From positions 224,642-288,641 of the forward strand of contig OY764155.1 in the NCBI GenBank assembly GCA_963668275.2: a stretch of DNA of 64,000 bases, written 5' to 3'. Positions 1-64,000 of the stretch are shown one piece after another (the first letter of the stretch is position 1; every line of letters starts with the position of its first letter). This stretch comes from Dehalococcoidia bacterium. Its GTDB lineage: Bacteria; Chloroflexota; Dehalococcoidia; Lucifugimonadales; UBA1123. Under the pieces are notes generated by a model. That model saw only the letters and a list, made by a program, of their open reading frames with translations, made no database searches and was not told the DNA's origin. Both the position numbers and the translations under genes were made by a program.

Positions 1-162
1 GGACTGGCCATCGAGCCGATGCTGATTATAGGAACGGAAGAAACGAAGGTGCTTGAAGACGGCTGGACGGTGTCCACCGCCGACGGGAGCCTTTCGGCGC
101 ATTTTGAAGATACGGTTATCGTTACGGATAGAGGGCCCGTAGTAACGACCCGCCTGGTTTAG
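1..162 (+). CDS. map: methionine aminopeptidase, C-terminal fragment (5' end outside window)
   Basis: Frame 1 reads [53 protein letters not shown] then stop, a MetAP type I C-terminus. Canonical map-infA-rpmJ order. Confidence 0.8.
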
Positions 163-188
163 GCGACGGGCCGTCCGAAAGGAGTCTG

Positions 189-413
189 ATGGCGAAGAAG
201 CAGAAAGAGGCTATCGAGGTAGAGGGCACGGTAACTGAGTCCCTGCCCAACGCCAGTTTCAGGGTAGAGCTTGCCAATGAACACAAGGTCTTGGCCTATG
301 TGTCGGGCAAACTCAAGCTGAACTTCATCCGCGTGCTGCCCGGAGACAAGGTCCTGGTGGAACTGTCTCCCTACGACCTGACTCGCGGAAGGATTACCTA
401 CCGCTTCAGGTAG
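189..413 (+). CDS. infA: translation initiation factor IF-1
   Basis: 74 aa; the S1-like IF-1 sequence [46 protein letters not shown] is typical. Confidence 0.97.
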
Positions 414-473
414 CCTGAAGAAAGACAAAGCGTAATAGTGCGGCTCGCATAGCCGATTGAGAAGAGGCTGATT

Positions 474-587
474 ATGAAGGTTTCGGCATCGGTTAAGGTC
501 AGATGCGCCAAATGCAAGGTGATCAGACGCCACAAACGGGTAATGGTCATCTGCGAAAACCCCAGGCACAAGCAGAGGCAGGGGTAG
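474..587 (+). CDS. rpmJ: 50S ribosomal protein L36
   Basis: Not in the ORF track (too short). Manual translation gives [37 protein letters not shown] then stop, the classic L36 zinc ribbon. Confidence 0.93.
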
Positions 588-666
588 GAACGAAGGGGGC
601 TATGGATTCCCGCGAAAGCGGGAATGACGTGTTCTGAGGGATTACGAACAGCAGGGAGGCATGAAC

Positions 667-1050
667 ATGGCGATAGTATCGGGAGTCAACATTCCTGACA
701 ACAAGCGGGTGGAAGTCTCGCTAAGAAGCATCTACGGCATAGGTCCTCACCAGGCCAAGGATGTCTGCGACAAGGCCGGCGTGCTGGACAACCCGAAGGT
801 GAGGGAGCTGTCGGATGATCAGCTGGCGCGCATTCGTGAGATCATAGACCGCGAAAAGATGGTCGAAGGAGACCTCAGGCGCGAAGTCAACATGAACATT
901 CGCCGCCTCATAGACATAGGCTCGTACCGCGGGCTTCGGCACAGGCGCAACCTGCCGGTGCGCGGACAGCGAACGAAGACGAACGCGAGGGCCAAGCGCA
1001 GCAAGCGCGTCGCCGTCGCCGGACGCGGTCGAACGACCAACAAGAAGTAA
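667..1050 (+). CDS. rpsM: 30S ribosomal protein S13
   Basis: S13 sequence. The GGGAGG SD lies 7 nt before the ATG at 667; the ORF-track ATG at 661 is only 1 nt from the SD. Confidence 0.95.
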   Translation: MAIVSGVNIPDNKRVEVSLRSIYGIGPHQAKDVCDKAGVLDNPKVRELSDDQLARIREIIDREKMVEGDLRREVNMNIRRLIDIGSYRGLRHRRNLPVRGQRTKTNARAKRSKRVAVAGRGRTTNKK

Positions 1051-1065
1051 GGACTTACGAAGGTT

Positions 1066-1452
1066 ATGGCAAGAAGACCGAGAGCGAGACGAAGAGAGCG
1101 CAAGTCCATTCCGGTGGGCAGGGCGTACATCCAATCCACGTTCAACAACACCATAATCACGATCACCGACCCGCAGGGCAACCCGATTGCCTGGGGAAGT
1201 TCGGGGACCGTGGGATTCCGCGGGTCCAGAAAGTCAACGGCTTTCGTGGCCCAGCGCGCCGGAGAAGACGCCGCGCGCAAGGGCATGGAACACGGAATCC
1301 GGCAGGTGGAAGTGTACGTTCGCGGGCCGGGTTCGGGCCGCGAGGCGGCCATACGCGCGCTCCAGGGCGCGGGCATCCTCGTTACGTCCATCAAGGACGT
1401 GACCCCGATTCCGCACAACGGATGCAGGCCGCCCAAGCGCCGCCGGGTGTAG
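1066..1452 (+). CDS. rpsK: 30S ribosomal protein S11
   Basis: 128 aa; [30 protein letters not shown] and C-terminal [16 protein letters not shown] are S11 signatures. Confidence 0.97.
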
Positions 1453-1476
1453 CGCGCAGTGACGCGGTGAATCCGA

Positions 1477-2397
1477 ATGTTAGACGAACAGAGGAGGGAC
1501 AGACAGCTTATAGAACGCGGCGTGATGGACATACTGGGCGACACGTTCAGCATCTACTGGCGTCACTTCAGGAAGTTCATCGCGCTGGTGGCGGTGATCC
1601 AGGTTCCGATAGTCGCCGTCGAACTGCTTATCAGCCTGGTCGCCCCGGACAGCGACTTCGCGCTGGTGGGCGTTATCGTCATAGACGTGATGGCCTCGAT
1701 GCTGGTGTACGGCGCGGTCATATTCGCGGTAGGCCAGCACCTCCTGGTCGAGGATATATCGGTGGAACGCTGCTACGTCCGAGTCGTATGGCGCATAGTG
1801 TCGGTGGCGATTCCCGCGCTCATAGTCGGCGCGCTGTTCGCGGTTCTGGTTTGGCAGGCCATCAGCCTGTCGGGAGTGGCGACGGTCGAAACGCCGGATA
1901 CGCTGGAAACCGAGGCCGCGCTGGGCGTAATGCTGGGAGCGGGAATAATAATCGCGATCACGGTGGCCCTACTGATATTCACCATCTATCTGGTAGGAAT
2001 AATGCCCGCCATAATCGTCGAAGGATACCGTTCGACGGGCGCGTTCGGACGCGGCGCCGAACTACTCAGTGGAAGCAAGCTGCGAGTTCTGGGCCACCTG
2101 CTGGTCTATGCTTTCGTGGTTCTTGGGCTATTATTCGTATTGTCCATACCGTCTATCGCCCTGGGATCGGCGGTGGGCGAAGCGCAGTCTTTCGCGACTA
2201 CGGCAATCGGGATAGTCTTGAACAGGATAATCTCGATACTGATAGCGCCGGTGACATTTATAGCTACAACTTTGCTTTACTACGATCTGAGAGTGAGAAA
2301 AGAGAATTACGATATAGAGCGCTTGTCCCTGGAAATGGGATACGAGCGAGCGCATCCGGAAGGAACAGAGACAAGGAAGGCTGATGGCGAGATATAA
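1477..2397 (+). CDS. polytopic membrane protein (GDPD-membrane/DUF975-like), function unknown
   Basis: 306 aa with about 6 clear hydrophobic helices and a C-terminal LLYYDLRVRKE motif common in this membrane family. Overlaps the rpsD start by 14 nt. The real start may be the internal MDILGD. Confidence 0.7.
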   Translation: MLDEQRRDRQLIERGVMDILGDTFSIYWRHFRKFIALVAVIQVPIVAVELLISLVAPDSDFALVGVIVIDVMASMLVYGAVIFAVGQHLLVEDISVERCYVRVVWRIVSVAIPALIVGALFAVLVWQAISLSGVATVETPDTLETEAALGVMLGAGIIIAITVALLIFTIYLVGIMPAIIVEGYRSTGAFGRGAELLSGSKLRVLGHLLVYAFVVLGLLFVLSIPSIALGSAVGEAQSFATTAIGIVLNRIISILIAPVTFIATTLLYYDLRVRKENYDIERLSLEMGYERAHPEGTETRKADGEI

Positions 2398-3022
2398 GGA
2401 CGCAAAATGCCGGAAGTGCCGGCGCATAGGCGAGAAACTCTTTCTGAAGGGCGAGCGATGCTACACGCCCCGCTGCGCCGTAGAGCGCAGGCGAAGGCCG
2501 CCCGGAGATTCGATTCCCAGGCGTCGCAGGCCCTCGGACTGGGCGCTTCAGCTTCGCGAGAAGCAGAAGGCGCGCTTCACCTACGGCATTCTCGAACGCC
2601 AGTTCAGGAAGTACTTCGAGATGGCGCGCGGCCGTCCCGGCGTGACCGGCGACAACCTGCTCCAGATACTGGAAACGCGGCTCGACAACGTTATATACAG
2701 GCTTTCGATGGCGGACTCCAGGCAGCAGGGAAGGCAGCTTGTCAACCACGGACACTTTACCGTCAACGGACGACGCATGGACATCCCGTCCTACCTGGTC
2801 GGCCCCGGAGACGTGATCTCGTGGAAGCGCGTCGGATCGAACGGCGCTTCTCCGCCGCAGTTCATACAGGACCTGACCGACGGACTTCCCAAGAGGCCCG
2901 TTCCGCCCTGGCTCAGGCTCGACGTGGCGAACCTGAGCGGCGAAGTGGCCTCCCTGCCGGATATCGCGGAGATCGAAACCGGAATAGACGCCAGGCTGGT
3001 GATCGAGTTCTACTCGAAGTGA
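2384..3022 (+). CDS. rpsD: 30S ribosomal protein S4
   Basis: MARYKDAKCRKCRRIGEKLFLKGERCYTPRC zinc-type S4 N-terminus plus an S4 RNA-binding domain. Confidence 0.96.
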   Translation: MARYKDAKCRKCRRIGEKLFLKGERCYTPRCAVERRRRPPGDSIPRRRRPSDWALQLREKQKARFTYGILERQFRKYFEMARGRPGVTGDNLLQILETRLDNVIYRLSMADSRQQGRQLVNHGHFTVNGRRMDIPSYLVGPGDVISWKRVGSNGASPPQFIQDLTDGLPKRPVPPWLRLDVANLSGEVASLPDIAEIETGIDARLVIEFYSK

Positions 3023-3067
3023 CGCGCTTCAATCGCTGTCACCATGTTTCGTTAAGGAGAGTGGCGG

Positions 3068-4099
3068 ATGGTCTATGACATGACAACATTTATGCCGGAG
3101 ATCCCCTATGAGGAGGAAGAGCCGGTACAGGACCCAAGCATACGGATCGAGGTGGATGAGGACAGATACGGCGAGTTCGTAATCGAGCCGCTGGAGCCCG
3201 GATATGGGGTCACGCTCGGAAATCCGATGCGCCGCATACTCTACAGCGGCCTCGAGGGGACCGCGATAACGTCCGTCAAGATAGAGGGCGTTCAGCATGA
3301 GTACGAGACTATTCCGAACATCAAGGAACAGGTGACTGAAATCCTGCTGAACGTCAAGGCCATCAGGCTGCGGTCCGAGGTTGACAGGCCCGGCAAGCTG
3401 CGCCTGGAAGTCGCGGGCGAGGGGCAGGTGTGCGCCGCCGACATCATGGCCTCCGCCGACTTCGAGGTGGTGAACCCGGACCTCCACCTGGCTACGCTCG
3501 ATTCCACGGAGGCCAAGCTGTCGCTCGAGATGAATGTCGAGCGCGGAAAGGGCTACAAGGAAGCGTTGGAGGACGAAGGTCAGTCCATCGGCGTGCTTCC
3601 GATAGACGCGATATTCACGCCCATCAGGAAGGTGAACTACACCGTGGAGCGCACTCGCGTCGGACAGCGCACCGACTACGAACGGCTGGCCCTCCAGATA
3701 TGGACGGACGGCTCGATCAGGCCCGTCGAGGCGCTCAGGGGCGCTTCCAACATACTGGTCAACCAGTTCTTCCTGTTCACCAACGTGACCGAGGGCGTGC
3801 GGGACAGCCCCGAGGGCGTAACGCTCGTCGCCAATAAACTCCAGGCGGAGCAGTACAACGTGCCCGTTGAGCGGCTGGACCTCAGTTCAAGGACGCTCAA
3901 CTGCCTCAAGCGCGCCGGCATAAACAAGGTCGGCGAGGTGCTGGACCGCAGCAAGGCCGAGCTCATGAACATCAGGAACTTTGGCGAAAAGTCCTACAAC
4001 GAACTGTACGACAAACTGAGACAGAACGACCTGCTGCCTCCGGAAGATGATCCGGAGACGCGGGAAGAGGAAAAGGAAGCTGTCGCCTCCGGCGACTAG
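3068..4099 (+). CDS. rpoA: DNA-directed RNA polymerase subunit alpha
   Basis: 343 aa; GYGVTLGNPMRRILYS NTD motif and C-terminal LDLSSRTLNCLKRAGINKVGEV alpha-CTD HhH. AAGGAG SD upstream. Confidence 0.96.
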   Translation: MVYDMTTFMPEIPYEEEEPVQDPSIRIEVDEDRYGEFVIEPLEPGYGVTLGNPMRRILYSGLEGTAITSVKIEGVQHEYETIPNIKEQVTEILLNVKAIRLRSEVDRPGKLRLEVAGEGQVCAADIMASADFEVVNPDLHLATLDSTEAKLSLEMNVERGKGYKEALEDEGQSIGVLPIDAIFTPIRKVNYTVERTRVGQRTDYERLALQIWTDGSIRPVEALRGASNILVNQFFLFTNVTEGVRDSPEGVTLVANKLQAEQYNVPVERLDLSSRTLNCLKRAGINKVGEVLDRSKAELMNIRNFGEKSYNELYDKLRQNDLLPPEDDPETREEEKEAVASGD

Positions 4100-4116
4100 G
4101 CGGGAGTTGATCCAAA

Positions 4117-4467
4117 ATGAGACACCGGCTTTCGGGGAAGAAGCTGGGACGCCCCACGCAGCATCGAATGTTGATGCTAAGAGGCATGGCGACCAACCTG
4201 ATTCTCAATGAGACGCTGAAGACTACCGAGGCGAAGGCCACCGAGGCGAGGCGCATGACCGAGAAGGTCATCACCCTCGGCAAGAAAGGCTCTCTGCATC
4301 ACCGCCGGCAGGCCGCCGCGCTGCTTACCGACAAGGAAGCCGTGCGAAAGGTCTTCGACGAACTTGCGGGGCGATACGAGGACCGCGAGGGCGGCTACAC
4401 CCGCTCGTACAAACTGGGCAAGAGGAAGGGCGACGCCGCGGAGATGGCGTTGGTGGAACTGGTTTAA
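4117..4467 (+). CDS. rplQ: 50S ribosomal protein L17
   Basis: MRHRLSGKKLGRPTQHRMLMLRGMATNL is the canonical L17 N-terminus. Confidence 0.96.
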   Translation: MRHRLSGKKLGRPTQHRMLMLRGMATNLILNETLKTTEAKATEARRMTEKVITLGKKGSLHHRRQAAALLTDKEAVRKVFDELAGRYEDREGGYTRSYKLGKRKGDAAEMALVELV

Positions 4468-4502
4468 CCCGGCCCGAGAGGCCGAAACAGGAATATACGG
4501 CG

Positions 4503-5264
4503 ATGCGCGTGGCGATGATCGTCGAATACCACGGAAAGGGATACAGCGGATTCCAGTACCAGGAGAACGCTCCCACCGTACAGCAGCAGATTGAAAAAGC
4601 AATACGGTCCCTCACCGGACAGCCGGTCAGGATAAAGGCGGCGGGTCGCACCGACGCGGGCGTTCACGCGCTCGGACAGGTGGTGGCCTTCGATACGGAC
4701 GCCGACTATCCCCCGCTCACCTTCCTGAACGCGCTGAACGCGCGGCTGCCGCGGGACATAGCGGTAAGAGAGGCGTACCGGGCGCGACCGGACTTCGATC
4801 CGAGGCGCGACGCGATAAGCAGACTGTACCGGTACACGCTACTCGTGTCGAAGGTCAGGTCGCCGGTATGGAGACACAACTCTCACCAGGTAAGACCGCC
4901 TCTGGCCCTGGACTCGATGCGCGAGGCGGCCTCGCTGATGGTCGGCGTTCACGATTTCGCCAACTTCGGCGGCCCGCTGGAGCGTCCCGAAGCCAGTACG
5001 GTGCGCCGCGTTTACGGGATAGACATGAGGGTCGACGGCGCTTTCATACAGGTGGAGATCGAGGGAAACGCCTTCCTGCCCAGACAGGTGAGGCGCATGG
5101 TGGGCGCGCTCGCCGACGTGGGCGCCGGAAGATTGAAACTAGAGGATATAAGAAAACAGATTTCGAGAGCGGAGGACGCTCCTGTAACTCGCTCCCTGCC
5201 GCCGCGGGGTTTGTGTTTAGTAAGCGTGAAGTACGCGGATTTTCCTCCGCGACATGAGGAATAG
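4503..5264 (+). CDS. truA: tRNA pseudouridine(38-40) synthase
   Basis: GFQYQ and AAGRTDAGVHALGQVVAF (catalytic Asp motif). Position between rplQ and rplM. Confidence 0.93.
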   Translation: MRVAMIVEYHGKGYSGFQYQENAPTVQQQIEKAIRSLTGQPVRIKAAGRTDAGVHALGQVVAFDTDADYPPLTFLNALNARLPRDIAVREAYRARPDFDPRRDAISRLYRYTLLVSKVRSPVWRHNSHQVRPPLALDSMREAASLMVGVHDFANFGGPLERPEASTVRRVYGIDMRVDGAFIQVEIEGNAFLPRQVRRMVGALADVGAGRLKLEDIRKQISRAEDAPVTRSLPPRGLCLVSVKYADFPPRHEE

Positions 5265-5270
5265 ATCAAA

Positions 5271-5705
5271 ATGGTTACAAGTTCGAAGCCATACGAGACC
5301 AAGTCGTCCGACCTGAACCCGAAGTGGCACGTCGTGGACGCCGAGGGCCAGACGCTCGGAAGGATTGCGTCGCGGATAGCCGCGATCCTGAACGGCAAGC
5401 GCAACCCTATGTACGTGCCGCATCTGCTCACCGGCGACTACGTGGTCGTGCTCAACGCCGACAAGATACGAGTCACCGGAAACAAGATGAGCCAGAAGAT
5501 GTACTACCGGCACAGCGGCTACCATGGCGGCCTTACCGAGCGCACCATGGAGCAGATGATGGCGAGGCACCCTGACCGGGTGATCCGCCAGGCCGTGAAG
5601 GGTATGTTGCCCAAGAACTCGCTGGGCAGAAAGATGCTGAAACGACTAAAGATATACACCGGAACGAGCCATCCGCACGAGGCTCAGGTAGGGAAGGGGA
5701 CGTAA
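5271..5705 (+). CDS. rplM: 50S ribosomal protein L13
   Basis: WHVVDAEGQTLGRIASRIAAILNGK and YYRHSGYHGG are L13 signatures. Confidence 0.96.
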   Translation: MVTSSKPYETKSSDLNPKWHVVDAEGQTLGRIASRIAAILNGKRNPMYVPHLLTGDYVVVLNADKIRVTGNKMSQKMYYRHSGYHGGLTERTMEQMMARHPDRVIRQAVKGMLPKNSLGRKMLKRLKIYTGTSHPHEAQVGKGT

Positions 5706-6110
5706 ATGGTTCAGCAGACCCAGCAGCACTACTACTACGCGATTGGAAAGCGAAAGACCTCGGTTGCCCAGGTCAGGCTCTACACTGATTCGGGCGCGAA
5801 CCAGGTAAACGGCAAGCCCTTGGAAGAATTCTTCCCCTGGGATTCCTGGCAGCAGCTTATTGACCAGCCCATGGACGTGACGGGAACGCACGGCCAGTTC
5901 CGCATCGTCGCCAAGATACGCGGCGGCGGCGTCGTAAGCCAGGCGGGGGCGCTGCGTCACGGAATCGCCCGGGCGCTCCAGGTCGCCGACCCGTCGCTGA
6001 GGTCGTCGCTCAAGAGAGCCGGCCTCCTCACCCGAGACGCCCGCGAGAAGGAGCGCAAGAAGTACGGCCTAGCCCGCGCCCGCAAAGCCAAGCAGTGGAC
6101 GAAGCGCTAG
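5706..6110 (+). CDS. rpsI: 30S ribosomal protein S9
   Basis: YYAIGKRKTSVAQVRL and C-terminal RDAREKERKKYGLARARKAKQWTKR. Confidence 0.96.
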   Translation: MVQQTQQHYYYAIGKRKTSVAQVRLYTDSGANQVNGKPLEEFFPWDSWQQLIDQPMDVTGTHGQFRIVAKIRGGGVVSQAGALRHGIARALQVADPSLRSSLKRAGLLTRDAREKERKKYGLARARKAKQWTKR

Positions 6111-6145
6111 CTCGGTAGCGGTATAGTATATCGTACAATGTAGCC

Positions 6146-6442
6146 ATGTTCACGATTCTACGAAGCGCGACGTTCGACCGTTGGTTAGGCAGGCTGAGGG
6201 ACCGCCATGCAGTGGACAGAATCGTCGCCAGACTGCTGGCAGCCGAAGACGGACATTTCGGAGACGTGGGACCTGTTGGCGGTGGTGTGTCTGAGATGAG
6301 GATTCATTATGGGCCTGGATACCGGATATACTTCATCATGCGAGGATCTGAGTTAATCGTCCTGCTATGTGGCGGAGACAAGGACAGCCAGCGGCGAGAT
6401 GTTGAGCGGGCTAAGAGAATGGCGGCGGAATGGAGGAGCTAA
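6146..6442 (+). CDS. type II toxin, RelE/ParE-superfamily 'addiction module killer' (HigB-like)
   Basis: 98 aa; FDRWLGRLRD...GDVGPVGGGVSEMRIHYGPGYRIYF...LIVLLCGGDKDSQRRDVERAK matches the killer-protein family pattern. Confidence 0.8.
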   Translation: MFTILRSATFDRWLGRLRDRHAVDRIVARLLAAEDGHFGDVGPVGGGVSEMRIHYGPGYRIYFIMRGSELIVLLCGGDKDSQRRDVERAKRMAAEWRS

Positions 6443-6729
6443 TGTCCGAGGAGTATAGAGAGTTCGACGCGTCGGATTATGTCAAGACCGATGAGGATGT
6501 ACGAGGGCTTCTCAGGGCGGCTTGGGATGAGGACATTGGGGATGGGGCAGTGGTCCGCGCTGTCCTTAAGCGAATCGCCCGAATGGAGGACATGGGCGTG
6601 CTCGCCCATGATACCGGGCTAAATGGAGGCGAGGGGTTGTCTCAAGACGGGAATCCTTCGTTGGCGACGTTGCTGAAGGTCACTCGCGCCTTGGGGCTAT
6701 GTCTTGCTCCTGTCGAGAACTCCACATAG
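6430..6729 (+). CDS. type II antitoxin, HTH 'addiction module antidote' (HigA-like)
   Basis: Overlaps the toxin by 13 nt. FDASDYVKTDEDV...GNPSLATLLKVTRALGLCL matches the antidote family. Confidence 0.75.
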   Translation: MEELMSEEYREFDASDYVKTDEDVRGLLRAAWDEDIGDGAVVRAVLKRIARMEDMGVLAHDTGLNGGEGLSQDGNPSLATLLKVTRALGLCLAPVENST

Positions 6730-6747
6730 GACTTGCGAGCGTGGATA

Positions 6748-6777
6748 CCCCTCTAAACACATCAAGGGAGAGGGGAT
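6748..6777. repeat. REP-like hairpin, partial type-1 copy (CCCCTCT..GGGAGAGGGG)
   Basis: Same arms as the copies at 35090, 35715, 39575 and 40916. Overlaps the last codons of prmC (..ELSPLP). Confidence 0.6.
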
Positions 6778-7700
6778 AATTCCTTTTCGGCGACCAGTGC
6801 GCGGTTGTTTCCCATAAGATCGGGTCGGGCGCTCACCGACGCGATGTTAGATATATTCCGGCGCGCGATTTCCACGGCGGCGTCCATATGCTCCGGCATC
6901 AGTTCCACTATTAGCGCACCGCCCTGCGCGAGTATCCCGCCCGCCTGAGTCGCCAGCCTGCGGAAATAGTCCAGGCCGTCAGCGCCGCCGTCCAGGGCGA
7001 CGGTCGGCTCGCGCCGCGCCTCGACCGCCAGTGTGGGTAGCGTTCCACTGGGGATATATGGCGGGTTGGACACGATGATGTCAACCGGCGCGGCTATCGC
7101 GGTCAGCATATCGCCCAGTACGAACTCCACGCCGCCGCCGAGCAGCCTGTCTCGGTTTCTGACTGCCACACCGAGCGCGGACGGGCTGATGTCCACACCG
7201 ACCACCCTGGCTTTCTGCGAACGCGACTCTATCGCCAGGGCTATCGCGCCCGATCCCGTCCCGACATCAACCACCGTCGGCTTTCTCTGGCCTGTGTCCA
7301 TGTTCGCTAGGCGCTCAAGCGTGAGTTCGACTAGCAACTCAGTCTCCTGGCGGGGTATCAGGACGCTCTCGTTCACCTCCAGGTCGAGGCCGTAGAACTC
7401 GCGCCGCCCGACGATGTATGCCAACGGCTCGCCGCCCAGCCTTCTTTCGATAAGCGCGTCAAGCCTGCGCGACTGGGCATTAGTGAGACGATCTTCCGCG
7501 CCATAAACGCGAGGTAGGAACTCCGCCCTCTCCATTCCGACAATATGCCTGAGAAGAACGTCGGCCTCGATTTGCCACTCGGCTATGCCGCCGTCGCGCA
7601 GAGCGGCGCGGACGGATTCAAGGCTTCGGCGCAGGGTCGGGGGACGCTCCGGGCTGCTGTCTCTCATCAGATTGTACGATGGGCAGAAGACAGCCGTCAC
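6762..7700 (-). CDS. prmC: peptide chain release factor N5-glutamine methyltransferase
   Basis: VVDVGTGSGAIALA SAM motif and IVSNPPYIP catalytic NPPY. Overlaps the prfA stop by 4 nt. Confidence 0.9.
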   Translation of the reverse strand: MTAVFCPSYNLMRDSSPERPPTLRRSLESVRAALRDGGIAEWQIEADVLLRHIVGMERAEFLPRVYGAEDRLTNAQSRRLDALIERRLGGEPLAYIVGRREFYGLDLEVNESVLIPRQETELLVELTLERLANMDTGQRKPTVVDVGTGSGAIALAIESRSQKARVVGVDISPSALGVAVRNRDRLLGGGVEFVLGDMLTAIAAPVDIIVSNPPYIPSGTLPTLAVEARREPTVALDGGADGLDYFRRLATQAGGILAQGGALIVELMPEHMDAAVEIARRNISNIASVSARPDLMGNNRALVAEKELSPLP

Positions 7701-8767
7701 GCCTGAACGTTGGCCAGTTTCTGCGTCTGTTCCTCTTCCAGAAGCGCTTCGATTATCTGGTCTATGTCGCCGTCGAGGGACTGGGCGAGGCTGTGGACAG
7801 TGAGGCCGATGCGGTGGTCGGTGATGCGGCTCTGGGGGAAGTTGTACGTCCTGACCCGCTCCGACCTGTCGCCGCTGCCGACCTGGGACCTGCGCGCGTC
7901 GGAGCGTTCGCGCTGCTGTCGCTCGACTTCCTGCGCGTAGAGACGCGAGCGCAGGACGGACATCGCCTTCTCCTTGTTCTTTAGCTGGCTGCGCTCATCC
8001 TGGCACACCGCCACTATGCCTGTCGGCTTGTGCGTGATTCGTATGGCGGTAGCGACCTTCTGAACGTTCTGGCCGCCGTGCCCGGAGGCGTGGAACACGT
8101 CTATCTGGAGGTCTTCGTTGTTGACCTGCACGTCAACCTCTTCGGCCTCGGGCAGCACCGCGACCGTCGCCGCCGATGTGTGTATCCGCCCGCTCGACTC
8201 GGTTACAGGCACGCGCTGCACCCTATGGACGCCACTCTCGTGCTTCAGGCGTGAGTACGCTCCCCTGCCCTTCACCTCGAAGACTATCTCCTTGACTGAG
8301 CCGATGCCCGTCTCGTTGAGGTCAATGACCTCCGTCTTCCAGTTCCTGCGCTGGGCGTACCTGCTGTACATCCTGTACAGGTCGCCGGCGAACAGGCCGG
8401 CCTCGTCTCCGCCCGTCCCGGCGCGTATCTCCACGATCACGTTCTTGTCGTCATTTGGGTCTTTCGGTACAAGCGCGAGCTTCAGCGCCTGCTCGGTAAT
8501 CTCGCGGCGCGTCTCCAGTTCGGTAAGCTCCTCACGCGCGAGTTCGACCAACTCAGGATCGGATTCCTCCCTGAGCATCATCTGGAGGTCGTCCGCCTCG
8601 GACCCGATGGCGCGCAGTTCGCGCGACAGGTCCACCACCTCGCGCAACTGCGCCTGTTCCTTGGCCAGGTCCTGCACGCGGCTGTAATCCACCGCGATCT
8701 CCGGGTCGGCCATCAAACGATCCAACTCTTCGGACCGATCTTCCACCGCTCTCATTCGCTCAAGCAT
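7697..8767 (-). CDS. prfA: peptide chain release factor 1
   Basis: Start reassigned to MLERMRAVEDR (complement of CAT at 8765-8767). RVQRVPVTESSGRIHTSAATVAVLPE (PxT) and HASGHGGQNVQKV (GGQ). The 703-aa track ORF is a spurious N-terminal extension. Confidence 0.95.
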   Translation of the reverse strand: MLERMRAVEDRSEELDRLMADPEIAVDYSRVQDLAKEQAQLREVVDLSRELRAIGSEADDLQMMLREESDPELVELAREELTELETRREITEQALKLALVPKDPNDDKNVIVEIRAGTGGDEAGLFAGDLYRMYSRYAQRRNWKTEVIDLNETGIGSVKEIVFEVKGRGAYSRLKHESGVHRVQRVPVTESSGRIHTSAATVAVLPEAEEVDVQVNNEDLQIDVFHASGHGGQNVQKVATAIRITHKPTGIVAVCQDERSQLKNKEKAMSVLRSRLYAQEVERQQRERSDARRSQVGSGDRSERVRTYNFPQSRITDHRIGLTVHSLAQSLDGDIDQIIEALLEEEQTQKLANVQA

Positions 8768-8911
8768 GATTGCGCTGCCTCCATTTCTGAAATGGTACAG
8801 TACAGAGTAGCCCCGATTCAAAGCCCGCCCATCTTCAATTCTAAATTCACAATTCCACATTCTTAATTCCCGTGATAGACTTCCCCCGAAATCAACCCGA
8901 AGAGGTGAACG

Positions 8912-9802
8912 ATGAGTCGAATCAATAGAGCAATCGAGCTTCTGGAACAGGACCAGCCGATCTACTACACTGGCGGGCATACGGGCGCGAACCTTAGCTA
9001 CGAGGGCGGCAAGGAAATGGCCTCCACCTACGCCGACTACATCAACGTCGGCATGGAACATGGCTCCTTCGATATGCGCGGCCTCGATGACTTCATGCGT
9101 GGCCTGGTGGACGGCGGCCCGACGAACAGCGGCCACCGCACGCCCGCGGTCGTCGTGGAAGTGCCGGTGGACGGCGCGAGCGGTGACGTCATCCGCGCCA
9201 ACGCATGGCAGTTCAGGCAGATACTCGCGCGCGGCGTTCACGGCATCCTGCTCTGCCACGCCGAGACGCCGGACGCGGTGAAGGCGTTCGTGGAGTCCTG
9301 CCGCTACCCGTTCCAGACCGTAGGCGTCGGCAAGGGCCTGGACGTAGGCAGGCGCGGCTCGGCGGGACAGGGTTCCGCCGCTCCCATCTGGGGCGTGTCG
9401 GTGGACGAGTACCTGGACAAGGCCGACCCGTGGCCGCTGAACCCAAACGGCGAGTTGATGCTCGGCCTGAAGATAGAGAACACCCGCGCGCTGCTCAACG
9501 CAGAGGTGACGACCCAGGTTCCGGGCATAGCCTTCACCGAATGGGGCCCGGGCGACATGAGTATGTCCATGGGCTACAAGAACGCTCCGGGCGAACCCTG
9601 GCCCGATGAACTCTGGGAGGCGCGTGAGCGCGTCCGCAAGGCGTGCAAGAACGCCGGAATCGCCTTCCTGGAGGGCGCGACGCCGGACACCATAGCCGCC
9701 AAGATAGACGAAGGCGTCCGGGTCGTGTCCTCCGGCGGCCCGCTGGGCGAAGCCACCGCCAAGGCTGGCCGCGCCCACAGCGGCCGAACGATGCCTGTAT
9801 AA
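8912..9802 (+). CDS. HpcH/HpaI-family aldolase
   Basis: 296 aa; the layout ADYINVGMEHGSFDM ... VVVEVP ... ILARGVHGILLCHAETPD is typical of the HpcH/HpaI aldolase/citrate-lyase fold. Confidence 0.75.
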   Translation: MSRINRAIELLEQDQPIYYTGGHTGANLSYEGGKEMASTYADYINVGMEHGSFDMRGLDDFMRGLVDGGPTNSGHRTPAVVVEVPVDGASGDVIRANAWQFRQILARGVHGILLCHAETPDAVKAFVESCRYPFQTVGVGKGLDVGRRGSAGQGSAAPIWGVSVDEYLDKADPWPLNPNGELMLGLKIENTRALLNAEVTTQVPGIAFTEWGPGDMSMSMGYKNAPGEPWPDELWEARERVRKACKNAGIAFLEGATPDTIAAKIDEGVRVVSSGGPLGEATAKAGRAHSGRTMPV

Positions 9803-9898
9803 CCGCACGATGAAAGCCTGCGTTGGGATACTCCCAATGCAGGCTGAAATTCACCAAGCCGCCTTGCTTGTATTATTCCGACGGGCTATCATGGTTGC

Positions 9899-10189
9899 AT
9901 GAAGATTACATTCACCATATCAGACTTGAAATCGGATCCTCGCTGGGTTCTGGAATACGTGCAGAGAGAAGGCAAGGCTGCGAATATCGCCTGCGATGGG
10001 GAGATCGTCGCGGAGATTCGTCCGGTGGAGCCGAGGAAGTACACCACTGAACAGCGTATGAAAGAGCTACGATATCGGGGCGTCATACGGGGTTCGGGCG
10101 AACCCCGACGACCGTTCAAACCCGGGAAGCCTTCTCCCGGTGCACTGGCGCGGTTCTTAGCTGAACGCGAGGCTGGATACAAAGAGTGA
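9899..10189 (+). CDS. type II antitoxin (Phd/YefM-like N-terminus)
   Basis: 96 aa, overlaps the downstream PIN gene by 4 nt. Confidence 0.7.
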   Translation: MKITFTISDLKSDPRWVLEYVQREGKAANIACDGEIVAEIRPVEPRKYTTEQRMKELRYRGVIRGSGEPRRPFKPGKPSPGALARFLAEREAGYKE

Positions 10190-10566
10190 GCGATGCGTAT
10201 GTTGATACGTCCGCTATTCTGTCCGTCGAATTCAGCGAGCCCGGATACGAGACAGTTATAGAACGACTGGATAGTTTTTCTCGTCTGGTATCATCCAATT
10301 TATTGGAAGCTGAGGTCAGGGCCGGGTTTGCCAGAGATGGGCGAACGTTCGACTCTATGGCCTTATCCAACATCGAATGGGTGTCCGCTGACCGTCCTCT
10401 AGGACCCGAGTTCGAGAGGGTATTGGAGGCTGGCTATCTGCGGGGCGCTGACCTTTGGCACGTTGCTACCGCGTTGCATATATCTGGTGAACCGTCGGAA
10501 GTCACTTTCCTTACTCTGGACCGCCGGCAGGGGGAAGTCGCGGCGGCGCTAGGGTTTCGGGTCTAG
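10186..10566 (+). CDS. vapC: PIN-domain toxin VapC
   Basis: YVDTSAILSV N-terminal acidic motif, LLEAEV, and GADLWHVATAL. 126 aa. Confidence 0.85.
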   Translation: MSDAYVDTSAILSVEFSEPGYETVIERLDSFSRLVSSNLLEAEVRAGFARDGRTFDSMALSNIEWVSADRPLGPEFERVLEAGYLRGADLWHVATALHISGEPSEVTFLTLDRRQGEVAAALGFRV

Positions 10567-10580
10567 CGCGTGTTGTTCTA

Positions 10581-11147
10581 TCACTGCCAGCCACGAGAAC
10601 AGGGTCCGCTTCTGTTGCGCTTGAATTGTCTCCGTCTGTTGTTGGGTGGTGTTCCATATCTTCTTTCGAAGGCTTTGTGTATCCACTGTTGAATGCGAGC
10701 AGGCGCCCACGGGTTCGGCCACTTGTAGATGCGTGCGTATGGATCGTTTCCACCACGATTATCTGCTAACCTCGGAGGCACTAGATGGCGGTGGGGTTGT
10801 TTCCTGTTTGATTTGTAGTTGGGATGATTAGGAAGCAATATGCCCAACAAGCCGCACCTAGAATTTCTCTTAGTATCGCGCAGGCTTGAACCAATCTCCC
10901 AATCCACGTGCTTACGCTGCCAAGTACAGGGACCTATCAGCACAATGGTCACGGTTGCATCACGAATGAATTCATCGCGAATTTTCTGGCGAACCGTATC
11001 TGTCTTGATATTAGTATCATCTATATCATTAACGTTCACCGATTTGTCAATGATACGTCCCTTCATAAGTCTGAGGAATCGCTCTTTGTACTCTCTATCT
11101 TCATCGTGATAGCTGATGAAAACGTTGTGTCTTGGGATTTGAGCCAC
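10581..11147 (-). CDS. ThsB-like TIR domain protein (DUF1863/MTH538 TIR-like)
   Basis: GTG start with a GGAGG SD 6 nt upstream. HNVFISYHDED..., ATVTIVLIGPCTWQRKHVDWEIGSSL and GLLGILLP parallel B. cereus ThsB blocks (VFFSFHYQD / VTCVLIGSQTFNRRWVRYEI / IIGIHI), including the conserved Glu. Confidence 0.85.
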   Translation of the reverse strand: MAQIPRHNVFISYHDEDREYKERFLRLMKGRIIDKSVNVNDIDDTNIKTDTVRQKIRDEFIRDATVTIVLIGPCTWQRKHVDWEIGSSLRDTKRNSRCGLLGILLPNHPNYKSNRKQPHRHLVPPRLADNRGGNDPYARIYKWPNPWAPARIQQWIHKAFERRYGTPPNNRRRQFKRNRSGPCSRGWQ

Positions 11148-11170
11148 AGTTATCCTCCCTCAAGACATAC

Positions 11171-11611
11171 TCATGAAATCACGACCTGCCAGACGATTAT
11201 CACTGTCAACCCAAGCGGAATGTAGAACGGGTAGACCGAAAACGACCGCGCGCTTCTCCAAGCATGGCGCCATACAGAACCGGTCGGCTTCACATTGTAC
11301 AGAGCGGACATGGACAACTGGCCTTTGTGCAGATTTTCGACGAAGGCGTTGTAAGAGTTGCGGAATCTTTGTTCCAGAGAGAGGTAGTAGGTGTCCAGAA
11401 TCAGGAATAGGAGCGCGGGGATCAGGGCGATGAGCGCGTGGTCGGGTTTCTCCGTTCGCGCAACCAAGACAAGAACCGCCGCCACAATAGTTACGCACCA
11501 CACCTTGCAGGAGCGGCTGTTTTCGGCCATACGCTGGATTACGCCCTGCATGATGGTGATGTGGGTCTGAACCGCTTGGGATTCGGCGTTGAGATTTGAG
11601 TTCTCTGCCAT
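11171..11611 (-). CDS. small 3-TM membrane protein, putative effector partner of the TIR gene
   Basis: 146 aa. An amphipathic N-terminus is followed by CVTIVAAVLVLVA, ALIALIPALLFLILDTYYLSL and PFYIPLGLTVIIVWQVVI hydrophobic segments. Its stop is 23 nt from the TIR start, on the same strand. Confidence 0.65.
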   Translation of the reverse strand: MAENSNLNAESQAVQTHITIMQGVIQRMAENSRSCKVWCVTIVAAVLVLVARTEKPDHALIALIPALLFLILDTYYLSLEQRFRNSYNAFVENLHKGQLSMSALYNVKPTGSVWRHAWRSARSFSVYPFYIPLGLTVIIVWQVVIS

Positions 11612-11648
11612 GCTGTCCCCCTTTCTACATAGAATATCACACTAGGAG

Positions 11649-12950
11649 CTAAGGTATGTGCGGGGCGTACTCCTCCCCGATATGCCCCGCTTCCACCAGT
11701 GCGTCGTACTCGGCGTCCGACAGCTTTAGCAGCGTCTTGTAAACATACTCATTGTCCTGTCCCAACTTGACAGGGCCGCGCCGGATTCGGACGTCGCTCT
11801 CCGACATCTTGAAGGGAGCGCGGGGGTAGCGGTGGGTTCCGACGTCTGACTGGTAGGCTTCCTCGAACATGGCCCTGGCCGCCAGGTGCTGGTCTTCCGT
11901 CGCGTCTCGCTGGTCGAGGACGGCGCCCGCCGCTACTCCGTAGGACTGGAGCAGGGACATAGCATCCCGGTGGTTTCGGTCGCGCGTCCATTCCGAGATG
12001 CGCTCGTCCAGCGCGTCGTGATTCTCGCGCCTCGATTCGCGCGTGGCGAACTGCGGCTCGCGCGCCCACTCCGGATTGCCTATCGCCTCGCGGAACAATT
12101 CCCAGTCCCTGTCGTCGAAGATGGTGATAGCTATCCAGCGGTCTTCGCCTTCGCAGGGATACACGCCCTGGAGCGCGGTCGGATGGCGGTTGCCCAGAGT
12201 GGCCTGGCTGCGACCGTTCATCGAATAGTCCATGAACGCCTGCCCCAAGTACGGGACGGCGTTCTCGGCCTGCGAAAGCTCCATTAGCTGGCCCTCTCCG
12301 GTGCGGCGGCGATGGTTCAGGGCGCACGCTACTGCGAACGCTCCGCCAGCTCCCGCCGCCGCGTCCGCCATATACACCTGCGTGTTCGCGGACGGATCGA
12401 GGTCGGTGTAGCCTCTGAGCAGGCTGTGTCCTATGACGCCCTCGATGTGGATGCCCAGCGAGCGGTGGTTCTGGTACGGCCCCGTGTTGCCGTATGCGGG
12501 CATTCTCAGCATGATGAAAGCGGGGTTTATCTCCTTGAGTTCGTCGTAGGATATGCCCAGCTTTTGCATCGTCTCGGTGGGGTTGTTCTCCACCAGCACG
12601 TCGCTGAGGGCCACCATGCGGTTGAATATCTCCTTGCCCTCGGGCCTGAGCAGGTCAACGGTCATGCTCAGCTTGTTGCGCGCGTGCGCGTTGAACAGCG
12701 GGTAGCGATTCCAGGGACGGGCGCCGCCCTCGCGGTTGGGCATACCGCCTATGAACGGGGGCAGATTCTTGATGACAAACTCCGGCGGGCGCGCCGAAGA
12801 GCCGCGCGTGGGAGGGCCGAATACCTGGATTGACTCGACGCGAATGACCTCCGCGCCCAGGTCGGCCAGCAGCGTCGTGCAGTACGGCCCGGCCCATACG
12901 ACGGTCATATCGAGCACCCGAATTCCCTCAAGCGGTAAACGTTGCGTCAC
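11649..12950 (-). CDS. family III CoA-transferase (CaiB/BaiF)
   Basis: LEGIRVLDMTVVWAGPYCTTLLADLGAEVIRVE is the canonical N-terminus. Confidence 0.9.
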   Translation of the reverse strand: MTQRLPLEGIRVLDMTVVWAGPYCTTLLADLGAEVIRVESIQVFGPPTRGSSARPPEFVIKNLPPFIGGMPNREGGARPWNRYPLFNAHARNKLSMTVDLLRPEGKEIFNRMVALSDVLVENNPTETMQKLGISYDELKEINPAFIMLRMPAYGNTGPYQNHRSLGIHIEGVIGHSLLRGYTDLDPSANTQVYMADAAAGAGGAFAVACALNHRRRTGEGQLMELSQAENAVPYLGQAFMDYSMNGRSQATLGNRHPTALQGVYPCEGEDRWIAITIFDDRDWELFREAIGNPEWAREPQFATRESRRENHDALDERISEWTRDRNHRDAMSLLQSYGVAAGAVLDQRDATEDQHLAARAMFEEAYQSDVGTHRYPRAPFKMSESDVRIRRGPVKLGQDNEYVYKTLLKLSDAEYDALVEAGHIGEEYAPHIP

Positions 12951-14170
12951 ACTATCCCTCCCTCTCTGAGCGAGCCGATTTGGGACTCCGAAAGGCCCAG
13001 TTCGGCCAGAATTTCGTCGGTATGCTGACCGAGCAGCGGCGCGGGCCGCCTGATAGCCCAGGGCGTCGCGCCCATCATGAACGGCCTGCCCGGGTATCTG
13101 AGCGTTCCGGCTTCAGGATGCTCCGCCTCCGCGAACGCGCCGCGCTCGTGGAAGATCGGGTCGTGCTGAAGGTCTTCCATCGTGTTCAGCGGACCGCTGA
13201 GGACGCGGGACTTCTGCGCCCGTTCCCAGATTTCAGCCTTGTTTCGCTCCATGAGCCAGGGGTAGAACACGGCGTCGAACAGCCCCTGCATATCCTCGTC
13301 GGCCTGCGCTTCGGGGGTTATCCACTCGTCGCCCAACAGTTCTTCGGGGTAATCGAGCATATCCAGGACGCGCGGGAAGTAGTTGCCGCCGCCCGTGAAC
13401 TGGAAGAAGCCGTCCGCGCAGGGATAGACGCCGGACGGATAGCCCCCGGAACCCGTCGCCGAACCGAGCGGCGCGCGCTCGGTTATCTCGCCGTTGTACT
13501 GGTAGGCCAGCAGCATACTCATGCGCCGGTCTATCGAGCCTGCCTGCGTCTCCATGATGGATACGTCAATATGCTGTCCGCTTCCGCCGTCGCGGGCGGC
13601 GAATATGGCCCCCAGAGTGGCGTAGGCGGCGATGGTTCCCGCCTGGTACAGGCCGACCGTGCCGCCCAGCTTGAGCGGCTCCTTCTCGCTGACGCCCGTG
13701 GAGTAGAGTTCGCCGCCCATGCCGTAGAAGATTAGCTCCGAGCCGCGCCAGTCGCGGTACGGCCCTGTTTGTCCGAAGTTGGAAATAGAGGTCAGCGCCA
13801 GCGACGGGTTGACTTCTGCGAGCGCTTCATAACCCAGCCCAAGACGCTCCATGGTTCCGGGGCGAAAACTCTCCACCACGGCGTCGGCGCGGGCGGCTAG
13901 GTCGAGCGCTATCCGCCGCCCCTCATCCGACTTCAGATCCAGAGTAATAGAGCGCTTGTTGGTGTTGAGATGCAGAAAAGTCCCGCTCTTCTCCGGGTGC
14001 GGCGTGTCGTTCGGGAAAGGGCCGATGCGTCGCGCGCCGTCGCCCATTCCCGGCCGTTCGACCTTGACGACCTCTGCCCCGTAGTCAGCCAGCAACTTGG
14101 CGCAGTACGGGCCGGCGATGTAATGGGTGAAGTCGAGAACCGTGATGTCGGACAGCGCGTATTGAGTCAA
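12947..14170 (-). CDS. family III CoA-transferase (CaiB/BaiF)
   Basis: LSDITVLDFTHYIAGPYCAKLLADYGAEVVKVE. Overlaps its paralog by 4 nt. Confidence 0.9.
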   Translation of the reverse strand: MTQYALSDITVLDFTHYIAGPYCAKLLADYGAEVVKVERPGMGDGARRIGPFPNDTPHPEKSGTFLHLNTNKRSITLDLKSDEGRRIALDLAARADAVVESFRPGTMERLGLGYEALAEVNPSLALTSISNFGQTGPYRDWRGSELIFYGMGGELYSTGVSEKEPLKLGGTVGLYQAGTIAAYATLGAIFAARDGGSGQHIDVSIMETQAGSIDRRMSMLLAYQYNGEITERAPLGSATGSGGYPSGVYPCADGFFQFTGGGNYFPRVLDMLDYPEELLGDEWITPEAQADEDMQGLFDAVFYPWLMERNKAEIWERAQKSRVLSGPLNTMEDLQHDPIFHERGAFAEAEHPEAGTLRYPGRPFMMGATPWAIRRPAPLLGQHTDEILAELGLSESQIGSLREGGIV

Positions 14171-14437
14171 TGAAACCTACCCCGGAATTTGTGTGAGCGG
14201 ATAATACAATACCACAATATGAGAATGGACTAAGGACACGGGCAAATGGAAGATGTTGGCGCGCTGACCGGAATGGTCTCTGCCGCCGCCGGGCGTTGCC
14301 CCTGTCCTATGTACAAGAAGGCGCGCGTCGGAAATGCCCGAAATCGGCGAGTTGTGGCAGAGCCGCGCTCTTGATATATTATTTCCTGAACAATTGGCTT
14401 GTTTGCAATCCTTGATTCCCCCGATGGAGGATATTCC

Positions 14438-16942
14438 ATGACGTTCAAGAAGTGTTTCCTGTTAGCGACTACTTTCAGCCTGCTGCTGGTCGCCGTCATA
14501 GCGGTGGCGGGCGCGGATAGAGCCATCCTCGCGGCTCCGAGCGGGCAGGCTGGCCCGTCAACTTCCACCCCCACATACGCGGACTGGGAGAACTACACGG
14601 TGGACTACGTGAACCGCGCTATAGACCTTTACGACCAGCGCGGCCTGGAAGCGGTGCAGGCGTACTACAACAGCGCCGAGAGTCATGTGGGCGAATGGTA
14701 TCTGTTCGCGATAGACGAGAACGACATATACGTCCTTCATGGCCTGTTACCCCACCTCATCGGCACGGACATCAAGCTCGTGGTTGATTCGACCGGATAT
14801 GAACTGGGCAAGGATATAGCCAAGGCGACGGAGGCAGGTCGCTGGATAGAGTACCTGTGGCCGCATCCGGCGACGCTTACCGAGGTTCCGAAGGTGGCCT
14901 ACGCCAAGCGGCATGACGGGTATGTGTTCGCGTCGGGCTACTATCCCGTCCCCGGCGAACCCGCGGCGTACACCCAGGGCTACGTTCAGAAGGCGATAGA
15001 CAAGTACGACAGCGATGGTCTGGACGCGACGGTCTCCTACTACAACAGCCGCGAGAGCCTGGACAATCAGTGGTATCTGCGGCTGTTAAGCGTGGCCGAT
15101 AAGACTGTGCTGGCTGACGGGTTGCCTCCGAACCTGCTGGTGGGCGCGAACGCCACAGACCTGACCGACCCACAAGGGTTCAATTTCGGACAGGCGCTGT
15201 TAGCGGCGCCGGAGGACGGCTACTGGTTCCAGATGTCGTTCTTCAGCAGCCTGGATTCAGGGGTCACCAGGATAAATGTGTGGGCGGTTCGGCGTGACGG
15301 GTACATATTCGCGTCGAGCTACTTCACCGGCGTTATCGCGCCGCCGTCAACGCCGACACCCACTGCCACCGGTACGCCGATGCCCACCCCGACGCCCGAG
15401 CCCATAGACGTGGACGAAGTGATAGCGGAAGACCCGTTCGGCCTCCTCGTCGCGATTCTTAGCAACGCATACGAAAATGGCTACCTGTCCGACACGCTGA
15501 GCGGCCTGCTGGTCAACCTGTTCATTGACAGCTTTATCATGTCGAATACGGGCGAGACCAGAGAAGAGGTCGTGTACAGGATCGCCATCGAAGGGCCGGC
15601 GGCGGACAGGGCCGCGCTGGTCGCGCTGTTCAACGCCACGAACGGCGCGAACTGGGATAAAAACGGCAACTGGCTGACCGACGAGCCGCTTTCCGAATGG
15701 TACGGCATAACCACCGACCTCTCGGGCCGGGTCACGAAGGTGGAGTTGGGCGACAACGATTTGAGGGGCGCGCTGCCCGCCGAACTGGGCAACCTCGCCA
15801 ACCTGACGACTCTGGACCTTCGTCGCAACCGGCTGGACGGCGAGATTCCCCCCGAACTGGGCAACCTCTCCAACCTCACGACTCTGTACCTGTTCGGAAC
15901 CAAAATAAGCGGAGAGATACCGCGCGAGCTTGCCAACCTGACCAATCTGGAAAAGCTTCTGCTCTACTCCAATGACCTGAGCGGCGAGATTCCTGCCTGG
16001 CTGGCGGAGTTGACCAACCTGAAGGTGCTGGACCTCGATGACAACGCCTTTACAGGCGAGATTCCCGCCGAACTGGGCAATCTCACAGAATTGGAAGATC
16101 TGTGGCTGGCGAGAAACAAGCTGAGCGGCCCCATACCGCCTGAATTTGGCGATCTCACAGAACTGAACCTGCTGATGCTCTTCGATAACGAGTTGAGCGG
16201 CTCCATACCGGCGGAACTGGGCAACCTCTCCAAGCTGGAATGGATGTATCTCTCGGATAACAAACTGAGCGGCTCCATACCGGCGGAACTGGGCAATCTC
16301 GCTCAGCTGGAACGGCTTTCTTTCTGGGATAACCAGTTGAGCGGTTCCATACCGGCGGAACTGGGCAATCTCTCCGAACTGGTGTTGCTCTCGATCTCGG
16401 ATAACAAACTGAGCGGATCCATCCCCGCGGAACTGGGCAATCTGCCCAAGCTGGAACGGATGTATCTCTACGATAACGAGTTGACCGGTCCCATACCATA
16501 CGAACTGGGCAGCCTCTCCAGCCTGAAATACCTGTTCCTCAGGAACAACCAGTTGACAGGTTCCATACCGTACGAACTGGGCAGCCTGTCTAAACTGGAG
16601 ATACTGTCCATCAGGAACAACCAGTTGAGCGGCTCCATACCGTACGAACTGGGCAATCTCACGAATCTGGAAGGTCTGACCCTCAGCGATAACGAATTGA
16701 GCGGGAGGATACCGGCGGAACTGGGCAACCTGTCCAACCTGGAGACGCTTTACATCAGCGGCAACCGGTTGACGGGCTGCATACCGTCGGAACTGCGGGA
16801 CGTTTCCGACAACGACTTCGAGGATCTCGACCCGCTTCTTCCGTTCTGTGATTCTGAAGGAACGCCGTCGGGCGCTTCGTCAAACACGGGGCTGTCTGCC
16901 GAAAACCCGATACTGATGCCGGTCAAGGTAATTGGTCCTTAG
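14438..16942 (+). CDS. secreted protein: two Cache-like domains, a Pro/Thr linker, and about 17 plant-type 24-residue LRRs
   Basis: Start moved to MTFKKCFLLATTFSLLLVAVIAVAG (signal peptide, GGAGG SD 7 nt upstream). Repeated LxxLxxLxLxxNxLSGSIPAELGNL units. Confidence 0.85.
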   Translation: MTFKKCFLLATTFSLLLVAVIAVAGADRAILAAPSGQAGPSTSTPTYADWENYTVDYVNRAIDLYDQRGLEAVQAYYNSAESHVGEWYLFAIDENDIYVLHGLLPHLIGTDIKLVVDSTGYELGKDIAKATEAGRWIEYLWPHPATLTEVPKVAYAKRHDGYVFASGYYPVPGEPAAYTQGYVQKAIDKYDSDGLDATVSYYNSRESLDNQWYLRLLSVADKTVLADGLPPNLLVGANATDLTDPQGFNFGQALLAAPEDGYWFQMSFFSSLDSGVTRINVWAVRRDGYIFASSYFTGVIAPPSTPTPTATGTPMPTPTPEPIDVDEVIAEDPFGLLVAILSNAYENGYLSDTLSGLLVNLFIDSFIMSNTGETREEVVYRIAIEGPAADRAALVALFNATNGANWDKNGNWLTDEPLSEWYGITTDLSGRVTKVELGDNDLRGALPAELGNLANLTTLDLRRNRLDGEIPPELGNLSNLTTLYLFGTKISGEIPRELANLTNLEKLLLYSNDLSGEIPAWLAELTNLKVLDLDDNAFTGEIPAELGNLTELEDLWLARNKLSGPIPPEFGDLTELNLLMLFDNELSGSIPAELGNLSKLEWMYLSDNKLSGSIPAELGNLAQLERLSFWDNQLSGSIPAELGNLSELVLLSISDNKLSGSIPAELGNLPKLERMYLYDNELTGPIPYELGSLSSLKYLFLRNNQLTGSIPYELGSLSKLEILSIRNNQLSGSIPYELGNLTNLEGLTLSDNELSGRIPAELGNLSNLETLYISGNRLTGCIPSELRDVSDNDFEDLDPLLPFCDSEGTPSGASSNTGLSAENPILMPVKVIGP

Positions 16943-16956
16943 GCGAATGAAGCGCA

Positions 16957-16989
16957 AAGCGGGAGGGCGTATCTCACGCCTTCCCGCTT
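16957..16989 (+). terminator. terminator-like hairpin after the LRR gene
   Basis: 13-bp stem AAGCGGGAGGGCG / CGCCTTCCCGCTT with a 7-nt loop. No clear U-tract. Confidence 0.35.
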
Positions 16990-17062
16990 GTGAAGCGCCC
17001 CGCCGCGTCCGCGCTGATTTAGCTACAATGACCCCATAACTCCCAATCAAAGGACAGCCATC

Positions 17063-18397
17063 ATGCCCACGTCAATCGAACAACGCTTCTTCGAACTTCA
17101 TCCCAAGTCCGCCGAGATGCACGAATCGGCCCGCTCCCTGTTCCCGAACGGGGTGACTCACGACGCCCGCCGTCAGAACCCGTTCCAGCTCTACTACACC
17201 CACGCCGAGGGCGCGGCCAAGTACGACGTGGACGGCAACCGCATCCTGGACTACTTCCCAGGACACGGCGCGCTCATACTGGGCCACTCCCGCCCGGAGG
17301 TCGTCAGCGCGGTGCAGGAACAGATGGCCAGAGGCACCCACTTCTCAGGCTCCACCGAGCTTGAGATGCAGTGGGGCAACTGGGTCAGGGAGCTTATACC
17401 GACCGCCGAGAAAGTGCGCTTCCACAGCTCCGGCACCGAGGCCGACATGATGGCCATACGCATGGCGCGCGCCTACACCGGCAAGACGAAGGTCATAAAG
17501 TTCGAGGACCACTTCCACGGTTGGAGCGATTACTTGGTGGCTGGCTCCGAAGGTCTCGGCGGCATACCCGCCGAGACCCTCAGCACCATGATAGTGCTGC
17601 CCCCCAACGACATAGAGACGTTCGAGAGAACTCTCCAGAACGACGACGACATAGCCGCCGTCATCCTTGAGCCTACGGGCGCGCACATGGGCCTGGAGCC
17701 GATACTGCCCGAGTTTCTGAATCAACTGCGCGAGGTGACCGAGCGCTACGGCGTCGTCCTCATATTCGACGAGGTGGTGACCGGCTTCCGCGTATCGAGG
17801 GGCGGAGCGCAGGAGTACTTCGGCATACGCCCCGACCTCACCACGCTCGCCAAGATACTCGGCGGCGGCCTTCCCGGCGGCGCGGTCACAGGCAAGGCCG
17901 ACATCATCAACATGATAGAGGACAGGCCGGGCGACGCCGACTACAACCGCGACAGGCGAATAGCGCACAACGGCACGTTCAACGCCAATCCCATATCCGC
18001 CGCGGCCGGAGTCGCCGCGCTCGAAATCGTGGCGAACGAACCCATCAACGACACAGCCAACCTCCGCGCCGCCCAGCTAAAGGACGGCCTGAATGACCTG
18101 ATGGGACGCATGGAGATACCGGGCGGCGTGACCGGCATAGCCTCGCTCATGTTCCTGCGGCTCGGCGTGGATGTCCCTGAAAGCGACAGAGAATACTGCA
18201 TTCTCACTCCCGAGCAGATGGCCGAATCCATGGAGCCGGAGCGCGTCCGCCAGCTTACGCTGTCCCTCCTCAACCACGGCGTCCAGAGCGGCAACCGCTT
18301 CATCCTGACCGCCGCCCACACCGAGGACGACATAGCGCACACCGTCAGCGCCTACGAAAAGGCTTTCGACGAAATCAGGGGCATAGGACTGATATAG
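17063..18397 (+). CDS. class III (PLP) aminotransferase, glutamate-1-semialdehyde aminomutase-like
   Basis: 444 aa; VRFHSSGTEADMMAIRMARAYTGK and IFDEVVTGFR motifs. Confidence 0.88.
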   Translation: MPTSIEQRFFELHPKSAEMHESARSLFPNGVTHDARRQNPFQLYYTHAEGAAKYDVDGNRILDYFPGHGALILGHSRPEVVSAVQEQMARGTHFSGSTELEMQWGNWVRELIPTAEKVRFHSSGTEADMMAIRMARAYTGKTKVIKFEDHFHGWSDYLVAGSEGLGGIPAETLSTMIVLPPNDIETFERTLQNDDDIAAVILEPTGAHMGLEPILPEFLNQLREVTERYGVVLIFDEVVTGFRVSRGGAQEYFGIRPDLTTLAKILGGGLPGGAVTGKADIINMIEDRPGDADYNRDRRIAHNGTFNANPISAAAGVAALEIVANEPINDTANLRAAQLKDGLNDLMGRMEIPGGVTGIASLMFLRLGVDVPESDREYCILTPEQMAESMEPERVRQLTLSLLNHGVQSGNRFILTAAHTEDDIAHTVSAYEKAFDEIRGIGLI

Positions 18398-18398
18398 G

Positions 18399-18764
18399 TT
18401 GTCCTGGCTCCTAGTAGCGGTAGGCGGCGCGCTCGGCGCCCTGTCCAGGTACGCGCTCGACCGCGCCGTCACCGCCTACATAGGCCCCAACGTCCTCGGC
18501 ATATTCCTCATCAACATAGTCGGATCGTTCCTGCTTGGGATATTCGTCACCGCCTACGACGCGAACGGCTGGCCCATGTCCACCCGGCTTCTGGTAGCGG
18601 TGGGCTTCTTCGGCTCCTACACCACCTTCTCCACGCTGACCGTCGCCTCCGTCCAGCTCGCGCAGGGCGGAGACATCGCGCGCGCCGCCCTGAACATCCT
18701 GGGCAGCGTAGCCGTCGGACTCGCGGCGGCCTTCGCCGGCATACTGGTCGGACGCGCCCTCTGA
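18399..18764 (+). CDS. crcB: fluoride ion channel CrcB/FluC
   Basis: 121 aa, TTG start. VAVGGALGALSRYAL and GFFGSYTTFSTL motifs. Confidence 0.9.
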   Translation: MSWLLVAVGGALGALSRYALDRAVTAYIGPNVLGIFLINIVGSFLLGIFVTAYDANGWPMSTRLLVAVGFFGSYTTFSTLTVASVQLAQGGDIARAALNILGSVAVGLAAAFAGILVGRAL

Positions 18765-18771
18765 GCGCCCT

Positions 18772-19593
18772 CTAGCCCGCTAGCGCCTCGACGCCGCGCC
18801 ATACCAGCAGAGCGCCGACCACCATCAGCACGACGCCCATACTCAGAATCAGCGTGTCCAGCCGCACCCGCCCGGTCAGCCGCGCTCCCAGATTGCTCCC
18901 GATCATCGCGGCCACCCCCATCGCTATCAGCGTCACGTAGTCCACCTCGCCGACCGCCACGTGTCCGACCCAGCCTAGCGCCCCCATGAAGAAGCCGATG
19001 AACAGGTTCGTCCCCGCCGCGATGCGCGGGTCCACTCGCAGGATACGGATCATCGCGGGCAGACGGATGCTGCCCAGTATCAGCCCGACCGCGCCGCCCA
19101 GAACGCCCACCCCGAAGCCTATCCCAGCTTCCAGCGATACGCGCTTGGGCGTGAACTCGCCCTTCGCGCCTTCCAGGTCGGCGCCGAACATATGCGGTCC
19201 GCCCGTGCGCCGCTGGTTCCTGATAAGTATCAGAAACTCGACGCCCTGCCAGAACACCAGCGCCCCGGCGCCTATCAGCAGAATCCACTCCGGCGTCCAC
19301 TCGCTCGCGAAACCGCCCAGGAACGCGCCCACGCACGCTGGGACGCCCATGACCAGCAGGATGCGATTGTCCACCCGGCCCTCGCGGTAGTGGCGTATCG
19401 CGCCGCTGATAGCCGAGAGCGCGGACACCAGAATGTTCGTGCCGCCCGCTATCGGCGCCGGCATCCCGATCAGCAGCATCGCGGGCAGCCGTATCGTCCC
19501 CAGCGCCAGGCCCACGAATCCGCCCAGTATCCCCACTCCGAAGGATATGACCGTCAGGATTAGCAATTGCCATAGCGCCAGATCGGTGCTCAT
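18772..19593 (-). CDS. TauE/SafE (TSUP) family anion exporter
   Basis: 273 aa polytopic, with internal duplication and repeated GGxxG..LRLPAM motifs. Confidence 0.82.
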   Translation of the reverse strand: MSTDLALWQLLILTVISFGVGILGGFVGLALGTIRLPAMLLIGMPAPIAGGTNILVSALSAISGAIRHYREGRVDNRILLVMGVPACVGAFLGGFASEWTPEWILLIGAGALVFWQGVEFLILIRNQRRTGGPHMFGADLEGAKGEFTPKRVSLEAGIGFGVGVLGGAVGLILGSIRLPAMIRILRVDPRIAAGTNLFIGFFMGALGWVGHVAVGEVDYVTLIAMGVAAMIGSNLGARLTGRVRLDTLILSMGVVLMVVGALLVWRGVEALAG

Positions 19594-20996
19594 TTGGAAG
19601 AAGATACCCTTTCCAGAACTTCTTGCATCTCTTCGATCTGCTCCCGCGACGCCGGGCGCCGCCCGTAGCAGGCGCGGTTGAACGCGGCGGTAGCCATCCC
19701 CGCGATGCGGCCCGGGAACACCCTCGCGAGCGCGGAGCGGTACTCGTTCGGCGTCTGGTTGCTCGGACGCAGGAAACCCCGCTCTCCAGCCACCCTCAGC
19801 ATCCCGAAGTATATCCTGAACACATCCACTATATCCCGTTCGTCGTCCGGCAGCCTCATTCCGGCTGGTCTCCTGCGACGCCTGAAGCGTTCGGGCAGTA
19901 GGTTGAACAGGAGGCGCGCCATGTCCAGCCCCGGATCAACGTCTTCGGCGATTGATTCTCGCTCGCCGTCATCGTCAATCCGTCGCCAGCGCACTATGCG
20001 CCTGAACCCCCACGCCAGCAGCGCGAGAGCGATAATCAGCAGTAGAACGACGACCGTCCACTCGATCACGTCGCCCCACATAGACGGCTCGCCGGATTCC
20101 GCCCGTTCTCTGAGGTCGCTGAGGAATTCGCCCGCGCCGAATTCCCGCTCCGGCTGTTCCGGCGGCTCGCCGACGATGTTCATCAGCAGGGTGAGGAGCC
20201 AGACTACGATATAGCCTACGACATACGCGATAGGAAGCACCACGACGTACATGAACACCGTGACCAGTATGTCGAACAGCCAGCCCAGCGGCGCGGTTAT
20301 GAAGTCTATGAACGACTTCTGAAGAACGCTGAATGCTAGGCCGACCAGCACGATCCCGCCCACCACTCCGCCTATGACTCGCGTCCACCTCCGCTGTCCC
20401 CTTCTGCCGCTCGACGCGGGCAGAATGTGCCCTACGCTCAACCCCGCCAGTCCCACCGCGAAGAAGGTGAACATCAGCGGGAATATGTGCAGATTGGCGG
20501 GATGGAGTATATCCACCACCGCGCCAAGCGATAGCGCTATCAACCCCACCCTGAACGTCATCGAAAGGTGGTCGGTCGGAAACTCGATGGACGCTATCCT
20601 GCCGCCTCGCCACCACAAAAAGGCGGCGCACAGCGCGGATACGATGGCCCTGGTCCGGTCGTTCGTAGTCGAGTCGTCCGACATGATTACGCTCAGCCAG
20701 CCCAGATCCACGCCCGGCGCGGACGAGGCCAGTATGTACGTGCCGAGCAGCAGGTAGATGACGATTATGCCCGTCCCCATCTGTATGGCGTACTGCGTCC
20801 ACAGCGGCATTATTATCATCAGAGTCGTGCGCGCCACCACGAAAGAGCCGCCCATTATGGCTATGGCCGCTATCCAGGGCACGGCGTTGTTCCCTTGAAG
20901 CAGCGCCAGGCTGAGAACGGCGATCAGAACGTAGAACCACACGCTCTCGACTATTATGCAGGCTATCAGGATGAGCCTATCTTGGGCCGAACTCAC
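19590..20996 (-). CDS. membrane protein with C-terminal DUF4129 domain (TgpA-like without transglutaminase core)
   Basis: Multi-TM N-terminal half. C-terminal DVFRIYFGMLRVAGERGFLRPSNQTPNEYRSAL...FNRACYGRRP is DUF4129-like. Third gene of a MoxR operon. Confidence 0.75.
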   Translation of the reverse strand: MSSAQDRLILIACIIVESVWFYVLIAVLSLALLQGNNAVPWIAAIAIMGGSFVVARTTLMIIMPLWTQYAIQMGTGIIVIYLLLGTYILASSAPGVDLGWLSVIMSDDSTTNDRTRAIVSALCAAFLWWRGGRIASIEFPTDHLSMTFRVGLIALSLGAVVDILHPANLHIFPLMFTFFAVGLAGLSVGHILPASSGRRGQRRWTRVIGGVVGGIVLVGLAFSVLQKSFIDFITAPLGWLFDILVTVFMYVVVLPIAYVVGYIVVWLLTLLMNIVGEPPEQPEREFGAGEFLSDLRERAESGEPSMWGDVIEWTVVVLLLIIALALLAWGFRRIVRWRRIDDDGERESIAEDVDPGLDMARLLFNLLPERFRRRRRPAGMRLPDDERDIVDVFRIYFGMLRVAGERGFLRPSNQTPNEYRSALARVFPGRIAGMATAAFNRACYGRRPASREQIEEMQEVLERVSSSK

Positions 20997-22212
20997 TCGC
21001 CAACTCCATGTTCTCGAAATACCCTCTCAGATCGTGCAGCAAAACGCCCTCCGGCATATCGGGCGGGTCTGCGTCTCCTACGAAGATTACCACCATGCGA
21101 TGCCCTCTGCCCCGCAGGTCGGCTATGACCGACATCATATCCTGCGTCAGTATCGCCGCGATTACCACCAGCGTAGAACCCAGCGGGAACTGCCTTGAGT
21201 TCTGCTCCAGTTGCGGGGCCATGGGGCCGATGGCAAGCGGCCTGATGGTAGCCAGCGCCTCCAGGATTATAGTCAACTGATCGGGACTGCTCGACGGATT
21301 CAGCCGCATCGGACGGTCGGCCAGAATCGGCGTCCCGTTCGAGAACATCCCTACGCTGTACTGCTGTTCGGTAGCGTAGCTGGCCACCGAGGCCGCGCTT
21401 GTTATTACGCGCTCCAGGTTGACGGGCGAGTAGCCCTCCCACGTTCGTTCGGCAGTCTCCACCAGCACGACCAGTATCACCGTGAACGCCGAACTGGGCT
21501 CGAACGTGCGTACCTGGAGGCTCTGCATCCGCGCCGTCGCCTTCCAGTCCACGATCTTCAGCGGGTCGCCCACCTCGTACTCGCGCAGCCCCGACGGGCG
21601 AGACTCATCCTGAAATATCCTGATACCGCCCCGCGTCTCGCCCAGCGGCCTCACCGCCGGAATCCCAAGCTCCGGCAGGGGAATCACCTTGGGATACACC
21701 AGGATATAGTCGTTCCGGTCAACCGGCTTGTGGCTCTCGAAGAAACCGAACAGGTCCCCGCTCTCCATCCTCGCCGGGCCTATCTTGAAGTATCCCCGCC
21801 TGTTCCCCCTGATCTTGTACTCCCAGCGGATGCGCTCGTACCACGCCAGCGAGGTATTGTGCATTATAATCTTGGCGTTCGGACTGGAGCTGGCCGCCAT
21901 CCTGGCGTCCGCTACTTCTACCTCGTCGGGTATCTCGTCCACCACGCTCAGCTTGCCCAGCGGCAGCGGCTTCCGGTTCAGCACCGATATCGTCATGTGG
22001 GTCTCTTCGTCTATGAACACCCTGGGCTGTTCTATTGTCCGCTCGTAATGCACCTCTTCCAGCGAGAGCCTGTTCCACACCCAGGACACCCCCGCCACTA
22101 TGAGCCCCATTGCGCCAAGCCCGATCACAAGGCCCTGTCCGGAAACAATGCCGACGATTATCAACAGCGCGAACATCACTATCCATATGTCGTGCCAGAC
22201 TTTGTTGAACAA
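20977..22212 (-). CDS. DUF58 domain protein
   Basis: SGLREYEVGDPLKIVDWKATARMQSLQVRTFEPS is the DUF58 signature. Confidence 0.85.
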   Translation of the reverse strand: MFNKVWHDIWIVMFALLIIVGIVSGQGLVIGLGAMGLIVAGVSWVWNRLSLEEVHYERTIEQPRVFIDEETHMTISVLNRKPLPLGKLSVVDEIPDEVEVADARMAASSSPNAKIIMHNTSLAWYERIRWEYKIRGNRRGYFKIGPARMESGDLFGFFESHKPVDRNDYILVYPKVIPLPELGIPAVRPLGETRGGIRIFQDESRPSGLREYEVGDPLKIVDWKATARMQSLQVRTFEPSSAFTVILVVLVETAERTWEGYSPVNLERVITSAASVASYATEQQYSVGMFSNGTPILADRPMRLNPSSSPDQLTIILEALATIRPLAIGPMAPQLEQNSRQFPLGSTLVVIAAILTQDMMSVIADLRGRGHRMVVIFVGDADPPDMPEGVLLHDLRGYFENMELASEFGPR

Positions 22213-22218
22213 TTGGCG

Positions 22219-23181
22219 CTACCTTTCGATTGGCACGGGCAGGGAGTTCAGTATTCCCGAAATCACCTGTTCGGGAAGAATGCCTCGAAGCCGCGCGCCC
22301 GATGTCAGTATCAGGCGATGCGCCAGCACAGGCTCGGCCATTGCCTTCACGTCGTCCGGCGTGACGAAGTCCCGCCCGTCCAGCGCGGCGCGCGCCTGCG
22401 ATGTCTTGTACAGCCCCAGCGTCGCCCTCGGACTCCCGCCAAGCGCCAGCGCGTCGTTCGTCCGCGTGCTCTGCGCGACCGCCACTATATAGTCGCGCAC
22501 GATGTCGTCAACCTCGATGCGCGTCACCAATTCCTGCATCTCCACCAGTTCGGCCTCGCTGGTAACCGCGTCCAGGTCGGGCAATACCGTGTCCCGCTCG
22601 AACCTGAGCAGTATGTCCGACTCCTCTTCCGCGCTCGGATACCCCAGCTTTATCCGCGCGATGAACCTGTCCAACTGCGCCTCCGGCAGCGGGAATGTGC
22701 CTTCCAACTCCACCGGATTCTGGGTCGCCATCACCATGAACGGCTCCCGGAGGCGGCGAGTAACCCCGTCAACCGTCGTCTGCCGCTCCTGCATCGCCTC
22801 CAGCAGCGCCGACTGCGTGCGCGGCGTCGCGCGGTTTATCTCGTCCGCCAGCAGTACCTGGCTGAATATCGGCCCAGACCGGAACTCGAAGTCGCCCGAC
22901 TTCTGGTTGTAGAAATTCACGCCCAGCACGTCCGTCGGCATCAGGTCCGGCGTGAACTGGATGCGGTTGAACGTGCATCCCAGCGACTGCGCCAGCGCCT
23001 TGGACATCGTCGTCTTGCCCGTCCCCGGCACATCCTCCACCAGAACGTGCCCCTTGCAGATGAGCGCGATGATCGCCAGGTCTATCACCTCCGACTTGCC
23101 CACCACTACTTTCTGAATGCTCTCCCGCAGCCCGGAAGCCATCTCCTGGATCCGCGCCGCGCCATTATTCCCCTGTGCCAT
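22219..23181 (-). CDS. MoxR-family AAA+ ATPase
   Basis: GHVLVEDVPGTGKT Walker A, VLLADEINRATPRTQSALLEAMQE Walker B/sensor, and [11 protein letters not shown]. Confidence 0.93.
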   Translation of the reverse strand: MAQGNNGAARIQEMASGLRESIQKVVVGKSEVIDLAIIALICKGHVLVEDVPGTGKTTMSKALAQSLGCTFNRIQFTPDLMPTDVLGVNFYNQKSGDFEFRSGPIFSQVLLADEINRATPRTQSALLEAMQERQTTVDGVTRRLREPFMVMATQNPVELEGTFPLPEAQLDRFIARIKLGYPSAEEESDILLRFERDTVLPDLDAVTSEAELVEMQELVTRIEVDDIVRDYIVAVAQSTRTNDALALGGSPRATLGLYKTSQARAALDGRDFVTPDDVKAMAEPVLAHRLILTSGARLRGILPEQVISGILNSLPVPIER

Positions 23182-23340
23182 AATCCCTCACTAGCCTGCT
23201 GAATCGCCCGTCACGCCGCCCCGTCCTCACTCGGAACAACCACGCTCCGGGCGACGCGCCCATAGATTATAGACTGTTCGGCGGTCATAAGTATCCCCAA
23301 CTATCCCCTAACCACTTACTCCGTCGGTGTATCGTGTACA

Positions 23341-24081
23341 ATGTCCGCGATACCGACGCCCCTCCACCCCGCGAGGCCACACATGACGACAAGACACATA
23401 TCCCCACCCCGGGCCGCTCTCGATGATGTGTTCCCTGAATTTCCTTCAAGAGACGATATGAACAATCCACTCTATCTGCACATCCCGGCTCACATGGCGT
23501 CGCTCGCCCGACACATCGGATTTCCCGAAACCACCCTCGTTCTGGGCGAGGTTCCGGTCGGGTGGCTGCCCACCGGCGACCGGCGTCTGGCGCTGATTCC
23601 CGACCTGATCGTGGCCTTCGATGTTGACCCCGCCGCCATCATCCGAGCGAATGGCTACTCCATTGACGCCATCGGCAAGCCGCCCGACTTCACGCTTGAA
23701 GTGGCTTCCCCAACTACGGGCGTCAGAGACTACACGTTCAAGCGAACACGGTACGCCGAATTCGGCATACCCGAATACTGGCGTTTCGACCCCAGCGGCG
23801 GGGAATATCATGACGTAGCGCTGGCCGGGGATCGCCTGGGGGTTGACGGCTATGATCCAATCCAGATAGAGACCATAAGCGAAGATATATTCAGCGGTCA
23901 CAGCGACGTTCTGAGCCTGGACATCCGCTGGGAATACGGCCAACTGCGCTTCTACGATCCCGTTGAAGGACGCTACCTGCGCACATTCGACGAAGAGGCT
24001 GATGGCAGGCAGGCCGCCGAAGCTGAAGTCAGGCGGCTCCGCGACGAACTGGCCCGCCTGCGATCCGAAACTGAAAACTAA
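23341..24081 (+). CDS. Uma2-family (DUF820) PD-(D/E)xK endonuclease
   Basis: LIPDLIVAF...PDFTLEVASPTT...KRTRYAEFGIPEYWRFDP. The start is uncertain (an internal ATG at 23383 is possible). Confidence 0.8.
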   Translation: MSAIPTPLHPARPHMTTRHISPPRAALDDVFPEFPSRDDMNNPLYLHIPAHMASLARHIGFPETTLVLGEVPVGWLPTGDRRLALIPDLIVAFDVDPAAIIRANGYSIDAIGKPPDFTLEVASPTTGVRDYTFKRTRYAEFGIPEYWRFDPSGGEYHDVALAGDRLGVDGYDPIQIETISEDIFSGHSDVLSLDIRWEYGQLRFYDPVEGRYLRTFDEEADGRQAAEAEVRRLRDELARLRSETEN

Positions 24082-24110
24082 GAACTGTAAACTCACACCC
24101 GGAGGCCAAA

Positions 24111-24827
24111 ATGCTAATCAACGAAGTCAAAGCGCTCGTCTTCGACGTGTTCGGCACGGTAGTGGACTGGCGTATGAGCATCGCCCGCGAGGGCAAGGAA
24201 CTCGCCAAGCGCAAGGGTATAACCGGCGTGGACTGGCCGGAATTCGCCGACGCCTGGCGCTCAGGATACGGCCCCTCCATGAACAAGGTCAGAACCGGCG
24301 AACTCCCCTGGACCCGCATTGACGACCTGCACCGCATGATTCTCGACGAACTGCTCGACAAGTACGGCATCGAGGGACTGAGCGAAGACGAAAAGCGCGA
24401 CTTCAACAAGGCTTGGCACAGGCTAGACGCCTGGCCCGACTCACCTCCCGGACTCACCCGCCTCAAAAAGCGCTACGTCATAGCCACCCTGTCCAACGGC
24501 AACGTCGCCCTGCTCACCAACATGGCCAAGTGGGCCGGACTGCCCTGGGACTGCATCCTCTCCGCCGAACTCGCCCGCCACTACAAGCCCGACCCCGAGA
24601 CCTACCTCATGGCCGCCGACATACTCGGCCTCGAACCCGGCGAGGTAATGATGACCGCCGCCCACAAGGGCGACCTCAAGGCCGCGCGAGCGCAGGGCCT
24701 CAGGACCGCGTTCGTCCCACGCCCGCTCGAACACGGCCCCCGCCGCGAGATAGACACCTCGCCCGAGGACTGGATTGACGTCGTAGCCGCCGACTTCGAG
24801 GACCTCGCGCTCAAGATGGGCACATGA
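24111..24827 (+). CDS. haloacid dehalogenase type II (HAD superfamily)
   Basis: KALVFDVFGTVVDW nucleophile motif and ATLSNGN. Confidence 0.87.
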   Translation: MLINEVKALVFDVFGTVVDWRMSIAREGKELAKRKGITGVDWPEFADAWRSGYGPSMNKVRTGELPWTRIDDLHRMILDELLDKYGIEGLSEDEKRDFNKAWHRLDAWPDSPPGLTRLKKRYVIATLSNGNVALLTNMAKWAGLPWDCILSAELARHYKPDPETYLMAADILGLEPGEVMMTAAHKGDLKAARAQGLRTAFVPRPLEHGPRREIDTSPEDWIDVVAADFEDLALKMGT

Positions 24828-25993
24828 ACTCAGCCCTGGTAATGCAGTCCGGCGGGTGTACCCACGTACTCAACCGCAGCCTGTACGGCATCGCGTCCGA
24901 GTTCGCCAGGACCGGTTCGGGAACCCTGTACGGCGCGCCCAACGGGCTTGAGGGAATACTCCGGGACCGCGCCGTAAACCTGTCCCAGGTTCCGCCCGAA
25001 ATCTGGATGAGCGTAGCCGACGCCCCCGGAGCCGCCATAGGCTCCACCCGCCGCCGGCTCCGGGACGACGACGTTGAGCCGGTCTTCGACTATCTGGACA
25101 GGCGCGGCATCCGCTACTGGTTCATCATAGGCGGCAACGACTCCGCCGAAACCGGCCACACCCTCCAGACACGCGCCGACGAGATAGGCTACGACCTGTC
25201 CGTGATTAACGTCCCCAAGACCATTGACAACGACCTCGTGCTGACCGACCACTGTCCGGGCTACGGCAGCGCGGCGCGGTTCGTCGCGACCGCCGTCGTC
25301 GGCTCCGGCCTCGACGCCGAGGCGCTCACCGGCGCCTCTCCCATAACCATATTCGAGGTCATGGGACGCGACGCCGGATGGCTCGCCGCCGCGTCCTCGC
25401 TCGCCAGGCGCGACGAGCGCGACCCGCCCCATCTGGTGTGCGTACCCGAAACGCTGGTGGACGAAGACAAGTTCATCGCCGGCGTTCAGGACGCCTACAC
25501 ACGGTACGGCTATGCCGTCGCCGTCGTCTCCGAAAACGCTCGCTCCGCCGACGGCATTATCGGGGCGATGTCCGACCCTTGGTTCGTGGACGACTTCGGA
25601 CACGAATACCACGACGGCGCGGCCCGCTACCTCGCGGCCCGCGTCAGTCGCGCCCTCGGAGTCCGCGCCCGCTACGAAAAACCCGGCACCATCCAGCGCT
25701 CCCTAGTCTGGGCCGCCTCCGAATCGGATGTCCGCGAAGCCGAGATGGTAGGCAGGGCCGCCGTCACCGCCGCCCGCGACGGCATCCGCGACAAGATAAT
25801 CACCCTCGAGCGCGAGGACTGCGACGATTACAGATGCGTCACCGGACTCGCCCCACTCAATCAGGTCGGCGGCCAAGTCCGCCCCATGCCCCCCGAATAC
25901 CTATCCCCCCAAAACAACTTCGTAACCGACGCCTTCATCCAATACCTCAAACCCCTAGCCGGAGACATACCCCGCTTCCGCAGGCTGATGTAG
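24824..25993 (+). CDS. phosphofructokinase-family protein (ATP- or PPi-dependent)
   Basis: IIGGNDSAETG and INVPKTIDNDL motifs. 4-nt overlap with the HAD gene. Confidence 0.82.
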   Translation: MNSALVMQSGGCTHVLNRSLYGIASEFARTGSGTLYGAPNGLEGILRDRAVNLSQVPPEIWMSVADAPGAAIGSTRRRLRDDDVEPVFDYLDRRGIRYWFIIGGNDSAETGHTLQTRADEIGYDLSVINVPKTIDNDLVLTDHCPGYGSAARFVATAVVGSGLDAEALTGASPITIFEVMGRDAGWLAAASSLARRDERDPPHLVCVPETLVDEDKFIAGVQDAYTRYGYAVAVVSENARSADGIIGAMSDPWFVDDFGHEYHDGAARYLAARVSRALGVRARYEKPGTIQRSLVWAASESDVREAEMVGRAAVTAARDGIRDKIITLEREDCDDYRCVTGLAPLNQVGGQVRPMPPEYLSPQNNFVTDAFIQYLKPLAGDIPRFRRLM

Positions 25994-26010
25994 GATAGCT
26001 CGGCGTAAGA

Positions 26011-26421
26011 CTACGAGCCAGTCTCTTCCTTTGCCGCTTCCACGGCTCTCCTGATGTCCTCGATGGATGCGTCGGGATCCTGCGCCCACTTGGTAAAAAC
26101 CAAGTCTATGCCCGAGGCCATGGCCTCTTCCCGCATCTTCTTTTGCTGCGCCTCTCTCTGTTTTCGCCGTTTCTCTCTCTGTTCGAGCGCGTAGAATATC
26201 ATGCTTATTCCCCTGTCTATCACCAGCGCGACAACGATGTAAGTCAGAACGCCCAAGTCAACCATGTCTGACAAGGCGGCAAGGTGATCCCATATTTTCC
26301 AGAACTCCCAGACCCTCCAGCCGATTATATCAAAGTAGGTCAACAGGTAGGTTGTCAGCCCGATCCCGAAAGGCGCCAGATTCGCGTGCAGCCTGGACCA
26401 TCTCGGCAATTGGATTTCCAT
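26011..26421 (-). CDS. small 2-TM protein with charged C-terminal helix (paralog family member 1)
   Basis: 136 aa. Shares RH.L.APFG..LTTYLLT, FYALEQREKRRK and DP.AS.EDIRRAV blocks with the ORFs at 46053 and 55205. Confidence 0.6.
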   Translation of the reverse strand: MEIQLPRWSRLHANLAPFGIGLTTYLLTYFDIIGWRVWEFWKIWDHLAALSDMVDLGVLTYIVVALVIDRGISMIFYALEQREKRRKQREAQQKKMREEAMASGIDLVFTKWAQDPDASIEDIRRAVEAAKEETGS

Positions 26422-26499
26422 GTTCGTCCCCCAAGCGGTTTCGGCTGTTCACCCTATCCGCCATTGACGCGCCAAGTCAACATCCATAGATCTGAATAA

Positions 26500-27178
26500 C
26501 TGATGTTACGCACTGGGCAGGGCTTTGCGACTATTCAGACCGGGGTCTTCGCAGAGTCGCCGGTCTGCGGCCTGGGCGCGTTGGTCATATATCTCAATTT
26601 ATATCGTACAGGTGGGGTTACAGGTGAGTTTCCAAGTGGGACAGGTTACAGTTCACGTGGAAAGTGACCTGTTATCACCTGTTGTTATACCATTTCATTC
26701 TGATTAGGACATTAACTTCAGAGGCAGGCAAGATCGTCCTTCGACAAGCTCAGGACGAACGGTGGAAGCATCAAATACCTGGCGCGCAACCGTGGGAACA
26801 CGACGACGTTACTCCGAATTGGTATTAGCTACGGACAGAAAAATTTTCGCCGGCGGATTCATTTTGGATAACCTCCTGTTTATGTAAAGATTGGGTCGGT
26901 CATAGTTCATTGGGCGACATGATAGCATGAACGTTCTGTCGAATGGAAGAATGTTTCAGACTGCGCGCAGGGCAATCGCATCTAAACGGCGCTTACGTTC
27001 GCAAACAGGTAAATCTTGGGCAGAAACCTCTCATAGATGTCACTGCGCGGTTTCAGAATTTCAAAATAGCGATCATGGGTTCGATCATTGTGGTAGTTTC
27101 GGGGTTTCATGGAGCGAAAACACCCTTGAAAAAGCCCGAAAATTAAGATGCGATTGCCCTGAGACTGCGTAACATCAG
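26500..27178 (+). mobile_element. non-autonomous TIR element copy A (679 bp) with 7-bp TSD TGAATAA
   Basis: Terminal inverted repeat CTGATGTTACGCA...TGCGTAACATCAG. TGAATAA at 26493-26499 and 27179-27185. No transposase-sized ORF. Confidence 0.8.
26688..26824. mobile_element. nested 137-bp MITE inside copy A (TIR TACCATTTC/GAATTGGTA, TSD TTA)
   Basis: Absent from copy B, which reads GTTG-TTA-GCT at the empty site. TTA is duplicated at 26685-26687 and 26825-26827. Confidence 0.65.
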
Positions 27179-27259
27179 TGAATAAGACATCCTGCTCGAC
27201 TAAGTGGACAGTTCTAATGTCCAGTTATACAATATAGCCATTCCAAACGGGGAAAAGTC

Positions 27260-27484
27260 ATGAAGACGATTGGAGCGACGCAATTCAAGCAACAGCGCTT
27301 GGCTCTACTGGACCATCTTGAACCCGAGGGCCTGATAGTCACCAAGAGAGGCAAGCCGGTCGCGCGCGTCATTCCATACAGCGACAATGACTCTGGTCTG
27401 ATAGGCAGTCTCAGCGATAAGATCACCGTCAGAGGCTACATATACACAACCGGAACTCGCTGGGACGCCGATGCTGAATCTTGA
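27260..27484 (+). CDS. type II antitoxin (Phd/YefM-like)
   Basis: 74 aa; MKTIGATQFKQQRLALLDHLEPEGLIVTKRGKPVARVIP. Overlaps the following PIN remnant. Confidence 0.68.
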   Translation: MKTIGATQFKQQRLALLDHLEPEGLIVTKRGKPVARVIPYSDNDSGLIGSLSDKITVRGYIYTTGTRWDADAES

Positions 27485-27665
27485 CACCCACATTCTCATA
27501 TTCGCGCTCATCGGCAGTCTCCAACCCGATGCGGAGAGATCGCCTACTTTCACTGCTTTTCTGGGAAGCCGCGTTGCCGTATCACTAGGAACCTATCGAG
27601 CGGTTGTCTTCCCCCTGAGACCGCTAACGACTTCTCTTATCCGAGACAGACTGGCGGAGGCGTAG
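27471..27665 (+). pseudogene. truncated PIN/VapC toxin remnant
   Basis: Only the N-terminal MLNLDTHILIFALIGSLQPDAE looks PIN-like. The ORF is 64 aa and its 3' part overlaps the convergent HTH gene. Confidence 0.45.
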
Positions 27666-28012
27666 TCCGTCGCCTCGTAACGCTGAATCTGCTGCTCTTT
27701 CAGCCCGATTCGCTCTGCCAATTCCTTCTGACTTATTCCCTGGGCGATTCGCGCTCCAATAAGCATATTTGACAGTTCGGACACCACTTCCAGTTGCTCC
27801 AGAGAGAATGCGCCTGCCTTCATGGATTCATATATCTGGAGCTCTTCTTTCATGTCCACGAGCTGCCCGCTCACCGCGTCCTCCTGGGCCTTGGCGACAA
27901 GCGGGTGTAAGCCAGTATCTTCGAGATGGCGACTTCTGAGTTCTGCAAGCGTCCGTTCAAAGCGCTCCACTTGGATCTTGGTGAACTTGTACTGTCGTTC
28001 GTTCTTTATCAT
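27593..28012 (-). CDS. XRE-family HTH protein with N-terminal coiled-coil extension
   Basis: C-terminal LIGARIAQGISQKELAERIGLKEQQIQRYE is an XRE HTH. 4-nt overlap with the upstream NTase-like gene. Confidence 0.75.
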   Translation of the reverse strand: MIKNERQYKFTKIQVERFERTLAELRSRHLEDTGLHPLVAKAQEDAVSGQLVDMKEELQIYESMKAGAFSLEQLEVVSELSNMLIGARIAQGISQKELAERIGLKEQQIQRYEATDYASASLSRIREVVSGLRGKTTAR

Positions 28013-28444
28013 GTCAGTCCCTCCAGATCAATTTTGACAATTCCTTTGGGCGCATTTGTCTCGGTGGTCTGAAAGAATTCGAGGAATGACAGTCCCGATG
28101 GGTCTGCGGGAATCGAAGCCGGGAACAGCTCTCCGTGGTACTTGAGCTTCTGGGCCAGTCGTTTGGGCCTCAGATCCAGGAGAACCGGGTCCAACGCCGA
28201 TCCATCAACGCCATCTTCTTCCCAGCAGGCATCGAAATCGCCCGGAAGCTCCTTGGACGTGACAAAGCTCCCGTCAATATAGACCGTTCGACAACCAGCG
28301 TTCCTCAGGCTCTCCAAGGCATCTCTCAGTCCACTCAGGAGAGACATCCTAGGGGGTATATCCGAACCTGGTGACCACTTCGTCCCACTCAGCCTCATGT
28401 ATTCCTGGCGGAAGCAACCCATCGGGAGTAAAATCTGGCAACAT
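28009..28444 (-). pseudogene. minimal nucleotidyltransferase-fold protein (DUF6932-like), interrupted by a 1-nt frameshift
   Basis: MLPDFTPDGLLPPGIHEAEWDEVVTRFGYTP-stop continues in the other frame as (P)RMSLLSGLRDALESL...VYIDGSFVTSKELPGDFDACWE (GS...DxD). The frame change sits at a C5 run near 28350. Confidence 0.65.
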
Positions 28445-28856
28445 ACCACAACAATAACGTTGGGCTAGGAAGTTGTCAACCGTAGTGTATGAGATGACTT
28501 CCAGGCATCCGGGACAGAAACATTCGCAACTCGAAAATCGTCCCTCTGGCCTAATAAGTCTTACCGCAGGAACCGACCGCGTCCGCTTCGACACTCACGA
28601 TGTCAGTTTCTTTGGATGGCATCTTTATGGGTCAGGCAAAATACACTCTCTTCGAGCGATTGGCCCAAAGTGGGTAGATGCTGGCAAGTTTAAGGACCAT
28701 GATCTGCTATGAGCGATCAGCTTGAGCAGGACCTTTTGCCCTATTTTGTCCCGCTTTTGTAGTTCGCACGTATTGCAGGTTCAACTAAGGATCATGGCCA
28801 ATTGCAGAGGCCAGCACTGTCATTGACCAAGCGATAGTCTAGGAGGGTAAACAACG

Positions 28857-29210
28857 ATGACACTTAGCGATAGTCCTAAGGGATGGCCGAGAAACAGTTC
28901 TACCGGACCTGGTGGCGGGCTTTCCACTGGACCTGGGGGTGGACTTTCTACTGGACCTGGTGGCGGGCTCTCCACTGGACCTGGTGGCGGGCTCTCCACT
29001 GGACCTGGTGGCGGGCTCTCCACTGGACCTGGTGGCGGACTCTCCACTGGACCTGGTGGCGGGCTCTCCACTGGACTTGGTGGCGGACTCTCCACAACTC
29101 CCCCCACGTACTTTAGCAACATACCGCCGAGACATACGTACTTGGAGTATTTACAGCAGTATGGTCATGAGGCTACATACAATCTCCTCAAAGAGGCATG
29201 GGGATTGTAA
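28857..29210 (+). CDS. glycine-rich octapeptide-repeat protein (GPGGGLST x8), hypothetical
   Basis: GGAGGG SD 8 nt upstream of the ATG favours the + strand over the antisense PPPGPVES ORF. Confidence 0.5.
   Translation: MTLSDSPKGWPRNSSTGPGGGLSTGPGGGLSTGPGGGLSTGPGGGLSTGPGGGLSTGPGGGLSTGPGGGLSTGLGGGLSTTPPTYFSNIPPRHTYLEYLQQYGHEATYNLLKEAWGL
28905..29096. repeat. 8 tandem copies of a 24-bp unit GGACCTGGTGGCGGGCTCTCCACT
   Basis: Near-identical head-to-tail units read directly in the sequence. Confidence 0.92.
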
Positions 29211-29272
29211 TTGTTCTCTTCCGTAGCTAAATTCTGTCCCCGTTGACATAAGACACATAGTGCGAACCCACC

Positions 29273-29761
29273 CTATTCTGAAGATAATCTCGCTTCGACC
29301 ATAGCCGGCAGCGTCCAGACGCCCTGCCGCCCATTTATCGTGACCGGATCCACCCGCCGCACATCCTGGAACACCCACATCCACCGGTCCACAGAAAAAT
29401 CGCCGTAGGGGTCTGTCTTTAAGACCGCCTCGTACTCCGGCGCATCGCCTAGCTCCCCGAACCCACGGCAGTTGACCAGTCCGTTCGAGTCCGGGTCGCT
29501 CACCACCTGCATACACTCGATCAGTCGGCCCGTCGCAACGACCGCGCCCATCGGCATCGAGTGAGAACTGCCGGCACGCTGGAGAACGACCCGCTGTACT
29601 TCGATGTTCCAGTCGGTGGGTCGAGGCTCGCGTTTTCCCGCGTGGATAGCTATGCGCTGGCCTATGAGGTTCCTGGGAGCTGCCCAGGAGCGGGTCTCGA
29701 TGTTCTTGAGTCCCCAGGCCATAAGCTGCGCCCAGGGTTGGTGAAGGGTCAAGGCTCTCAC
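29273..29761 (-). CDS. ASCH domain protein
   Basis: GTG start after a GGAGGGAGG SD. VRALTLHQPWAQLMAWGLKNIETRSW...IAIHAG is ASCH/PUA-like. Confidence 0.72.
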   Translation of the reverse strand: MRALTLHQPWAQLMAWGLKNIETRSWAAPRNLIGQRIAIHAGKREPRPTDWNIEVQRVVLQRAGSSHSMPMGAVVATGRLIECMQVVSDPDSNGLVNCRGFGELGDAPEYEAVLKTDPYGDFSVDRWMWVFQDVRRVDPVTINGRQGVWTLPAMVEARLSSE

Positions 29762-29994
29762 AGTTCCCACCTCCCTCCAAAGCTCCGAACACGTTCCTGC
29801 GGCGATGTTTCTCTTTAGAAAGAGCGAGGCCGACGAAGTGAAAGTTCGGCGGCCCCTGGACTGCGCCAACTATGGATGAAGGGCAGCTTGCGCTCTATCC
29901 TAGTCCGATTTTCTCCCAGACGCAACCGCGCGCCGCGCTACCGTCTTCCTCGACAGTCCCTTTCGTTGCTGAACTCTCCCGAATTCGTCGGCTC

Positions 29995-30255
29995 AGTCGG
30001 CTCTCAATTCACTACGCATTCGATCCCATGATTTGCTAAACTTATAGTATGAATCATACGACTTATACCCGGACAGGCATAAACGAGATGTTATCTATGG
30101 CAGATTTCTAGACTGGAAAAAATTCTCTTCTAGCTACAAATGCTGGTCAATGCAGGTCAAATGCAGGTGGAGGATTACTTGCATCGGCCACCAGCACATC
30201 ACCTGCAGAAGCCACCAGCAGAAAAGCAATTATTATAAATATGACTTTATGAATA
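29995..30255 (-). other. conserved non-coding hairpin module, divergent copy
   Basis: In reverse orientation it shares TCATAT+TATAAT-like box, a CAGGTG/CACCTG long hairpin, TTTGACCTG, TAGCTA..AATTTTTT, ATAGATAAC, TTTATG and TTTAGCA blocks with 60190-60420 and with the interior of both TIR elements. Confidence 0.45.
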
Positions 30256-30322
30256 GTATCAATTCAGCCTACTGAAGATACGAACGGTTAGTCAGCCAAG
30301 AAGCCCCCACGGAGTTGACGCC

Positions 30323-30913
30323 ATGACATTGAAAAAGACACTCATTGGAGTCGCAGTAATAGTCGTGATCGCGGGCGCGGCCTTCGCCTGGTGGCTGCTG
30401 TCCCCCCTCTTCCTCAGCAGCACCGTCGAGGAGGAGTTCCCCTTCTCCGCCACCGCCGATATGCCCGCCGGAATGACCCAGTCCGAGGCCGAGAAGGTCA
30501 TGTCCGGCATGGCCAAAGTGAATATGGAAGAGATGGAGGATATGCCCGGCGAAATGGCGCAGGCCGAACGGATCGCTTCCGGGATGTTCCGCGACGCCGA
30601 CAGCTTTCACAAGGGCAGCGGCTCGGCCACGATTTACAGGCTGCCCGACGGCAGCGGCGCGCTCCGCTTCGAGAACCTGAACGTAACCAACGGCCCCGAC
30701 CTCCGCGTTCTGCTGTCCACACATCCCGACCCGCAGAACAAGGCGGAGTTGCGGGACGCCGGGTATCTTCACGTGGAGAAGTTGAAGGGCAACCGCGGAA
30801 ATCAGAACTACGAGCTGCCGCCCGACGCCGACCTCGAATCCTTCGGCTCGGCCATCATCTACTGTATGCCGTTCAACGTCATCTTCAGCGTAGCCCCATT
30901 ACAGGAAGGCTGA
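30323..30913 (+). CDS. DM13 domain protein with N-terminal membrane anchor
   Basis: FHKGSGSATIYRLPDGSGALRFENLNVTNGPDLRVLLS is DM13-like. Confidence 0.78.
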   Translation: MTLKKTLIGVAVIVVIAGAAFAWWLLSPLFLSSTVEEEFPFSATADMPAGMTQSEAEKVMSGMAKVNMEEMEDMPGEMAQAERIASGMFRDADSFHKGSGSATIYRLPDGSGALRFENLNVTNGPDLRVLLSTHPDPQNKAELRDAGYLHVEKLKGNRGNQNYELPPDADLESFGSAIIYCMPFNVIFSVAPLQEG

Positions 30914-31074
30914 GCCTTCACCCTTATATTATACGGAAATCCGACGCGAAACAGTCCTAATTCGCGTCTCCACGCCTTGCGGGGCAGAGGTAGGCGCGAT
31001 GGTATAATAGCGTCAGGGAATCGGGCTTCTCGGATCCGCCGTCCAGTCTGAAATCCTCCCTATGGAGCGCAACC

Positions 31075-34000
31075 GTGTTCAGCCACCTCCACGTTCACAC
31101 CGAGTACTCGATGCTAGACGGCCTGAGCGGGCTGGATCCCCTCGTGGCCCGCGCCAAAGAGCTTGGCATGGACAGCCTGGCCATGACCGACCACGGCGGA
31201 ATGTACGGCGCGATAGACTTCTACCGCAAGGCCAAGTCCGAGGGCATCCGGCCCATCATCGGCTGCGAGATGTACGTCGCGCCGGGCAGCAGGCACGAGC
31301 GCAACCCCAACGAGCGAAGCCCCTACCACATGACCGTTCTCGCCAAGAACAACACGGGCTACCAGAACCTCGCCAAGCTCATAACCATGTCCCACCTCGA
31401 GGGCTTCTACTACAAGCCCCGCGTTGACCGCGAGATACTCGAACGCCACCACGAGGGCCTGATAGTCATGTCCGGCTGCCCGAGCGGCGAGGTCCCGACG
31501 CTCATAACCCAGGGCCGCATGGACGAAGCCCGCGCCACCGCCAGTTGGTACAGGGAGGTCTTCGGCGACTACTACCTGGAATTCATGCGTCACGGCGACG
31601 TTCCCGAACTGCCCCAGATAAACAACGGCCTTCTCGACATACGCCGCGACCTCGATATACCCGTCGTCGCCACCAACGACTCGCACTACGTCCACAAGCA
31701 TGAGGCGCGCCTCCAGGACATCCTCATCTGCATCCACACCAACACCAACGTCAACGACGAAAAACGCCTCCTCATGGCCGAGGACTCGTACTACCTGACA
31801 AGCCCGGACGAGATGGCTGAGCTATTCAGTGATCTGCCCGAAGCCGTCTCCAATACCCAGAAGATCGCCGAGATGTGCGACCTGGACATTGACTTCACCC
31901 AGCTCCGGCTGCCCCAGTACACCGTCCCCGACGGCGTCACCCCGTTCGAGTACCTGTCCAACATCTGCTGGGATGGCCTGAAGCGCCGGCTTCCCGACGC
32001 GGGAGAGGAAGAGAAGAAGCGCCTGGCTTACGAGCTTGAGGTCATCAGGCAGACGAGCTTCGACAACTACTTCCTGGTCGTCTGGGACATCGCCCGCTTC
32101 GTGCGCGAGAACGACATCTTCTTCGCGGTGCGCGGCAGCGCCGCCGCCAGCCTGACACTCTTCTGCCTGGGCGTAACCAACGTGAACCCGCTCCCGTACC
32201 GGCTCGTCTTCGAGCGTTTCCTCAACCTCGAGCGCAAGGAAATGCCCGACATTGACATGGACTTCCAGGACGACCGGCGCGAGGAGGTCATCAACTACGT
32301 CGTGCAGAAGTACGGGCGCGAACACGTCGCGCACATCATCACGTTCGGCACGCTGGGCGCGCGCGCCGCGATACGGGACGTGGGCCGCGCTCTCGGAATG
32401 ACCTACGGCGACGTGGACCGCGTCGCCCGCATGATTCCCACCAGGCTCGGCATCACGCTGGACGACGCCAAGTCCGACCCCGAATCCGAACTCGCCGAGG
32501 CCATTGAATCCGACGAGCGGATTCGTGAACTGGTGCAGACCGCCGAGGGACTGGAAGGGGTCACGCGCCACTCCAGCACCCACGCCGCCGGCGTCGTCAT
32601 ATCCCAGCAGCCCCTTGACGAGATAGTGCCGTTGCAGCGGCCCCAGAAGGCCGACGACAGCGGCTCGGTCGCCACCACGACGCAGTACGCGATGGAGCCG
32701 GTGGCCGCGCTCGGACTGCTCAAGCTGGACTTCCTCGGCCTCGTGAACCTGACTGTTCTCGCCAAGGCGCGCGACCTGATAGCGCAGAGGCACGGCATAC
32801 ACTTCGACCTGGTTGACATCCCTCTTGACGACGCCAAGACCTTCGATCTGCTCTCGCGCGGCGACACCGCGGGCGTGTTCCAGCTTGAGGGCGGCGGAAT
32901 GACGCGCTACATCAAGGAACTGAGGCCCAGCGCGCTTGCCGACGTAGCGGCCATGATCGCGCTCTACCGGCCAGGCCCTATGGAGCATATATCCACGTTC
33001 ATTGACGCCAAGCACGGGCGCGTTCCCGTCTCCTATCTCCACCCCGCTCTCGAGGAGATACTTGAAGAGACCTACGGCGTCATCGTGTACCAAGACCAGG
33101 TGCTTCACATAGCCAGGACATTCGCCGGGTACACGCTCGGCGAGGCGGACATCGTTCGCAAGGCGATGGGCAAGAAGATACCCGAGATAATGGCGCAGGA
33201 GAAGGAGAAGTTCATCGAGGGCGCGCTCGCCCAGGGCTTCGACCATGACTTGTCGGAGAAGGTCTTCTCACTCGTGGAGCCGTTCGCCGGATACGCCTTC
33301 AACAAGGCGCACAGCGTCAGCTACGGGCTTATCTCCTACTGGACCGCGTACCTTAAGGCGAACTACACCGCCGAGTACATGGTGTCCCTGCTCAACTCAT
33401 ACGTCGGACACAACGACCGCATCAATTCCGCCGTCGCCGAGTGCCAGCGCTTGAAGATCCCCGTTCTGCCGCCCAGCGTCAACAGGGGTCGCACCGAGTT
33501 CACGATAGAGACCGGGCCGGACGGCGGGGACACTATCCGGTTCGGAATGGGCGCGGTCAAGGGTGTCGGCGCGTCCGCGCTCGAAGCGGTCATAGAGTCC
33601 AGAGACCAGACCGGGCCTTTCGATTCCATCGAGCATATGTGCAGGGAAGCCAACATGGGCGGCGTCAATCGCAAGACGCTGGAGTCGCTCATAAAGGTGG
33701 GCGCGCTGGACGATTTCGGCGACCGCGCCGCGCTGCTGGAATCGGTGGAGCGGATAGTCGGCCTCGCCCAGAGCGAAGCCAGCCTGAAGAACTCCGACCA
33801 GTCCTCGATGTTCGATATGTTCGGCGAGTCCGTATCCGCGCCACTGGCGGATATAGCGCTCCCGAACATCACCGCGTCCGACCGCGAGCGGGACGAGTGG
33901 GAACGCGAACTGCTGGGAATGTCGCTGTCCAACATCAACATACTGGCGAGCCTGCTCACGGTCACGGACTCGGATCACATCGTGTTCAGAAGCGACATAC

Positions 34001-34797
34001 AGCCAGACATGGCCGGCAGGAAGGTCTCGCTGGTGGGGCAGATAGCCAACGTTACCCGGAGGTTCACCAGGCAGAACAAGCCCTTCGTCATCGCCACGCT
34101 CGGCCTGATGGATGGGCAGATCGAGGTCTTCGTGTGGGAAGACAAGCTGGAAGAGACGGATGGACTGTGGGAAGAGGGCAAGATAGTGGTCATCGGAGGC
34201 TCGGTGCGGACGCGCGAAGACGAGATCAGCGTAACCTGTTACGAAGCCGGGGAATACTCCCCGCCGGCGGATGATTCAGGCGCCGGCTCGGACGCCCGGC
34301 CAGTTTCGCCGACGAGTGAAACGCCCGGCTCGGCTGAACCAGACGCCCCAGATGTCGCCGTCAAGGAGAACGGGGCCGCTTACAATAACGGCCAGCCGGA
34401 TGCCCATGTTCCCGCCGCCGCCGCTGAGACCAACGGCGCTGTCGCGCTGCCCAGGGAGACCAACGGCGCGGCGTCCGCGCGCTCCGAGACAAACGGTCAC
34501 GCCAAGCCCGCCACCGGGCTGGCCCATTCCCAGGCGCAGGTTCCCCACAGGCTCAGCCTGAGAATCCGCGAGTCCGACAACGCGGTTGACGACCAGATGA
34601 TGCTCGACGACGTGAAGCGTAAACTACTTGACTACGAAGGCTCGGACGAGGTGATACTCGAAATTGTGTCGGGAGGCGCTATTTACCGGATGGAATGGTC
34701 ATCCATCCAGGTCTCCGTCTGCGACGAACTGACGGACGAACTGTCCGGCATACTCGAAGGGTCGGGGTCGGTTATGGTCGAGGACGTCAGAGCTTGA
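31075..34797 (+). CDS. dnaE: DNA polymerase III alpha subunit
   Basis: GTG start. FSHLHVHTEYSMLDG PHP domain, palm/fingers motifs, OB fold. 1240 aa with an extended C-terminal tail. Confidence 0.97.
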   Translation: MFSHLHVHTEYSMLDGLSGLDPLVARAKELGMDSLAMTDHGGMYGAIDFYRKAKSEGIRPIIGCEMYVAPGSRHERNPNERSPYHMTVLAKNNTGYQNLAKLITMSHLEGFYYKPRVDREILERHHEGLIVMSGCPSGEVPTLITQGRMDEARATASWYREVFGDYYLEFMRHGDVPELPQINNGLLDIRRDLDIPVVATNDSHYVHKHEARLQDILICIHTNTNVNDEKRLLMAEDSYYLTSPDEMAELFSDLPEAVSNTQKIAEMCDLDIDFTQLRLPQYTVPDGVTPFEYLSNICWDGLKRRLPDAGEEEKKRLAYELEVIRQTSFDNYFLVVWDIARFVRENDIFFAVRGSAAASLTLFCLGVTNVNPLPYRLVFERFLNLERKEMPDIDMDFQDDRREEVINYVVQKYGREHVAHIITFGTLGARAAIRDVGRALGMTYGDVDRVARMIPTRLGITLDDAKSDPESELAEAIESDERIRELVQTAEGLEGVTRHSSTHAAGVVISQQPLDEIVPLQRPQKADDSGSVATTTQYAMEPVAALGLLKLDFLGLVNLTVLAKARDLIAQRHGIHFDLVDIPLDDAKTFDLLSRGDTAGVFQLEGGGMTRYIKELRPSALADVAAMIALYRPGPMEHISTFIDAKHGRVPVSYLHPALEEILEETYGVIVYQDQVLHIARTFAGYTLGEADIVRKAMGKKIPEIMAQEKEKFIEGALAQGFDHDLSEKVFSLVEPFAGYAFNKAHSVSYGLISYWTAYLKANYTAEYMVSLLNSYVGHNDRINSAVAECQRLKIPVLPPSVNRGRTEFTIETGPDGGDTIRFGMGAVKGVGASALEAVIESRDQTGPFDSIEHMCREANMGGVNRKTLESLIKVGALDDFGDRAALLESVERIVGLAQSEASLKNSDQSSMFDMFGESVSAPLADIALPNITASDRERDEWERELLGMSLSNINILASLLTVTDSDHIVFRSDIQPDMAGRKVSLVGQIANVTRRFTRQNKPFVIATLGLMDGQIEVFVWEDKLEETDGLWEEGKIVVIGGSVRTREDEISVTCYEAGEYSPPADDSGAGSDARPVSPTSETPGSAEPDAPDVAVKENGAAYNNGQPDAHVPAAAAETNGAVALPRETNGAASARSETNGHAKPATGLAHSQAQVPHRLSLRIRESDNAVDDQMMLDDVKRKLLDYEGSDEVILEIVSGGAIYRMEWSSIQVSVCDELTDELSGILEGSGSVMVEDVRA

Positions 34798-35024
34798 GGT
34801 GGGTGACGCTGACTACGGCCCCCGACCAACTGGCGGCGGAGATGTGGAGCGAACTGCTGAACCGGCATGGGATTCCCACTCTCGTCCGCGCGGGCGATAC
34901 GTCGTCGTTTCTCGGCGTGTCCGCGTACCCGTGTCGGATTCTGGTGGACGACGAATATCTGGACGAGGCGCGCCGGTTTCTGAAGGACGAACTTGGCGTC
35001 GCAACGGATGGGTCTGAATCCTGA
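34794..35024 (+). CDS. DUF2007-like small protein
   Basis: TTG/GTG start overlapping the dnaE stop. WVTLTTAPDQLAAEMWSELLNRHGIPTLVR...CRILVDDEYLDEARRFL. Confidence 0.5.
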   Translation: MRWVTLTTAPDQLAAEMWSELLNRHGIPTLVRAGDTSSFLGVSAYPCRILVDDEYLDEARRFLKDELGVATDGSES

Positions 35025-35089
35025 CCCTCAGAGCAACCGACGTCCCAGTTGTGTACGGTCATTCCCGCTTGGTGGGAACCGCGCGTTTT

Positions 35090-35129
35090 CACCCTCACCC
35101 TAGCCCTCTCCCATCAAGGGAGAGGGGAT
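35090..35129. repeat. REP-like hairpin type 1 (CACCCTCACCCTAGCC-CTCTCCC-loop-GGGAGAG-GGGAT)
   Basis: Read directly; intergenic between convergent genes. Confidence 0.85.
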
Positions 35130-35191
35130 GATAGAAGCGCTCCTACGTCCTGACAGGGGAATCTACTATCTACTGAGAATCCGCGAACTGT

Positions 35192-35671
35192 TCAGATCAG
35201 CCTGCGGTTTGCGCCTTCGAGTTCGAGAAGCCGACGCTTCAGTTCGATGCGGGTGTCGCCGCTTCCGAATCCGCGCAGGCTGCCGTCGCTTCCAATGACC
35301 CGGTGGCAGGGAACTATTATAGGGATGCGGTTCCTGGCCATCGTCTGGCCCGCGGCCCTGGGCGCGTTCGGGCTTCCCGCCATCTTCGCCAGCCACTTGT
35401 AGGTGCGCGTCTCTCCGCGCGGGATAGCGCGGCACGCCTGCCACGCCCTGCGCTGGAAGTCGGGCGCGTCCTCGACGTCAAGCGCGACATCGCCGAACTC
35501 TATGTCGCCCCCGTCGAAGTATTGTAGCAGCCTATTACGCAACTCCGCAAATCTGACGGGATCGGAAATCGCGTCGGACGAATCTAGGCCAAGCCGCGAG
35601 ACGCACTCCGCTTCGGAGTCTTCGGGCAGGGCGCTTCGCAGAAGTCCGTTCTCAGAGGCCAGCAACCCCAT
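35192..35671 (-). CDS. ogt: methylated-DNA--protein-cysteine methyltransferase
   Basis: IPIIVPCHRVIGSDGSLRGFGSG active-site motif. Confidence 0.9.
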   Translation of the reverse strand: MGLLASENGLLRSALPEDSEAECVSRLGLDSSDAISDPVRFAELRNRLLQYFDGGDIEFGDVALDVEDAPDFQRRAWQACRAIPRGETRTYKWLAKMAGSPNAPRAAGQTMARNRIPIIVPCHRVIGSDGSLRGFGSGDTRIELKRRLLELEGANRRLI

Positions 35672-35714
35672 CCAGCCGAACGGAGTCTCGAATATGTCGT
35701 AGTAGATTGTAGTT

Positions 35715-35754
35715 CACCCTCACCCTAGCCCTCTCCCATCAAGGGAGAGGGGAT
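35715..35754. repeat. REP-like hairpin type 1
   Basis: Identical core to 35090. Shares the ATTGTAGTT leader with the 39575 copy. Confidence 0.85.
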
Positions 35755-35776
35755 TTTCGATGATAGTATCTCGCGC

Positions 35777-38314
35777 TCACGCGCCCGCCTCCTGGCTTGG
35801 CTGGGGTATCAGACGCCTGAACATTCTGCCGACGAGCTTGAACCTGATTTCCTTCCAGGCCGCCAGTAGGTCCCCCCGCTCATCTTCGTCCGCCTGTCTT
35901 CCGCCATAGCGGTAGGCGGCGTAGGACGTCGCTATCGCGATGGCGCCATCGCCCGCGTCGGGAATAGCCCTGCCTACCCGCGCGCCGAACTCGATGGGCG
36001 TCTGGTCGTGTCTGCGACCGACTCCGGCCATCCAGCCCAGCCTCGTCAGCTTTGCGTACAGCCTAGACTCCGGGCCGAGAGATCCAAGTCCGAAATTCCA
36101 TATTACAGACCAAACGATCCATATGCCGCCAATCACACCGACCACGATTGCGGCGGGTACCAGGTACCGAACTATATCTTCTATCGCTATGAACGAATTT
36201 GAGGAGCCGGAGCCGGAGGCGGGAAGGAAGACGGCCTCACCCTCCACGTCGAATGGATCCAGCAGTTCGTCCGGGTCTTCCTCGATGGGGTCGTCTCCGA
36301 ATCCGGAGACCGGGAGCGCCGGCAGGGAAGATCGCTCGTGCTCGGGCCAGTTGGGCGTCGGCTCGAAGTCAATCCAGCCGTAATCCGGGAAATATGCCTG
36401 GACCCAGCCGTGGCTGTCGGAGTCGCGTATGACGCGCTGACCGGCCTCGTTCAACACGCCGGGGGCGTATCCGGCGGCCATCCGCGCCGGGACGCCGACC
36501 GATCTCAGCATGACGGCCATGGAAGAGGCGTAGTAGTCGGAGTAGCCCGTTTTGGTCTCCAACAGGAACCATTCTACGCCGTCGCTGCCCGCCGGAGGAG
36601 CGTCTATATCCTGCGAATAGGTGAAATCGGGGCCGCGCAGATAGCTCTCTATCGCGAGCGCCTTGTCGAGGGGGTTGTCCTGGCCCTCGGTGACCCGTTC
36701 GGCAAGCGCGCGAACCTCTTCCGGGAAGGCCGGCGGGAGTTGCAGGTAGTGATCGGTGACAAAGCTGCCGTACTCGGTAGAGGCTTCTCTGAGGTCGTCA
36801 TCGGTCGCCACGGACACGTATGAGATCATGCTGTACGGTTCGTTCTTCTCCAGGCTGTCGTCGAACTTCCATGAGACCAGTTCCGGGGTGATCGGAGCCT
36901 TGCGCTGGAGGACTACGGATTCAACCGAGTTGGACGAATCCGATTGTATCTCCAGGATGAGAAGGTCGTCCGGCAGACGCTGGCCTATCATGCCTCTGGC
37001 CGTATCCTCGCTGAGTCCGCGCAGGTCGAAGCGGAAGCCTTCCGCCAGTTCGCGCACGTCCTGTGGGAAGGAAGGCTCGGATGACGGGTCGTCCATGTCT
37101 ATGACGAACTTCCTGGGGGCCAGCGCCTCGATGACGGCGGGCTTGCTTACCCAGTTGAAGTCCCCGCCGGACAGGAACTTTTCGGACGCGAAGTCCAGCT
37201 GCATCATCTGTGTCTGCGTCTCGCGCTTGAGGCTGTCTCGTCTCGCGGGCGGGAGAATATCCGGCCCAACCTCGATGGGTTCGGACTCGGTGGCTATCCA
37301 TCCCTGCGGGGTGTAATAGTTGTACGTCTGGGACAGCCAGTAGGAGGGGTAGCTGGTCGTGGCCCATCCGACCGGCTCGCCGCCGAAGGATATTTTCCCG
37401 ATGAAGGGGAGCCATTTGCCGAAGAAGCGGCCCGGCGTGTCCTTCTTGGTCGGCAGCGCGGCGAACAGCCTGGCGAAGAAGTCTTCGGCGGCGGTTACCG
37501 GAGCGCGTCCTATGTTCCACACCTGCGCCGCCGTCGAGTTGGTATATACGTTCATCGGCAGCAGCACGGCGACTATTATGACCAGCGCGCTGAACCAGGC
37601 GGTGGCGTGCAGCGCGAGCCAGCCGGTGTGTTCGGTGAACCTGATGTTGAGCTTCTGCCAGCGCCCTTCGGCATTTACGGCGCTTACCCTGACGATGAGC
37701 AGCATGGCGATGAACAGGAACAGGAAGAAGCGGGCGGCGTACTGTTCGGGCAGGAAGCTGAGATTCGTGAGCATGGCCGTACCGAGCAGTATCACGGCGA
37801 TCCAGACGTTGCCGCGCCTGAAGATGAACCAGGAACCGAAGAACCCGACTATCCAGCCGATAGCGAGCATAACCAGCGCGAAGGGCAGGAGATCGGTGCT
37901 TATGCCGCCGCTGTTGGCGGCTTCCCACCAAACATCCAGCCTGTTGAACATCTCCCTGAAACGCTCTATCGCGCTGTCTCCCTCTACGCTCCGGGCAGAA
38001 GTCTGCCAGAGGACTGCCGCCGCTCCGAGAAGCAGCCCGGCGGGCATGAGCAGGAACCAGGGCGCGCGCAGTTTCGCCAGAATCAGCCCCGCTATCGCGG
38101 CCCATATGAGAATCGGGATGAGTCCGGGGGACTTCACCCATCCGGCGGCTTCCACGGACTCGCCGACCACCAGAAGCGCGATAATCAGAAGCGCGAACGC
38201 GGTCCAGCCCTGGCTCGGGCTGTACTGCCTGAACCTGTCCATCCAGGAGCGATGCCTGGACTCTTCCGGGTCCAGCCGGTGGTGGAGGAAGACTCCCGCG
38301 CTCTGGCCGCTCAT
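35777..38314 (-). CDS. TgpA-like transglutaminase-domain membrane protein (catalytic Cys position reads Ser)
   Basis: 845 aa. Multi-TM N-terminus; core GYSDYYASSMAVMLRSVGVPARMAAGY ... SHGWVQAYFPDYGWIDFEPT; C-terminal TM plus a DUF4129-like tail. Confidence 0.85.
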   Translation of the reverse strand: MSGQSAGVFLHHRLDPEESRHRSWMDRFRQYSPSQGWTAFALLIIALLVVGESVEAAGWVKSPGLIPILIWAAIAGLILAKLRAPWFLLMPAGLLLGAAAVLWQTSARSVEGDSAIERFREMFNRLDVWWEAANSGGISTDLLPFALVMLAIGWIVGFFGSWFIFRRGNVWIAVILLGTAMLTNLSFLPEQYAARFFLFLFIAMLLIVRVSAVNAEGRWQKLNIRFTEHTGWLALHATAWFSALVIIVAVLLPMNVYTNSTAAQVWNIGRAPVTAAEDFFARLFAALPTKKDTPGRFFGKWLPFIGKISFGGEPVGWATTSYPSYWLSQTYNYYTPQGWIATESEPIEVGPDILPPARRDSLKRETQTQMMQLDFASEKFLSGGDFNWVSKPAVIEALAPRKFVIDMDDPSSEPSFPQDVRELAEGFRFDLRGLSEDTARGMIGQRLPDDLLILEIQSDSSNSVESVVLQRKAPITPELVSWKFDDSLEKNEPYSMISYVSVATDDDLREASTEYGSFVTDHYLQLPPAFPEEVRALAERVTEGQDNPLDKALAIESYLRGPDFTYSQDIDAPPAGSDGVEWFLLETKTGYSDYYASSMAVMLRSVGVPARMAAGYAPGVLNEAGQRVIRDSDSHGWVQAYFPDYGWIDFEPTPNWPEHERSSLPALPVSGFGDDPIEEDPDELLDPFDVEGEAVFLPASGSGSSNSFIAIEDIVRYLVPAAIVVGVIGGIWIVWSVIWNFGLGSLGPESRLYAKLTRLGWMAGVGRRHDQTPIEFGARVGRAIPDAGDGAIAIATSYAAYRYGGRQADEDERGDLLAAWKEIRFKLVGRMFRRLIPQPSQEAGA

Positions 38315-39525
38315 GGGGTGGCCTCCACGGCGTCCGCCTCGGGCGCGGTCACGGTGTAGGTGTGGGAGAGCGCGAGGGGTACGTCGTCTCCCATGCGGAC
38401 TACGTAGGGGTCAACCGCCGCTTCGTAAAGCGACGGGACTATGGACATAGGCTCGAACATACCGCCGAACGACTGGCCGTCCACCAGGATCGTCGCGATC
38501 CTGATGCGGCGGCGGGCAAGCTCTTTCACCGCCACTGCCCACGCTTCGCGGTGCGACGGGGTTATTATGACTAGGGCGCTCTGCGTTCCCCATAGCTGCT
38601 CCTCGCGGACCAGGACATCTTCGAGGGGCAGGCTGCCCTCGGCCTTGCTCATCGCGAGGTATTCCATGATTCGCTCGTACTGGCCTGAGCCTGTATCGGC
38701 GGGAAGCACGTAGCGGGAGTCGCCGTATGATACGAGGCCGACGGGCATCTGGGCGCGTTCGTATTTGCGGGCGAGAGAGGCGGCTATGGAGACGGCGTAC
38801 TCGTCGGTGCTCTCCTCCAACTCCCCGGCCTGGACGTCCATGTGGAGGTCAACGATCAGCCACACGTCGCTGGCGAGGCCAAGGTCGAACTCCTTGGACA
38901 TGAGCCTTCCCGAGCGGGCGGTGCTGGGCCAGTGTATTCTGCTGAGGCTGTCGCCGAATGCGTATTCGCGGACGCTCGCGGCGTGAGGCGTCAGGTTGTG
39001 GGACCTTCGCTGCGCCGAACTGTCGCCGCTTATGTACGCTGAGGGCATCTCGAATTCGGGGAGGTCGTAGATGCGCGGATAGACGAGTAGCGAGTCCTGC
39101 CCGCCAAAGTCGCGTTCGCGCCTGAACAGTCCGAACAGGTCCGTGTTGGAGACGCGCACCGGGCCGAGAGTATAGGCGCCGCGCTTGCGGGCGGGAGCGC
39201 GCGCAAGCCAGGACCTGAAGCTGTTGTTGGACAGGCTGAGGGCCATCCCGTTGGAGTAGCCCGGCATATCGGTAATGTCTTCCACTTCCAGCGTGGGCTT
39301 GGGCAGGCGGCTGTTGTTGCGGACTACTATGCGCTCTTCGATGTCGTCGCCGACCCTGACGCGGCGGGTGCGCCGCTCAATTGCGACGTCCAGCCCGAGC
39401 ATCGTGATCCAGTTCCATACGAACGCGAGCATGGCGGTGAGGGCCATGACGTATATGAGCCGGTAGAACAGGGCGAACCCGGTGGCCATGGCGGTGAAGA
39501 AGGTGATGATTACCAGGCCGATCAC
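38311..39525 (-). CDS. DUF58 domain protein
   Basis: ASVREYAFGDSLSRIHWPSTARSGRLMSKEFD is the DUF58 signature. Confidence 0.85.
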   Translation of the reverse strand: MIGLVIITFFTAMATGFALFYRLIYVMALTAMLAFVWNWITMLGLDVAIERRTRRVRVGDDIEERIVVRNNSRLPKPTLEVEDITDMPGYSNGMALSLSNNSFRSWLARAPARKRGAYTLGPVRVSNTDLFGLFRRERDFGGQDSLLVYPRIYDLPEFEMPSAYISGDSSAQRRSHNLTPHAASVREYAFGDSLSRIHWPSTARSGRLMSKEFDLGLASDVWLIVDLHMDVQAGELEESTDEYAVSIAASLARKYERAQMPVGLVSYGDSRYVLPADTGSGQYERIMEYLAMSKAEGSLPLEDVLVREEQLWGTQSALVIITPSHREAWAVAVKELARRRIRIATILVDGQSFGGMFEPMSIVPSLYEAAVDPYVVRMGDDVPLALSHTYTVTAPEADAVEATP

Positions 39526-39574
39526 CAGGTAGAGGCGTTTTTGTATGAATAGCTTTCCGTGGAAAATTGTAGTT

Positions 39575-39612
39575 CACCCTCACCCTAGCCCTCTCCCTGG
39601 GGGAGAGGGGAT
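39575..39612. repeat. REP-like hairpin type 1
   Basis: Lies inside the MoxR-DUF58 intergenic spacer. Confidence 0.85.
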
Positions 39613-39658
39613 TTTTCAACTGTCGAGGTCTCTGGATTCGCGCTTGCAGTTGGGGTTT

Positions 39659-39699
39659 CACCCCCATCCTAGCCTTCCCCCGTCAAGGGGGAAGGGACT
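39659..39699. repeat. REP-like hairpin type 2 (CACCCCCATCCTAGCC-TTCCCCC-loop-GGGGGAA-GGGAC)
   Basis: Same spacer, tandem with the type 1 copy. Confidence 0.85.
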
Positions 39700-39709
39700 T
39701 TCTTCAACA

Positions 39710-40681
39710 TTAGCTCCTGGCGGCTGCCCGCGCCTGTCCGCCAGGGACGGGGGTCTGTTCCAGGATGGTCTCGACGACGTCGGGGCTGGACACGCCGCGC
39801 ATCCTGGCGGCGGGGGAGACTATCATCCGGTGGCTGAGCATCGGCTGGGCCAGGTCTTTCACGTCGTCGGGGAGAACGAAGTCTCGTCCGCGTATGAGCG
39901 CGATTGCCTGTCCGCCCCTGTACATAGCCAGCGAGGCGCGCGGAGACGCGCCGAGCGATATGTCCGCGTGGGAGCGGGTGGCGTCGGTCAGGTTGACTAT
40001 GTACTCCTTAACCAGGTCGTCAACGTAGATGGCGCGAATGGCGCGCTGGAGGTCTATGACTTCCTGCGCCGTGGCGACGGGTTGGAGCGTCTCGATGGGG
40101 TGCGTCATGGCCTGGCGTTCGATGATTTCCAGCTCTTCTTCGATGGTGGGGTAGCCCAGGCTGATGATGAGCAGGAAGCGGTCGAGCTGCGCTTCGGGGA
40201 GCGGGAAGGTGCCCTCGTACTCGACCGGGTTCTGAGTCGCCATGACCATGAACGGGCTGGGGACGGTGTGGGTAATTCCCTCGACGGTCACCTGCCGCTC
40301 GTCCATGGCTTCGAGCATGGCGGACTGGGTTTTGGGCGTGGCGCGGTTCACCTCGTCGGCGAGGACCATCTGGGCGATGATGGGGCCTTCCCTGAACTCG
40401 AACTCGCCCGTCTGCTGGTTGTATATGGAGACGCCGGTGACGTCGGTGGGCAGCAGGTCGGGGGTGAACTGGATTCTCTTGAAAGAGGCGCCGACGGACC
40501 GGGCGATGCTTCGGGCGAGCATCGTCTTGCCCACGCCCGGGACGTCTTCTATGAGCGCGTGTCCCTCGCACATGAGCGCGATTACGCCAAGCTCGACGGA
40601 ACGGCTCTTGCCGACTATGACTTTTTCTATGTTCTCGATTATCTTCTGCGCCAGTTCCCTGGCGGAATCGTGCTGCTCCAA
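39710..40681 (-). CDS. MoxR-family AAA+ ATPase
   Basis: [37 protein letters not shown] and [11 protein letters not shown]. Paralog of 22219-23181. Confidence 0.93.
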
Positions 40682-40856
40682 GAGAGTCTCCTATCCAAAG
40701 GCGTAGCCGGACATTGAGGGGATTATACAGGATACGCAGGCATACGAAACCCGTCTGCCTGAAAGATGTCCCATGTATATCTTATAGCATACGCGCGTCG
40801 GGCGCGCGCGGATTGTGGAGAGACACGAAGGTATTCAGTTGTTGGGTGGAGGGGGT

Positions 40857-40896
40857 CACCCCCATCCTAACCTTCCCCCATCGAGGGGGAAGGGAT
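40857..40896. repeat. REP-like hairpin type 2
   Basis: Read directly. Confidence 0.85.
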
Positions 40897-40915
40897 TTTG
40901 GGGTGGTCAAGGGAT

Positions 40916-40953
40916 CACCCTCACCCTAGCCCTCTCCCTGAGGGAGAGGGGAT
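40916..40953. repeat. REP-like hairpin type 1
   Basis: Read directly. Ends 3 nt before the stop of the 40956 gene. Confidence 0.85.
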
Positions 40954-40955
40954 AT

Positions 40956-41960
40956 TCATGGGTCGTCTTCGGACTCGAAGCAGATGGGGCAGTTGCAGTT
41001 GCCGTAGTCGTCGCGCTCGTGATCTTCGCAGTCCTCGCAGTAGCAGTCTTCGTCCAGCGCGTAGTCGTCATCGTCCAGGTTGTACATCCAGAAGTCGTAG
41101 GTCTTGTCCACCAACTTGGGGTTGTAGCCGTCGGGGTAGTGCTCGTCGCGCTTCAGAAGACGGGAGAACCAGCCCGGAATCGGGGCTATGATGGACTTGG
41201 GGCATAGATTCCTGATGAACGCCATGTACTCGTTCCATATCAGCGTGGCCTCTGAGACCAACTGGGTGTCGTCGCTGGTGGATGTCAGCGCGCGGCGGAC
41301 TATGTACTGGTGTATCTCTTCGCCTTCCTGACAGTGTGTCTGCCTGAACCTGTCCATGGCGGCTCTCTCGCAGGTTCTGCATGAGCAGCGTTCAGGGTGT
41401 CCGTTCAATACCTGGACGGAGGGCAGGGATGCTACGGGCGCGGTTTGCGCCGTCTGTGGCTGGGCAGTCTCGGTCTGAGAGGTTGGCTGTGTCTGTGGCT
41501 TGGGCGCGGTTGTCTTGCGCCGTTTGGCCGTAGTCAGCAGGGGGAAGGCGCAGCCTATGAGTTCCTTGGCGGCGGCTATACGAATGGAGGGGCTGAAGCT
41601 CTTTATGACTCCATCCATGGCGTCGAGGAAGAAGCGGACCATCTTTCGACCGTTGCGAGTGGTCTTTCTGGCGTAGCCTATGAGTTCGCGTTCGGCGGCG
41701 CTGAGCGCGGCGTCGAGTTCGTCTTCGACTATCCTGCGCTGTGGCGTGTTTCTTGGAAGGCTGGGCTTGCGGTTGGCTTCTACGAATTCTATGCCCTGTT
41801 CGACGCCGATGATGGCGAGGGCTCGGCCTGCCATGAGTTGGTGCTGCGGGGTGAATCTTTCAAATTCGCCCCACATGGCTTTATAGAGGAATTGGACGAT
41901 GCCGCGTCCGTTGTCGGTTTCCTCTTTGATTATCTGTTGTAGTTCTGGGTAGGGGGTCAT
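40956..41960 (-). CDS. hypothetical protein with N-terminal internal duplication, Q/T/P linker and Cys/Asp-rich C-terminus
   Basis: 334 aa. GRGIVQFLYKAMWGEFERFTPQ..AGRALAIIG repeats as GRKMVRFFLDAMDGVIKSFSPS..AAKELIGC. The tail is DEDCYCEDCEDHERDDYGNCNCPICFESEDDP. Confidence 0.6.
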   Translation of the reverse strand: MTPYPELQQIIKEETDNGRGIVQFLYKAMWGEFERFTPQHQLMAGRALAIIGVEQGIEFVEANRKPSLPRNTPQRRIVEDELDAALSAAERELIGYARKTTRNGRKMVRFFLDAMDGVIKSFSPSIRIAAAKELIGCAFPLLTTAKRRKTTAPKPQTQPTSQTETAQPQTAQTAPVASLPSVQVLNGHPERCSCRTCERAAMDRFRQTHCQEGEEIHQYIVRRALTSTSDDTQLVSEATLIWNEYMAFIRNLCPKSIIAPIPGWFSRLLKRDEHYPDGYNPKLVDKTYDFWMYNLDDDDYALDEDCYCEDCEDHERDDYGNCNCPICFESEDDP

Positions 41961-42189
41961 TGGTGGTTAGTTTTTAGTTCTTAGTGGTTAGTTTTCAGCA
42001 TGATAGCAAATATGTTCTTTGAAGGTCAAGTGTTCTGGAATGGAATTATGGTTGCTGAGTGGTTCAGCAGCCATGAAACTCCGCCCATGAGAACAGCGGT
42101 CGAGGAGTTATGAGTGCTGGTTCCAAGTCTTCGCCTAATCCTGCAAATGGCTGGGGATGTGGTTCCTGCCAGCCTGGGGAATCGCCCTC

Positions 42190-42219
42190 TTGACACGCAA
42201 CCCTGTGGTTGCGTATTGT
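42190..42219 (+). promoter_or_regulatory. sigma70-like promoter (TTGACA-18-TATTGT) with embedded 8-bp perfect inverted repeat ACGCAACC-CTGT-GGTTGCGT
   Basis: The -10 ends 7 nt before the ArsR ATG (42227), implying a leaderless transcript. The palindrome is a plausible ArsR operator. Confidence 0.5.
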
Positions 42220-42226
42220 ATGGGTT

Positions 42227-42499
42227 ATGCACAAAGACTTGGTCTTCAAGGCACTCGCGGACCCAACACGAAGGTTGATGCTGGACGAGCTATCCGAGCG
42301 CAAGGAGCAGACGCTTTACGAGCTCACGGCACGCTTGATCATGCGACACGAAGTCGCCATCTCCCGACAGGCCATAGCCAAGCACATTGATGTCTTAGAA
42401 AAAGCGGGGCTCCTAAGCTCAGAGAAGCGTGGCAAGTATCGGATGCTTGTCTTCAACGATGAACCCATCAGGACTGTCATGGACCGATGGCTCAAGTGA
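42227..42499 (+). CDS. ArsR/SmtB-family transcriptional regulator
   Basis: VFKALADPTRRLMLDELSERKEQTLYEL is a winged HTH. Confidence 0.85.
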   Translation: MHKDLVFKALADPTRRLMLDELSERKEQTLYELTARLIMRHEVAISRQAIAKHIDVLEKAGLLSSEKRGKYRMLVFNDEPIRTVMDRWLK

Positions 42500-42526
42500 C
42501 ACTATGAAAAGAAAAGGAGGCCAGAT

Positions 42527-42910
42527 ATGCGCATTACACTCACCAGCGTCTTCGTAAGTGACCAGGACGAAGCTCTGAGGTTCTACACGGAGACTCTCGG
42601 CTTTGTGAAGAAGCATGACGTCCCTGTGGGGGAATTCAAGTGGCTTACCGTCGTCTCGCCCGACGACCCAGATGGGACCGAACTTCTGCTTGAACCAAAT
42701 GACAACCCGGTAGCACAAGAATACCAGAAAGGGATATTTGACCAAGGCATCCCAGCGGCGTCTTTTGGCGTTACGGACATCCGCGCAGAGTGTGAGAAAC
42801 TGAAGTCACGGGGGGTAGCTTTTACGATGGATCCGACAGAATTAGCCAACGTCGCCATAGCGGTCTTTGACGACACCTGCGGCAACCTGATCCAGATAAT
42901 GCAGACGTAA
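42527..42910 (+). CDS. VOC/glyoxalase-family protein
   Basis: 127 aa; FYTETLGFVKKHD and FDDTCGNLIQI are VOC-fold motifs. Confidence 0.85.
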   Translation: MRITLTSVFVSDQDEALRFYTETLGFVKKHDVPVGEFKWLTVVSPDDPDGTELLLEPNDNPVAQEYQKGIFDQGIPAASFGVTDIRAECEKLKSRGVAFTMDPTELANVAIAVFDDTCGNLIQIMQT

Positions 42911-42970
42911 CTGCGACCGACCAGACTATCCCGCTTGGGATGCGGGCGCAGCCCATCCCGTCCAGGCGCT

Positions 42971-43048
42971 TGGTGGGCGATAGAGGACTCGAACCTCTGA
43001 CCTTCTGTGTGTAAGACAGACGCTCTAACCAAGCTGAGCTAACCGCCC
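42971..43048 (-). tRNA. tRNA-Val(TAC)
   Basis: Manual cloverleaf: GGGCGGT/TA/GCTC..GAGC/G/TCTGT-CTTACAC-ACAGA/AGGTC/AGAGG-TTCGAGT-CCTCT/ATCGCCC/A/CCA. Confidence 0.9.
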
Positions 43049-43080
43049 TTGAAACGTGGTACGCCGCGCTCGGCGAGGGG

Positions 43081-43157
43081 TGGCGCGCTTGGCGGGACTC
43101 GAACCCACGACCTCATCCTCCGCAGGGATGCGCTCTAATCCACTGAGCTACAAGCGC
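43081..43157 (-). tRNA. tRNA-Arg(GCG)
   Basis: GCGCTTG/TA/GCTC-AGTGGATTA-GAGC/G/CATCC-CTGCGGA-GGATG/AGGTC/GTGGG-TTCGAGT-CCCGC/CAAGCGC/G/CCA. Confidence 0.88.
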
Positions 43158-43179
43158 GCGCTGGCGCGACGAATTGTTG

Positions 43180-43265
43180 TGGTGCCGAAGGAGGGATTTG
43201 AACCCACACGCCCTTGCGGGCACTACGTCCTGAACGTAGCGCGTCTGCCGTTCCGCCACTTCGGC
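43180..43265 (-). tRNA. tRNA-Leu(CAG), long variable arm
   Basis: Anticodon arm CTACG-TTCAGGA-CGTAG, variable arm GCCCGCAAGGGCG, encoded CCA. Confidence 0.9.
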
Positions 43266-43303
43266 CCCTGTTAGGGATATACGCTCCTTAAAGCTGTTGT
43301 CTG

Positions 43304-43379
43304 TGGTGGGCGGTCGAGGATTTGAACCTCGGACCTCTCGCGTGTGAGGCGAGCGCTCTAACCACTGAGCTAACCGCCC
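43304..43379 (-). tRNA. tRNA-Val(CAC)
   Basis: Anticodon arm CTCGC-CTCACAC-GCGAG, T loop TTCAAAT, encoded CCA. Confidence 0.9.
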
Positions 43380-43456
43380 CCGGCGCTCCGCGCTTTCGCC
43401 GGAAGCGCTCCGGACCGCGACGAGGCCAGGTTCTTCTCATCGCCTTCGCCATTGAG

Positions 43457-43529
43457 TGGCAACGACAGGATTTGAACCTGTGACCTAGCGCTTATGAAGC
43501 GCCCGCTCTGACCGCTGAGCTACGTTGCC
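43457..43529 (-). tRNA. tRNA with CAT anticodon (elongator Met or Ile2/lysidine; not initiator-like)
   Basis: GGCAACG acceptor, anticodon arm GGCGC-TTCATAA-GCGCT, no encoded CCA. Confidence 0.85.
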
Positions 43530-43647
43530 ACCTAAGGACGATATCCTAACCAAAATCATATATGAACGGCTAGGCGAGCGTCAAACGGGAATTATGAAAT
43601 TTCTCTATCCCGTGATGGGCAGTGAGGGGCAGGCATTCAGCCTAATT

Positions 43648-43688
43648 ACCCCCATCCTAACCTTCCCCCTCGACGGGGGAAGGGACTT
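43648..43688. repeat. REP-like hairpin type 2
   Basis: ACCCCCATCCTAACC-TTCCCCC-TCGAC-GGGGGAA-GGGAC. Confidence 0.85.
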
Positions 43689-43691
43689 TGC

Positions 43692-44186
43692 CTACCCTTG
43701 TGAACCCTTCGCCTTCTCCCACGCCTCATAGTTCTCGCGCATATACTGGATGTGTTCGGGAACGTGCGCGGCGTACACGTCGAGCCAGTCCTCCAGGGTC
43801 ATGTCGCCGTTTTCGGGGTGGTAGGCGCTGTTCGCCCACGCCTCTTCGGGCAGCGATTTGATGAGGGTGTAGGTCTTCCGGCGGAGCCACTTGAAGAGGG
43901 TCAGCGTGTCTTCGATGTCCTGCTCGTGATAATCCAGCGAGTCGGCCCACACGTTCTCGTCGTATGCCATCAGGTCTTTGCCCGGCTCCGCTATCAGGCG
44001 CCTACAGCGGATGTAGCTATTGACCTCGCTGTCCGTAATGTGAATCAGATGCTCATGGACGCTCCAGCAGCCGTGTTCGTCCCTGAATCGCCACATCTTT
44101 TTGGGCAGCCCCTCAAGTGTCTCCACCAGCCGACTATAATCATTCCCGTAAGCCTCTATCTTCTCCGCTCGTTCCTCTGGCGTCAT
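43692..44186 (-). CDS. DinB-family protein
   Basis: 164 aa; WSVHEHLIHITDSE and AAHVPEHIQYM His-triad pattern. Confidence 0.82.
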   Translation of the reverse strand: MTPEERAEKIEAYGNDYSRLVETLEGLPKKMWRFRDEHGCWSVHEHLIHITDSEVNSYIRCRRLIAEPGKDLMAYDENVWADSLDYHEQDIEDTLTLFKWLRRKTYTLIKSLPEEAWANSAYHPENGDMTLEDWLDVYAAHVPEHIQYMRENYEAWEKAKGSQG

Positions 44187-44195
44187 ATTGTCCCT

Positions 44196-44978
44196 CTACT
44201 GATATTCTCCATGCCCGCGCTCCACGTGAAACTCCCCCGTCAGCGGCAGGGAGCGCCCCAGCCGCCTCGGGACGCTGCCGAAGAAATCTCCCCACGTGGG
44301 CGGATCGGGGTGAGATTCCAGCAACTGGCCGAGGACATGGCTGCCGCCATGAAGCATCGGGTTGCCGTGGCCGCCGAACACGCCCTCGAACTCGAATTCG
44401 GACAGACGCTTGAGGGAGCGGATGTAGCTGTCGCGGTCGTAGCCCGGGAATGGGACGGAGCGGCTGATATGGCTGCCGTCGCTGAAGATGGTGTCGCCGG
44501 AGAATAGCGCCTTGCTCTCTTCCATCAGGAAGCAGACGCTGCCGCGCGTGTGGCCGGGGGTGTGGATTACCCGTATGCCGCCGTGGATGGGCAGTATGTC
44601 GCCGTCCTCGACCAGCGCGCCCACACCAACGCGGCTGAAGATGGGCATCGGAGACGCCATCTTGCCCAGCAGTCCTTCATAGCCGAGCGCGAGACGATTC
44701 CGGTCCAGCCGGACGGTATCCGACCTGTGAACTACGACGGACGCGCCGGTGACCTTGGCCAGCACGGAGGTCATGCCGGTGTGGTCGGGGTGGCTGTGGG
44801 TTATCAGGATGTGGCGCAGTTCGTCGGGCCGCCTGCCGATGGAGCGGATGTACCTCAGAACTCTGCGCGGACGCCAAGGCAGGCCGGAGTCCACGAGCGT
44901 CAGCGTCTCGCCGACGAGCAGGTAAACCCGCGCCCACCTCGCGCTTGGAATCATGTGTATGCCCGGAGATACTTCCAT
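44196..44978 (-). CDS. MBL-fold metallo-hydrolase
   Basis: ILITHSHPDHTG motif and HTPGHTRGS. Confidence 0.88.
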   Translation of the reverse strand: MEVSPGIHMIPSARWARVYLLVGETLTLVDSGLPWRPRRVLRYIRSIGRRPDELRHILITHSHPDHTGMTSVLAKVTGASVVVHRSDTVRLDRNRLALGYEGLLGKMASPMPIFSRVGVGALVEDGDILPIHGGIRVIHTPGHTRGSVCFLMEESKALFSGDTIFSDGSHISRSVPFPGYDRDSYIRSLKRLSEFEFEGVFGGHGNPMLHGGSHVLGQLLESHPDPPTWGDFFGSVPRRLGRSLPLTGEFHVERGHGEYQ

Positions 44979-45083
44979 TGAGAGTCTCTCTGTTTACGGG
45001 ATGACGGTTATTGTATCACCCGCGCGCTTGGTTAGCAGTCCCTGTGATACAATCCCGCGCATCCAGATTGAGGAGCGTCCCCT

Positions 45084-45929
45084 ATGAACATCGGCATTTC
45101 TACTTTCCCCACCGACTACTCGGTTGACATAGCTGTACTCGCCAAGAGGGCCGAGGAGATCGGTTTCGAGTCGCTCTGGGTGCCGGAGCATCCGATTCTG
45201 CCCGTGAAGGCGAGTTCGCCCTGGCCAGGGTCGGCGGACGGCGTCATTCCGAAGGTGTACGCGGACATCGTTGATCCGTTCGTCGCGCTTGGCAGGGCGT
45301 CGGCGGTCACGACCACCATGAAGCTCGGGACCGGCATCTGCCTGGTGCCGGAGCGCAATCCTCTGCTGCTGGCGAAGGAGGTCGCGACGCTGGATATGTA
45401 CTCGGGCGGCAGGTTCCTGTTCGGAATAGGCGCGGGCTGGCACAAAGAGGAGACGGAGATAATGGGCGGCGATTTCGCTCACCGCTGGACGCAGACCAAG
45501 GAGTCCATCCTCGCCATGAAGTCGCTCTGGACCGAGGTCGAAAGCGAGTACCACGGCAACTACTACGACTTCCCGCCCGTGTACTCGTTCCCCAGGCCGA
45601 CGCAGCGTCCGCACCCGCCCGTTTACCTGGGCGGAATGGCGCGCAACGTGTTCAAGCGCGTGGTGGAGTGGGGCGACGGCTGGATGCCCAACCGAGTTAC
45701 CCCCGAAGACATCAGCGCCGGACGGCAGAAGATGGATGAACTGGCGTCGGAGGCGGGGCGCGACCCGGGTTCGATAAGCATCTCGGTGTTCGGGCAGCCC
45801 GCCGACCGCGACCTGGTATCTGCCCTGTTCGAGGCCGGGGCGGACCGGGTGATGATACGGGTGGAGACCGCCGACCAAGACGCCACCTTCGCTCAGCTCG
45901 ACCAGATAGCCGAGACCGTCCTGTCGTAA
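45084..45929 (+). CDS. LLM-class (F420-dependent-like) oxidoreductase
   Basis: FESLWVPEHPILP, GTGICLVPERNPLLLAKEVATLD and GGRFLFGIGAGW. Confidence 0.88.
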   Translation: MNIGISTFPTDYSVDIAVLAKRAEEIGFESLWVPEHPILPVKASSPWPGSADGVIPKVYADIVDPFVALGRASAVTTTMKLGTGICLVPERNPLLLAKEVATLDMYSGGRFLFGIGAGWHKEETEIMGGDFAHRWTQTKESILAMKSLWTEVESEYHGNYYDFPPVYSFPRPTQRPHPPVYLGGMARNVFKRVVEWGDGWMPNRVTPEDISAGRQKMDELASEAGRDPGSISISVFGQPADRDLVSALFEAGADRVMIRVETADQDATFAQLDQIAETVLS

Positions 45930-46052
45930 GGACATTCGACTATCAACTAACAGCCCGCTTGGTAGGGGCAACCCTTGTGGTTGCCCTTTATTGAGAAATC
46001 AAATCGGACAATCGAAAGACCCGTCCGAAAAGAGGAAGTAGAATAGTATAAT

Positions 46053-46505
46053 ATGGATAGCAGATTTCCCGGTTGGGCGGCGCGACACGCGCTCTTCGCC
46101 CCTTGGGGCATATTGGCGACGACGTATGTCTTGACCGTGTACGTCAAGGCAGTCGGCTGGAACATCTGGAACGACCGCGCCAACATTGTTACCATGTCCG
46201 ATATGGCGGACTTGGGCCTTATCGTCTATGCCTGCGGAGCGTCTTTAGTGGAGGTATTCATAGGAATGGCATTCTACGCGCTGGAACAAAGAAAGAAGCG
46301 AATGGAACAGAGGCGGAGAGAAGAGGAGGAGAGGCGGAAGGAAGAGGAACAGAGGCTGGAAAAGGCCAGGCAGAGGGGTAGGGAAATAGGTAGGCAGCAA
46401 GTTATACGTATGTTCGCCATCAAGGCGAACGAGAATCCCCAAGCCTCAGTCGAGGAATTGGTGGAAGCCGTGACGTCCGAGATGGAAAAGTCCGAGCGAA
46501 ACTAG
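46053..46505 (+). CDS. small 2-TM protein with charged C-terminal helix (paralog family member 2)
   Basis: 150 aa; RHALFAPWGILATTYVLT, FYALEQRKKRMEQRRREEEE, ENPQASVEELVEAV. Confidence 0.6.
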   Translation: MDSRFPGWAARHALFAPWGILATTYVLTVYVKAVGWNIWNDRANIVTMSDMADLGLIVYACGASLVEVFIGMAFYALEQRKKRMEQRRREEEERRKEEEQRLEKARQRGREIGRQQVIRMFAIKANENPQASVEELVEAVTSEMEKSERN

Positions 46506-47548
46506 GCCGCCCCCGCGCCGAAGCGCGGCATCACCCTCTCCCCGAACAGCCGAATAGACTCCTGGACGCCGGCGGTGTCCATCTCGCCGACGTTCATCTT
46601 CATCATCAGGTTGCGCACGCCAACGTCGCGTAGTTCGGCTATCCGCTCCGCGACCTGCTCCGGCGTCCCGACGATGCACGCCTTCTCGAAGTCCTCCCCG
46701 GCCGGAAGCGGCTTGGTCGGGTCGAGCGGGGGGAAGCCCTCCGGGTTGTAGATTTCGCGCGCCTCGCGGAAGTGCTTGCGCTCTCTGTGGAAGCCCGGCT
46801 CGAATAACTCCCTCGCGCGGTCGTAGCTCTCCGCGACGAAGACGTTCTTGGAGAACCAGCATTGGTCCAGCGTCGCCTCGATTCGCGCCTCGTCGAAACC
46901 CGCTTTCGCCATTTCGTCCCTGTACCCGGCCATGCGCGACACGAACACCTCCGGCTCCTGTACCCCCATCAGGATGGGACGGCCTATTCGCCCCATCGCG
47001 ATGGTGGACGCTTCGCTGATGCAGGCGCGCACCAGGGGCGGGTGTGGCTTCTGGAAGGGCTGCGGCCTGAGTTGGGGGAATTCTACGTCCCAGAACCTGC
47101 CCTTGTGTCGCAAGTTGTCAGTCGTCCACGCTTTCACGAGAAGGTCTTCGGCCTCGGCGAGACGGTCCGGGCCTTCGTCCATCGGGACGCCGAAACCCAT
47201 GTACTCGTAGGTGTTGAAGGCCGACCCGCGCCCGACGCCCACGATGAGCCTGCCCCGGCTCAGGTTGTCCAGCAGCGAGGTCTGCGCCGCGAGACGGACC
47301 GGGTGGTGGAAGGCCATCTCGACCACGGCGAACCCTATCTTGATTCGCGTCGTCCTGGAGGCGACAGCCGCGCCGAACACGAGCGGGTCCACGTAGGCGC
47401 ACGCGCCATCGAAGTGGTGCTCGGTCAGCCAGGCGGCCTCGAATCCCAGCTTGTCCTGGAGTTCTATCTCGGCCAGAGTATTGGCTATCACCGCGGCGTC
47501 GTTGTCCGGTTCGTGGCTGACCGGAAACACCATCGAGCCGAATCGCAT
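46502..47548 (-). CDS. LLM-class flavin-dependent oxidoreductase
   Basis: FEAAWLTEHHF, RIKIGFAVVEMAFHHPVRLAAQ and GRLIVGVGRG. Confidence 0.88.
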   Translation of the reverse strand: MRFGSMVFPVSHEPDNDAAVIANTLAEIELQDKLGFEAAWLTEHHFDGACAYVDPLVFGAAVASRTTRIKIGFAVVEMAFHHPVRLAAQTSLLDNLSRGRLIVGVGRGSAFNTYEYMGFGVPMDEGPDRLAEAEDLLVKAWTTDNLRHKGRFWDVEFPQLRPQPFQKPHPPLVRACISEASTIAMGRIGRPILMGVQEPEVFVSRMAGYRDEMAKAGFDEARIEATLDQCWFSKNVFVAESYDRARELFEPGFHRERKHFREAREIYNPEGFPPLDPTKPLPAGEDFEKACIVGTPEQVAERIAELRDVGVRNLMMKMNVGEMDTAGVQESIRLFGERVMPRFGAGAA

Positions 47549-47586
47549 ATATCCCCTCGCGTTCTTGCCTTAATTGCGTACCGTTA

Positions 47587-48345
47587 TCAGAGTATCTGCG
47601 ACAGGAACAGCTTCGTGCGGTCGTTTTGCGGATCCTCGAATATCTGCTCCGGCGGGCCTTCCTCAACTATCAGGCCCTCGTCGAACATGATCATGCGGTC
47701 GGAGACCTCGCGGGCGAATCCCATCTCGTGGGTGACCACGACCATCGTCATACCGGACTTGGCGAGTTCCTGCATCACGTCGAGGACTTCCTTGATCATC
47801 TCGGGATCGAGCGCGGAGGTCGGCTCGTCGAACAGCATGATGTTGGGCTGCATGGCGAGAGCGCGGGCTATGGCCACGCGCTGCTGCTGGCCGCCAGAGA
47901 GTTCAGCAGGGTACTTCTCCGCCTGCTCGGATATGCCGACGCGCTCCAGCAGTTGGTGGGCCGCTTCCTCCGCCTCGTCTTTCGGTATATGCCTCACCTG
48001 CGTCGGGCCGAGCGTGATGTTTCTCAGCACGCTCAGGTGCGGAAACAGGTTGAAGGACTGGAACACCATGCCCACGTCGCGGCGTATGGCGTTGATGTTC
48101 CTGATGTCGTCGGTCAACTCTATGCCGTCTATGATTATCTGTCCCTGCTGGTGTTCCTCCAGCCGGTTGAGCATCCTGATGAAAGTGGATTTGCCCGAAC
48201 CGGACGGTCCGAACACGACGACCACCTGCCCCTTGCTAATCTCGGTGGAGATTCCCCTGATGACATGGAAGTCGCCGAACCACTTGTGAACGTCGCGGCA
48301 GATGATGATGTTCTCGGACTCGCCCTGTCTGTCGCCATTAGTCAT
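47587..48345 (-). CDS. amino-acid ABC transporter ATP-binding protein
   Basis: GPSGSGKST Walker [16 protein letters not shown] signature, [11 protein letters not shown] Walker B. Confidence 0.95.
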
Positions 48346-48382
48346 AGCGCAACCTCTCTCGAACTCATTGACTCATACGGGA

Positions 48383-49630
48383 TTAGCGCTGACCCACGCC
48401 CAGATACTCTTCCACCCGTCCGCTCACATAGGACATAGTGTAGGTGAATATCCAGAACACCAGCGCCAGGAATATGAACAGTTCCTTCGCGCTGGCGAGA
48501 TACTCGGCGTTTCCCTGGATGAACGCCCTGCTTATCTCCACGATGTCCAGCATACCGATGATGTAAACCAGGCTGGTGTCCTTGAACAGCGCGATGAACT
48601 GCCCCACTATGGCCGGGATCACGTTCCGAATCGCCTGGGGCAGCGAGATGAACAGCGTCGTCTGCCAGCCCGGAAGTCCAAGCGCGCGCGCGGCCTCGAC
48701 CTGCCCTGGGTGGAGCGCCTGCAAGCCGCCCCTGATGTTCTCCGCCATGTAGGCCGCGCTGAACAGCGTTATCACTATCGCGGCGCGGAGCAGTGAGTTT
48801 GGCTTCAGGTCCTCAGGGAACGCGAGCGGCACCAGCACCTGGGACATGAACAGCAGGGTTATCAGCGGCACGCCTCTGAATACCTCGATGAACACTACGC
48901 ACACGAGCTTTACCACGGGCAGCGCGCTGCGTCGTCCCAGCGCGAGCGCGACACCTATGGGCAAGCTTAGCGTTATGCCCGCCACCGCCAGCAGGATATT
49001 AAGGGTTATTCCGCCCCAGTGTATGACCGACACCGGCTGCATACCCGGCACGCCCTCTATACCACGAAGAAGAACGAGCGTAAGCAGGAAGAACACAACC
49101 GCCAGGATCCCTATCCACTTGGGCGTTCCGAGCGGCGTGTATCTTCCGAGCGCCCACCCCGCGAAGACCGCTGGCAGGTTCGCCACCAGCAGCAGGCGCA
49201 CGTCCATCCCCATCTTCTCGAAGCTGTACGGCAGAAGGGAGAAGGCCGCGGCCGCAATCGCGACGGTCAGCGCTATGCGCTTCGCCACGCCGCCCCCGGC
49301 CACCGCCCAGCCCATTCCGAGCAGGACTGTTACCAGAAGCAACCCGGCTTGGGGTCTCCAGAAGCAGTTCTGGCCCGGGCAGGACGACTCGATGTTGTAC
49401 TGGCCTATGACCATCTGGCCGCCCAGCACGCCGATGACCGTCCAGTCTGCGTCGGTGACCGTCCACTTGCCGCCGAACCACACCGCCGCGACTATCAGGA
49501 CGACGAGAACGACCGTCAGCGCTCCGTTGTACCAGGAGCTGAACAGGTTGGCGCGCATCCATCCGACCGCGCCGGTCTGGGAACGCGGCGGCGGCAGGCT
49601 TGGCGGACGCTGATCTAAGGTGGCGGCCAA
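48383..49630 (-). CDS. amino-acid ABC transporter permease (AapM-like)
   Basis: Polytopic; EAARALGL..FISLPQA EAA loop. Confidence 0.9.
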   Translation of the reverse strand: MAATLDQRPPSLPPPRSQTGAVGWMRANLFSSWYNGALTVVLVVLIVAAVWFGGKWTVTDADWTVIGVLGGQMVIGQYNIESSCPGQNCFWRPQAGLLLVTVLLGMGWAVAGGGVAKRIALTVAIAAAAFSLLPYSFEKMGMDVRLLLVANLPAVFAGWALGRYTPLGTPKWIGILAVVFFLLTLVLLRGIEGVPGMQPVSVIHWGGITLNILLAVAGITLSLPIGVALALGRRSALPVVKLVCVVFIEVFRGVPLITLLFMSQVLVPLAFPEDLKPNSLLRAAIVITLFSAAYMAENIRGGLQALHPGQVEAARALGLPGWQTTLFISLPQAIRNVIPAIVGQFIALFKDTSLVYIIGMLDIVEISRAFIQGNAEYLASAKELFIFLALVFWIFTYTMSYVSGRVEEYLGVGQR

Positions 49631-49633
49631 TGT

Positions 49634-50830
49634 CTAGGCTCCCACAAAACGGATATGGCGGTTGTACAGATTGCCGATGAGCGAGTAGGTCAGGCTCATC
49701 GCCAGGTATGCAAGCATGATGATTATGAAGATGGATACAGCCGGGGCCGTCTGCGTCATCGTCTTGGCGACGTTGGTGAGGTCGGCGTAGCCTATCGCTC
49801 CGGCGAGGCTGCTGTTCTTGGTCAGATTGAGGTACTGGCTGATGAGCGGCGGGATGATGACGCGCAGCGCTTGCGGGAAGGTTACCTGGCGCAGCGTCGC
49901 CATCTGGGAGAGGCCAAGAGAGCGCGCCGCCTCGGTCTGGCCGCGCCCGACCGACTGTATGCCAGCGCGGACTATCTCGGCGATGAACGACGACGTGTAG
50001 ATCACCAGCCCGACGAGCAGCACCAGCAGACCCGCCGGAGCGGTGAAGCCGCCGCCTATCCGCCCGAATCTGCCCTCCGGCGCGGGGACGGATATGACGA
50101 AAGGCGCGTGTCCGTTCGACGCCATTATGACTATCCATGCCGCCGCGCCCGTCACTATCGCCACGCCGCAGCCATATACCACAGGGTAGGATGCCTTGCC
50201 CGTCAGCAGTTCCCGCCTCGCCATTATCCGATAGACGATGATCCCCGCCACTACCCCCGCGACCGCGACCGCCATCCATAGCAGCCCCGCGCCCAGGTTG
50301 GGCGGCGAGGGCCAGGGCATGGACGTACCCGCGTTGTTGATGTAGAAGGCGTCCATCAGTACATAGCCGTCGCGCACGCGGGGAAGCGCAAGCACGATGT
50401 AGAACCAGAAGAAGAGCTGCACCAGCAGAGGCACGTTTCGGAAGAACTCGATATAGACCGTCGCTATCTTCGACACCAGCCAATTCCCCGACAGCCGCGC
50501 CACCCCGATGACGATGCCCAGCAGCGTCGCCAGTATCACGCCCACAATCGAGACCACGATGGTATTGGTGACAGCCACTCCGAGCGCGTACAGGAACGTG
50601 TTGGACTTGTCGTAGGGCAGGAAGTGCTGTCCTATGGGAGTTTGGTAGGCCCTCTCCAGGAAGCTGAATCCGAACGGGATGTTTCGCGCGTGTATCGCGC
50701 TGTATATGTTGGAGAAGAACCAGGCCACGAACACCACAACCAGAATGCCGGACACTATCTGCGCCGCCCACTGTATAGCGCGCGTGTGTCTCCAGATCGG
50801 AATGCCCTGGTAGGTCAAGATGCTCATCAT
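49634..50830 (-). CDS. amino-acid ABC transporter permease (AapQ-like)
   Basis: Polytopic; QTEAARSLGLSQ...VTFPQAL EAA loop. Confidence 0.9.
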   Translation of the reverse strand: MMSILTYQGIPIWRHTRAIQWAAQIVSGILVVVFVAWFFSNIYSAIHARNIPFGFSFLERAYQTPIGQHFLPYDKSNTFLYALGVAVTNTIVVSIVGVILATLLGIVIGVARLSGNWLVSKIATVYIEFFRNVPLLVQLFFWFYIVLALPRVRDGYVLMDAFYINNAGTSMPWPSPPNLGAGLLWMAVAVAGVVAGIIVYRIMARRELLTGKASYPVVYGCGVAIVTGAAAWIVIMASNGHAPFVISVPAPEGRFGRIGGGFTAPAGLLVLLVGLVIYTSSFIAEIVRAGIQSVGRGQTEAARSLGLSQMATLRQVTFPQALRVIIPPLISQYLNLTKNSSLAGAIGYADLTNVAKTMTQTAPAVSIFIIIMLAYLAMSLTYSLIGNLYNRHIRFVGA

Positions 50831-51023
50831 CAGGTCGAAGATACCCTCATGGTATGGTCTGCGCCGCAGATGCTATCACAACGCCGCGAACTTTGCCGCC
50901 GTTCACAGCGTGAATCGTAAAATTGGCATGGCATCCGACAATAAGAAAGCGGCTGGCGAATTTTCGCCAGCCGCTTGGCTTTTCAATCCATGGCCTCGCG
51001 TCAGGCGCGAGAGCCGAAATTCT

Positions 51024-52244
51024 CTACCTCAGAGGCGCGGCGTAGATCTGTCCGCCCTTCGGGCAGTCCATGCAGGAGGCGTCCGCCCACAGCGCGTTGC
51101 GCCCGTTCTCTCTTGGCAGGTTGATGCCGCTCGGGCCCAGGTTGCGGTCGTATATCTCGCCGTAGTTGCCGACGGCCTTGATAACGTCCTGCGCGGCGGT
51201 CTGGCTCAGTCCCAGGCTCTCCTGGCCGAAGGAGCCTTCCAGTCCCATCAGGCGGTCAACCTTGGTGTCGCCGGTAACACTGCTCGGAACATTGCCGGAC
51301 TCCACGCCGTAAGCCTCGGCGTAGATGAGAATGCCCATGACCGTCTTCACGATGTCGAACCACTGGTCGTCGCCGTGCGGAACCACCGGGCCGAGAGGCT
51401 CTTCGGAGATGGTCTCGGGCAGGATGGTGTGGGCGTTGGGGTCGGACATGGCGGAGCCGAGCGCGGCCAACTGCGAGCGGTCGTTGGTGAACGCGTCGCA
51501 CTGTCCGCTTTCGTAGGCCGCCACTACCGCGTCGGTGTCTTCGAACGTCACCGCCTCGATGTTCAGGTTGTTCTGGCTGGAGAAGTCCGCCAGGTTGAGT
51601 TCGGTGGTGGTGCCCTGGGTCACGCAGACGCTGGCGCCGTCGAGTTCGTACGCGCTGGATACTCCGAGGTCCTTGTTGACCAGGAAGCCCTGGCCGTCGT
51701 AGAACATAGTCTGGGCGTAGTTGCCCCACTGCGAGTCGCGGGAGGACGTCCAGGTAACCGTGCGAACCAGCATATCAACTTCGCCGGACTGGATCGTCGG
51801 GCCGCGCTCGGCGGCGGTAATCAGGCGTATCTCAATGGCGTTGGGGTCGCCCAGCACGGCGGCAGCGAGCGCTCGGCAGAGGTCTATGTCGAAGCCGACA
51901 TTGTTGCCGGATGCGTCCAGATAGCCGTAGCCCGGAACGTCGTTTCGGCTGGCGCAGATGACTTTGCCGCGGTCCTTGACCTGCTGAAGACGGTTGCCCG
52001 CCATCATCATGGCGTCGGCTTGTTCCTTGGTCATCATGCCCATTTCTTCGGCCTTGGCCATGACGTCAGCGTCGGACATCATCGCGCCCTGGGCCATGGC
52101 GTCGGCCTCGGCCTTGGTCATCATGCCCATTTCCTGGGCCGCGGCCTGTATCTCGGCGTTGGACATTTCCTGTGAACACGCCACAAGCGCGAGCGCAACC
52201 GCCAGAAGCGCCGCTCCTAGTACAAAAGTCTGTATTTTCTTCAT
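51024..52244 (-). CDS. amino-acid ABC transporter substrate-binding lipoprotein (AapJ-like) with Met-rich N-terminal insert
   Basis: Start moved to MKKIQTFVLGAALLAVALALVACS (lipobox, GGAG SD). Type 3 SBP core. Confidence 0.88.
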   Translation of the reverse strand: MKKIQTFVLGAALLAVALALVACSQEMSNAEIQAAAQEMGMMTKAEADAMAQGAMMSDADVMAKAEEMGMMTKEQADAMMMAGNRLQQVKDRGKVICASRNDVPGYGYLDASGNNVGFDIDLCRALAAAVLGDPNAIEIRLITAAERGPTIQSGEVDMLVRTVTWTSSRDSQWGNYAQTMFYDGQGFLVNKDLGVSSAYELDGASVCVTQGTTTELNLADFSSQNNLNIEAVTFEDTDAVVAAYESGQCDAFTNDRSQLAALGSAMSDPNAHTILPETISEEPLGPVVPHGDDQWFDIVKTVMGILIYAEAYGVESGNVPSSVTGDTKVDRLMGLEGSFGQESLGLSQTAAQDVIKAVGNYGEIYDRNLGPSGINLPRENGRNALWADASCMDCPKGGQIYAAPLR

Positions 52245-52543
52245 TTGTTTCTCCTGATCCACTAGATTCAGAACCTTACGGTATGGAACCGCACTGCCAA
52301 ATTATATATTACTCAAGTTCTAAGTATAGAGAAAAAGCCTGCGCCAATCAAAGGGCGGACTATCCAAGTTTCGGAGGCTTTTCAAAGAGGGCAGCCGAAC
52401 GGTAGTGAACGCGGTGCAGCGGTAATGGAAGCCGCGAGTGACTTTGAAAAGGCGCTGTCCCATACTGTCAATCTATTGCGGACTGATACCCCAGAGGGTA
52501 TAGTACAAGTATAAGATAGCTACAAACCCAAAGGGGGCCGCGC

Positions 52544-53644
52544 ATGACCTCGCTCAAGGATAATTTCAACGGCATTCAGGAATACGCCGACGACCAGGGT
52601 CTTGATCTTGGGTGGATTGACCGGCAGGGCGAGTGGGGAGTCAAGGCGTCCGCGGACGGCGCGAAGGGCCTCACGCTCAACGACACGCAGATCGGCAGCT
52701 ACGGCGACCCGCCCGAAGAGTCGGACAACATGACGGGCAAGCCCAGGGGCGCGGCGGCCAGGCCCAACGCCTACCGCATCGGCGGCTACCAGGTGCGAAC
52801 CAAGTCGGACATCTGGCTCACCAACGCCTCGATGTTGTATGAAGAGGCGCTCCAGCGACAGTGGAGTTCGGCCACCGACATTCCATGGCACGCGATCAAG
52901 CCGCTGCCGGACGACATCGAGCGAGCGCAGTGCCAGTTGGCGACGTTCCTGACGGAGGTCGAGTTCGTGGCGGCGGACATACCGGGACGATGGGTAGCCA
53001 GCACGACGCCGGACTACTTCGAGCCGCGAATGTTCCTCATCACGCAGATAATGGACGAGTCGCGCCACCTGGACGTTTTCCGCAAGCGAGCTCTCGCCAA
53101 CGGCGGCGGGCTGATGCAGCGACCGGATATCAACGTCACAACAAGCGGCGTGGTGGGCAGCATTGACCTGTCCAGGGACTTCACCGAGATGTCCTCGCGG
53201 CTGCACATATCGGGGGAGGGCGCGGTGCTGACCATCTTCCGCATGGGCGAACTGATGGCGTACAACGACGCCGAGAAGCGCATCTACCGCCTCGCGGCGC
53301 AGGACGAGTCTCGCCACGTCGCGTTCGGCGTAATGCACATGAGATACCTGGCCGAGACCGAGCCGGACCGCAAGGAAGAGATACACGAATACCTGGACGA
53401 GGGCGAGCGCAGCCTGGTCTCAGGGAGCCAGAATCCCGCCGCGCGCGATTCGGCGCAGAGCGAGTCGCTGTCCATACTGCTGGGCGGCGGACAGAAGAAC
53501 TTCGACGAGGGCTACCGCAAGCTGCTCGCCATACGCAAGCGGCAGGCGAAAGAGTACGTCCAGCGCATCCGCTCAGCCGGATTCGGCGAGAGATTCGAGA
53601 ACGGCAGGGCCAACCCCGAGCTTATGGAATACGTGAGGAGCTAG
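52544..53644 (+). CDS. ferritin-like diiron-carboxylate protein (putative oxygenase catalytic subunit)
   Basis: A complete E...ExxH...E...ExxH set: LTEVEF, IMDESRHLDVF, ISGEGAV, AAQDESRHVAFG. Confidence 0.72.
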   Translation: MTSLKDNFNGIQEYADDQGLDLGWIDRQGEWGVKASADGAKGLTLNDTQIGSYGDPPEESDNMTGKPRGAAARPNAYRIGGYQVRTKSDIWLTNASMLYEEALQRQWSSATDIPWHAIKPLPDDIERAQCQLATFLTEVEFVAADIPGRWVASTTPDYFEPRMFLITQIMDESRHLDVFRKRALANGGGLMQRPDINVTTSGVVGSIDLSRDFTEMSSRLHISGEGAVLTIFRMGELMAYNDAEKRIYRLAAQDESRHVAFGVMHMRYLAETEPDRKEEIHEYLDEGERSLVSGSQNPAARDSAQSESLSILLGGGQKNFDEGYRKLLAIRKRQAKEYVQRIRSAGFGERFENGRANPELMEYVRS

Positions 53645-53648
53645 TCGC

Positions 53649-54761
53649 TTGGCAGACGAAGAAAGGCAGCGGACGGTCGCCGGACAGAAGACCGAGGTGT
53701 GGGAACGCCCCAGGCGCAGGCGAACTCTCCAGACGGACGAAAGCGTAGAGGTGCCGGAGCCTTCATACGCCTGGATGCCGCGCACGCTCCAGTGGGAGAC
53801 GCGGGTGAAGCCGGGCAAGGCCGGACTCAGAATCGGCGACCTGAACGTGGGCATATACGGCGAGATTCCCGACCACTGGGAGGAGCAGACCCGTATGCCG
53901 CGCGGCGCGTATCCGCTCGAGGGCATACCTCCGCTCGGCTTCGCGCTCAAGAACAAGCGCGATATGTGGGCGGACAACGCCGCCGATCTCTACGAAGAGG
54001 CCATCCAGAGACGCTGGGTCGCGGCGACGGACATCCCCTGGGACACCATCGAGCCGCTTCCCGACGACGTGGAGGCGGCCATGTGCCAACTCTGCACCGA
54101 GTTGAGCCAGGCCGCCAACGTGGAGTTCGAGACGATAGGCTACTGGCTTCAGCATATGTCCTACGGCTACCACGAGGTAAAGCTGTTCCTCGCCACCAAT
54201 ATGTTCGACGCCGGACGCCACCACGAGGCGTTCAGGAAGCGCGCGCTGTCCAACGGCGGCGGACTCGGACTCGAAAGCCGGGGCGAGATCAACCGCATGA
54301 TACTGGAGAGCAAGGGCGGCTGGTCGGAGACTAGCCTGTTTCTGCACCTGCTGAGAGGGACGTACATTCTCAGCGTTTACAGGCATTGCGAACGCTTCGC
54401 CAACAATCCCGCCGAGAAGGTCCTGTTCGCGCGCGCTATGCAGGACAAGGCGCGGCACGTCGCCTACGGAATCCAGCATCTGCGCTACGCGGTCACGCAC
54501 CAGCGGGACAAGGCGCTGATATTCCAACGGCTGCTGTTCATAGGCGAGCGCGTCTTTACCAAGGAACTACAGGATCCCGCGATGCTGGAGCCGCTGGCAA
54601 TCGTGTTCGGCGGCGGCATAGAGGGAGCGCGGGCCGGAATGGGACACGTCAAGCGCATGATGGCGGACTGGCTCACCAACTACATGGCCGCCTGCGAATG
54701 GATAGGTATACAGCGCGCCGCGCCCTTGTCCCCGGACCTCGCCGAGTACCTGGAGGATTAA
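53649..54761 (+). CDS. ferritin-like paralog with degenerate metal ligands (putative structural subunit)
   Basis: Colinear with the upstream gene (DIPW..I.PLPDD, FRKRAL.NGGG), but the motifs read MFDAGRHHEAF and MQDKARHVAYG. TTG start uncertain. Confidence 0.68.
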   Translation: MADEERQRTVAGQKTEVWERPRRRRTLQTDESVEVPEPSYAWMPRTLQWETRVKPGKAGLRIGDLNVGIYGEIPDHWEEQTRMPRGAYPLEGIPPLGFALKNKRDMWADNAADLYEEAIQRRWVAATDIPWDTIEPLPDDVEAAMCQLCTELSQAANVEFETIGYWLQHMSYGYHEVKLFLATNMFDAGRHHEAFRKRALSNGGGLGLESRGEINRMILESKGGWSETSLFLHLLRGTYILSVYRHCERFANNPAEKVLFARAMQDKARHVAYGIQHLRYAVTHQRDKALIFQRLLFIGERVFTKELQDPAMLEPLAIVFGGGIEGARAGMGHVKRMMADWLTNYMAACEWIGIQRAAPLSPDLAEYLED

Positions 54762-54763
54762 GA

Positions 54764-55201
54764 GTGCCTGTCTTCCCGTCCGTAGAGTGGTTCGACGCCG
54801 TGCGCCATGAATTCAACACGAATGAGGTTGTGCAGACCGCCGGGGGCGGTATGTGCGACGCGAAGGTCGGCGTCAAGGCGGCGGGCCGCGTGTTCCTGCT
54901 GGTGTTCGAGGGGTTCGAGTGCTCGTCGGCGTCTGAGATAGCGGAGTCCGACCTGGAAGACACCGACTTCTACCTCGATATGCCGGAGGAAGAATGGCGG
55001 GATATGATCTTGAACATCCGCGAGAACGGCGAAGCGGACCTCGACCACTCGCTCAACACCATTGACCTCGACACTCTGGACGGACTCGCGCACTCCTACA
55101 CCGGCGACCAGTACCGCCAGGATATGTTCTTCCGCTACAACCAGACGTTCCAGTACTTCTTCGACCAGTCGGCGCGGGTGGAGACTGAGTTCGGGGAATA
55201 G
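54764..55201 (+). CDS. SCP2/sterol-carrier-like protein (copy 1)
   Basis: GTG start 3 nt after the previous stop. VPVFPSVEWFDAVRHEFN ... paralog of 57393-57809. Confidence 0.7.
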   Translation: MPVFPSVEWFDAVRHEFNTNEVVQTAGGGMCDAKVGVKAAGRVFLLVFEGFECSSASEIAESDLEDTDFYLDMPEEEWRDMILNIRENGEADLDHSLNTIDLDTLDGLAHSYTGDQYRQDMFFRYNQTFQYFFDQSARVETEFGE

Positions 55202-55204
55202 GGC

Positions 55205-55570
55205 GTGAGGGATCAATTAAGCAGTCAGTGGCCCAAGCGTCATGTCCTGACCGCCCCCTGGGGAACGGCGCTGGCGACATGGTTATTGACGATATACTAC
55301 GACCCCGTTGCCTTCTACGCTATGGTGAGTATGGGCGCGATGGTATATGGTATGATTGCGTCATCGCTGGAAGTGGGAGGGTCAATCGTGTACTACATCT
55401 ATGAGAAAATCAAGAATGACAGGGCCAACCTGCGGAAACAGGGTATGGAACTGGTGCTTGCTAAGTTCTCGGAGAATCCCGGCTTATCTCCCGAAGAACT
55501 GAAGAAAGCCGTAATGGACGATTTGCAGGACGGCGGGCGCAGGAATGGTGATAGGGCCACAAACAGGTAG
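55205..55570 (+). CDS. small 2-TM protein with charged C-terminal helix (paralog family member 3)
   Basis: 121 aa, GTG start; RHVLTAPWGTALATWLLT, YYIYEKIKNDR, ENPGLSPEELKKAV. Confidence 0.6.
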   Translation: MRDQLSSQWPKRHVLTAPWGTALATWLLTIYYDPVAFYAMVSMGAMVYGMIASSLEVGGSIVYYIYEKIKNDRANLRKQGMELVLAKFSENPGLSPEELKKAVMDDLQDGGRRNGDRATNR

Positions 55571-55580
55571 TGTCTGCGAT

Positions 55581-55673
55581 CAGTACCGCCAGGATATGTT
55601 CTTCCGCTACAACCAGAGGTTTCAGTATTTCTTTGACCAGTCTGCGCGGGTGGAGACTGAGTTCGGGGAGTAG
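55581..55673 (+). repeat. 93-bp direct repeat: orphan second copy of the SCP2-like gene 3' end (copy of 55109-55201)
   Basis: QYRQDMFFRYNQRFQYFFDQSARVETEFGE-stop. By manual alignment, 6 mismatches to 55109-55201, 5 at third codon positions. Confidence 0.85.
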
Positions 55674-55682
55674 TTCACTTGA

Positions 55683-56426
55683 GTGGAGACAGTGCAAGAA
55701 CTCAATGCGAAAATGGATACACAAGGTTTCACTCAGGAGGTTGTAGAAGCGCTGGGATGTTACGTCTATCGGCTGATAGACCCGCGGAACGGCGAGACTT
55801 TCTATGTGGGTAGAGGCCGAGGACAACGGATTTTCGCTCATGTAAGCGGGGCTATCTCCGATGATGCTCAAAGCGTCGCCGACCCGAAGTTGGGGCGGAT
55901 CCATGAGATACAAGCGTTGGGTATGAATGTAGCGCACATTATCCACAGGCATGGGATGTCGGATGCGGTTGCAAAAGAGGTAGAGGCAGCACTGATAGAC
56001 GCTTATCCCGGGTTGGTCAATAGAGTAGCGGGAGAAGGCTCAAGAGATCGTGGTACGCGGCACGTGAATGAGATTGTGCTGGAATACAGCGCGGAGGAAT
56101 TCGTAGTGGAAGAGCCGCTAATCCTGATCTCGATTGGGCGGTTATGGAAGGAACTCGGGGTCTATGGGGCAGTGAAGGGCGTATGGAGGTTAAACCTGGA
56201 GCGAGCGAAGAAACACAAACTGGTGTTAGCCCATGTCAGAGGAGTAGTGAGGGGAGCGTACAGGCCGGAGAAGTGGTCGAAGGGGACAGTGGAGATGTTC
56301 CCGAAACGGATCGGTTTCGAGGGAAAAGAAGCCGAGCCCGAGATATGGAAGAAGTACGTCGGTAAAAGGGTGCCCGCCAAATACCGGAAACGAGGCGCTC
56401 AGGCTTCGGCCCGCTATTTGCAGTGA
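55683..56426 (+). CDS. GIY-YIG nuclease-domain protein (COG3680-like), free-standing
   Basis: CYVYRLIDPRNGETFYVGRGRGQRIFAH GIY-YIG motif. The start is either GTG 55683 or ATG 55713. Confidence 0.8.
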   Translation: METVQELNAKMDTQGFTQEVVEALGCYVYRLIDPRNGETFYVGRGRGQRIFAHVSGAISDDAQSVADPKLGRIHEIQALGMNVAHIIHRHGMSDAVAKEVEAALIDAYPGLVNRVAGEGSRDRGTRHVNEIVLEYSAEEFVVEEPLILISIGRLWKELGVYGAVKGVWRLNLERAKKHKLVLAHVRGVVRGAYRPEKWSKGTVEMFPKRIGFEGKEAEPEIWKKYVGKRVPAKYRKRGAQASARYLQ

Positions 56427-56446
56427 GAGTTTCAAGGCCGTCCATG

Positions 56447-56749
56447 TCAGCGAGGCGCGCGTTCGACAGCCATTTCCGTTGGCGCACTGTCGGAGTTCTC
56501 CTGAATGAACTCTAGCAGGCTTTTACGGAACGCCTTCATCGCTTCAGGTCTGCCCAAGAGTTCGCAGTCAAGGTCGTACTCGGAGAATATGCCGACCAAG
56601 TGATATGTGACTCTTGTAGTGTCCGGATCAGAATCGCCAAATCGAAAATCGTGCATGACGTTCTCGGACACACATTCGTATAGTTGCCGAAAAGTTAATT
56701 CCCCGTCAAGAGAGCGTTTAGCCTGTTCTAGTAGAGTACGCCCGTCCAT
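56447..56749 (-). CDS. hypothetical protein
   Basis: 100-aa ORF, no recognisable motif. Convergent with the GIY-YIG gene. Confidence 0.4.
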   Translation of the reverse strand: MDGRTLLEQAKRSLDGELTFRQLYECVSENVMHDFRFGDSDPDTTRVTYHLVGIFSEYDLDCELLGRPEAMKAFRKSLLEFIQENSDSAPTEMAVERAPR

Positions 56750-56837
56750 GTCCTATAATCCTTTGCCAGAGAGATTTGTTTCACCTTCCATTATAAGGGT
56801 ATGATTTACATTATCCAGCGCTGAATCTTCTTAAGGA

Positions 56838-57376
56838 CTGATGTTACGCAGTCTCAGGGCAATCGCATCTTAATTTTCGGGCTTTTTCAGGGGTGTTTTC
56901 GCTCCATGAAACCCCGAAACTACCACAATGGCCGAACCCATGATCGCTATTTTGAAATTCTGAAACCGCGCAATGACATCTATGAGAGGTTTCTGCCCAA
57001 GATTTACCTGTTTGCGAACGTAAGCGCCGTTTAGATGCGATTGCCCTGCGCGCAGTCTGAAACATTCTTCCATTCGACAGAACGTTCATGCTATCATGTC
57101 GCCCAATGAACTATGACCGACCCAGTCTTTACATAAACAGGAGATTATCCAAAATGAATCCGCCGAAGAAAATTTTTCTGTCCGTAGCTAACAACAGGTG
57201 ATAACAGGTCACTTTCCACGTGAACTGTAACCTGTCCCACTTGGAAACTCACCTGTAACCCCACCTGTACGATATAAATTGAGATATATGACCAATGCGC
57301 CCAGGCCGCAGACCGGCGACTCTGCGAAGACCCCGGTCTGAATAGTCGGAAAGCCCTGCCCAGTGCGTAACATCAG
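56838..57376 (-). mobile_element. non-autonomous TIR element copy B (539 bp) with 7-bp TSD TTAAGGA
   Basis: Reverse complement of copy A minus the nested 137 bp + 3 bp. TTAAGGA at 56831-56837 and 57377-57383. Confidence 0.8.
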
Positions 57377-57392
57377 TTAAGGACTAGAGTAT

Positions 57393-57809
57393 ATGCCTAT
57401 CTTCCCATCAATAGAATGGTTTGAGGCCGTCAGAGGCGCGGCGAATGGTGACCGCGGGTTTCGGAGCCTGGGCACTTGCTTCGCGCAGGTGGGAGTGCGG
57501 GTCGGGGAGCGCGTGTTTTTGCTGGACTTCGAGGCGTTTGAGTGCGCCGGGGTGTCGGAGGCGGACGAGGTCGCGTTGTACGACGTGGATTTCGCGCTCA
57601 GCATGGCCCCTGACGAGTGGCGGCGCCTGCTGGACAATATCAGGGAGAACGGCGGGGCGGACTCGGAGAACACGTTCAATACGCTGGACATCGAGCGTGG
57701 CATCGTCGAGTCGCCCAACCCATACGGACAGAACAACTTCCCCCGTTACCATCTTACGATTCAGCGATTCTTCGACGTGTCGAGCGGGGTAGAGACCACA
57801 TTCGCGTGA
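57393..57809 (+). CDS. SCP2/sterol-carrier-like protein (copy 2)
   Basis: MPIFPSIEWFEAVRGAAN...; colinear with 54764-55201. Confidence 0.7.
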   Translation: MPIFPSIEWFEAVRGAANGDRGFRSLGTCFAQVGVRVGERVFLLDFEAFECAGVSEADEVALYDVDFALSMAPDEWRRLLDNIRENGGADSENTFNTLDIERGIVESPNPYGQNNFPRYHLTIQRFFDVSSGVETTFA

Positions 57810-57816
57810 GGCCGCC

Positions 57817-58098
57817 ATGCCTATCTATGAGTACCGATGCGAAGACTGCGAGGGCTTGACCGCCAAGCTGGTCAGGGGATTCGACGCGCCCGAGTCCATA
57901 GCCTGCCGCGAGTGCCGGGGCGAGAACACGCATCGCATTATATCCAGCGTCGCGTTCCACAAGTCGCTCAACTCCAGGCTGCAGGACCTCGACCCGCGCT
58001 ATGACCGCATGGCGGACGCCGCGGCGGCCAGCACCGCGGAAGCGGACCCCAACCGCTTCCTGAAGAGCGCGATTCCGCTGGACGCGGCTGAAGAATAG
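57817..58098 (+). CDS. FmdB-family zinc-ribbon protein
   Basis: MPIYEYRCEDCEG...CRECRG pattern. Confidence 0.8.
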   Translation: MPIYEYRCEDCEGLTAKLVRGFDAPESIACRECRGENTHRIISSVAFHKSLNSRLQDLDPRYDRMADAAAASTAEADPNRFLKSAIPLDAAEE

Positions 58099-58180
58099 CG
58101 TTCCATGTTCTACGAAGAACGCCGGACGACGCTCAAACGCGGCCAGCTCGACGCTTACGCGACGCATCCGCACGATAATG

Positions 58181-58189
58181 TGGTATAAT
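58181..58189 (+). promoter_or_regulatory. extended -10 element TGGTATAAT upstream of ssrA
   Basis: Exact TGnTATAAT, ending 10 nt before the mature tmRNA 5' end. Confidence 0.45.
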
Positions 58190-58199
58190 ACGCTCATGT

Positions 58200-58551
58200 G
58201 GGGACGCGCGGGTTCGACAGGGGATGCCTTCGCGGGACTGCAAGCCGAGGCGCCATCAACCTCGTTAATCAGGTGGCAAAGAAAGTACCTGACGACAATC
58301 AGTACGCACTAGCCGCGTAACACCGGCTACGTCTCCCGGTTCCGACTCCCGTAGGGGCCGACGAGGCGCCGAAAATCGGGATGCTGTTCCGGCGACGCCG
58401 ATGACCGGGACAAAAGACCATCGGCTAGCCTCGTGCGCCGCCTCTGCCGGTGCGGACGCGCCGGGGTGATTCAAAGCACCGGATAAGCTTGTAGATGTCT
58501 TAGACGAAGAGTCTTCTGGACGGGGAGTTCGACCCTCCCCCGTCTCCACCA
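58200..58551 (+). ncRNA. ssrA: tmRNA (SsrA)
   Basis: 5' GGGGACGCGCGGGTTCGACAGGGG and 3' GGACGGGGAGTTCGACCCTCCCCCGTCTCCACCA, with a G3:U70 acceptor pair. Tag ORF GCA AAG AAA GTA CCT GAC GAC AAT CAG TAC GCA CTA GCC GCG TAA = AKKVPDDNQYALAA. Confidence 0.93.
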
Positions 58552-58560
58552 CTTCATTCG

Positions 58561-60003
58561 CTACCGAACGGCGTACAGGACGCCCCTGTCCGACGCGACG
58601 TAGAGCATATCGTTGGCCGCGACCACCCCGTTCGAAATGCGCGTGTTCAACTCGAAACGCCACTTTTCCTCGCCCGTGGCGGTGTCCAGTCCGTACACGT
58701 TGCCGAGAGTGTCGGCTATGTGGAGAGTATCGCCCGCCAGCGAGGGGTCGCCCCTGATTTCGCCGTCGGCCTTGAACTTCCATACCCGTTCGCCGTCCGA
58801 CTTGTTCAGCGCGAACACGCTTCCCGACTCGGAGGTCGCATAGACTTTCTCGCCGTCCAGCGCGGGCGTGCCGAGGAATACCTCTCCGGGTGACCGGAAA
58901 CCCCACTCGAAACCCTTGATCACGGGGAGCGTATTCCAGAATCCCCAGAAGAAAAGCTGCGTCCTAATGAAGCGGGCGACCTTCTCGAAGGGCAGTTGTT
59001 TCTGTTTCAGGTCAATGGCATAGACGAGGCTCCTGGAATTGCCCACGTAGGCGTGGTCTTCGTCCAGCGCGGGCGCGCCCCTCACGTCTCTTGTGCGAAA
59101 GTCCAGCCGGAAGCCGCCGGTCTTGGTATCGTAGAGGTATATCCACTGGTTCTGGGAGATGACCGCCACGATGTCATCGGTGACGGCTGGGGAGGCCACG
59201 ATTCTGCCACCCGTCTTGCGGCTCCAGCGCGCCTCGCCGGTCAGAGCGTCCAGCGCGTAGATTTTGTGGTCGCCGGACCCGATGTACACCACGCCTTTGT
59301 GGACCGCGGGCGAGCCGTAAACGAGGTCGCCTGTCTGGAACTCCCATTGGAGCGTTCCGGTCTCTCTGTCCAGCGCGAGCAGCCTGCCGTCGCGCAGTCC
59401 GACGAACGCCAGGCTGCCAGCAATCGCGGGTGACGAGTTCACCGGACCCGTTACGGGATACTCCCATTTCGGCTCGCCAGTCCTCGCGTCCAGCGCGACG
59501 ATTCGCTTGTCGCCAGCGCTGAGGTAAAGCGTGTCCTGGACGACGGAAGGCGCGGCGTACAGCGGGGCGTTGGTGCGAAATTCCCAGACCACCTCTCCGT
59601 CGGGCGCGGACTGCGGTTCGGGGATGTACGCCGAATGGGCGGGATCGCCCTGGTACATCGGCCAGTCGCCGGGCGCGGAAATCGCCCCGATGTTGGTAGT
59701 GGGCGGGTCGAGTTCGCTGCCTGGCCCTATCGTGGCGTAAGCGGTCGCTCCGACGACGGCGACCAGGGCGACAGCCACTACGACCGCCCATCGGATCATG
59801 CGCCTTCTACGCGCTTTCGCAAGACGTATCTCCCGCAACTCCCGCGCTTCGTCGGGGCTGACGCGCGCGCCTCTGTCCATGGGGGTTCTGCACTCGACGC
59901 AGTAGGACGCCTCGGGGTCATTGCCGCGCCCGCAGCCAGGGCATAGCGCTACGGTTTCTATAAGGGCCACTATCGCGTCACTCCGTTCCAATTTTCTGTC
60001 CAT
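58561..60003 (-). CDS. PQQ-like beta-propeller repeat protein with N-terminal zinc ribbon and membrane anchor
   Basis: CPGCGRGN..CVECRTP, a TM helix, then repeated ..VY.G..DG.LYALD..TG...W.. blades. Confidence 0.82.
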   Translation of the reverse strand: MDRKLERSDAIVALIETVALCPGCGRGNDPEASYCVECRTPMDRGARVSPDEARELREIRLAKARRRRMIRWAVVVAVALVAVVGATAYATIGPGSELDPPTTNIGAISAPGDWPMYQGDPAHSAYIPEPQSAPDGEVVWEFRTNAPLYAAPSVVQDTLYLSAGDKRIVALDARTGEPKWEYPVTGPVNSSPAIAGSLAFVGLRDGRLLALDRETGTLQWEFQTGDLVYGSPAVHKGVVYIGSGDHKIYALDALTGEARWSRKTGGRIVASPAVTDDIVAVISQNQWIYLYDTKTGGFRLDFRTRDVRGAPALDEDHAYVGNSRSLVYAIDLKQKQLPFEKVARFIRTQLFFWGFWNTLPVIKGFEWGFRSPGEVFLGTPALDGEKVYATSESGSVFALNKSDGERVWKFKADGEIRGDPSLAGDTLHIADTLGNVYGLDTATGEEKWRFELNTRISNGVVAANDMLYVASDRGVLYAVR

Positions 60004-60189
60004 AGTCGGACATTCAATTTTAGCCGTATCGCTATTCTTCGTTCAAATCTTTCGCCTGATAACCCCAGGGTCTTTCGGTTATTCCGAATCGCCAGCGCCG
60101 TATCGTTTGGATTCCCGCTTTCGCGGGAATGACGGATAGCTGAGCAGTTCGGACTGCACAAACAATCGAATGACCCCGCAGAAACCGGC

Positions 60190-60420
60190 AGGATCATATA
60201 TCTTGGTTTATAATGATACAGGCGGCAACAGGTGGGACAACAGGCGGCCAGCAGGTGAAAAAGTCACCTGCGTTTGACCTGAGGTCGCCTGAGTTTAGCT
60301 ACGGGAAAAATTTTTATTCGGTTCTGTGAGGCTCATGGATAACTCCCAACTTATGTTTTGCATGGCGTGAACTGAATTCATCACGCGGATATTTTAGCAC
60401 AATTGGTCGGCCAGAGTGCA
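60190..60420 (+). other. conserved non-coding hairpin module upstream of the GT39 gene
   Basis: GGATCATATATCTTGGTTTATAATGATACAGG aligns with GGTCATATATCTCAATTTATATCGTACAGG of element A. Followed by GCAGGTGA-AAAAG-TCACCTGC nested in CAGGCG...CGCCTG, then TTAGCTACGGGAAAAATTTTT, TGGATAAC, TTATGT, TTTAGCA. Confidence 0.45.
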
Positions 60421-60428
60421 GAAGGATC

Positions 60429-62411
60429 TTGTGGGTGAACGCCATTGGAGACAGATTAGCTCGCTACCGGCATATCGGCGCGTTCGCGCCGGTAGTGGCG
60501 CTCGCGGCGTTCCTGCGGCTGTACGACCTGGGGCAAGGTCATCCAGGGCTGGCGATATATACTTCAATATCCTCGCACGCCTATAAGTCGTTCCATAACT
60601 GGCTGTACCCGAATATGTTCGCGGACGGCTCGATACTCGCGGACAAGCCGCCGCTGTTCTTCTGGTACCAGGGGTTGTTCATCGCGCTGCTCGGCCCTTC
60701 CAATGTCGCGTTCAGGCTGCCCGTCGCGCTGGCGAGTATATGCTCAGTAATACTGCTGTACGTCATAGTCAGGCGGACGGCGGGGAATACGCCCGCGCTC
60801 ATCGCGGCCGCCGCGCTCGCTATCATGCCGCTGGACGTGAACTACGCGCGCTCGACGTTCATCGAGCCGGTCACGACGGTCACGCTTCTGCTGACAGCGT
60901 ACTTCGTGGTGAGGGCGGCGCAGGAAAGGCGGGAAGGGTTCTACTACGTCGCGGCGTTCGCGCTGGGGCTGGCTTGGATGGTGAAGCTGTGGCAGGGGAT
61001 GCTGCCCGCGCCGGCGTTCGCGCTTATCGCGCTGATGTATCGCTGGCAGCCGTGGGGCGCATTCATGCGGACGGGCGCGATAGGCGCGGGGATATTCCTG
61101 GCGACGGCGTTCTGGTGGCCGGTGGTGGTGTGGCTCACGCCCTGGGCTTATGACTCGGTGATGCACGCGGAGAGCGTTTGGGACATGATATTCGGGTGGA
61201 ACCTGCGGGAGCGGTTGGGGGATCTGGAGTACGGAGCGAGGCACAGGCAGGATATTCTGTGGTTCGTTACAGGGCCGATGGCTCCCTATTTTGGCGTGTC
61301 GCTGTTTCCGGCTGCGGCTGTTGGAGTCGTGGCGGTGATGGTCGCGCTGTGGCGTCGGGGCGTGACGTACGTCGCGGGGCTTAGGCCAGTGGTCGCGCTG
61401 CGCGAGTCGAGGGTGTGGGCGTACCTGTCTTTCTACACGGACGAAACCGAGACGCGGATGAGTTCACGGGACACTGAGGACGCCGCCGACTCCGTATCTC
61501 GGGTTACGGAGATGGGGATACTGTGGGTCCTGTGGCTAGGGCTGGCGGTCGCGGCGTTCGGGGGGGCGAACATCAGGCTCATCACTTACTGGGTGGCCGC
61601 GACTCCCGCCGTGGCCGCGCTGACGGGGATCGGTGTCGTGTCGGTGGCGGCGCTGCTCAAGAGAGGCGGGCTGGCGCGGTGGGCGGCGTACTTGGCGGTT
61701 CTGGCGGGGGCGTTCTATTGCGCGCTGGTGTATGGGAGGGTGAGCCACCTGTTCGGGATCAACGCGGCGTTGGCGGCGGCGATTGGGATAGCGGTCATCG
61801 CGGGCGGCGTATTGCTGTATTTCCAGTGGCGTCCGTTTGGGAGGAACTTGGCTGCGGCTGTCGCGGTGACCACGATGGCAGTTCTGACGCTGCTGACGTC
61901 GGCGGTCACGCTCAACAACCTGTTCAACCCGAGGGACGACACGCTGGGCAGAATCGGGTTCGACATGGTACCGGAGCGCAGGCCGCCGCGCTCCGAACCG
62001 TCTGCCAGAGAACGCGAACTCCAGCGGCAGGGGGGCATGATAACCGCGATTGTGCGGGTGGAGCTTGAAGAACTGGACGCCGCGCTGGAGTATGTTCGCC
62101 AGCGCAGGAGAGACAGCCGCTACTTTCTGGCGACCGATTCGTACAACACGGGCGCGTTCGTCTCGATGCGGACGGGCGAGGCGGTTCTGCCTCTGTATTC
62201 GGAGTACCGGCTGGAGAAACTGGTGGATCGCGTCGAGTTGAAGCGGATGATAGAGGACGGGGATATTCCGTTCTTCCTGACGGTGAGCTATCTGTCGGAG
62301 ATGGATTTCCTGCTGTATGCGCGGATAGAGGCGAGCGGGCGGGATGTGACGGCGCAGGCGGGGCTTCCGGCGAGGGGGGAGTACAGATTGTTCGAGGTGA
62401 GCGGGCGGTAG
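60429..62411 (+). CDS. GT39/ArnT-like glycosyltransferase (polytopic)
   Basis: 660 aa; ADKPPLFFWYQGLF loop motif and many TM helices. Confidence 0.82.
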   Translation: MWVNAIGDRLARYRHIGAFAPVVALAAFLRLYDLGQGHPGLAIYTSISSHAYKSFHNWLYPNMFADGSILADKPPLFFWYQGLFIALLGPSNVAFRLPVALASICSVILLYVIVRRTAGNTPALIAAAALAIMPLDVNYARSTFIEPVTTVTLLLTAYFVVRAAQERREGFYYVAAFALGLAWMVKLWQGMLPAPAFALIALMYRWQPWGAFMRTGAIGAGIFLATAFWWPVVVWLTPWAYDSVMHAESVWDMIFGWNLRERLGDLEYGARHRQDILWFVTGPMAPYFGVSLFPAAAVGVVAVMVALWRRGVTYVAGLRPVVALRESRVWAYLSFYTDETETRMSSRDTEDAADSVSRVTEMGILWVLWLGLAVAAFGGANIRLITYWVAATPAVAALTGIGVVSVAALLKRGGLARWAAYLAVLAGAFYCALVYGRVSHLFGINAALAAAIGIAVIAGGVLLYFQWRPFGRNLAAAVAVTTMAVLTLLTSAVTLNNLFNPRDDTLGRIGFDMVPERRPPRSEPSARERELQRQGGMITAIVRVELEELDAALEYVRQRRRDSRYFLATDSYNTGAFVSMRTGEAVLPLYSEYRLEKLVDRVELKRMIEDGDIPFFLTVSYLSEMDFLLYARIEASGRDVTAQAGLPARGEYRLFEVSGR

Positions 62412-62527
62412 GGGAGGTTAGTCAGGGTGGCGGGGGAAGTTCCCAGTCTGCCAGATGGTAACCATTAGCAAGGGCGCCCACAAGGGACGTCCCTACGGAG
62501 ATTTGATTCGCGGGCGTGGCCGGGGAG

Positions 62528-62887
62528 TTAGCGCGGCGCGATGCTGCCAGCGAAACTGCCGCCGTCCGATGTCGTCGTCGCATCGCCATTGACTGACTTG
62601 GATTGATCGCGTTTTGCCAGAACCGCGTCCACAAAGGGCTTGAGCGCCGCTTCGGCTCCGTCAATCATTACGCCGACCACCTCGTTGGGGTTCTCCTTGC
62701 CGTAGAAGACGGTTACATCCTGCGCTATCTCTTCGCCCTCGACGAACGGCTTGTCGGTCTGTATGAACAACGTGTCAGAAGCCAGATACGACACGTTCGC
62801 CGATTGCAAGGATTCCATCTCAGGATGGTTCGCTACTGATTCTGCCACGGTCTTCCTCCGTATTTCTTTTGAATTGTATGATACCAT
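62528..62887 (-). CDS. hypothetical protein (possibly DUF2283-like)
   Basis: 119-aa ORF with SD-like GGAGG upstream. Weak similarity only. Confidence 0.4.
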   Translation of the reverse strand: MVSYNSKEIRRKTVAESVANHPEMESLQSANVSYLASDTLFIQTDKPFVEGEEIAQDVTVFYGKENPNEVVGVMIDGAEAALKPFVDAVLAKRDQSKSVNGDATTTSDGGSFAGSIAPR

Positions 62888-62933
62888 TATGCTTTAAGCT
62901 CACCATATCCCTAGCCCCCCGGAGCGTGAGAAG

Positions 62934-63890
62934 ATGAAAAGGTTGCTTGGCCTTCTGATGGTTTTGATGATTGCGCTGGCATTGACGCTTGGACCGAACA
63001 GCGCGACTTTCGGCGACGATGGCGGCGCGTCAACGTCAACGGAAGGTACGCTGAATCCGCGCGGGTCGGCGGGGGCCGAGGAGGATGACGGCGACGGAGA
63101 TGATGAGGGTGACAGCCCTGACACTGACGACGATGGGTTAACGGCCACCGCGACGAATACGGCGACCGGAGATATGACGGCGACCGCCACGGCTACGGAC
63201 ACGGAAGATTCGCTGTCGGACACGGATTATACCGACGATGAAGTCAACACAGACAACGACGGCTATGATACCGACACCAACACGGATCATGACGGAACGG
63301 ACAGTGACGGGGTTGACACGCCTTACACGGACTATGACGGCTTCGATACGCCGTCCACAGACTACGACGGTGTTGACACCCCGCTTACCGACAACGACGG
63401 CGTTGATACTCCCTTGACCACCGATAACGATGGCGTAGCCACGCCTTACACCGATTACGACGGCATTGACACTCCCGCTACGGACAACGACGGGTATGAC
63501 ACTGACGCCAACACGGATCACGACGGGACGGATAGCGATGGGATTGATACCCCGACGCCTACGGACAACGATGGAACAGACAGCGACGGCATAGACACGA
63601 CCGGACAGCTGACGTCCAACGACGGCACGGACAGCGACGGCGTTGATACACCCGCCGCCGCCGCAGCCAATCAGCCGCCTCTGACTGATAACGACGGCAC
63701 GGACTCCGATGGTATAGACACGACCGGACAGTTGATGTCCAACGACGGCACGGACAGCGATGGGATAGATACGCCGACGCCGACCGATAACGACGGCACG
63801 GACTCCGATGGTATAGACACGACCGGGCTGCGGGCGACGGACACCGTCAGCAGCGCTGACAGCGACGATAGCGGTTCCGACAGCGACTAG
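62934..63890 (+). CDS. secreted Asp/Thr-rich repeat protein (TSP3-like DxDGxD calcium-binding-type repeats)
   Basis: Signal peptide MKRLLGLLMVLMIALALTLG, then more than 15 units of DNDGTDSDGIDT / TDYDGVDTP. Confidence 0.7.
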   Translation: MKRLLGLLMVLMIALALTLGPNSATFGDDGGASTSTEGTLNPRGSAGAEEDDGDGDDEGDSPDTDDDGLTATATNTATGDMTATATATDTEDSLSDTDYTDDEVNTDNDGYDTDTNTDHDGTDSDGVDTPYTDYDGFDTPSTDYDGVDTPLTDNDGVDTPLTTDNDGVATPYTDYDGIDTPATDNDGYDTDANTDHDGTDSDGIDTPTPTDNDGTDSDGIDTTGQLTSNDGTDSDGVDTPAAAAANQPPLTDNDGTDSDGIDTTGQLMSNDGTDSDGIDTPTPTDNDGTDSDGIDTTGLRATDTVSSADSDDSGSDSD

Positions 63891-63895
63891 GCGCT

Positions 63896-64000
63896 ATGTC
63901 GGAGTCGCCTGCCGCCATACCGATATACCCGGAGGTTAGTTTCGAGGACCGCGATCTGCGCGGCATAGCCAACCTGTTCATAGGCGAGTGGGTCTGGCAG
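63896..64000 (+). CDS. hypothetical protein, N-terminal fragment (continues beyond window)
   Basis: An ATG at 63896 opens MSESPAAIPIYPEVSFEDRDLRGIANLFIGEWVWQ, running to the window end. Confidence 0.3.
   Translation, partial: MSESPAAIPIYPEVSFEDRDLRGIANLFIGEWVWQ

Follow-up and report, generated by a model that had tools for sequence, protein, structure and literature searches.

Two adjacent genes on a Dehalococcoidia chromosome very probably constitute an anti-phage system of Thoeris type V (thsF-thsB), for which a membrane-acting abortive-infection mechanism is proposed. They are located in a 64,000 nt stretch of contig OY764155.1 (the window, i.e., the whole DNA that was analysed) and encode a 188 aa ThsB-type TIR protein and a 146 aa protein with three transmembrane (TM) helices (Table 1). 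Type V Thoeris was described in a Dec 2025 preprint as the combination of a ThsB TIR with the small 3-TM protein ThsF, labelled 'DUF2270', and its experimental validation in B. subtilis is reported there (Yirmiya et al., bioRxiv 10.64898/2025.12.03.692087). A literature search on ThsF, type V Thoeris and DUF2270 yielded nothing besides this preprint. A sequence-only reading of the window had already recognized a Thoeris-like pair of a TIR and a bare small three-TM protein, and HMM matches, among them those to PADLOC PDC-M50A and PDC-M50B, bear this out. Its claim that the architecture was undescribed has to be abandoned: It is already covered by PDC-M50 (PADLOC-DB v2, 2023) and by type V Thoeris (10.64898/2025.12.03.692087). 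The window pair thus adds a further member to a known kind of system, and the finding reveals no new defence architecture.

Table 1. Features of the thsF-thsB locus and the adjoining toxin module (positions in the window).
Feature	Position	Strand	Remarks
thsF-like effector gene	11171..11611	-	ATG start; 146 aa; three-TM; PADLOC PDC-M50A family
Intergenic spacer with Shine-Dalgarno sequence of the TIR gene	11148..11170	-	GGAGG; read from the sequence: ...TGAGTATGTCTTGAGGGAGGATAACTGTG
thsB, ThsB-type TIR gene	10581..11147	-	GTG start; 188 aa; PF08937; predicted to sense infection and to synthesize the signal
GC-rich hairpin between the convergent vapC and thsB ends	10546..10569	+	consensus match only
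Two-gene PIN-toxin module	9899..10566	+	adjoins the Thoeris pair
VapC-like PIN toxin gene	10186-10566	+	PF01850, E=1.2e-10
Upstream partner of the PIN toxin	9899-10189	+	96 aa; 4-nt overlap with the toxin gene

The thsF-like gene and the TIR gene are co-oriented with the effector gene first and lie exactly 23 nt apart. The two same-strand ORFs noted earlier are confirmed on the minus strand. The spacer with its Shine-Dalgarno sequence implies that both genes are probably co-transcribed. A sigma-70 promoter scan of the region found no site, but such a scan is uninformative for Chloroflexota. The hairpin between the convergent gene ends might be a shared terminator of vapC and thsB; it is weak terminator evidence, as the number of such sites does not exceed the shuffle expectation. 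The adjoining VapBC module proposed before holds for the PIN toxin. Its 96 aa partner matches no antitoxin or other family at E<=1 and is a putative antitoxin, named by position and gene overlap only. In L001, a relative with the same chromosomal site, vapC is absent and the Thoeris pair is kept. The GC content is 0.476 for the TIR gene, 0.542 for the TM gene and about 0.555 for vapBC compared to 0.635-0.66 in the flanking genes; the visual impression of a more AT-rich pair was therefore correct. From composition, acquisition of the pair as foreign DNA is plausible. However, the insertion is old, since related MAGs with 80-90% nucleotide identity carry the pair at the same site, which is occupied in L001, L002 and L003. 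No gene for a SIR2-SLOG ThsA or a TM-Macro effector was found within the flanks, whose products are CoA-transferases, an HpcH aldolase and PrfA/PrmC.

The TIR protein belongs to the ThsB family. PF08937 (ThsB_TIR) matches it with E=1.4e-16 (61 bits versus a cut-off of 21), and the PDC-M50B model PDLC04688 matches residues 7-163 with profile positions 3-159 of 162 (E=4.7e-11). Several PADLOC ThsB models match as well. The translation contains the motifs VFISYHDED, TVTIVLIGPCTWQRKHVDWEI and LLGILLP, on which the assignment had originally been based. The AF2 model (pLDDT 84.8) has a TIR fold, with the bacterial TIR/ThsB structures 8fz9, 9b7d and 8wcf as best Foldseek matches. In the alignment, E84 of the WEI motif ('DWEI') shares its column with the Glu of B. 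cereus MSX-D12 ThsB ('RYEI') and with that of the validated type V, VI, VIII and IX TIRs. We take this column to be the catalytic Glu, E85 in BcThsB. As anticipated, it is present in the window protein, and 54 of 55 syntenic homologues keep it.

The 146 aa protein is matched over its full length by the PADLOC model PDLC04686 (PDC-M50A, E=3.2e-29), and three more M50A models, 04684, 04685 and 04687, recognize it, too. With the M50B match of the TIR, the PADLOC search recommended earlier thus identified both genes as PDC-M50. In contrast to PADLOC, a Pfam scan at E<=10 gave no match; hence, the protein lacks the SIR2, SLOG and Macro domains, as had been stated, and likewise SLATT domains. No family was found in NCBIfam. 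A PDB sequence search using a profile of 102 membrane-protein sequences gave no match, and Foldseek against the PDB with the model (pLDDT 94) gave none that was significant (best E=0.53). The effector family comprises at least 4,400 50%-identity clusters; as neither Pfam nor NCBIfam has a model that detects it, its members are called 'hypothetical' in standard annotation.

Kyte-Doolittle analysis reveals hydrophobic peaks centred around residues 41-46, 66-70 and 135-137, i.e., three TM segments. In the AF2 model (pLDDT 94.1), helices span residues 12-53, 56-95, 113-121 and 127-145. The helix at the N-terminus shows moderate amphipathicity (muH around 0.36-0.39), in agreement with the amphipathic N-terminus and the three hydrophobic helices noticed at the outset. 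Segment 79-125 is predicted to be cytoplasmic and has a net charge of +5. The family shares the signature Q22..R27-M-A-x-N31-S32...K36-x-W38 and D73..E80..R84, in which R27, K36 and E80 are invariant across 102 diverse representatives. The AF2 model places these three residues at the ends of a helical hairpin beside the membrane, an arrangement that would be compatible with a nucleotide-binding pocket. R27 and K36 together with the positive segment 79-125 are also compatible with a ring-shaped homo-oligomer with positive pockets between the protomers; the structure prediction itself is that of a monomer. The 146 aa protein is likely a membrane-acting effector.

Homology to ThsF was established by proxy, via relatives of the validated partner TIRs and the labels in Table S1 of the preprint. 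Proteins of 135-136 aa encoded directly 3' of ThsB relatives in B. thuringiensis (L090), Priestia (L085) and Terribacillus (L088) belong to the same family as the window membrane protein. These ThsB relatives are 75%, 67% and 47% identical, respectively, to the validated 1NLA3E and DAR 81934 ThsBs. BLAST aligns the window protein with the three effectors with E=9e-15, 1e-15 and 2e-18, in the same order. Profile comparisons with hhalign agree: Profile A2 matches the Priestia effector with 99.5% probability (E=9e-23) and profile A1 the Bacillales profile A3 with 99.8% (E=5.8e-28). Furthermore, the Bacillus-branch effectors beside validated-ThsB relatives are PDC-M50A proteins, too (E-values up to 1.8e-52). 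PF10028 (DUF2270) does not match the window protein at E<=10. Among its relatives, only sub-threshold matches were obtained, namely for 8 of 102 sequences (best 1.2e-3) and, within the Bacillales branch, for 8 of 80 (best 2.4e-3); a 31-member family set gave at most such matches. Since the Bacillus-branch effectors likewise fail PF10028 and the effector labels of Table S1 are, according to the authors, representative-based and noisy (10.64898/2025.12.03.692087), the PF10028 label does not discriminate for membership. Entry 2620551309 of Table S1 bears the label 'DUF2270 - Type V' (10.64898/2025.12.03.692087), and the window TIR shares 53.5% identity with it (E=3e-60). A similar TIR is by itself no guide to the effector: L084 and L086 encode TIRs resembling B. 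thuringiensis DAR 81934 ThsB, but no thsF gene is nearby and their surroundings are like those of type I or type II. In sum, the window pair has the attributes of type V Thoeris, i.e., a ThsB-type TIR, the catalytic Glu, ThsF homology (by proxy), three TM helices and adjacent, co-oriented and conserved genes, as well as that of PDC-M50, adjacent genes matching the M50A and M50B HMMs.

The pairing is conserved far beyond the window. In 68 of 80 loci with close homologues of the membrane gene, a co-oriented TIR gene abuts it, located downstream in 31 cases, upstream in 8 and on both sides in 29, so that 29 of the 80 loci are TIR-thsF-TIR triads. The pair is also present on Vibrio, Nostoc, Arthrobacter, Priestia and Terribacillus plasmids. 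The consistent adjacency that the sequence-only reading had called for is therefore found, including in other phyla. The remaining 12 loci contain an orphan membrane gene with no TIR within 10 kb; consequently, the membrane protein may also work or be maintained without a TIR partner. At the protein level, at least 1,411 homologous 90%-identity clusters exist for the TM protein and at least 3,165 for the TIR. Compared to the closest relatives L001 and L002, dN/dS amounts to 0.125-0.16 for both genes, and both are under purifying selection. Cluster numbers and dN/dS show that the two ORFs are genuine genes rather than products of chance. Chance adjacency and a housekeeping membrane protein were considered and ruled out by the family scan, the synteny and dN/dS.

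From homology with characterised Thoeris systems, the following course of events can be proposed. The ThsB TIR would sense phage infection and, with Glu84 as catalytic residue, produce an isomer of cyclic ADP-ribose from NAD+. This isomer would bind the cytoplasmic face of the three-TM protein ThsF, which is expected to assemble in the membrane as a ring-shaped homo-oligomer. For ThsF, the preprint presents an AF3 model of a homo-heptameric channel-like ring (10.64898/2025.12.03.692087). Activated ThsF would then disrupt membrane integrity, and the infected cell might halt growth or die before phage release, i.e., undergo abortive infection. On the same grounds we infer an anti-phage phenotype of the window copy, ThsF oligomerisation and membrane disruption. 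The signal may be 3'cADPR, as in the validated B. thuringiensis type V system, for which the preprint reports phage-induced 3'cADPR synthesis, 3'cADPR-induced toxicity and sensitivity to Tad1 (10.64898/2025.12.03.692087). One of the three type V systems tested there conferred no defence in E. coli.

The window pair could also be a ThsB-ThsF system with another messenger (2'cADPR, canonical cADPR or an undescribed ADPR derivative). We regard this as possible, if rather doubtful; it is raised because the clade of the window TIR has characterised members that signal differently. The TIR falls into cluster 2741407742 of Yirmiya et al. (10.64898/2025.12.03.692087), which also contains type VIII partners that are 49.7% identical to it and a type VI ThsB, validated in the preprint, that is 39.9% identical; the type V TIRs that were tested belong to other clusters. 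According to the preprint, three of the tested type VI ThsBs made 2'cADPR on infection, and the type VI ThsB of this cluster may or may not be among them; the 1NLA3E type V system is described as not triggered by external 3'cADPR (10.64898/2025.12.03.692087). Moreover, the same ThsF subfamily occurs with at least three TIR classes and is situated between two or three different ones. On the other hand, the only type V system with an established signal in the preprint uses 3'cADPR, and membership in a TIR clade is no known predictor of the product. The mixed TIR clade and the triads are also the reason to consider, with similar reserve, that ThsF of this large Chloroflexota branch reads another messenger in place of 3'cADPR, or more than one.

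It is improbable that the pair operates in the absence of a diffusible signal, with the TIR as NAD+-depleting effector and the membrane protein as recruiting or activating sensor or as anchor, comparable to the way in which TIRs act as effectors in CBASS, Pycsar or SPARTA-type systems. Many bacterial TIRs are NADase effectors (as stated in 10.64898/2025.12.03.692087), the two genes are tightly coupled and a C-terminal tail is conserved in the window TIR clade. However, the characterised proteins of the ThsB family, to which the window TIR belongs, make signals. For the validated type V system, the preprint reports that added 3'cADPR is enough to sicken cells carrying the system and that the Tad1 signal sponge abolishes defence. 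In addition, TIR classes are exchangeable beside the same ThsF, which is more readily explained by a small-molecule interface than by contacts between the two proteins.

Even more improbable is that the pair is inactive and a relic, or that this lineage has co-opted it for a role outside defence, an idea that arises from its location between housekeeping genes and its vertical inheritance. Some observations in relatives speak for it: At the site shared by L001, L002 and L003, the TIR of L003 is truncated besides the missing vapC of L001, L032 has a TIR remnant only, and the 12 orphan thsF loci may be added. In contrast, both window ORFs are of full length with all conserved motifs, the Shine-Dalgarno sequence and its spacing are intact, and dN/dS is low. 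An undescribed Thoeris-like architecture with a bare membrane protein unrelated to described effectors, possibly SLATT-like, is hardly tenable: The missing Pfam/NCBIfam family, sequence-matched PDB structure and significant structural neighbour would fit it, but both genes match PDC-M50A/B, the type V preprint presents the same architecture, the protein is homologous to effectors beside relatives of validated ThsBs, and it matches none of SLATT_1-6 (1 of 102 relatives has a weak SLATT_6 match, E=0.0077), so that the SLATT-like identity suggested before is rejected.

The type V Thoeris reading adds an intact pair under purifying selection for an uncultured, apparently sponge-associated Dehalococcoidia lineage. 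For annotation, it means that such genes should be labelled thsF and thsB. It raises the biochemical questions which cADPR isomer is made by this TIR clade and how a 146 aa protein lacking a globular domain reads the signal. Should other or multiple messengers be used, the pair would lend itself naturally to investigating how signals made by TIRs are recognized by a minimal membrane effector.

Among the known systems, type V Thoeris is the closest, as it likewise comprises a two-gene operon for a ThsB-type TIR and a three-helix membrane protein of about 135-150 aa. Nevertheless, identity between the window effector and the proteins of the Bacillus branch amounts to only about 31-36%, the window TIR belongs to a different TIR cluster than the three tested type V ThsBs, and the gene order is effector then TIR, whereas it is TIR then effector in the Bacillus examples. 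Furthermore, the window host is an uncultured member of the Dehalococcoidia and its pair is known from sequence, whereas the Bacillus representatives are known from experiment. The PADLOC-DB v2.0.0 (2023) candidate PDC-M50 consists of the same two genes, M50A and M50B. It is a bioinformatic candidate for which no mechanism was described, and a literature search for 'PDC-M50' found no paper that names it. Type II Thoeris (ThsB and TM-Macro, His-ADPR signal) shares a TIR signal synthase and a membrane-spanning, cell-killing effector. By contrast, the window effector, with about 146 aa, has neither a Macro nor a globular ligand-binding domain, and the window TIR comes from another clade. The SLATT effectors of type VII Thoeris and CBASS are small membrane proteins, too, which are thought to oligomerise and to breach the membrane upon binding a nucleotide signal. 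However, SLATT is a two-TM module, whereas the window effector has three TM helices, another conserved signature and no SLATT family match. Type I Thoeris (ThsB and SIR2-SLOG ThsA) also has a ThsB-type TIR with a catalytic Glu and uses 3'cADPR, which is also the messenger of the type V system validated from B. thuringiensis. In contrast to type I, the window pair has no SIR2 or SLOG, and the killing predicted for it is by membrane damage and not by NAD+ depletion.

The two genes are tandem ORFs on one strand (see the table). They are 23 nt apart, as had been read from the sequence, and the spacer contains a GGAGG Shine-Dalgarno sequence. GC content is 0.476 in the TIR gene and 0.542 in the membrane (TM) gene versus 0.635-0.66 in the flanking genes, which agrees with the AT-richness first noticed by eye; the adjoining PIN module, a VapC-like toxin unit of vapC and a gene for a 96-aa partner, has about 0.555. 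What the sequence-only reading had observed on the DNA itself is borne out in every respect. Judged against the closest relatives, purifying selection acts on both genes: dN/dS is 0.16 (TIR) and 0.125 (TM) versus the related locus L001 and 0.143 (TIR) and 0.134 (TM) versus L002.

Features of the window and of related loci (window coordinates unless a locus is named)
Feature	Position	Strand	Remarks
thsF-like membrane gene	11171-11611	-	ORF, 146 aa, ATG start
thsB TIR gene	10581-11147	-	ORF, 188 aa, GTG start
Hairpin	10546-10569		GC-rich, 8-bp stem; exactly between the stop codons of convergent vapC and thsB
Cache-LRR protein	14399-16942	+	847 aa; N-terminal signal/TM segment, Cache domains, long leucine-rich repeat array
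prfA within a 703-aa ORF	7697-9808	-	real PrfA is the C-terminal ~357 aa, 7697-8770 (PCRF and RF-1 domains)
TIR-thsF-TIR triads	~4480-6050 in each locus		L007, L008, L010, L019, L022, L030, L031, L033, L035, L042, L044, L048, L052, L058, L060, L066, L067, L070, L071, L076 and others
Orphan thsF loci (12)			L014, L025, L032, L040, L043, L056, L061, L065, L069, L075, L077, L078

The 188-aa protein is a ThsB-type TIR, as had been proposed. It matches Pfam PF08937 with E=1.4e-16 (61 bits; gathering score 21), and the top Foldseek matches of its AlphaFold2 model (pLDDT 84.8) are all bacterial TIR/ThsB proteins: 8fz9 (B. cereus TIR), 9b7d (ThsB-Tad3), 8wcf (EcThsB) and 8v6t. The catalytic Glu is present: Glu84 in the motif D-W-E-I shares its alignment column with the Glu of B. 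cereus MSX-D12 ThsB and of type V, VI, VIII and IX ThsBs, and it is kept in 54 of 55 syntenic homologues. Beyond the TIR fold, this clade has a conserved tail (residues ~156-188, window 10581-10680; ...GTPPNN.R.QF.RNRSG.CS.GWQ), in which 42 homologues all have N178, G186 and W187 and model confidence is lower. This tail could be a sensor or interaction element. Two close homologues, P0419 and P0441 (312-321 aa, 67-68% identity to the window TIR), carry an extra N-terminal domain annotated PF18163, which suggests a fusion of this TIR clade to another signalling module.

The 146-aa protein has the three hydrophobic segments ascribed to it earlier. In its model (pLDDT 94.1), residues 12-53 and 56-95 form a long helical hairpin, residues 113-121 a short helix and residues 127-145 the C-terminal TM helix. 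Segment 79-125 contains seven K/R versus two D/E; under the positive-inside rule the topology would be N-in/C-out, and both conserved polar stretches would face the cytoplasm. Two signatures are common to the Chloroflexota and Bacillales branches, Q-x4-R-M-A-x-N-S-x3-K-x-W leading into TM1 and L-D-x-[YF]-[YF]-L-x2-E-x2-F-R-x2-Y leading out of TM2; R27, K36 and the neighbouring acidic E80 are invariant. The family is large, with at least 1,411 clusters at 90% identity in a word-seeded search and 4,408 clusters at 50% identity in an exhaustive profile search (E<=1e-3). No solved structure matches the protein by sequence or by fold. The same holds for the SLATT families, to which it had tentatively been likened.

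Do the two genes form a unit? A scan with one genome for each GTDB species gave 375 encoding stretches, of which the best 80 were examined as loci. These 80 come mostly from Dehalococcoidia/Chloroflexota MAGs, several of them named Candidatus Spongiisociaceae or derived from sponge bins, and a few from Gemmatimonadota, Latescibacterota, Opitutales and Desulfobacterales. In 68 of these best 80 loci a co-oriented TIR gene abuts the membrane gene. It lies downstream, as in the window, in 31 cases, upstream in 8 and on both sides in 29. The pairing also occurs on plasmids of distant phyla: two separate pairs in Vibrio chagasii, a TIR gene adjoining the membrane gene in Nostoc, and a membrane gene adjoining a HIT + TIR pair in Arthrobacter. 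On the Vibrio plasmid p1 (L081, 5001-6613 and 8081-9212), the pairs are 1.5 kb apart, one of the window's subfamily, the other of a Bacillus-like one, close to a Dcm methyltransferase and nucleotide-binding proteins; this looks like a small Thoeris island. On the Arthrobacter plasmid pYA7-1b (L083, 3944-5442), a 203-aa ThsF-family protein is convergent with the type XI-like HIT-domain + TIR pair and overlaps its end. A single TIR may possibly serve two effectors here.

The three-gene order TIR-thsF-TIR is found in 29 of the best 80 loci, the window itself having two genes only. The downstream TIR is of the window type, and the upstream one belongs to either of two classes, of about 129 aa (LNIFVSFEFDKDKDL...) or about 165 aa (RRTFFSFHYKPDNWRA...). 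The latter matches a type V TIR in Table S1 of Yirmiya et al. with E down to 1e-97; in the part of this preprint available, no discussion of multi-TIR type V variants was found. The other 12 of the 80 loci have an intact thsF-like gene and no TIR gene within the 10 kb fetched. In one of them, L032, an apparent TIR C-terminal remnant (PLPRRYADNLGG) lies just downstream. Such orphans are systems in decay or else effectors that rely on a TIR encoded at another site.

Housekeeping genes flank the pair and its neighbouring PIN module: prmC, prfA and an HpcH-family aldolase gene on one side, genes for two CoA-transferases of family III and for a Cache-LRR protein on the other. The locus is not a multi-system defence island. 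The N-terminal extension of the prfA ORF was rejected as an artefact of high-GC DNA; it overlaps the aldolase gene on the opposite strand. The hairpin between vapC and thsB may be a bidirectional terminator; the number of such sites is not above shuffle expectation. As to the Cache-LRR protein, sponge symbionts typically have eukaryote-like repeat proteins, and MAGs related to the window genome carry the names of such symbionts. Of 76 related loci, 70 show the same drop in GC over the cassette, which therefore looks horizontally derived. Within this lineage the insertion is old and has been inherited vertically: three related MAGs (L001-L003) have the same arrangement at the same site at 80-90% nucleotide identity. 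The suggestion of acquired DNA is plausible by composition, and the acquisition is not recent. Among the related loci, L001 (~6030-6042) has kept the Thoeris pair and lacks vapC, L003 (5465-5710) has a truncated TIR, and L015 carries the pair in two tandem copies (2824-3857 and 5001-6034).

In PADLOC-DB v2, whose PDC systems are unpublished candidates (PMC11811056), both proteins match PDC-M50. The membrane protein matches PDC-M50A over its full length (3.2e-29) as well as three sister models, and the top match of the TIR is PDC-M50B (4.7e-11, full length), ahead of generic ThsB models. In a survey of TIR-containing defence islands, Yirmiya et al. (3 Dec 2025) verified seven new types of Thoeris, among them type V, which combines a TIR (ThsB) with a protein that crosses the membrane in three helices; this partner, labelled DUF2270, was given the new name ThsF (bioRxiv 10.64898/2025.12.03.692087). 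Two of three type V operons tested protected B. subtilis. In the B. thuringiensis DAR 81934 system, the TIR makes 3'cADPR upon infection, external 3'cADPR is toxic to cells with the system, and sponge Tad1 abolishes defence; the type V system of 1NLA3E gave no response when 3'cADPR was added externally. In an AF3 model, ThsF is a homo-heptamer that forms a channel-like ring, with positively charged pockets between the protomers (Yirmiya et al., 2025).

The link to ThsF was traced through small proteins adjoining relatives of validated ThsBs, not through the tested ThsFs themselves. L090, a contig of B. thuringiensis, encodes a TIR with 75% identity to the TIR domain of the validated 1NLA3E ThsB and, after a gap of 1 nt, a 135-aa protein; a plasmid of Priestia (L085) encodes a 67%-identical TIR and then a 135-aa protein, and a Terribacillus plasmid (L088) a TIR 47% identical to DAR 81934 ThsB and then a 136-aa protein. 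Each of the three small proteins belongs to PDC-M50A or matches the HMM built from the family profile (1e-29 to 2e-52), and BLASTP with the window protein finds them with E=9e-15, 1e-15 and 2e-18, respectively (31-36% identity). Profile-profile comparison gave 99.5% (E=9e-23) for the family profile against the Priestia protein and 99.8% (E=5.8e-28, 127 columns) for the Chloroflexota against the 80-sequence Bacillales alignment. Pfam PF10028 (DUF2270) does not match the window protein at E<=10, and sub-threshold matches recur among the diverse representatives (8 of 102, best 1.2e-3) and among the Bacillales members (8 of 80, best 2.4e-3). Since these matches stay below threshold and the preprint's effector labels, taken from cluster representatives, are noisy according to its authors (Yirmiya et al., 2025), the protein is placed in the ThsF/PDC-M50A family and not in PF10028.

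By analogy with the Bacillus systems, ThsB would sense infection and Glu84 would convert NAD+ into a cADPR isomer. This messenger might bind a conserved positively charged site that includes R27 and K36, with E80 nearby, at the cytoplasmic face of oligomeric ThsF, and activated ThsF would compromise the membrane, leading to abortive infection. The parts list, catalytic residue, topology, synteny and selection come from the present analysis, and the other steps would follow the Bacillus systems. Least secure is which signal the TIR makes. In the available preprint data, the window TIR falls into TIR cluster 2741407742, which also includes a validated type VI ThsB (39.9% identity) and partners of type VIII (49.7% identity) and contains none of the tested type V ThsBs. 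Three of the tested type VI ThsBs made 2'cADPR, a result not tied to a member of this cluster (Yirmiya et al., 2025).

In the same Table S1, the TIR IMG 2620551309 ('DUF2270 - Type V') has 53.5% identity with the window TIR across 155 residues (E=3e-60) and shares the block TVTIVLIGPCTWQRKHVDWEI with it, and other TIR classes adjoining membrane-protein homologues match further 'DUF2270 - Type V' entries (E down to 1e-97). The architecture is not undescribed, as had been supposed, being already catalogued as PDC-M50 and experimentally validated as type V Thoeris; the functional guess of a Thoeris-like pair with a membrane effector was essentially right. Novelty remains in the signal of this TIR clade, in an effector family that is very large and un-annotated, and in the TIR-thsF-TIR triads that relatives frequently have. 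Judged by sequence comparison, the window copy is a new member of type V Thoeris, from Dehalococcoidia.

Follow-up and report, generated by a model that had tools for sequence, protein, structure and literature searches.

The interval between scpA and scpB, two paralogous genes of an operon in an uncultured Dehalococcoidia lineage, carries a second copy of the scpA 3' end (copy B), which may best be read as the neutral relic of one old, most likely local tandem, duplication of ~0.5 kb that took in the last 103 nt of scpA, the leader behind it and a small membrane-protein gene (TM). We put the probability of this reading at roughly 0.5. Since a CMoRE homologue and a PDC-S57 candidate alternate at one slot of the interval in related genomes, sequence comparison characterizes it as a mini defence islet that holds a recombination scar.

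Genomic setting of the scpA-scpB interval

The window (the whole stretch of 64,000 nt that was analysed) is part of a 3.6-Mb genome of a Dehalococcoidia lineage, and the sequencing runs that contain this sequence include sponge metagenomes. The gene order across the region is ferA, ferB, scpA, TM, copy B, a GIY-YIG nuclease gene, orf100 (minus strand), a MITE, scpB, an FmdB zinc-ribbon gene and the tmRNA gene. The first two are ferritin-like paralogues with weak R2lox-like matches, and scpA (54764–55201, plus strand) is an intact gene in third position of the ferA-ferB-scpA operon; it is present as a conserved gene in 34 of 61 related genomes and encodes a 145-aa protein with a putative SCP2 fold. 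The label 'SCP2-like' given to it in the earlier note is tenable at the level of the fold only. Foldseek searches of the PDB with its AF2 model (pLDDT 92.5) returned AF1534 SCP2 and UbiJ-SCP2 as weak best matches (probability 0.97, TM-score 0.5–0.6, E about 0.03), the top matches being all SCP2 proteins (3bn8, 3cnu, and 6h6n; probability 0.85–0.97, TM-score 0.44–0.63, E only 0.03–0.07). No Pfam model matched scpA, and the SCP2 model did not do so even at E 5. An exact look-up of the scpA protein retrieved no record.

The gene behind scpA, TM1 (55205–55570, plus strand), was called as an ORF for a small membrane protein of 121 aa, the homologues of which (n = 26) all belong to this lineage. In the protein alignment, its hydrophobic N-terminal half is conserved and its charged linker is indel-prone; a 12-nt insertion at 55441 within the linker was present in contigs of all four runs. 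The view that TM is hypervariable through allele swapping was rejected on the basis of this alignment. On the other side of the nuclease gene and convergent with it, orf100 (56447–56749, minus strand) encodes a conserved 100-aa protein of unknown function that is found beside both nuclease types in the relatives, and a promoter-like site lies near it on the minus strand (56817–56790). Neither orf100 nor TM had a match in Pfam, NCBIfam, PHROG or PADLOC, and no PDB sequence match was obtained for orf100.

Most of the spacer between orf100 and scpB is filled by a young MITE insertion (56829–57379), which is 97–99% identical to positions 26497–27187 on the opposite strand; the genome has 42 matches to it, of which 15 (the present copy included) are full or nearly full length at 97–100%; one contig of run X3 joins 56819 to 57379 without the MITE. 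The conserved right flank of the islet is scpB (57393–57809, plus strand), a 138-aa paralogue of scpA with 49% identity, and the tmRNA gene is located ~0.4 kb beyond it, roughly 2.5 kb from copy B. When the islet was scanned with Rfam and for tRNAs, this tmRNA outside it was the only gene detected.

The direct repeat and its verification

The end of scpA (55104–55201) recurs at 55576–55673 as a gap-free direct repeat of 98 nt with 7 mismatches (93% identity; E 2e-36 in BLAST within the window). The repeat is a recombination footprint and not a product of chance, in agreement with the earlier note. Over a 93-nt range (55109–55201 and 55581–55673) that note had counted 6 differences, 5 of them at third codon positions, and both counts are correct; the seventh difference (C at 55108, T at 55580) also affects a third codon position. 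The bracketing of TM, with its ORF (55205–55570) occupying the interval between the repeats, was confirmed too. Comparison with the relatives extends the ancestral repeat by 5 nt to the left, to 103 nt: copy A (55099–55201, plus strand) comprises the terminal 103 nt of scpA, stop codon included, and is functional coding sequence, and copy B (55571–55673, plus strand) is a non-functional relic of the same 3' end, whose ancestral start is directly 3' of the TM stop codon (55568–55570). As orthologous alleles carry a derivative of the sequence from scpA -103 at the TM stop, the repeat was originally 103 nt long and flush with that stop.

A collapsed or chimeric join of strains during assembly could be suspected here, given that several related strains and species are present in the sample and that depth is strongly variable along the region, but its probability is negligible. 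The stretch made up of the scpA end, TM, the joint and copy B (55168–55610) is spanned by short-read contigs of three samples (runs X1, X2, and X4), and the same layout recurs in genomes of other species that were assembled independently (G013, L095, L098, L096, and L092), so the repeat is not an assembly artefact. An exact-pattern scan of metagenome contigs for the scpA 3' end yielded no match.

Alternative alleles in related genomes

The 'empty' loci anticipated in the earlier note do exist among the relatives, together with alternative alleles and alongside relatives that have the duplicated arrangement. In the empty state, scpA and scpB are separated by 14–170 nt (about 19 relatives with the operon, including G006). 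Within one group of species, the content of the interval is variable. Three alleles of this group (G024, L097, and L099) are compact, with the order scpA-TM-scpB and the TM stop 4–5 nt before scpB. The arrangement of this genome (G000), namely scpA-TM-fragment-GIY-YIG-orf100-scpB, is found also in G013, where the nuclease gene is frameshifted, and in L095 and L098. The order in L092 is scpA-TM-fragment-T5orf172-orf100, and L096 has scpA-TM-fragment-leader-broken second TM-T5orf172-orf100, from which L094 is derived by deletion. A nuclease gene may also follow scpA directly, either GIY-YIG (G014) or T5orf172 (G010 and, as a pseudogene, G023). Remnants of the islet persist in G011 and L093, and the loci of G003 (with IS copies at both break points), G020 and G004 are broken by rearrangements.

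Summed over these alleles, the slot is occupied by CMoRE in G000, G013, G014, L095, and L098, and by PDC-S57/T5orf172 in G010, G023, L092, L094, and L096; known or candidate defence genes hence alternate between conserved flanks and empty sites occur, as is the case in defence islets. Core defence hotspots are known from E. coli and Pseudomonas, and 'minimal mobile elements' from Neisseria. The scpA-scpB interval resembles both in having conserved flanks with alternative cargo, here nothing, TM, CMoRE or PDC-S57, and in lacking a dedicated mobility gene, with turnover via recombination. Unlike them, it is very small (0–2.2 kb), is situated inside an operon between paralogous genes and retains a datable internal scar, the 103-nt repeat.

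Identity of the nucleases

PD-T4-3 was renamed CMoRE, a single-gene type IV restriction endonuclease that degrades 5hmC- or 5ghmC-DNA by means of a GIYxY-YIG motif and a sensing domain at its C terminus; in 'most' members, four acidic residues in a row make up an inhibitory loop (Liu et al., Nat Commun 2026, PMC12923530). The GIY-YIG gene of the window (55713–56426, plus strand, 237 aa) encodes, judging by homology, a full-length member of this family and is thus a predicted type IV phage-restriction enzyme. Its start had been placed 10 nt past copy B, and the ORF does open there with a GTG (55683), but the likely start is the ATG at 55713 because the homologues and the DNA homology begin at about 55710. 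Residues 1–235 align with positions 1–252 of 256 of PADLOC profile PDLC04031 (E 1.8e-82), and the orthologues of L095, L098, and G014 match the PADLOC PD-T4-3 profile at 1e-81 to 7e-83. In the PDB, the protein matched 9U75 chain A (E 4.7e-66, query 1–235 on chain 6–258) and 9U7U (E 2.3e-66), and the matches to the CMoRE structure cover both the nuclease and the C-terminal sensing domain; further matches were PHROG 5356 and Pfam LEM-3_GIY-YIG.

The GIYxY-YIG motif is present (G15-C-Y17-V-Y19 ... F30-Y31-V-G33, numbered from ATG 55713), and both the catalytic R39 (QRIFAH) and the catalytic E of EVEAALIDAYPG are identical to their counterparts in the aligned sequence of the CMoRE structure. The inhibitory acidic loop is reduced to S-DDAQSVAD (AVDDDELLN in E. 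coli), with two consecutive acidic residues only. The protein is therefore like CMoRE in its full length over both domains, in having Y17/Y19/Y31 in register, in being encoded by a single gene and in its patchy distribution, and unlike it in its host, an uncultured member of the Dehalococcoidia (Chloroflexota), and in a loop of the type DD..D in place of four consecutive acidic residues. Within the genus, 13 family matches, some of them pseudogenes, were scattered over several loci in 11 of the 36 genomes searched; the closest relatives in the tree have unrelated gene contexts, and DNA homology among the CMoRE loci is confined to the ORF. The alternative occupant of the slot, the T5orf172 protein (Pfam 3e-18), has a full-length match to the PADLOC candidate PDC-S57 (3e-77 in G010; 4e-64 to 2e-74 in L092, L094, and L096).

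A single old joint

The novel joint (55570/55571), at which the TM stop codon is fused to scpA -103, is common to eight genomes or contigs (G013, L096, this genome, L098, L095, L094, L092, and G020). The sequence from scpA -103 that served as joint reference begins CACCGGCGACCAGT. When the sequence behind the TM stop was compared with CACCGGCGACCAGTACCGCC, 11–18 of 20 positions agreed in five alleles, a level to be set against P = 0.0005 for a random 20-mer to reach at least 14 matches, and the mismatches were mostly transitions. Of the remaining alleles, L094 agrees at 7 of 20 positions and diverges after nt 14, G013 matches only if a 2-nt insertion is allowed and keeps TGACACCGG at the joint, and G020 fits after an internal deletion from one GACCAGT motif of scpA to the other (17/22, all 5 mismatches being transitions). 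Independent joints in L092 (at -95) and G020 (at -48) had been considered and were withdrawn, as both represent the same joint after decay and the GACCAGT-to-GACCAGT deletion, and the idea of 'recurrent stacking' was downgraded as a consequence. A separate joint is seen in G003, where a second, longer scpA fragment (from -125) lies behind another TM-family remnant.

In the ferA+ferB tree, the carriers of the joint are distributed over three branches of a 12-member group (support 99/99), which argues that the event behind it is old and not a recent cassette insertion; in the same tree, the TM-less G023 is the sister (97/97) of the stacked L092. A possible microhomology at the joint (ACAC, from TGA and the adjoining CACT in L099 and TACACC in scpA) was seen in one of the three compact alleles only, the other two having ATCC and CCCT after the TM stop.

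Content of the second unit

The duplicated unit consisted of the 103 nt of the scpA 3' end, the leader and TM, because the second unit of L096 retains a leader and a broken TM2. There, a stretch matching the scpA-TM leader and the first TM codons (P < 0.0005 vs. shuffles) comes after the fragment, and a TM2 with an internal deletion comes after that stretch. In L095, the DNA preceding the nuclease gene matches the A leader as well (P < 0.0005), and in G014 it does so more weakly (P about 0.01); the corresponding segment of the window, leader' (55674–55712, plus strand), a decayed scpA-to-TM leader with the first TM codons located upstream of the nuclease gene, had no significant homology to the A leader when this genome was considered alone. 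An scpA fragment followed by a truncated TM occurs in G003 too. Positions 55576–56799 of the window are collinear (76%) with the scpA 3' end, CMoRE and orf100 of G014. The TM2 relics are 20–33% diverged from the TM1 alleles, exceeding the divergence of B from A.

Decay of copy B

Copy B decays neutrally. Its orthologues in G013, L095, and L098 are 12–20% diverged and bear stop codons and an indel/frameshift (two stop codons and a 1-nt deletion in G013, one stop codon in L098, heavy mutation in L095), and B copies differ from A copies by 7–20%. For scale, four-fold divergence is 0.19–0.45 between the genomes whose copies were compared; raw values are 0.19–0.20 between this genome and G013 and 0.25–0.51 among other members of the group. 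A function of copy B as part of a 42-aa ORF (55545–55673) was rejected in view of the broken orthologues, and no promoter or terminator was found in the fragment.

The concentration of differences at third codon positions had been taken as a sign that the two copies accumulated their changes while coding, in separate lineages or paralogs. This interpretation does not hold, since at least four of the six to seven differences are lineage-specific and arose in a copy whose orthologues are broken, and since GC-rich third positions attract decay. At the seven sites where A and B differ, the B copy of G013 has the copy-A base at six and another base (TCA) at the seventh. The AGG, first TTT, second TTT, and TCT changes are private to B of this genome in the aligned set, apart from the second TTT being found in L098_B as well, and the GAT, TAT, and GAG changes are shared with some other B copies. 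Third positions of the segment are G or C at 29 of 32 sites, so that decay biased from GC to AT is expected to hit third positions in ~55% of cases; the observed six of seven corresponds to P about 0.1 (hand calculation). The changes in the B copy of G013 show no third-position bias.

Origin of the scar and alternative explanations

The proposed course of events would start from a compact ancestor, scpA-TM-scpB, with the TM stop only 4–5 nt from scpB. Illegitimate recombination of the microhomology type would then have joined the TM stop to scpA -103, most likely by local tandem duplication, and produced scpA-TM1 followed by a unit of scpA 3' fragment, leader and TM2. Single-gene phage-defence nucleases and orf100 may later have overwritten the second TM copy or been added next to it, CMoRE probably having replaced TM2 a few codons past its start in this genome, and the 103-nt direct repeats would allow the loss of TM1 by homologous recombination, giving rise to TM-less alleles (G023 vs. 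L092). We infer the order of overwriting and the repeat-mediated loss of TM1 from the alleles, and likewise that the duplication was local rather than imported. Among the loci of the relatives, no intact TM1-fragment-TM2-scpB allele was found. Microhomology-type tandem duplication and homology-facilitated illegitimate recombination, the latter reportedly described by de Vries and Wackernagel in 2002, would each leave a novel joint where a few bases may be shared, with the duplicated or inserted unit enclosed by a direct repeat and with decay and deletion between the repeats to follow. The joint, the direct repeat and the decay recur here, the shared bases and the deletion possibly so, in an event reconstructed from comparative sequence.

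In favour of a local duplication, a consensus built from three B copies agrees best with A copies from the same group, scoring 88/92 against G000_A and 87/92 against L095_A, with 80–85/92 for A copies that are more distant; an attempt to name a donor lineage from the fragment was dropped, as the B vs. A identities over 92 nt differ by only a few positions. The main competitor, which we regard as possible but rather unlikely, is an import of a relative's DNA from scpA -103 through the leader, TM2 or nuclease, and orf100 to scpB, with copy B as a hitch-hiking piece of the donor's scpA. Such DNA could have entered by homology-facilitated illegitimate recombination, crossing over homologously within scpB or orf100 and joining by microhomology in the 4–5-nt gap between the TM stop and scpB, and the joint does fall exactly in the sole short gap that spares both TM and scpB. 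The second unit could indeed stem from another lineage given that TM2 relics diverge from TM1 far more than B does from A, although TM outpaces scpA in evolution anyway, via linker indels. Two or three of the A/B differences (TAT, GAG, and possibly TTT), all synonymous, are moreover shared by several B copies. The block of copy B, leader, CMoRE, and orf100 is collinear with that of the TM-less G014, and as this genome has the leader-CMoRE block yet sits outside the 12-member group of the carriers, the islet must have been exchanged horizontally to some extent. Against an import speak the proximity of consensus B to the A copies of its own group and the failure to identify a donor allele; the structure is also symmetrical, so it does not indicate which side is foreign. 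A more far-reaching proposal, which we consider improbable, is that the scpA 3' end and leader act as a portable homology handle, with units of handle plus cargo being stacked and popped out via the 103-nt repeats. The islet would in that case be a homology-driven cassette array that switches TM variants and nucleases on and off in sponge-symbiont populations, and the independent fragment of G003 (from -125), G023 vs. L092, and L096 vs. G000 would be snapshots of it.

The mobile-element explanations suggested in the earlier note fare considerably worse than local duplication. Mobile GIY-YIG ORFs can bring along a replacement 3' end of their host gene, for instance in mitochondrial atp6 of Allomyces, and the order of an intact gene, an inserted ORF and a displaced 3'-end fragment is common to that case and ours. 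A homing nuclease that cleaves alleles lacking its gene close to the 3' end of scpA, so that repair copies the nuclease together with a replacement 3' end, would also agree with the patchy presence of the gene at several different loci of the genus, with between-locus DNA homology that stops at the ORF limits, and with locus L061, where 132-nt direct repeats of the neighbouring gene's 3' end flank a CMoRE homologue. Homing is nonetheless very unlikely. In contrast to atp6, the bracketed ORF is the membrane-protein gene and the nuclease lies outside the repeats; by homology, the nuclease is a modification-dependent restriction enzyme, whose C-terminal half aligns with the CMoRE modification-sensing domain, instead of being a sequence-specific DNA-binding domain as in Seg or I-Tev-type enzymes, and whose homologues reside at unrelated loci. 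The joint predates its arrival, as L096 has TM2 in that slot, and the same layout precedes the unrelated T5orf172/PDC-S57 nuclease in L092 and L096. Direct repeats as a general signature of CMoRE loci were discarded as well, being present within ~1 kb at 4 of 25 loci and not clearly commoner near the homologues than elsewhere in those loci. An even smaller chance is left to site-specific integration of an element bringing its own copy of the target gene's 3' end, with the repeats as attL and attR. Such elements are classically recognized by a directly repeated gene 3' end, and the tmRNA gene is near. Yet the repeats do not involve the 3' end of the tmRNA gene, nothing but one gene of 366 nt lies between them, no recombinase or integrase domain was detected in 52.5–58.1 kb, and copy B decays freely in every lineage instead of being maintained, so that no element restoring its target is present.

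Conclusions

None of the individual parts of this locus is of a new kind, be it the CMoRE homologue, the PDC-S57 candidate, the defence hotspot between conserved genes or the duplication scar. Particular to it are the very small size of the islet, its position inside an operon between paralogues, and a scar that records the origin and reuse of the slot. It reveals no new mobility mechanism, and the homing-endonuclease reading is removed as unsupported. The identification of the nuclease places intact CMoRE homologues in the Chloroflexota, a hint that phages in these habitats may carry hydroxymethylated cytosine. More generally, the locus offers a clean, datable case of how a tiny defence islet may form and be reshaped within an operon of an uncultured Dehalococcoidia lineage of the sponge type, in which one old duplication would have created a second, expendable gene slot that could be overwritten by CMoRE or PDC-S57 and lost again via the repeats.

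Genomic context of the variable islet

The islet lies between two SCP2-fold paralogues, scpA (54764-55201) and scpB (57393-57809). Both belong to a conserved operon (52544-55201 and 57393-58098) whose other products are two ferritin-like paralogues, which are weakly R2lox-like, and an FmdB zinc-ribbon protein. No Pfam model covers the SCP2-fold family, and its members are almost confined to Chloroflexota metagenome proteins. The zinc-ribbon gene is followed after approximately 100 nt by a tmRNA gene (58200-58551, tag DDNQYALAA), the 3′ end of which has no part in the variable region.

Empty, rearranged and polymorphic alleles

In one contig from sequencing run X2 the scpA stop runs, at window position 55202, straight into a scpB start (ATGCCAGCCTTTCCGTCGGTAGAATG), which implies that a relative carrying the empty arrangement was present in that sample. 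In the related genome G003 the islet is split by an IS-mediated rearrangement: an IS5-like transposase gene is present in two copies (on loci L032 and L031), one at each break point, and the break points part scpA and the first copy of the small membrane protein (TM) gene from the scpA 3′-end fragment, the second TM copy and orf100, a conserved 100-aa gene of the islet. Two further relatives (G020 and G004) are likewise rearranged at this site.

The MITE-like repeat in the islet (56829-57379), which has a second copy on the minus strand of the window (26497-27187), is active. It has 42 matches in this genome, 15 of them (islet copy counted) complete or almost so (526-551 nt) with 97-100% identity and approximately 14 being shorter, 327-nt variants. 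The islet copy is polymorphic in the population, as it is missing from one contig of run X3, where position 56819 is joined to 57379.

The TM gene (55205-55570) varies within its charged linker, where a 12-nt insertion at position 55441 (GCTATGGCCGAA) marks a strain variant that was present in all four sequencing runs. Among relatives, the linker differs in length by tens of residues (EGRAEG-type repeats), unlike the hydrophobic N-terminal half, which is conserved. Two distant paralogues of the protein (27% identity) are encoded in the window at 26041-26403 (-) and 46074-46499 (+), one of which adjoins the other MITE-like copy.

CMoRE homologues

A homologue of the type IV GIY-YIG restriction endonuclease CMoRE was also seen in a SAR202 MAG (locus L061, 5019-5774), between 132-nt direct repeats (4714-4845 and 5835-5966, 76% identical) that represent the duplicated 3′ end of its convergent neighbour; judging by its sequence, the product of that neighbour looks like a DUF1524/HNH protein that carries an Excalibur-like tail. 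The topology is like that of the islet (intact gene, ORF, 3′ fragment), but at L061 the nuclease lies inside the repeats.

In the E. coli enzyme, a run of four acidic residues was described as auto-inhibitory, and its 4A mutant is toxic and cuts unmodified DNA (PMC12923530). The islet homologue (55713-56426), in contrast, lacks this run and reads DD-AQSVAD there; given the phenotype of the mutant, this sequence difference suggests that its regulation may differ from that of the published enzyme.
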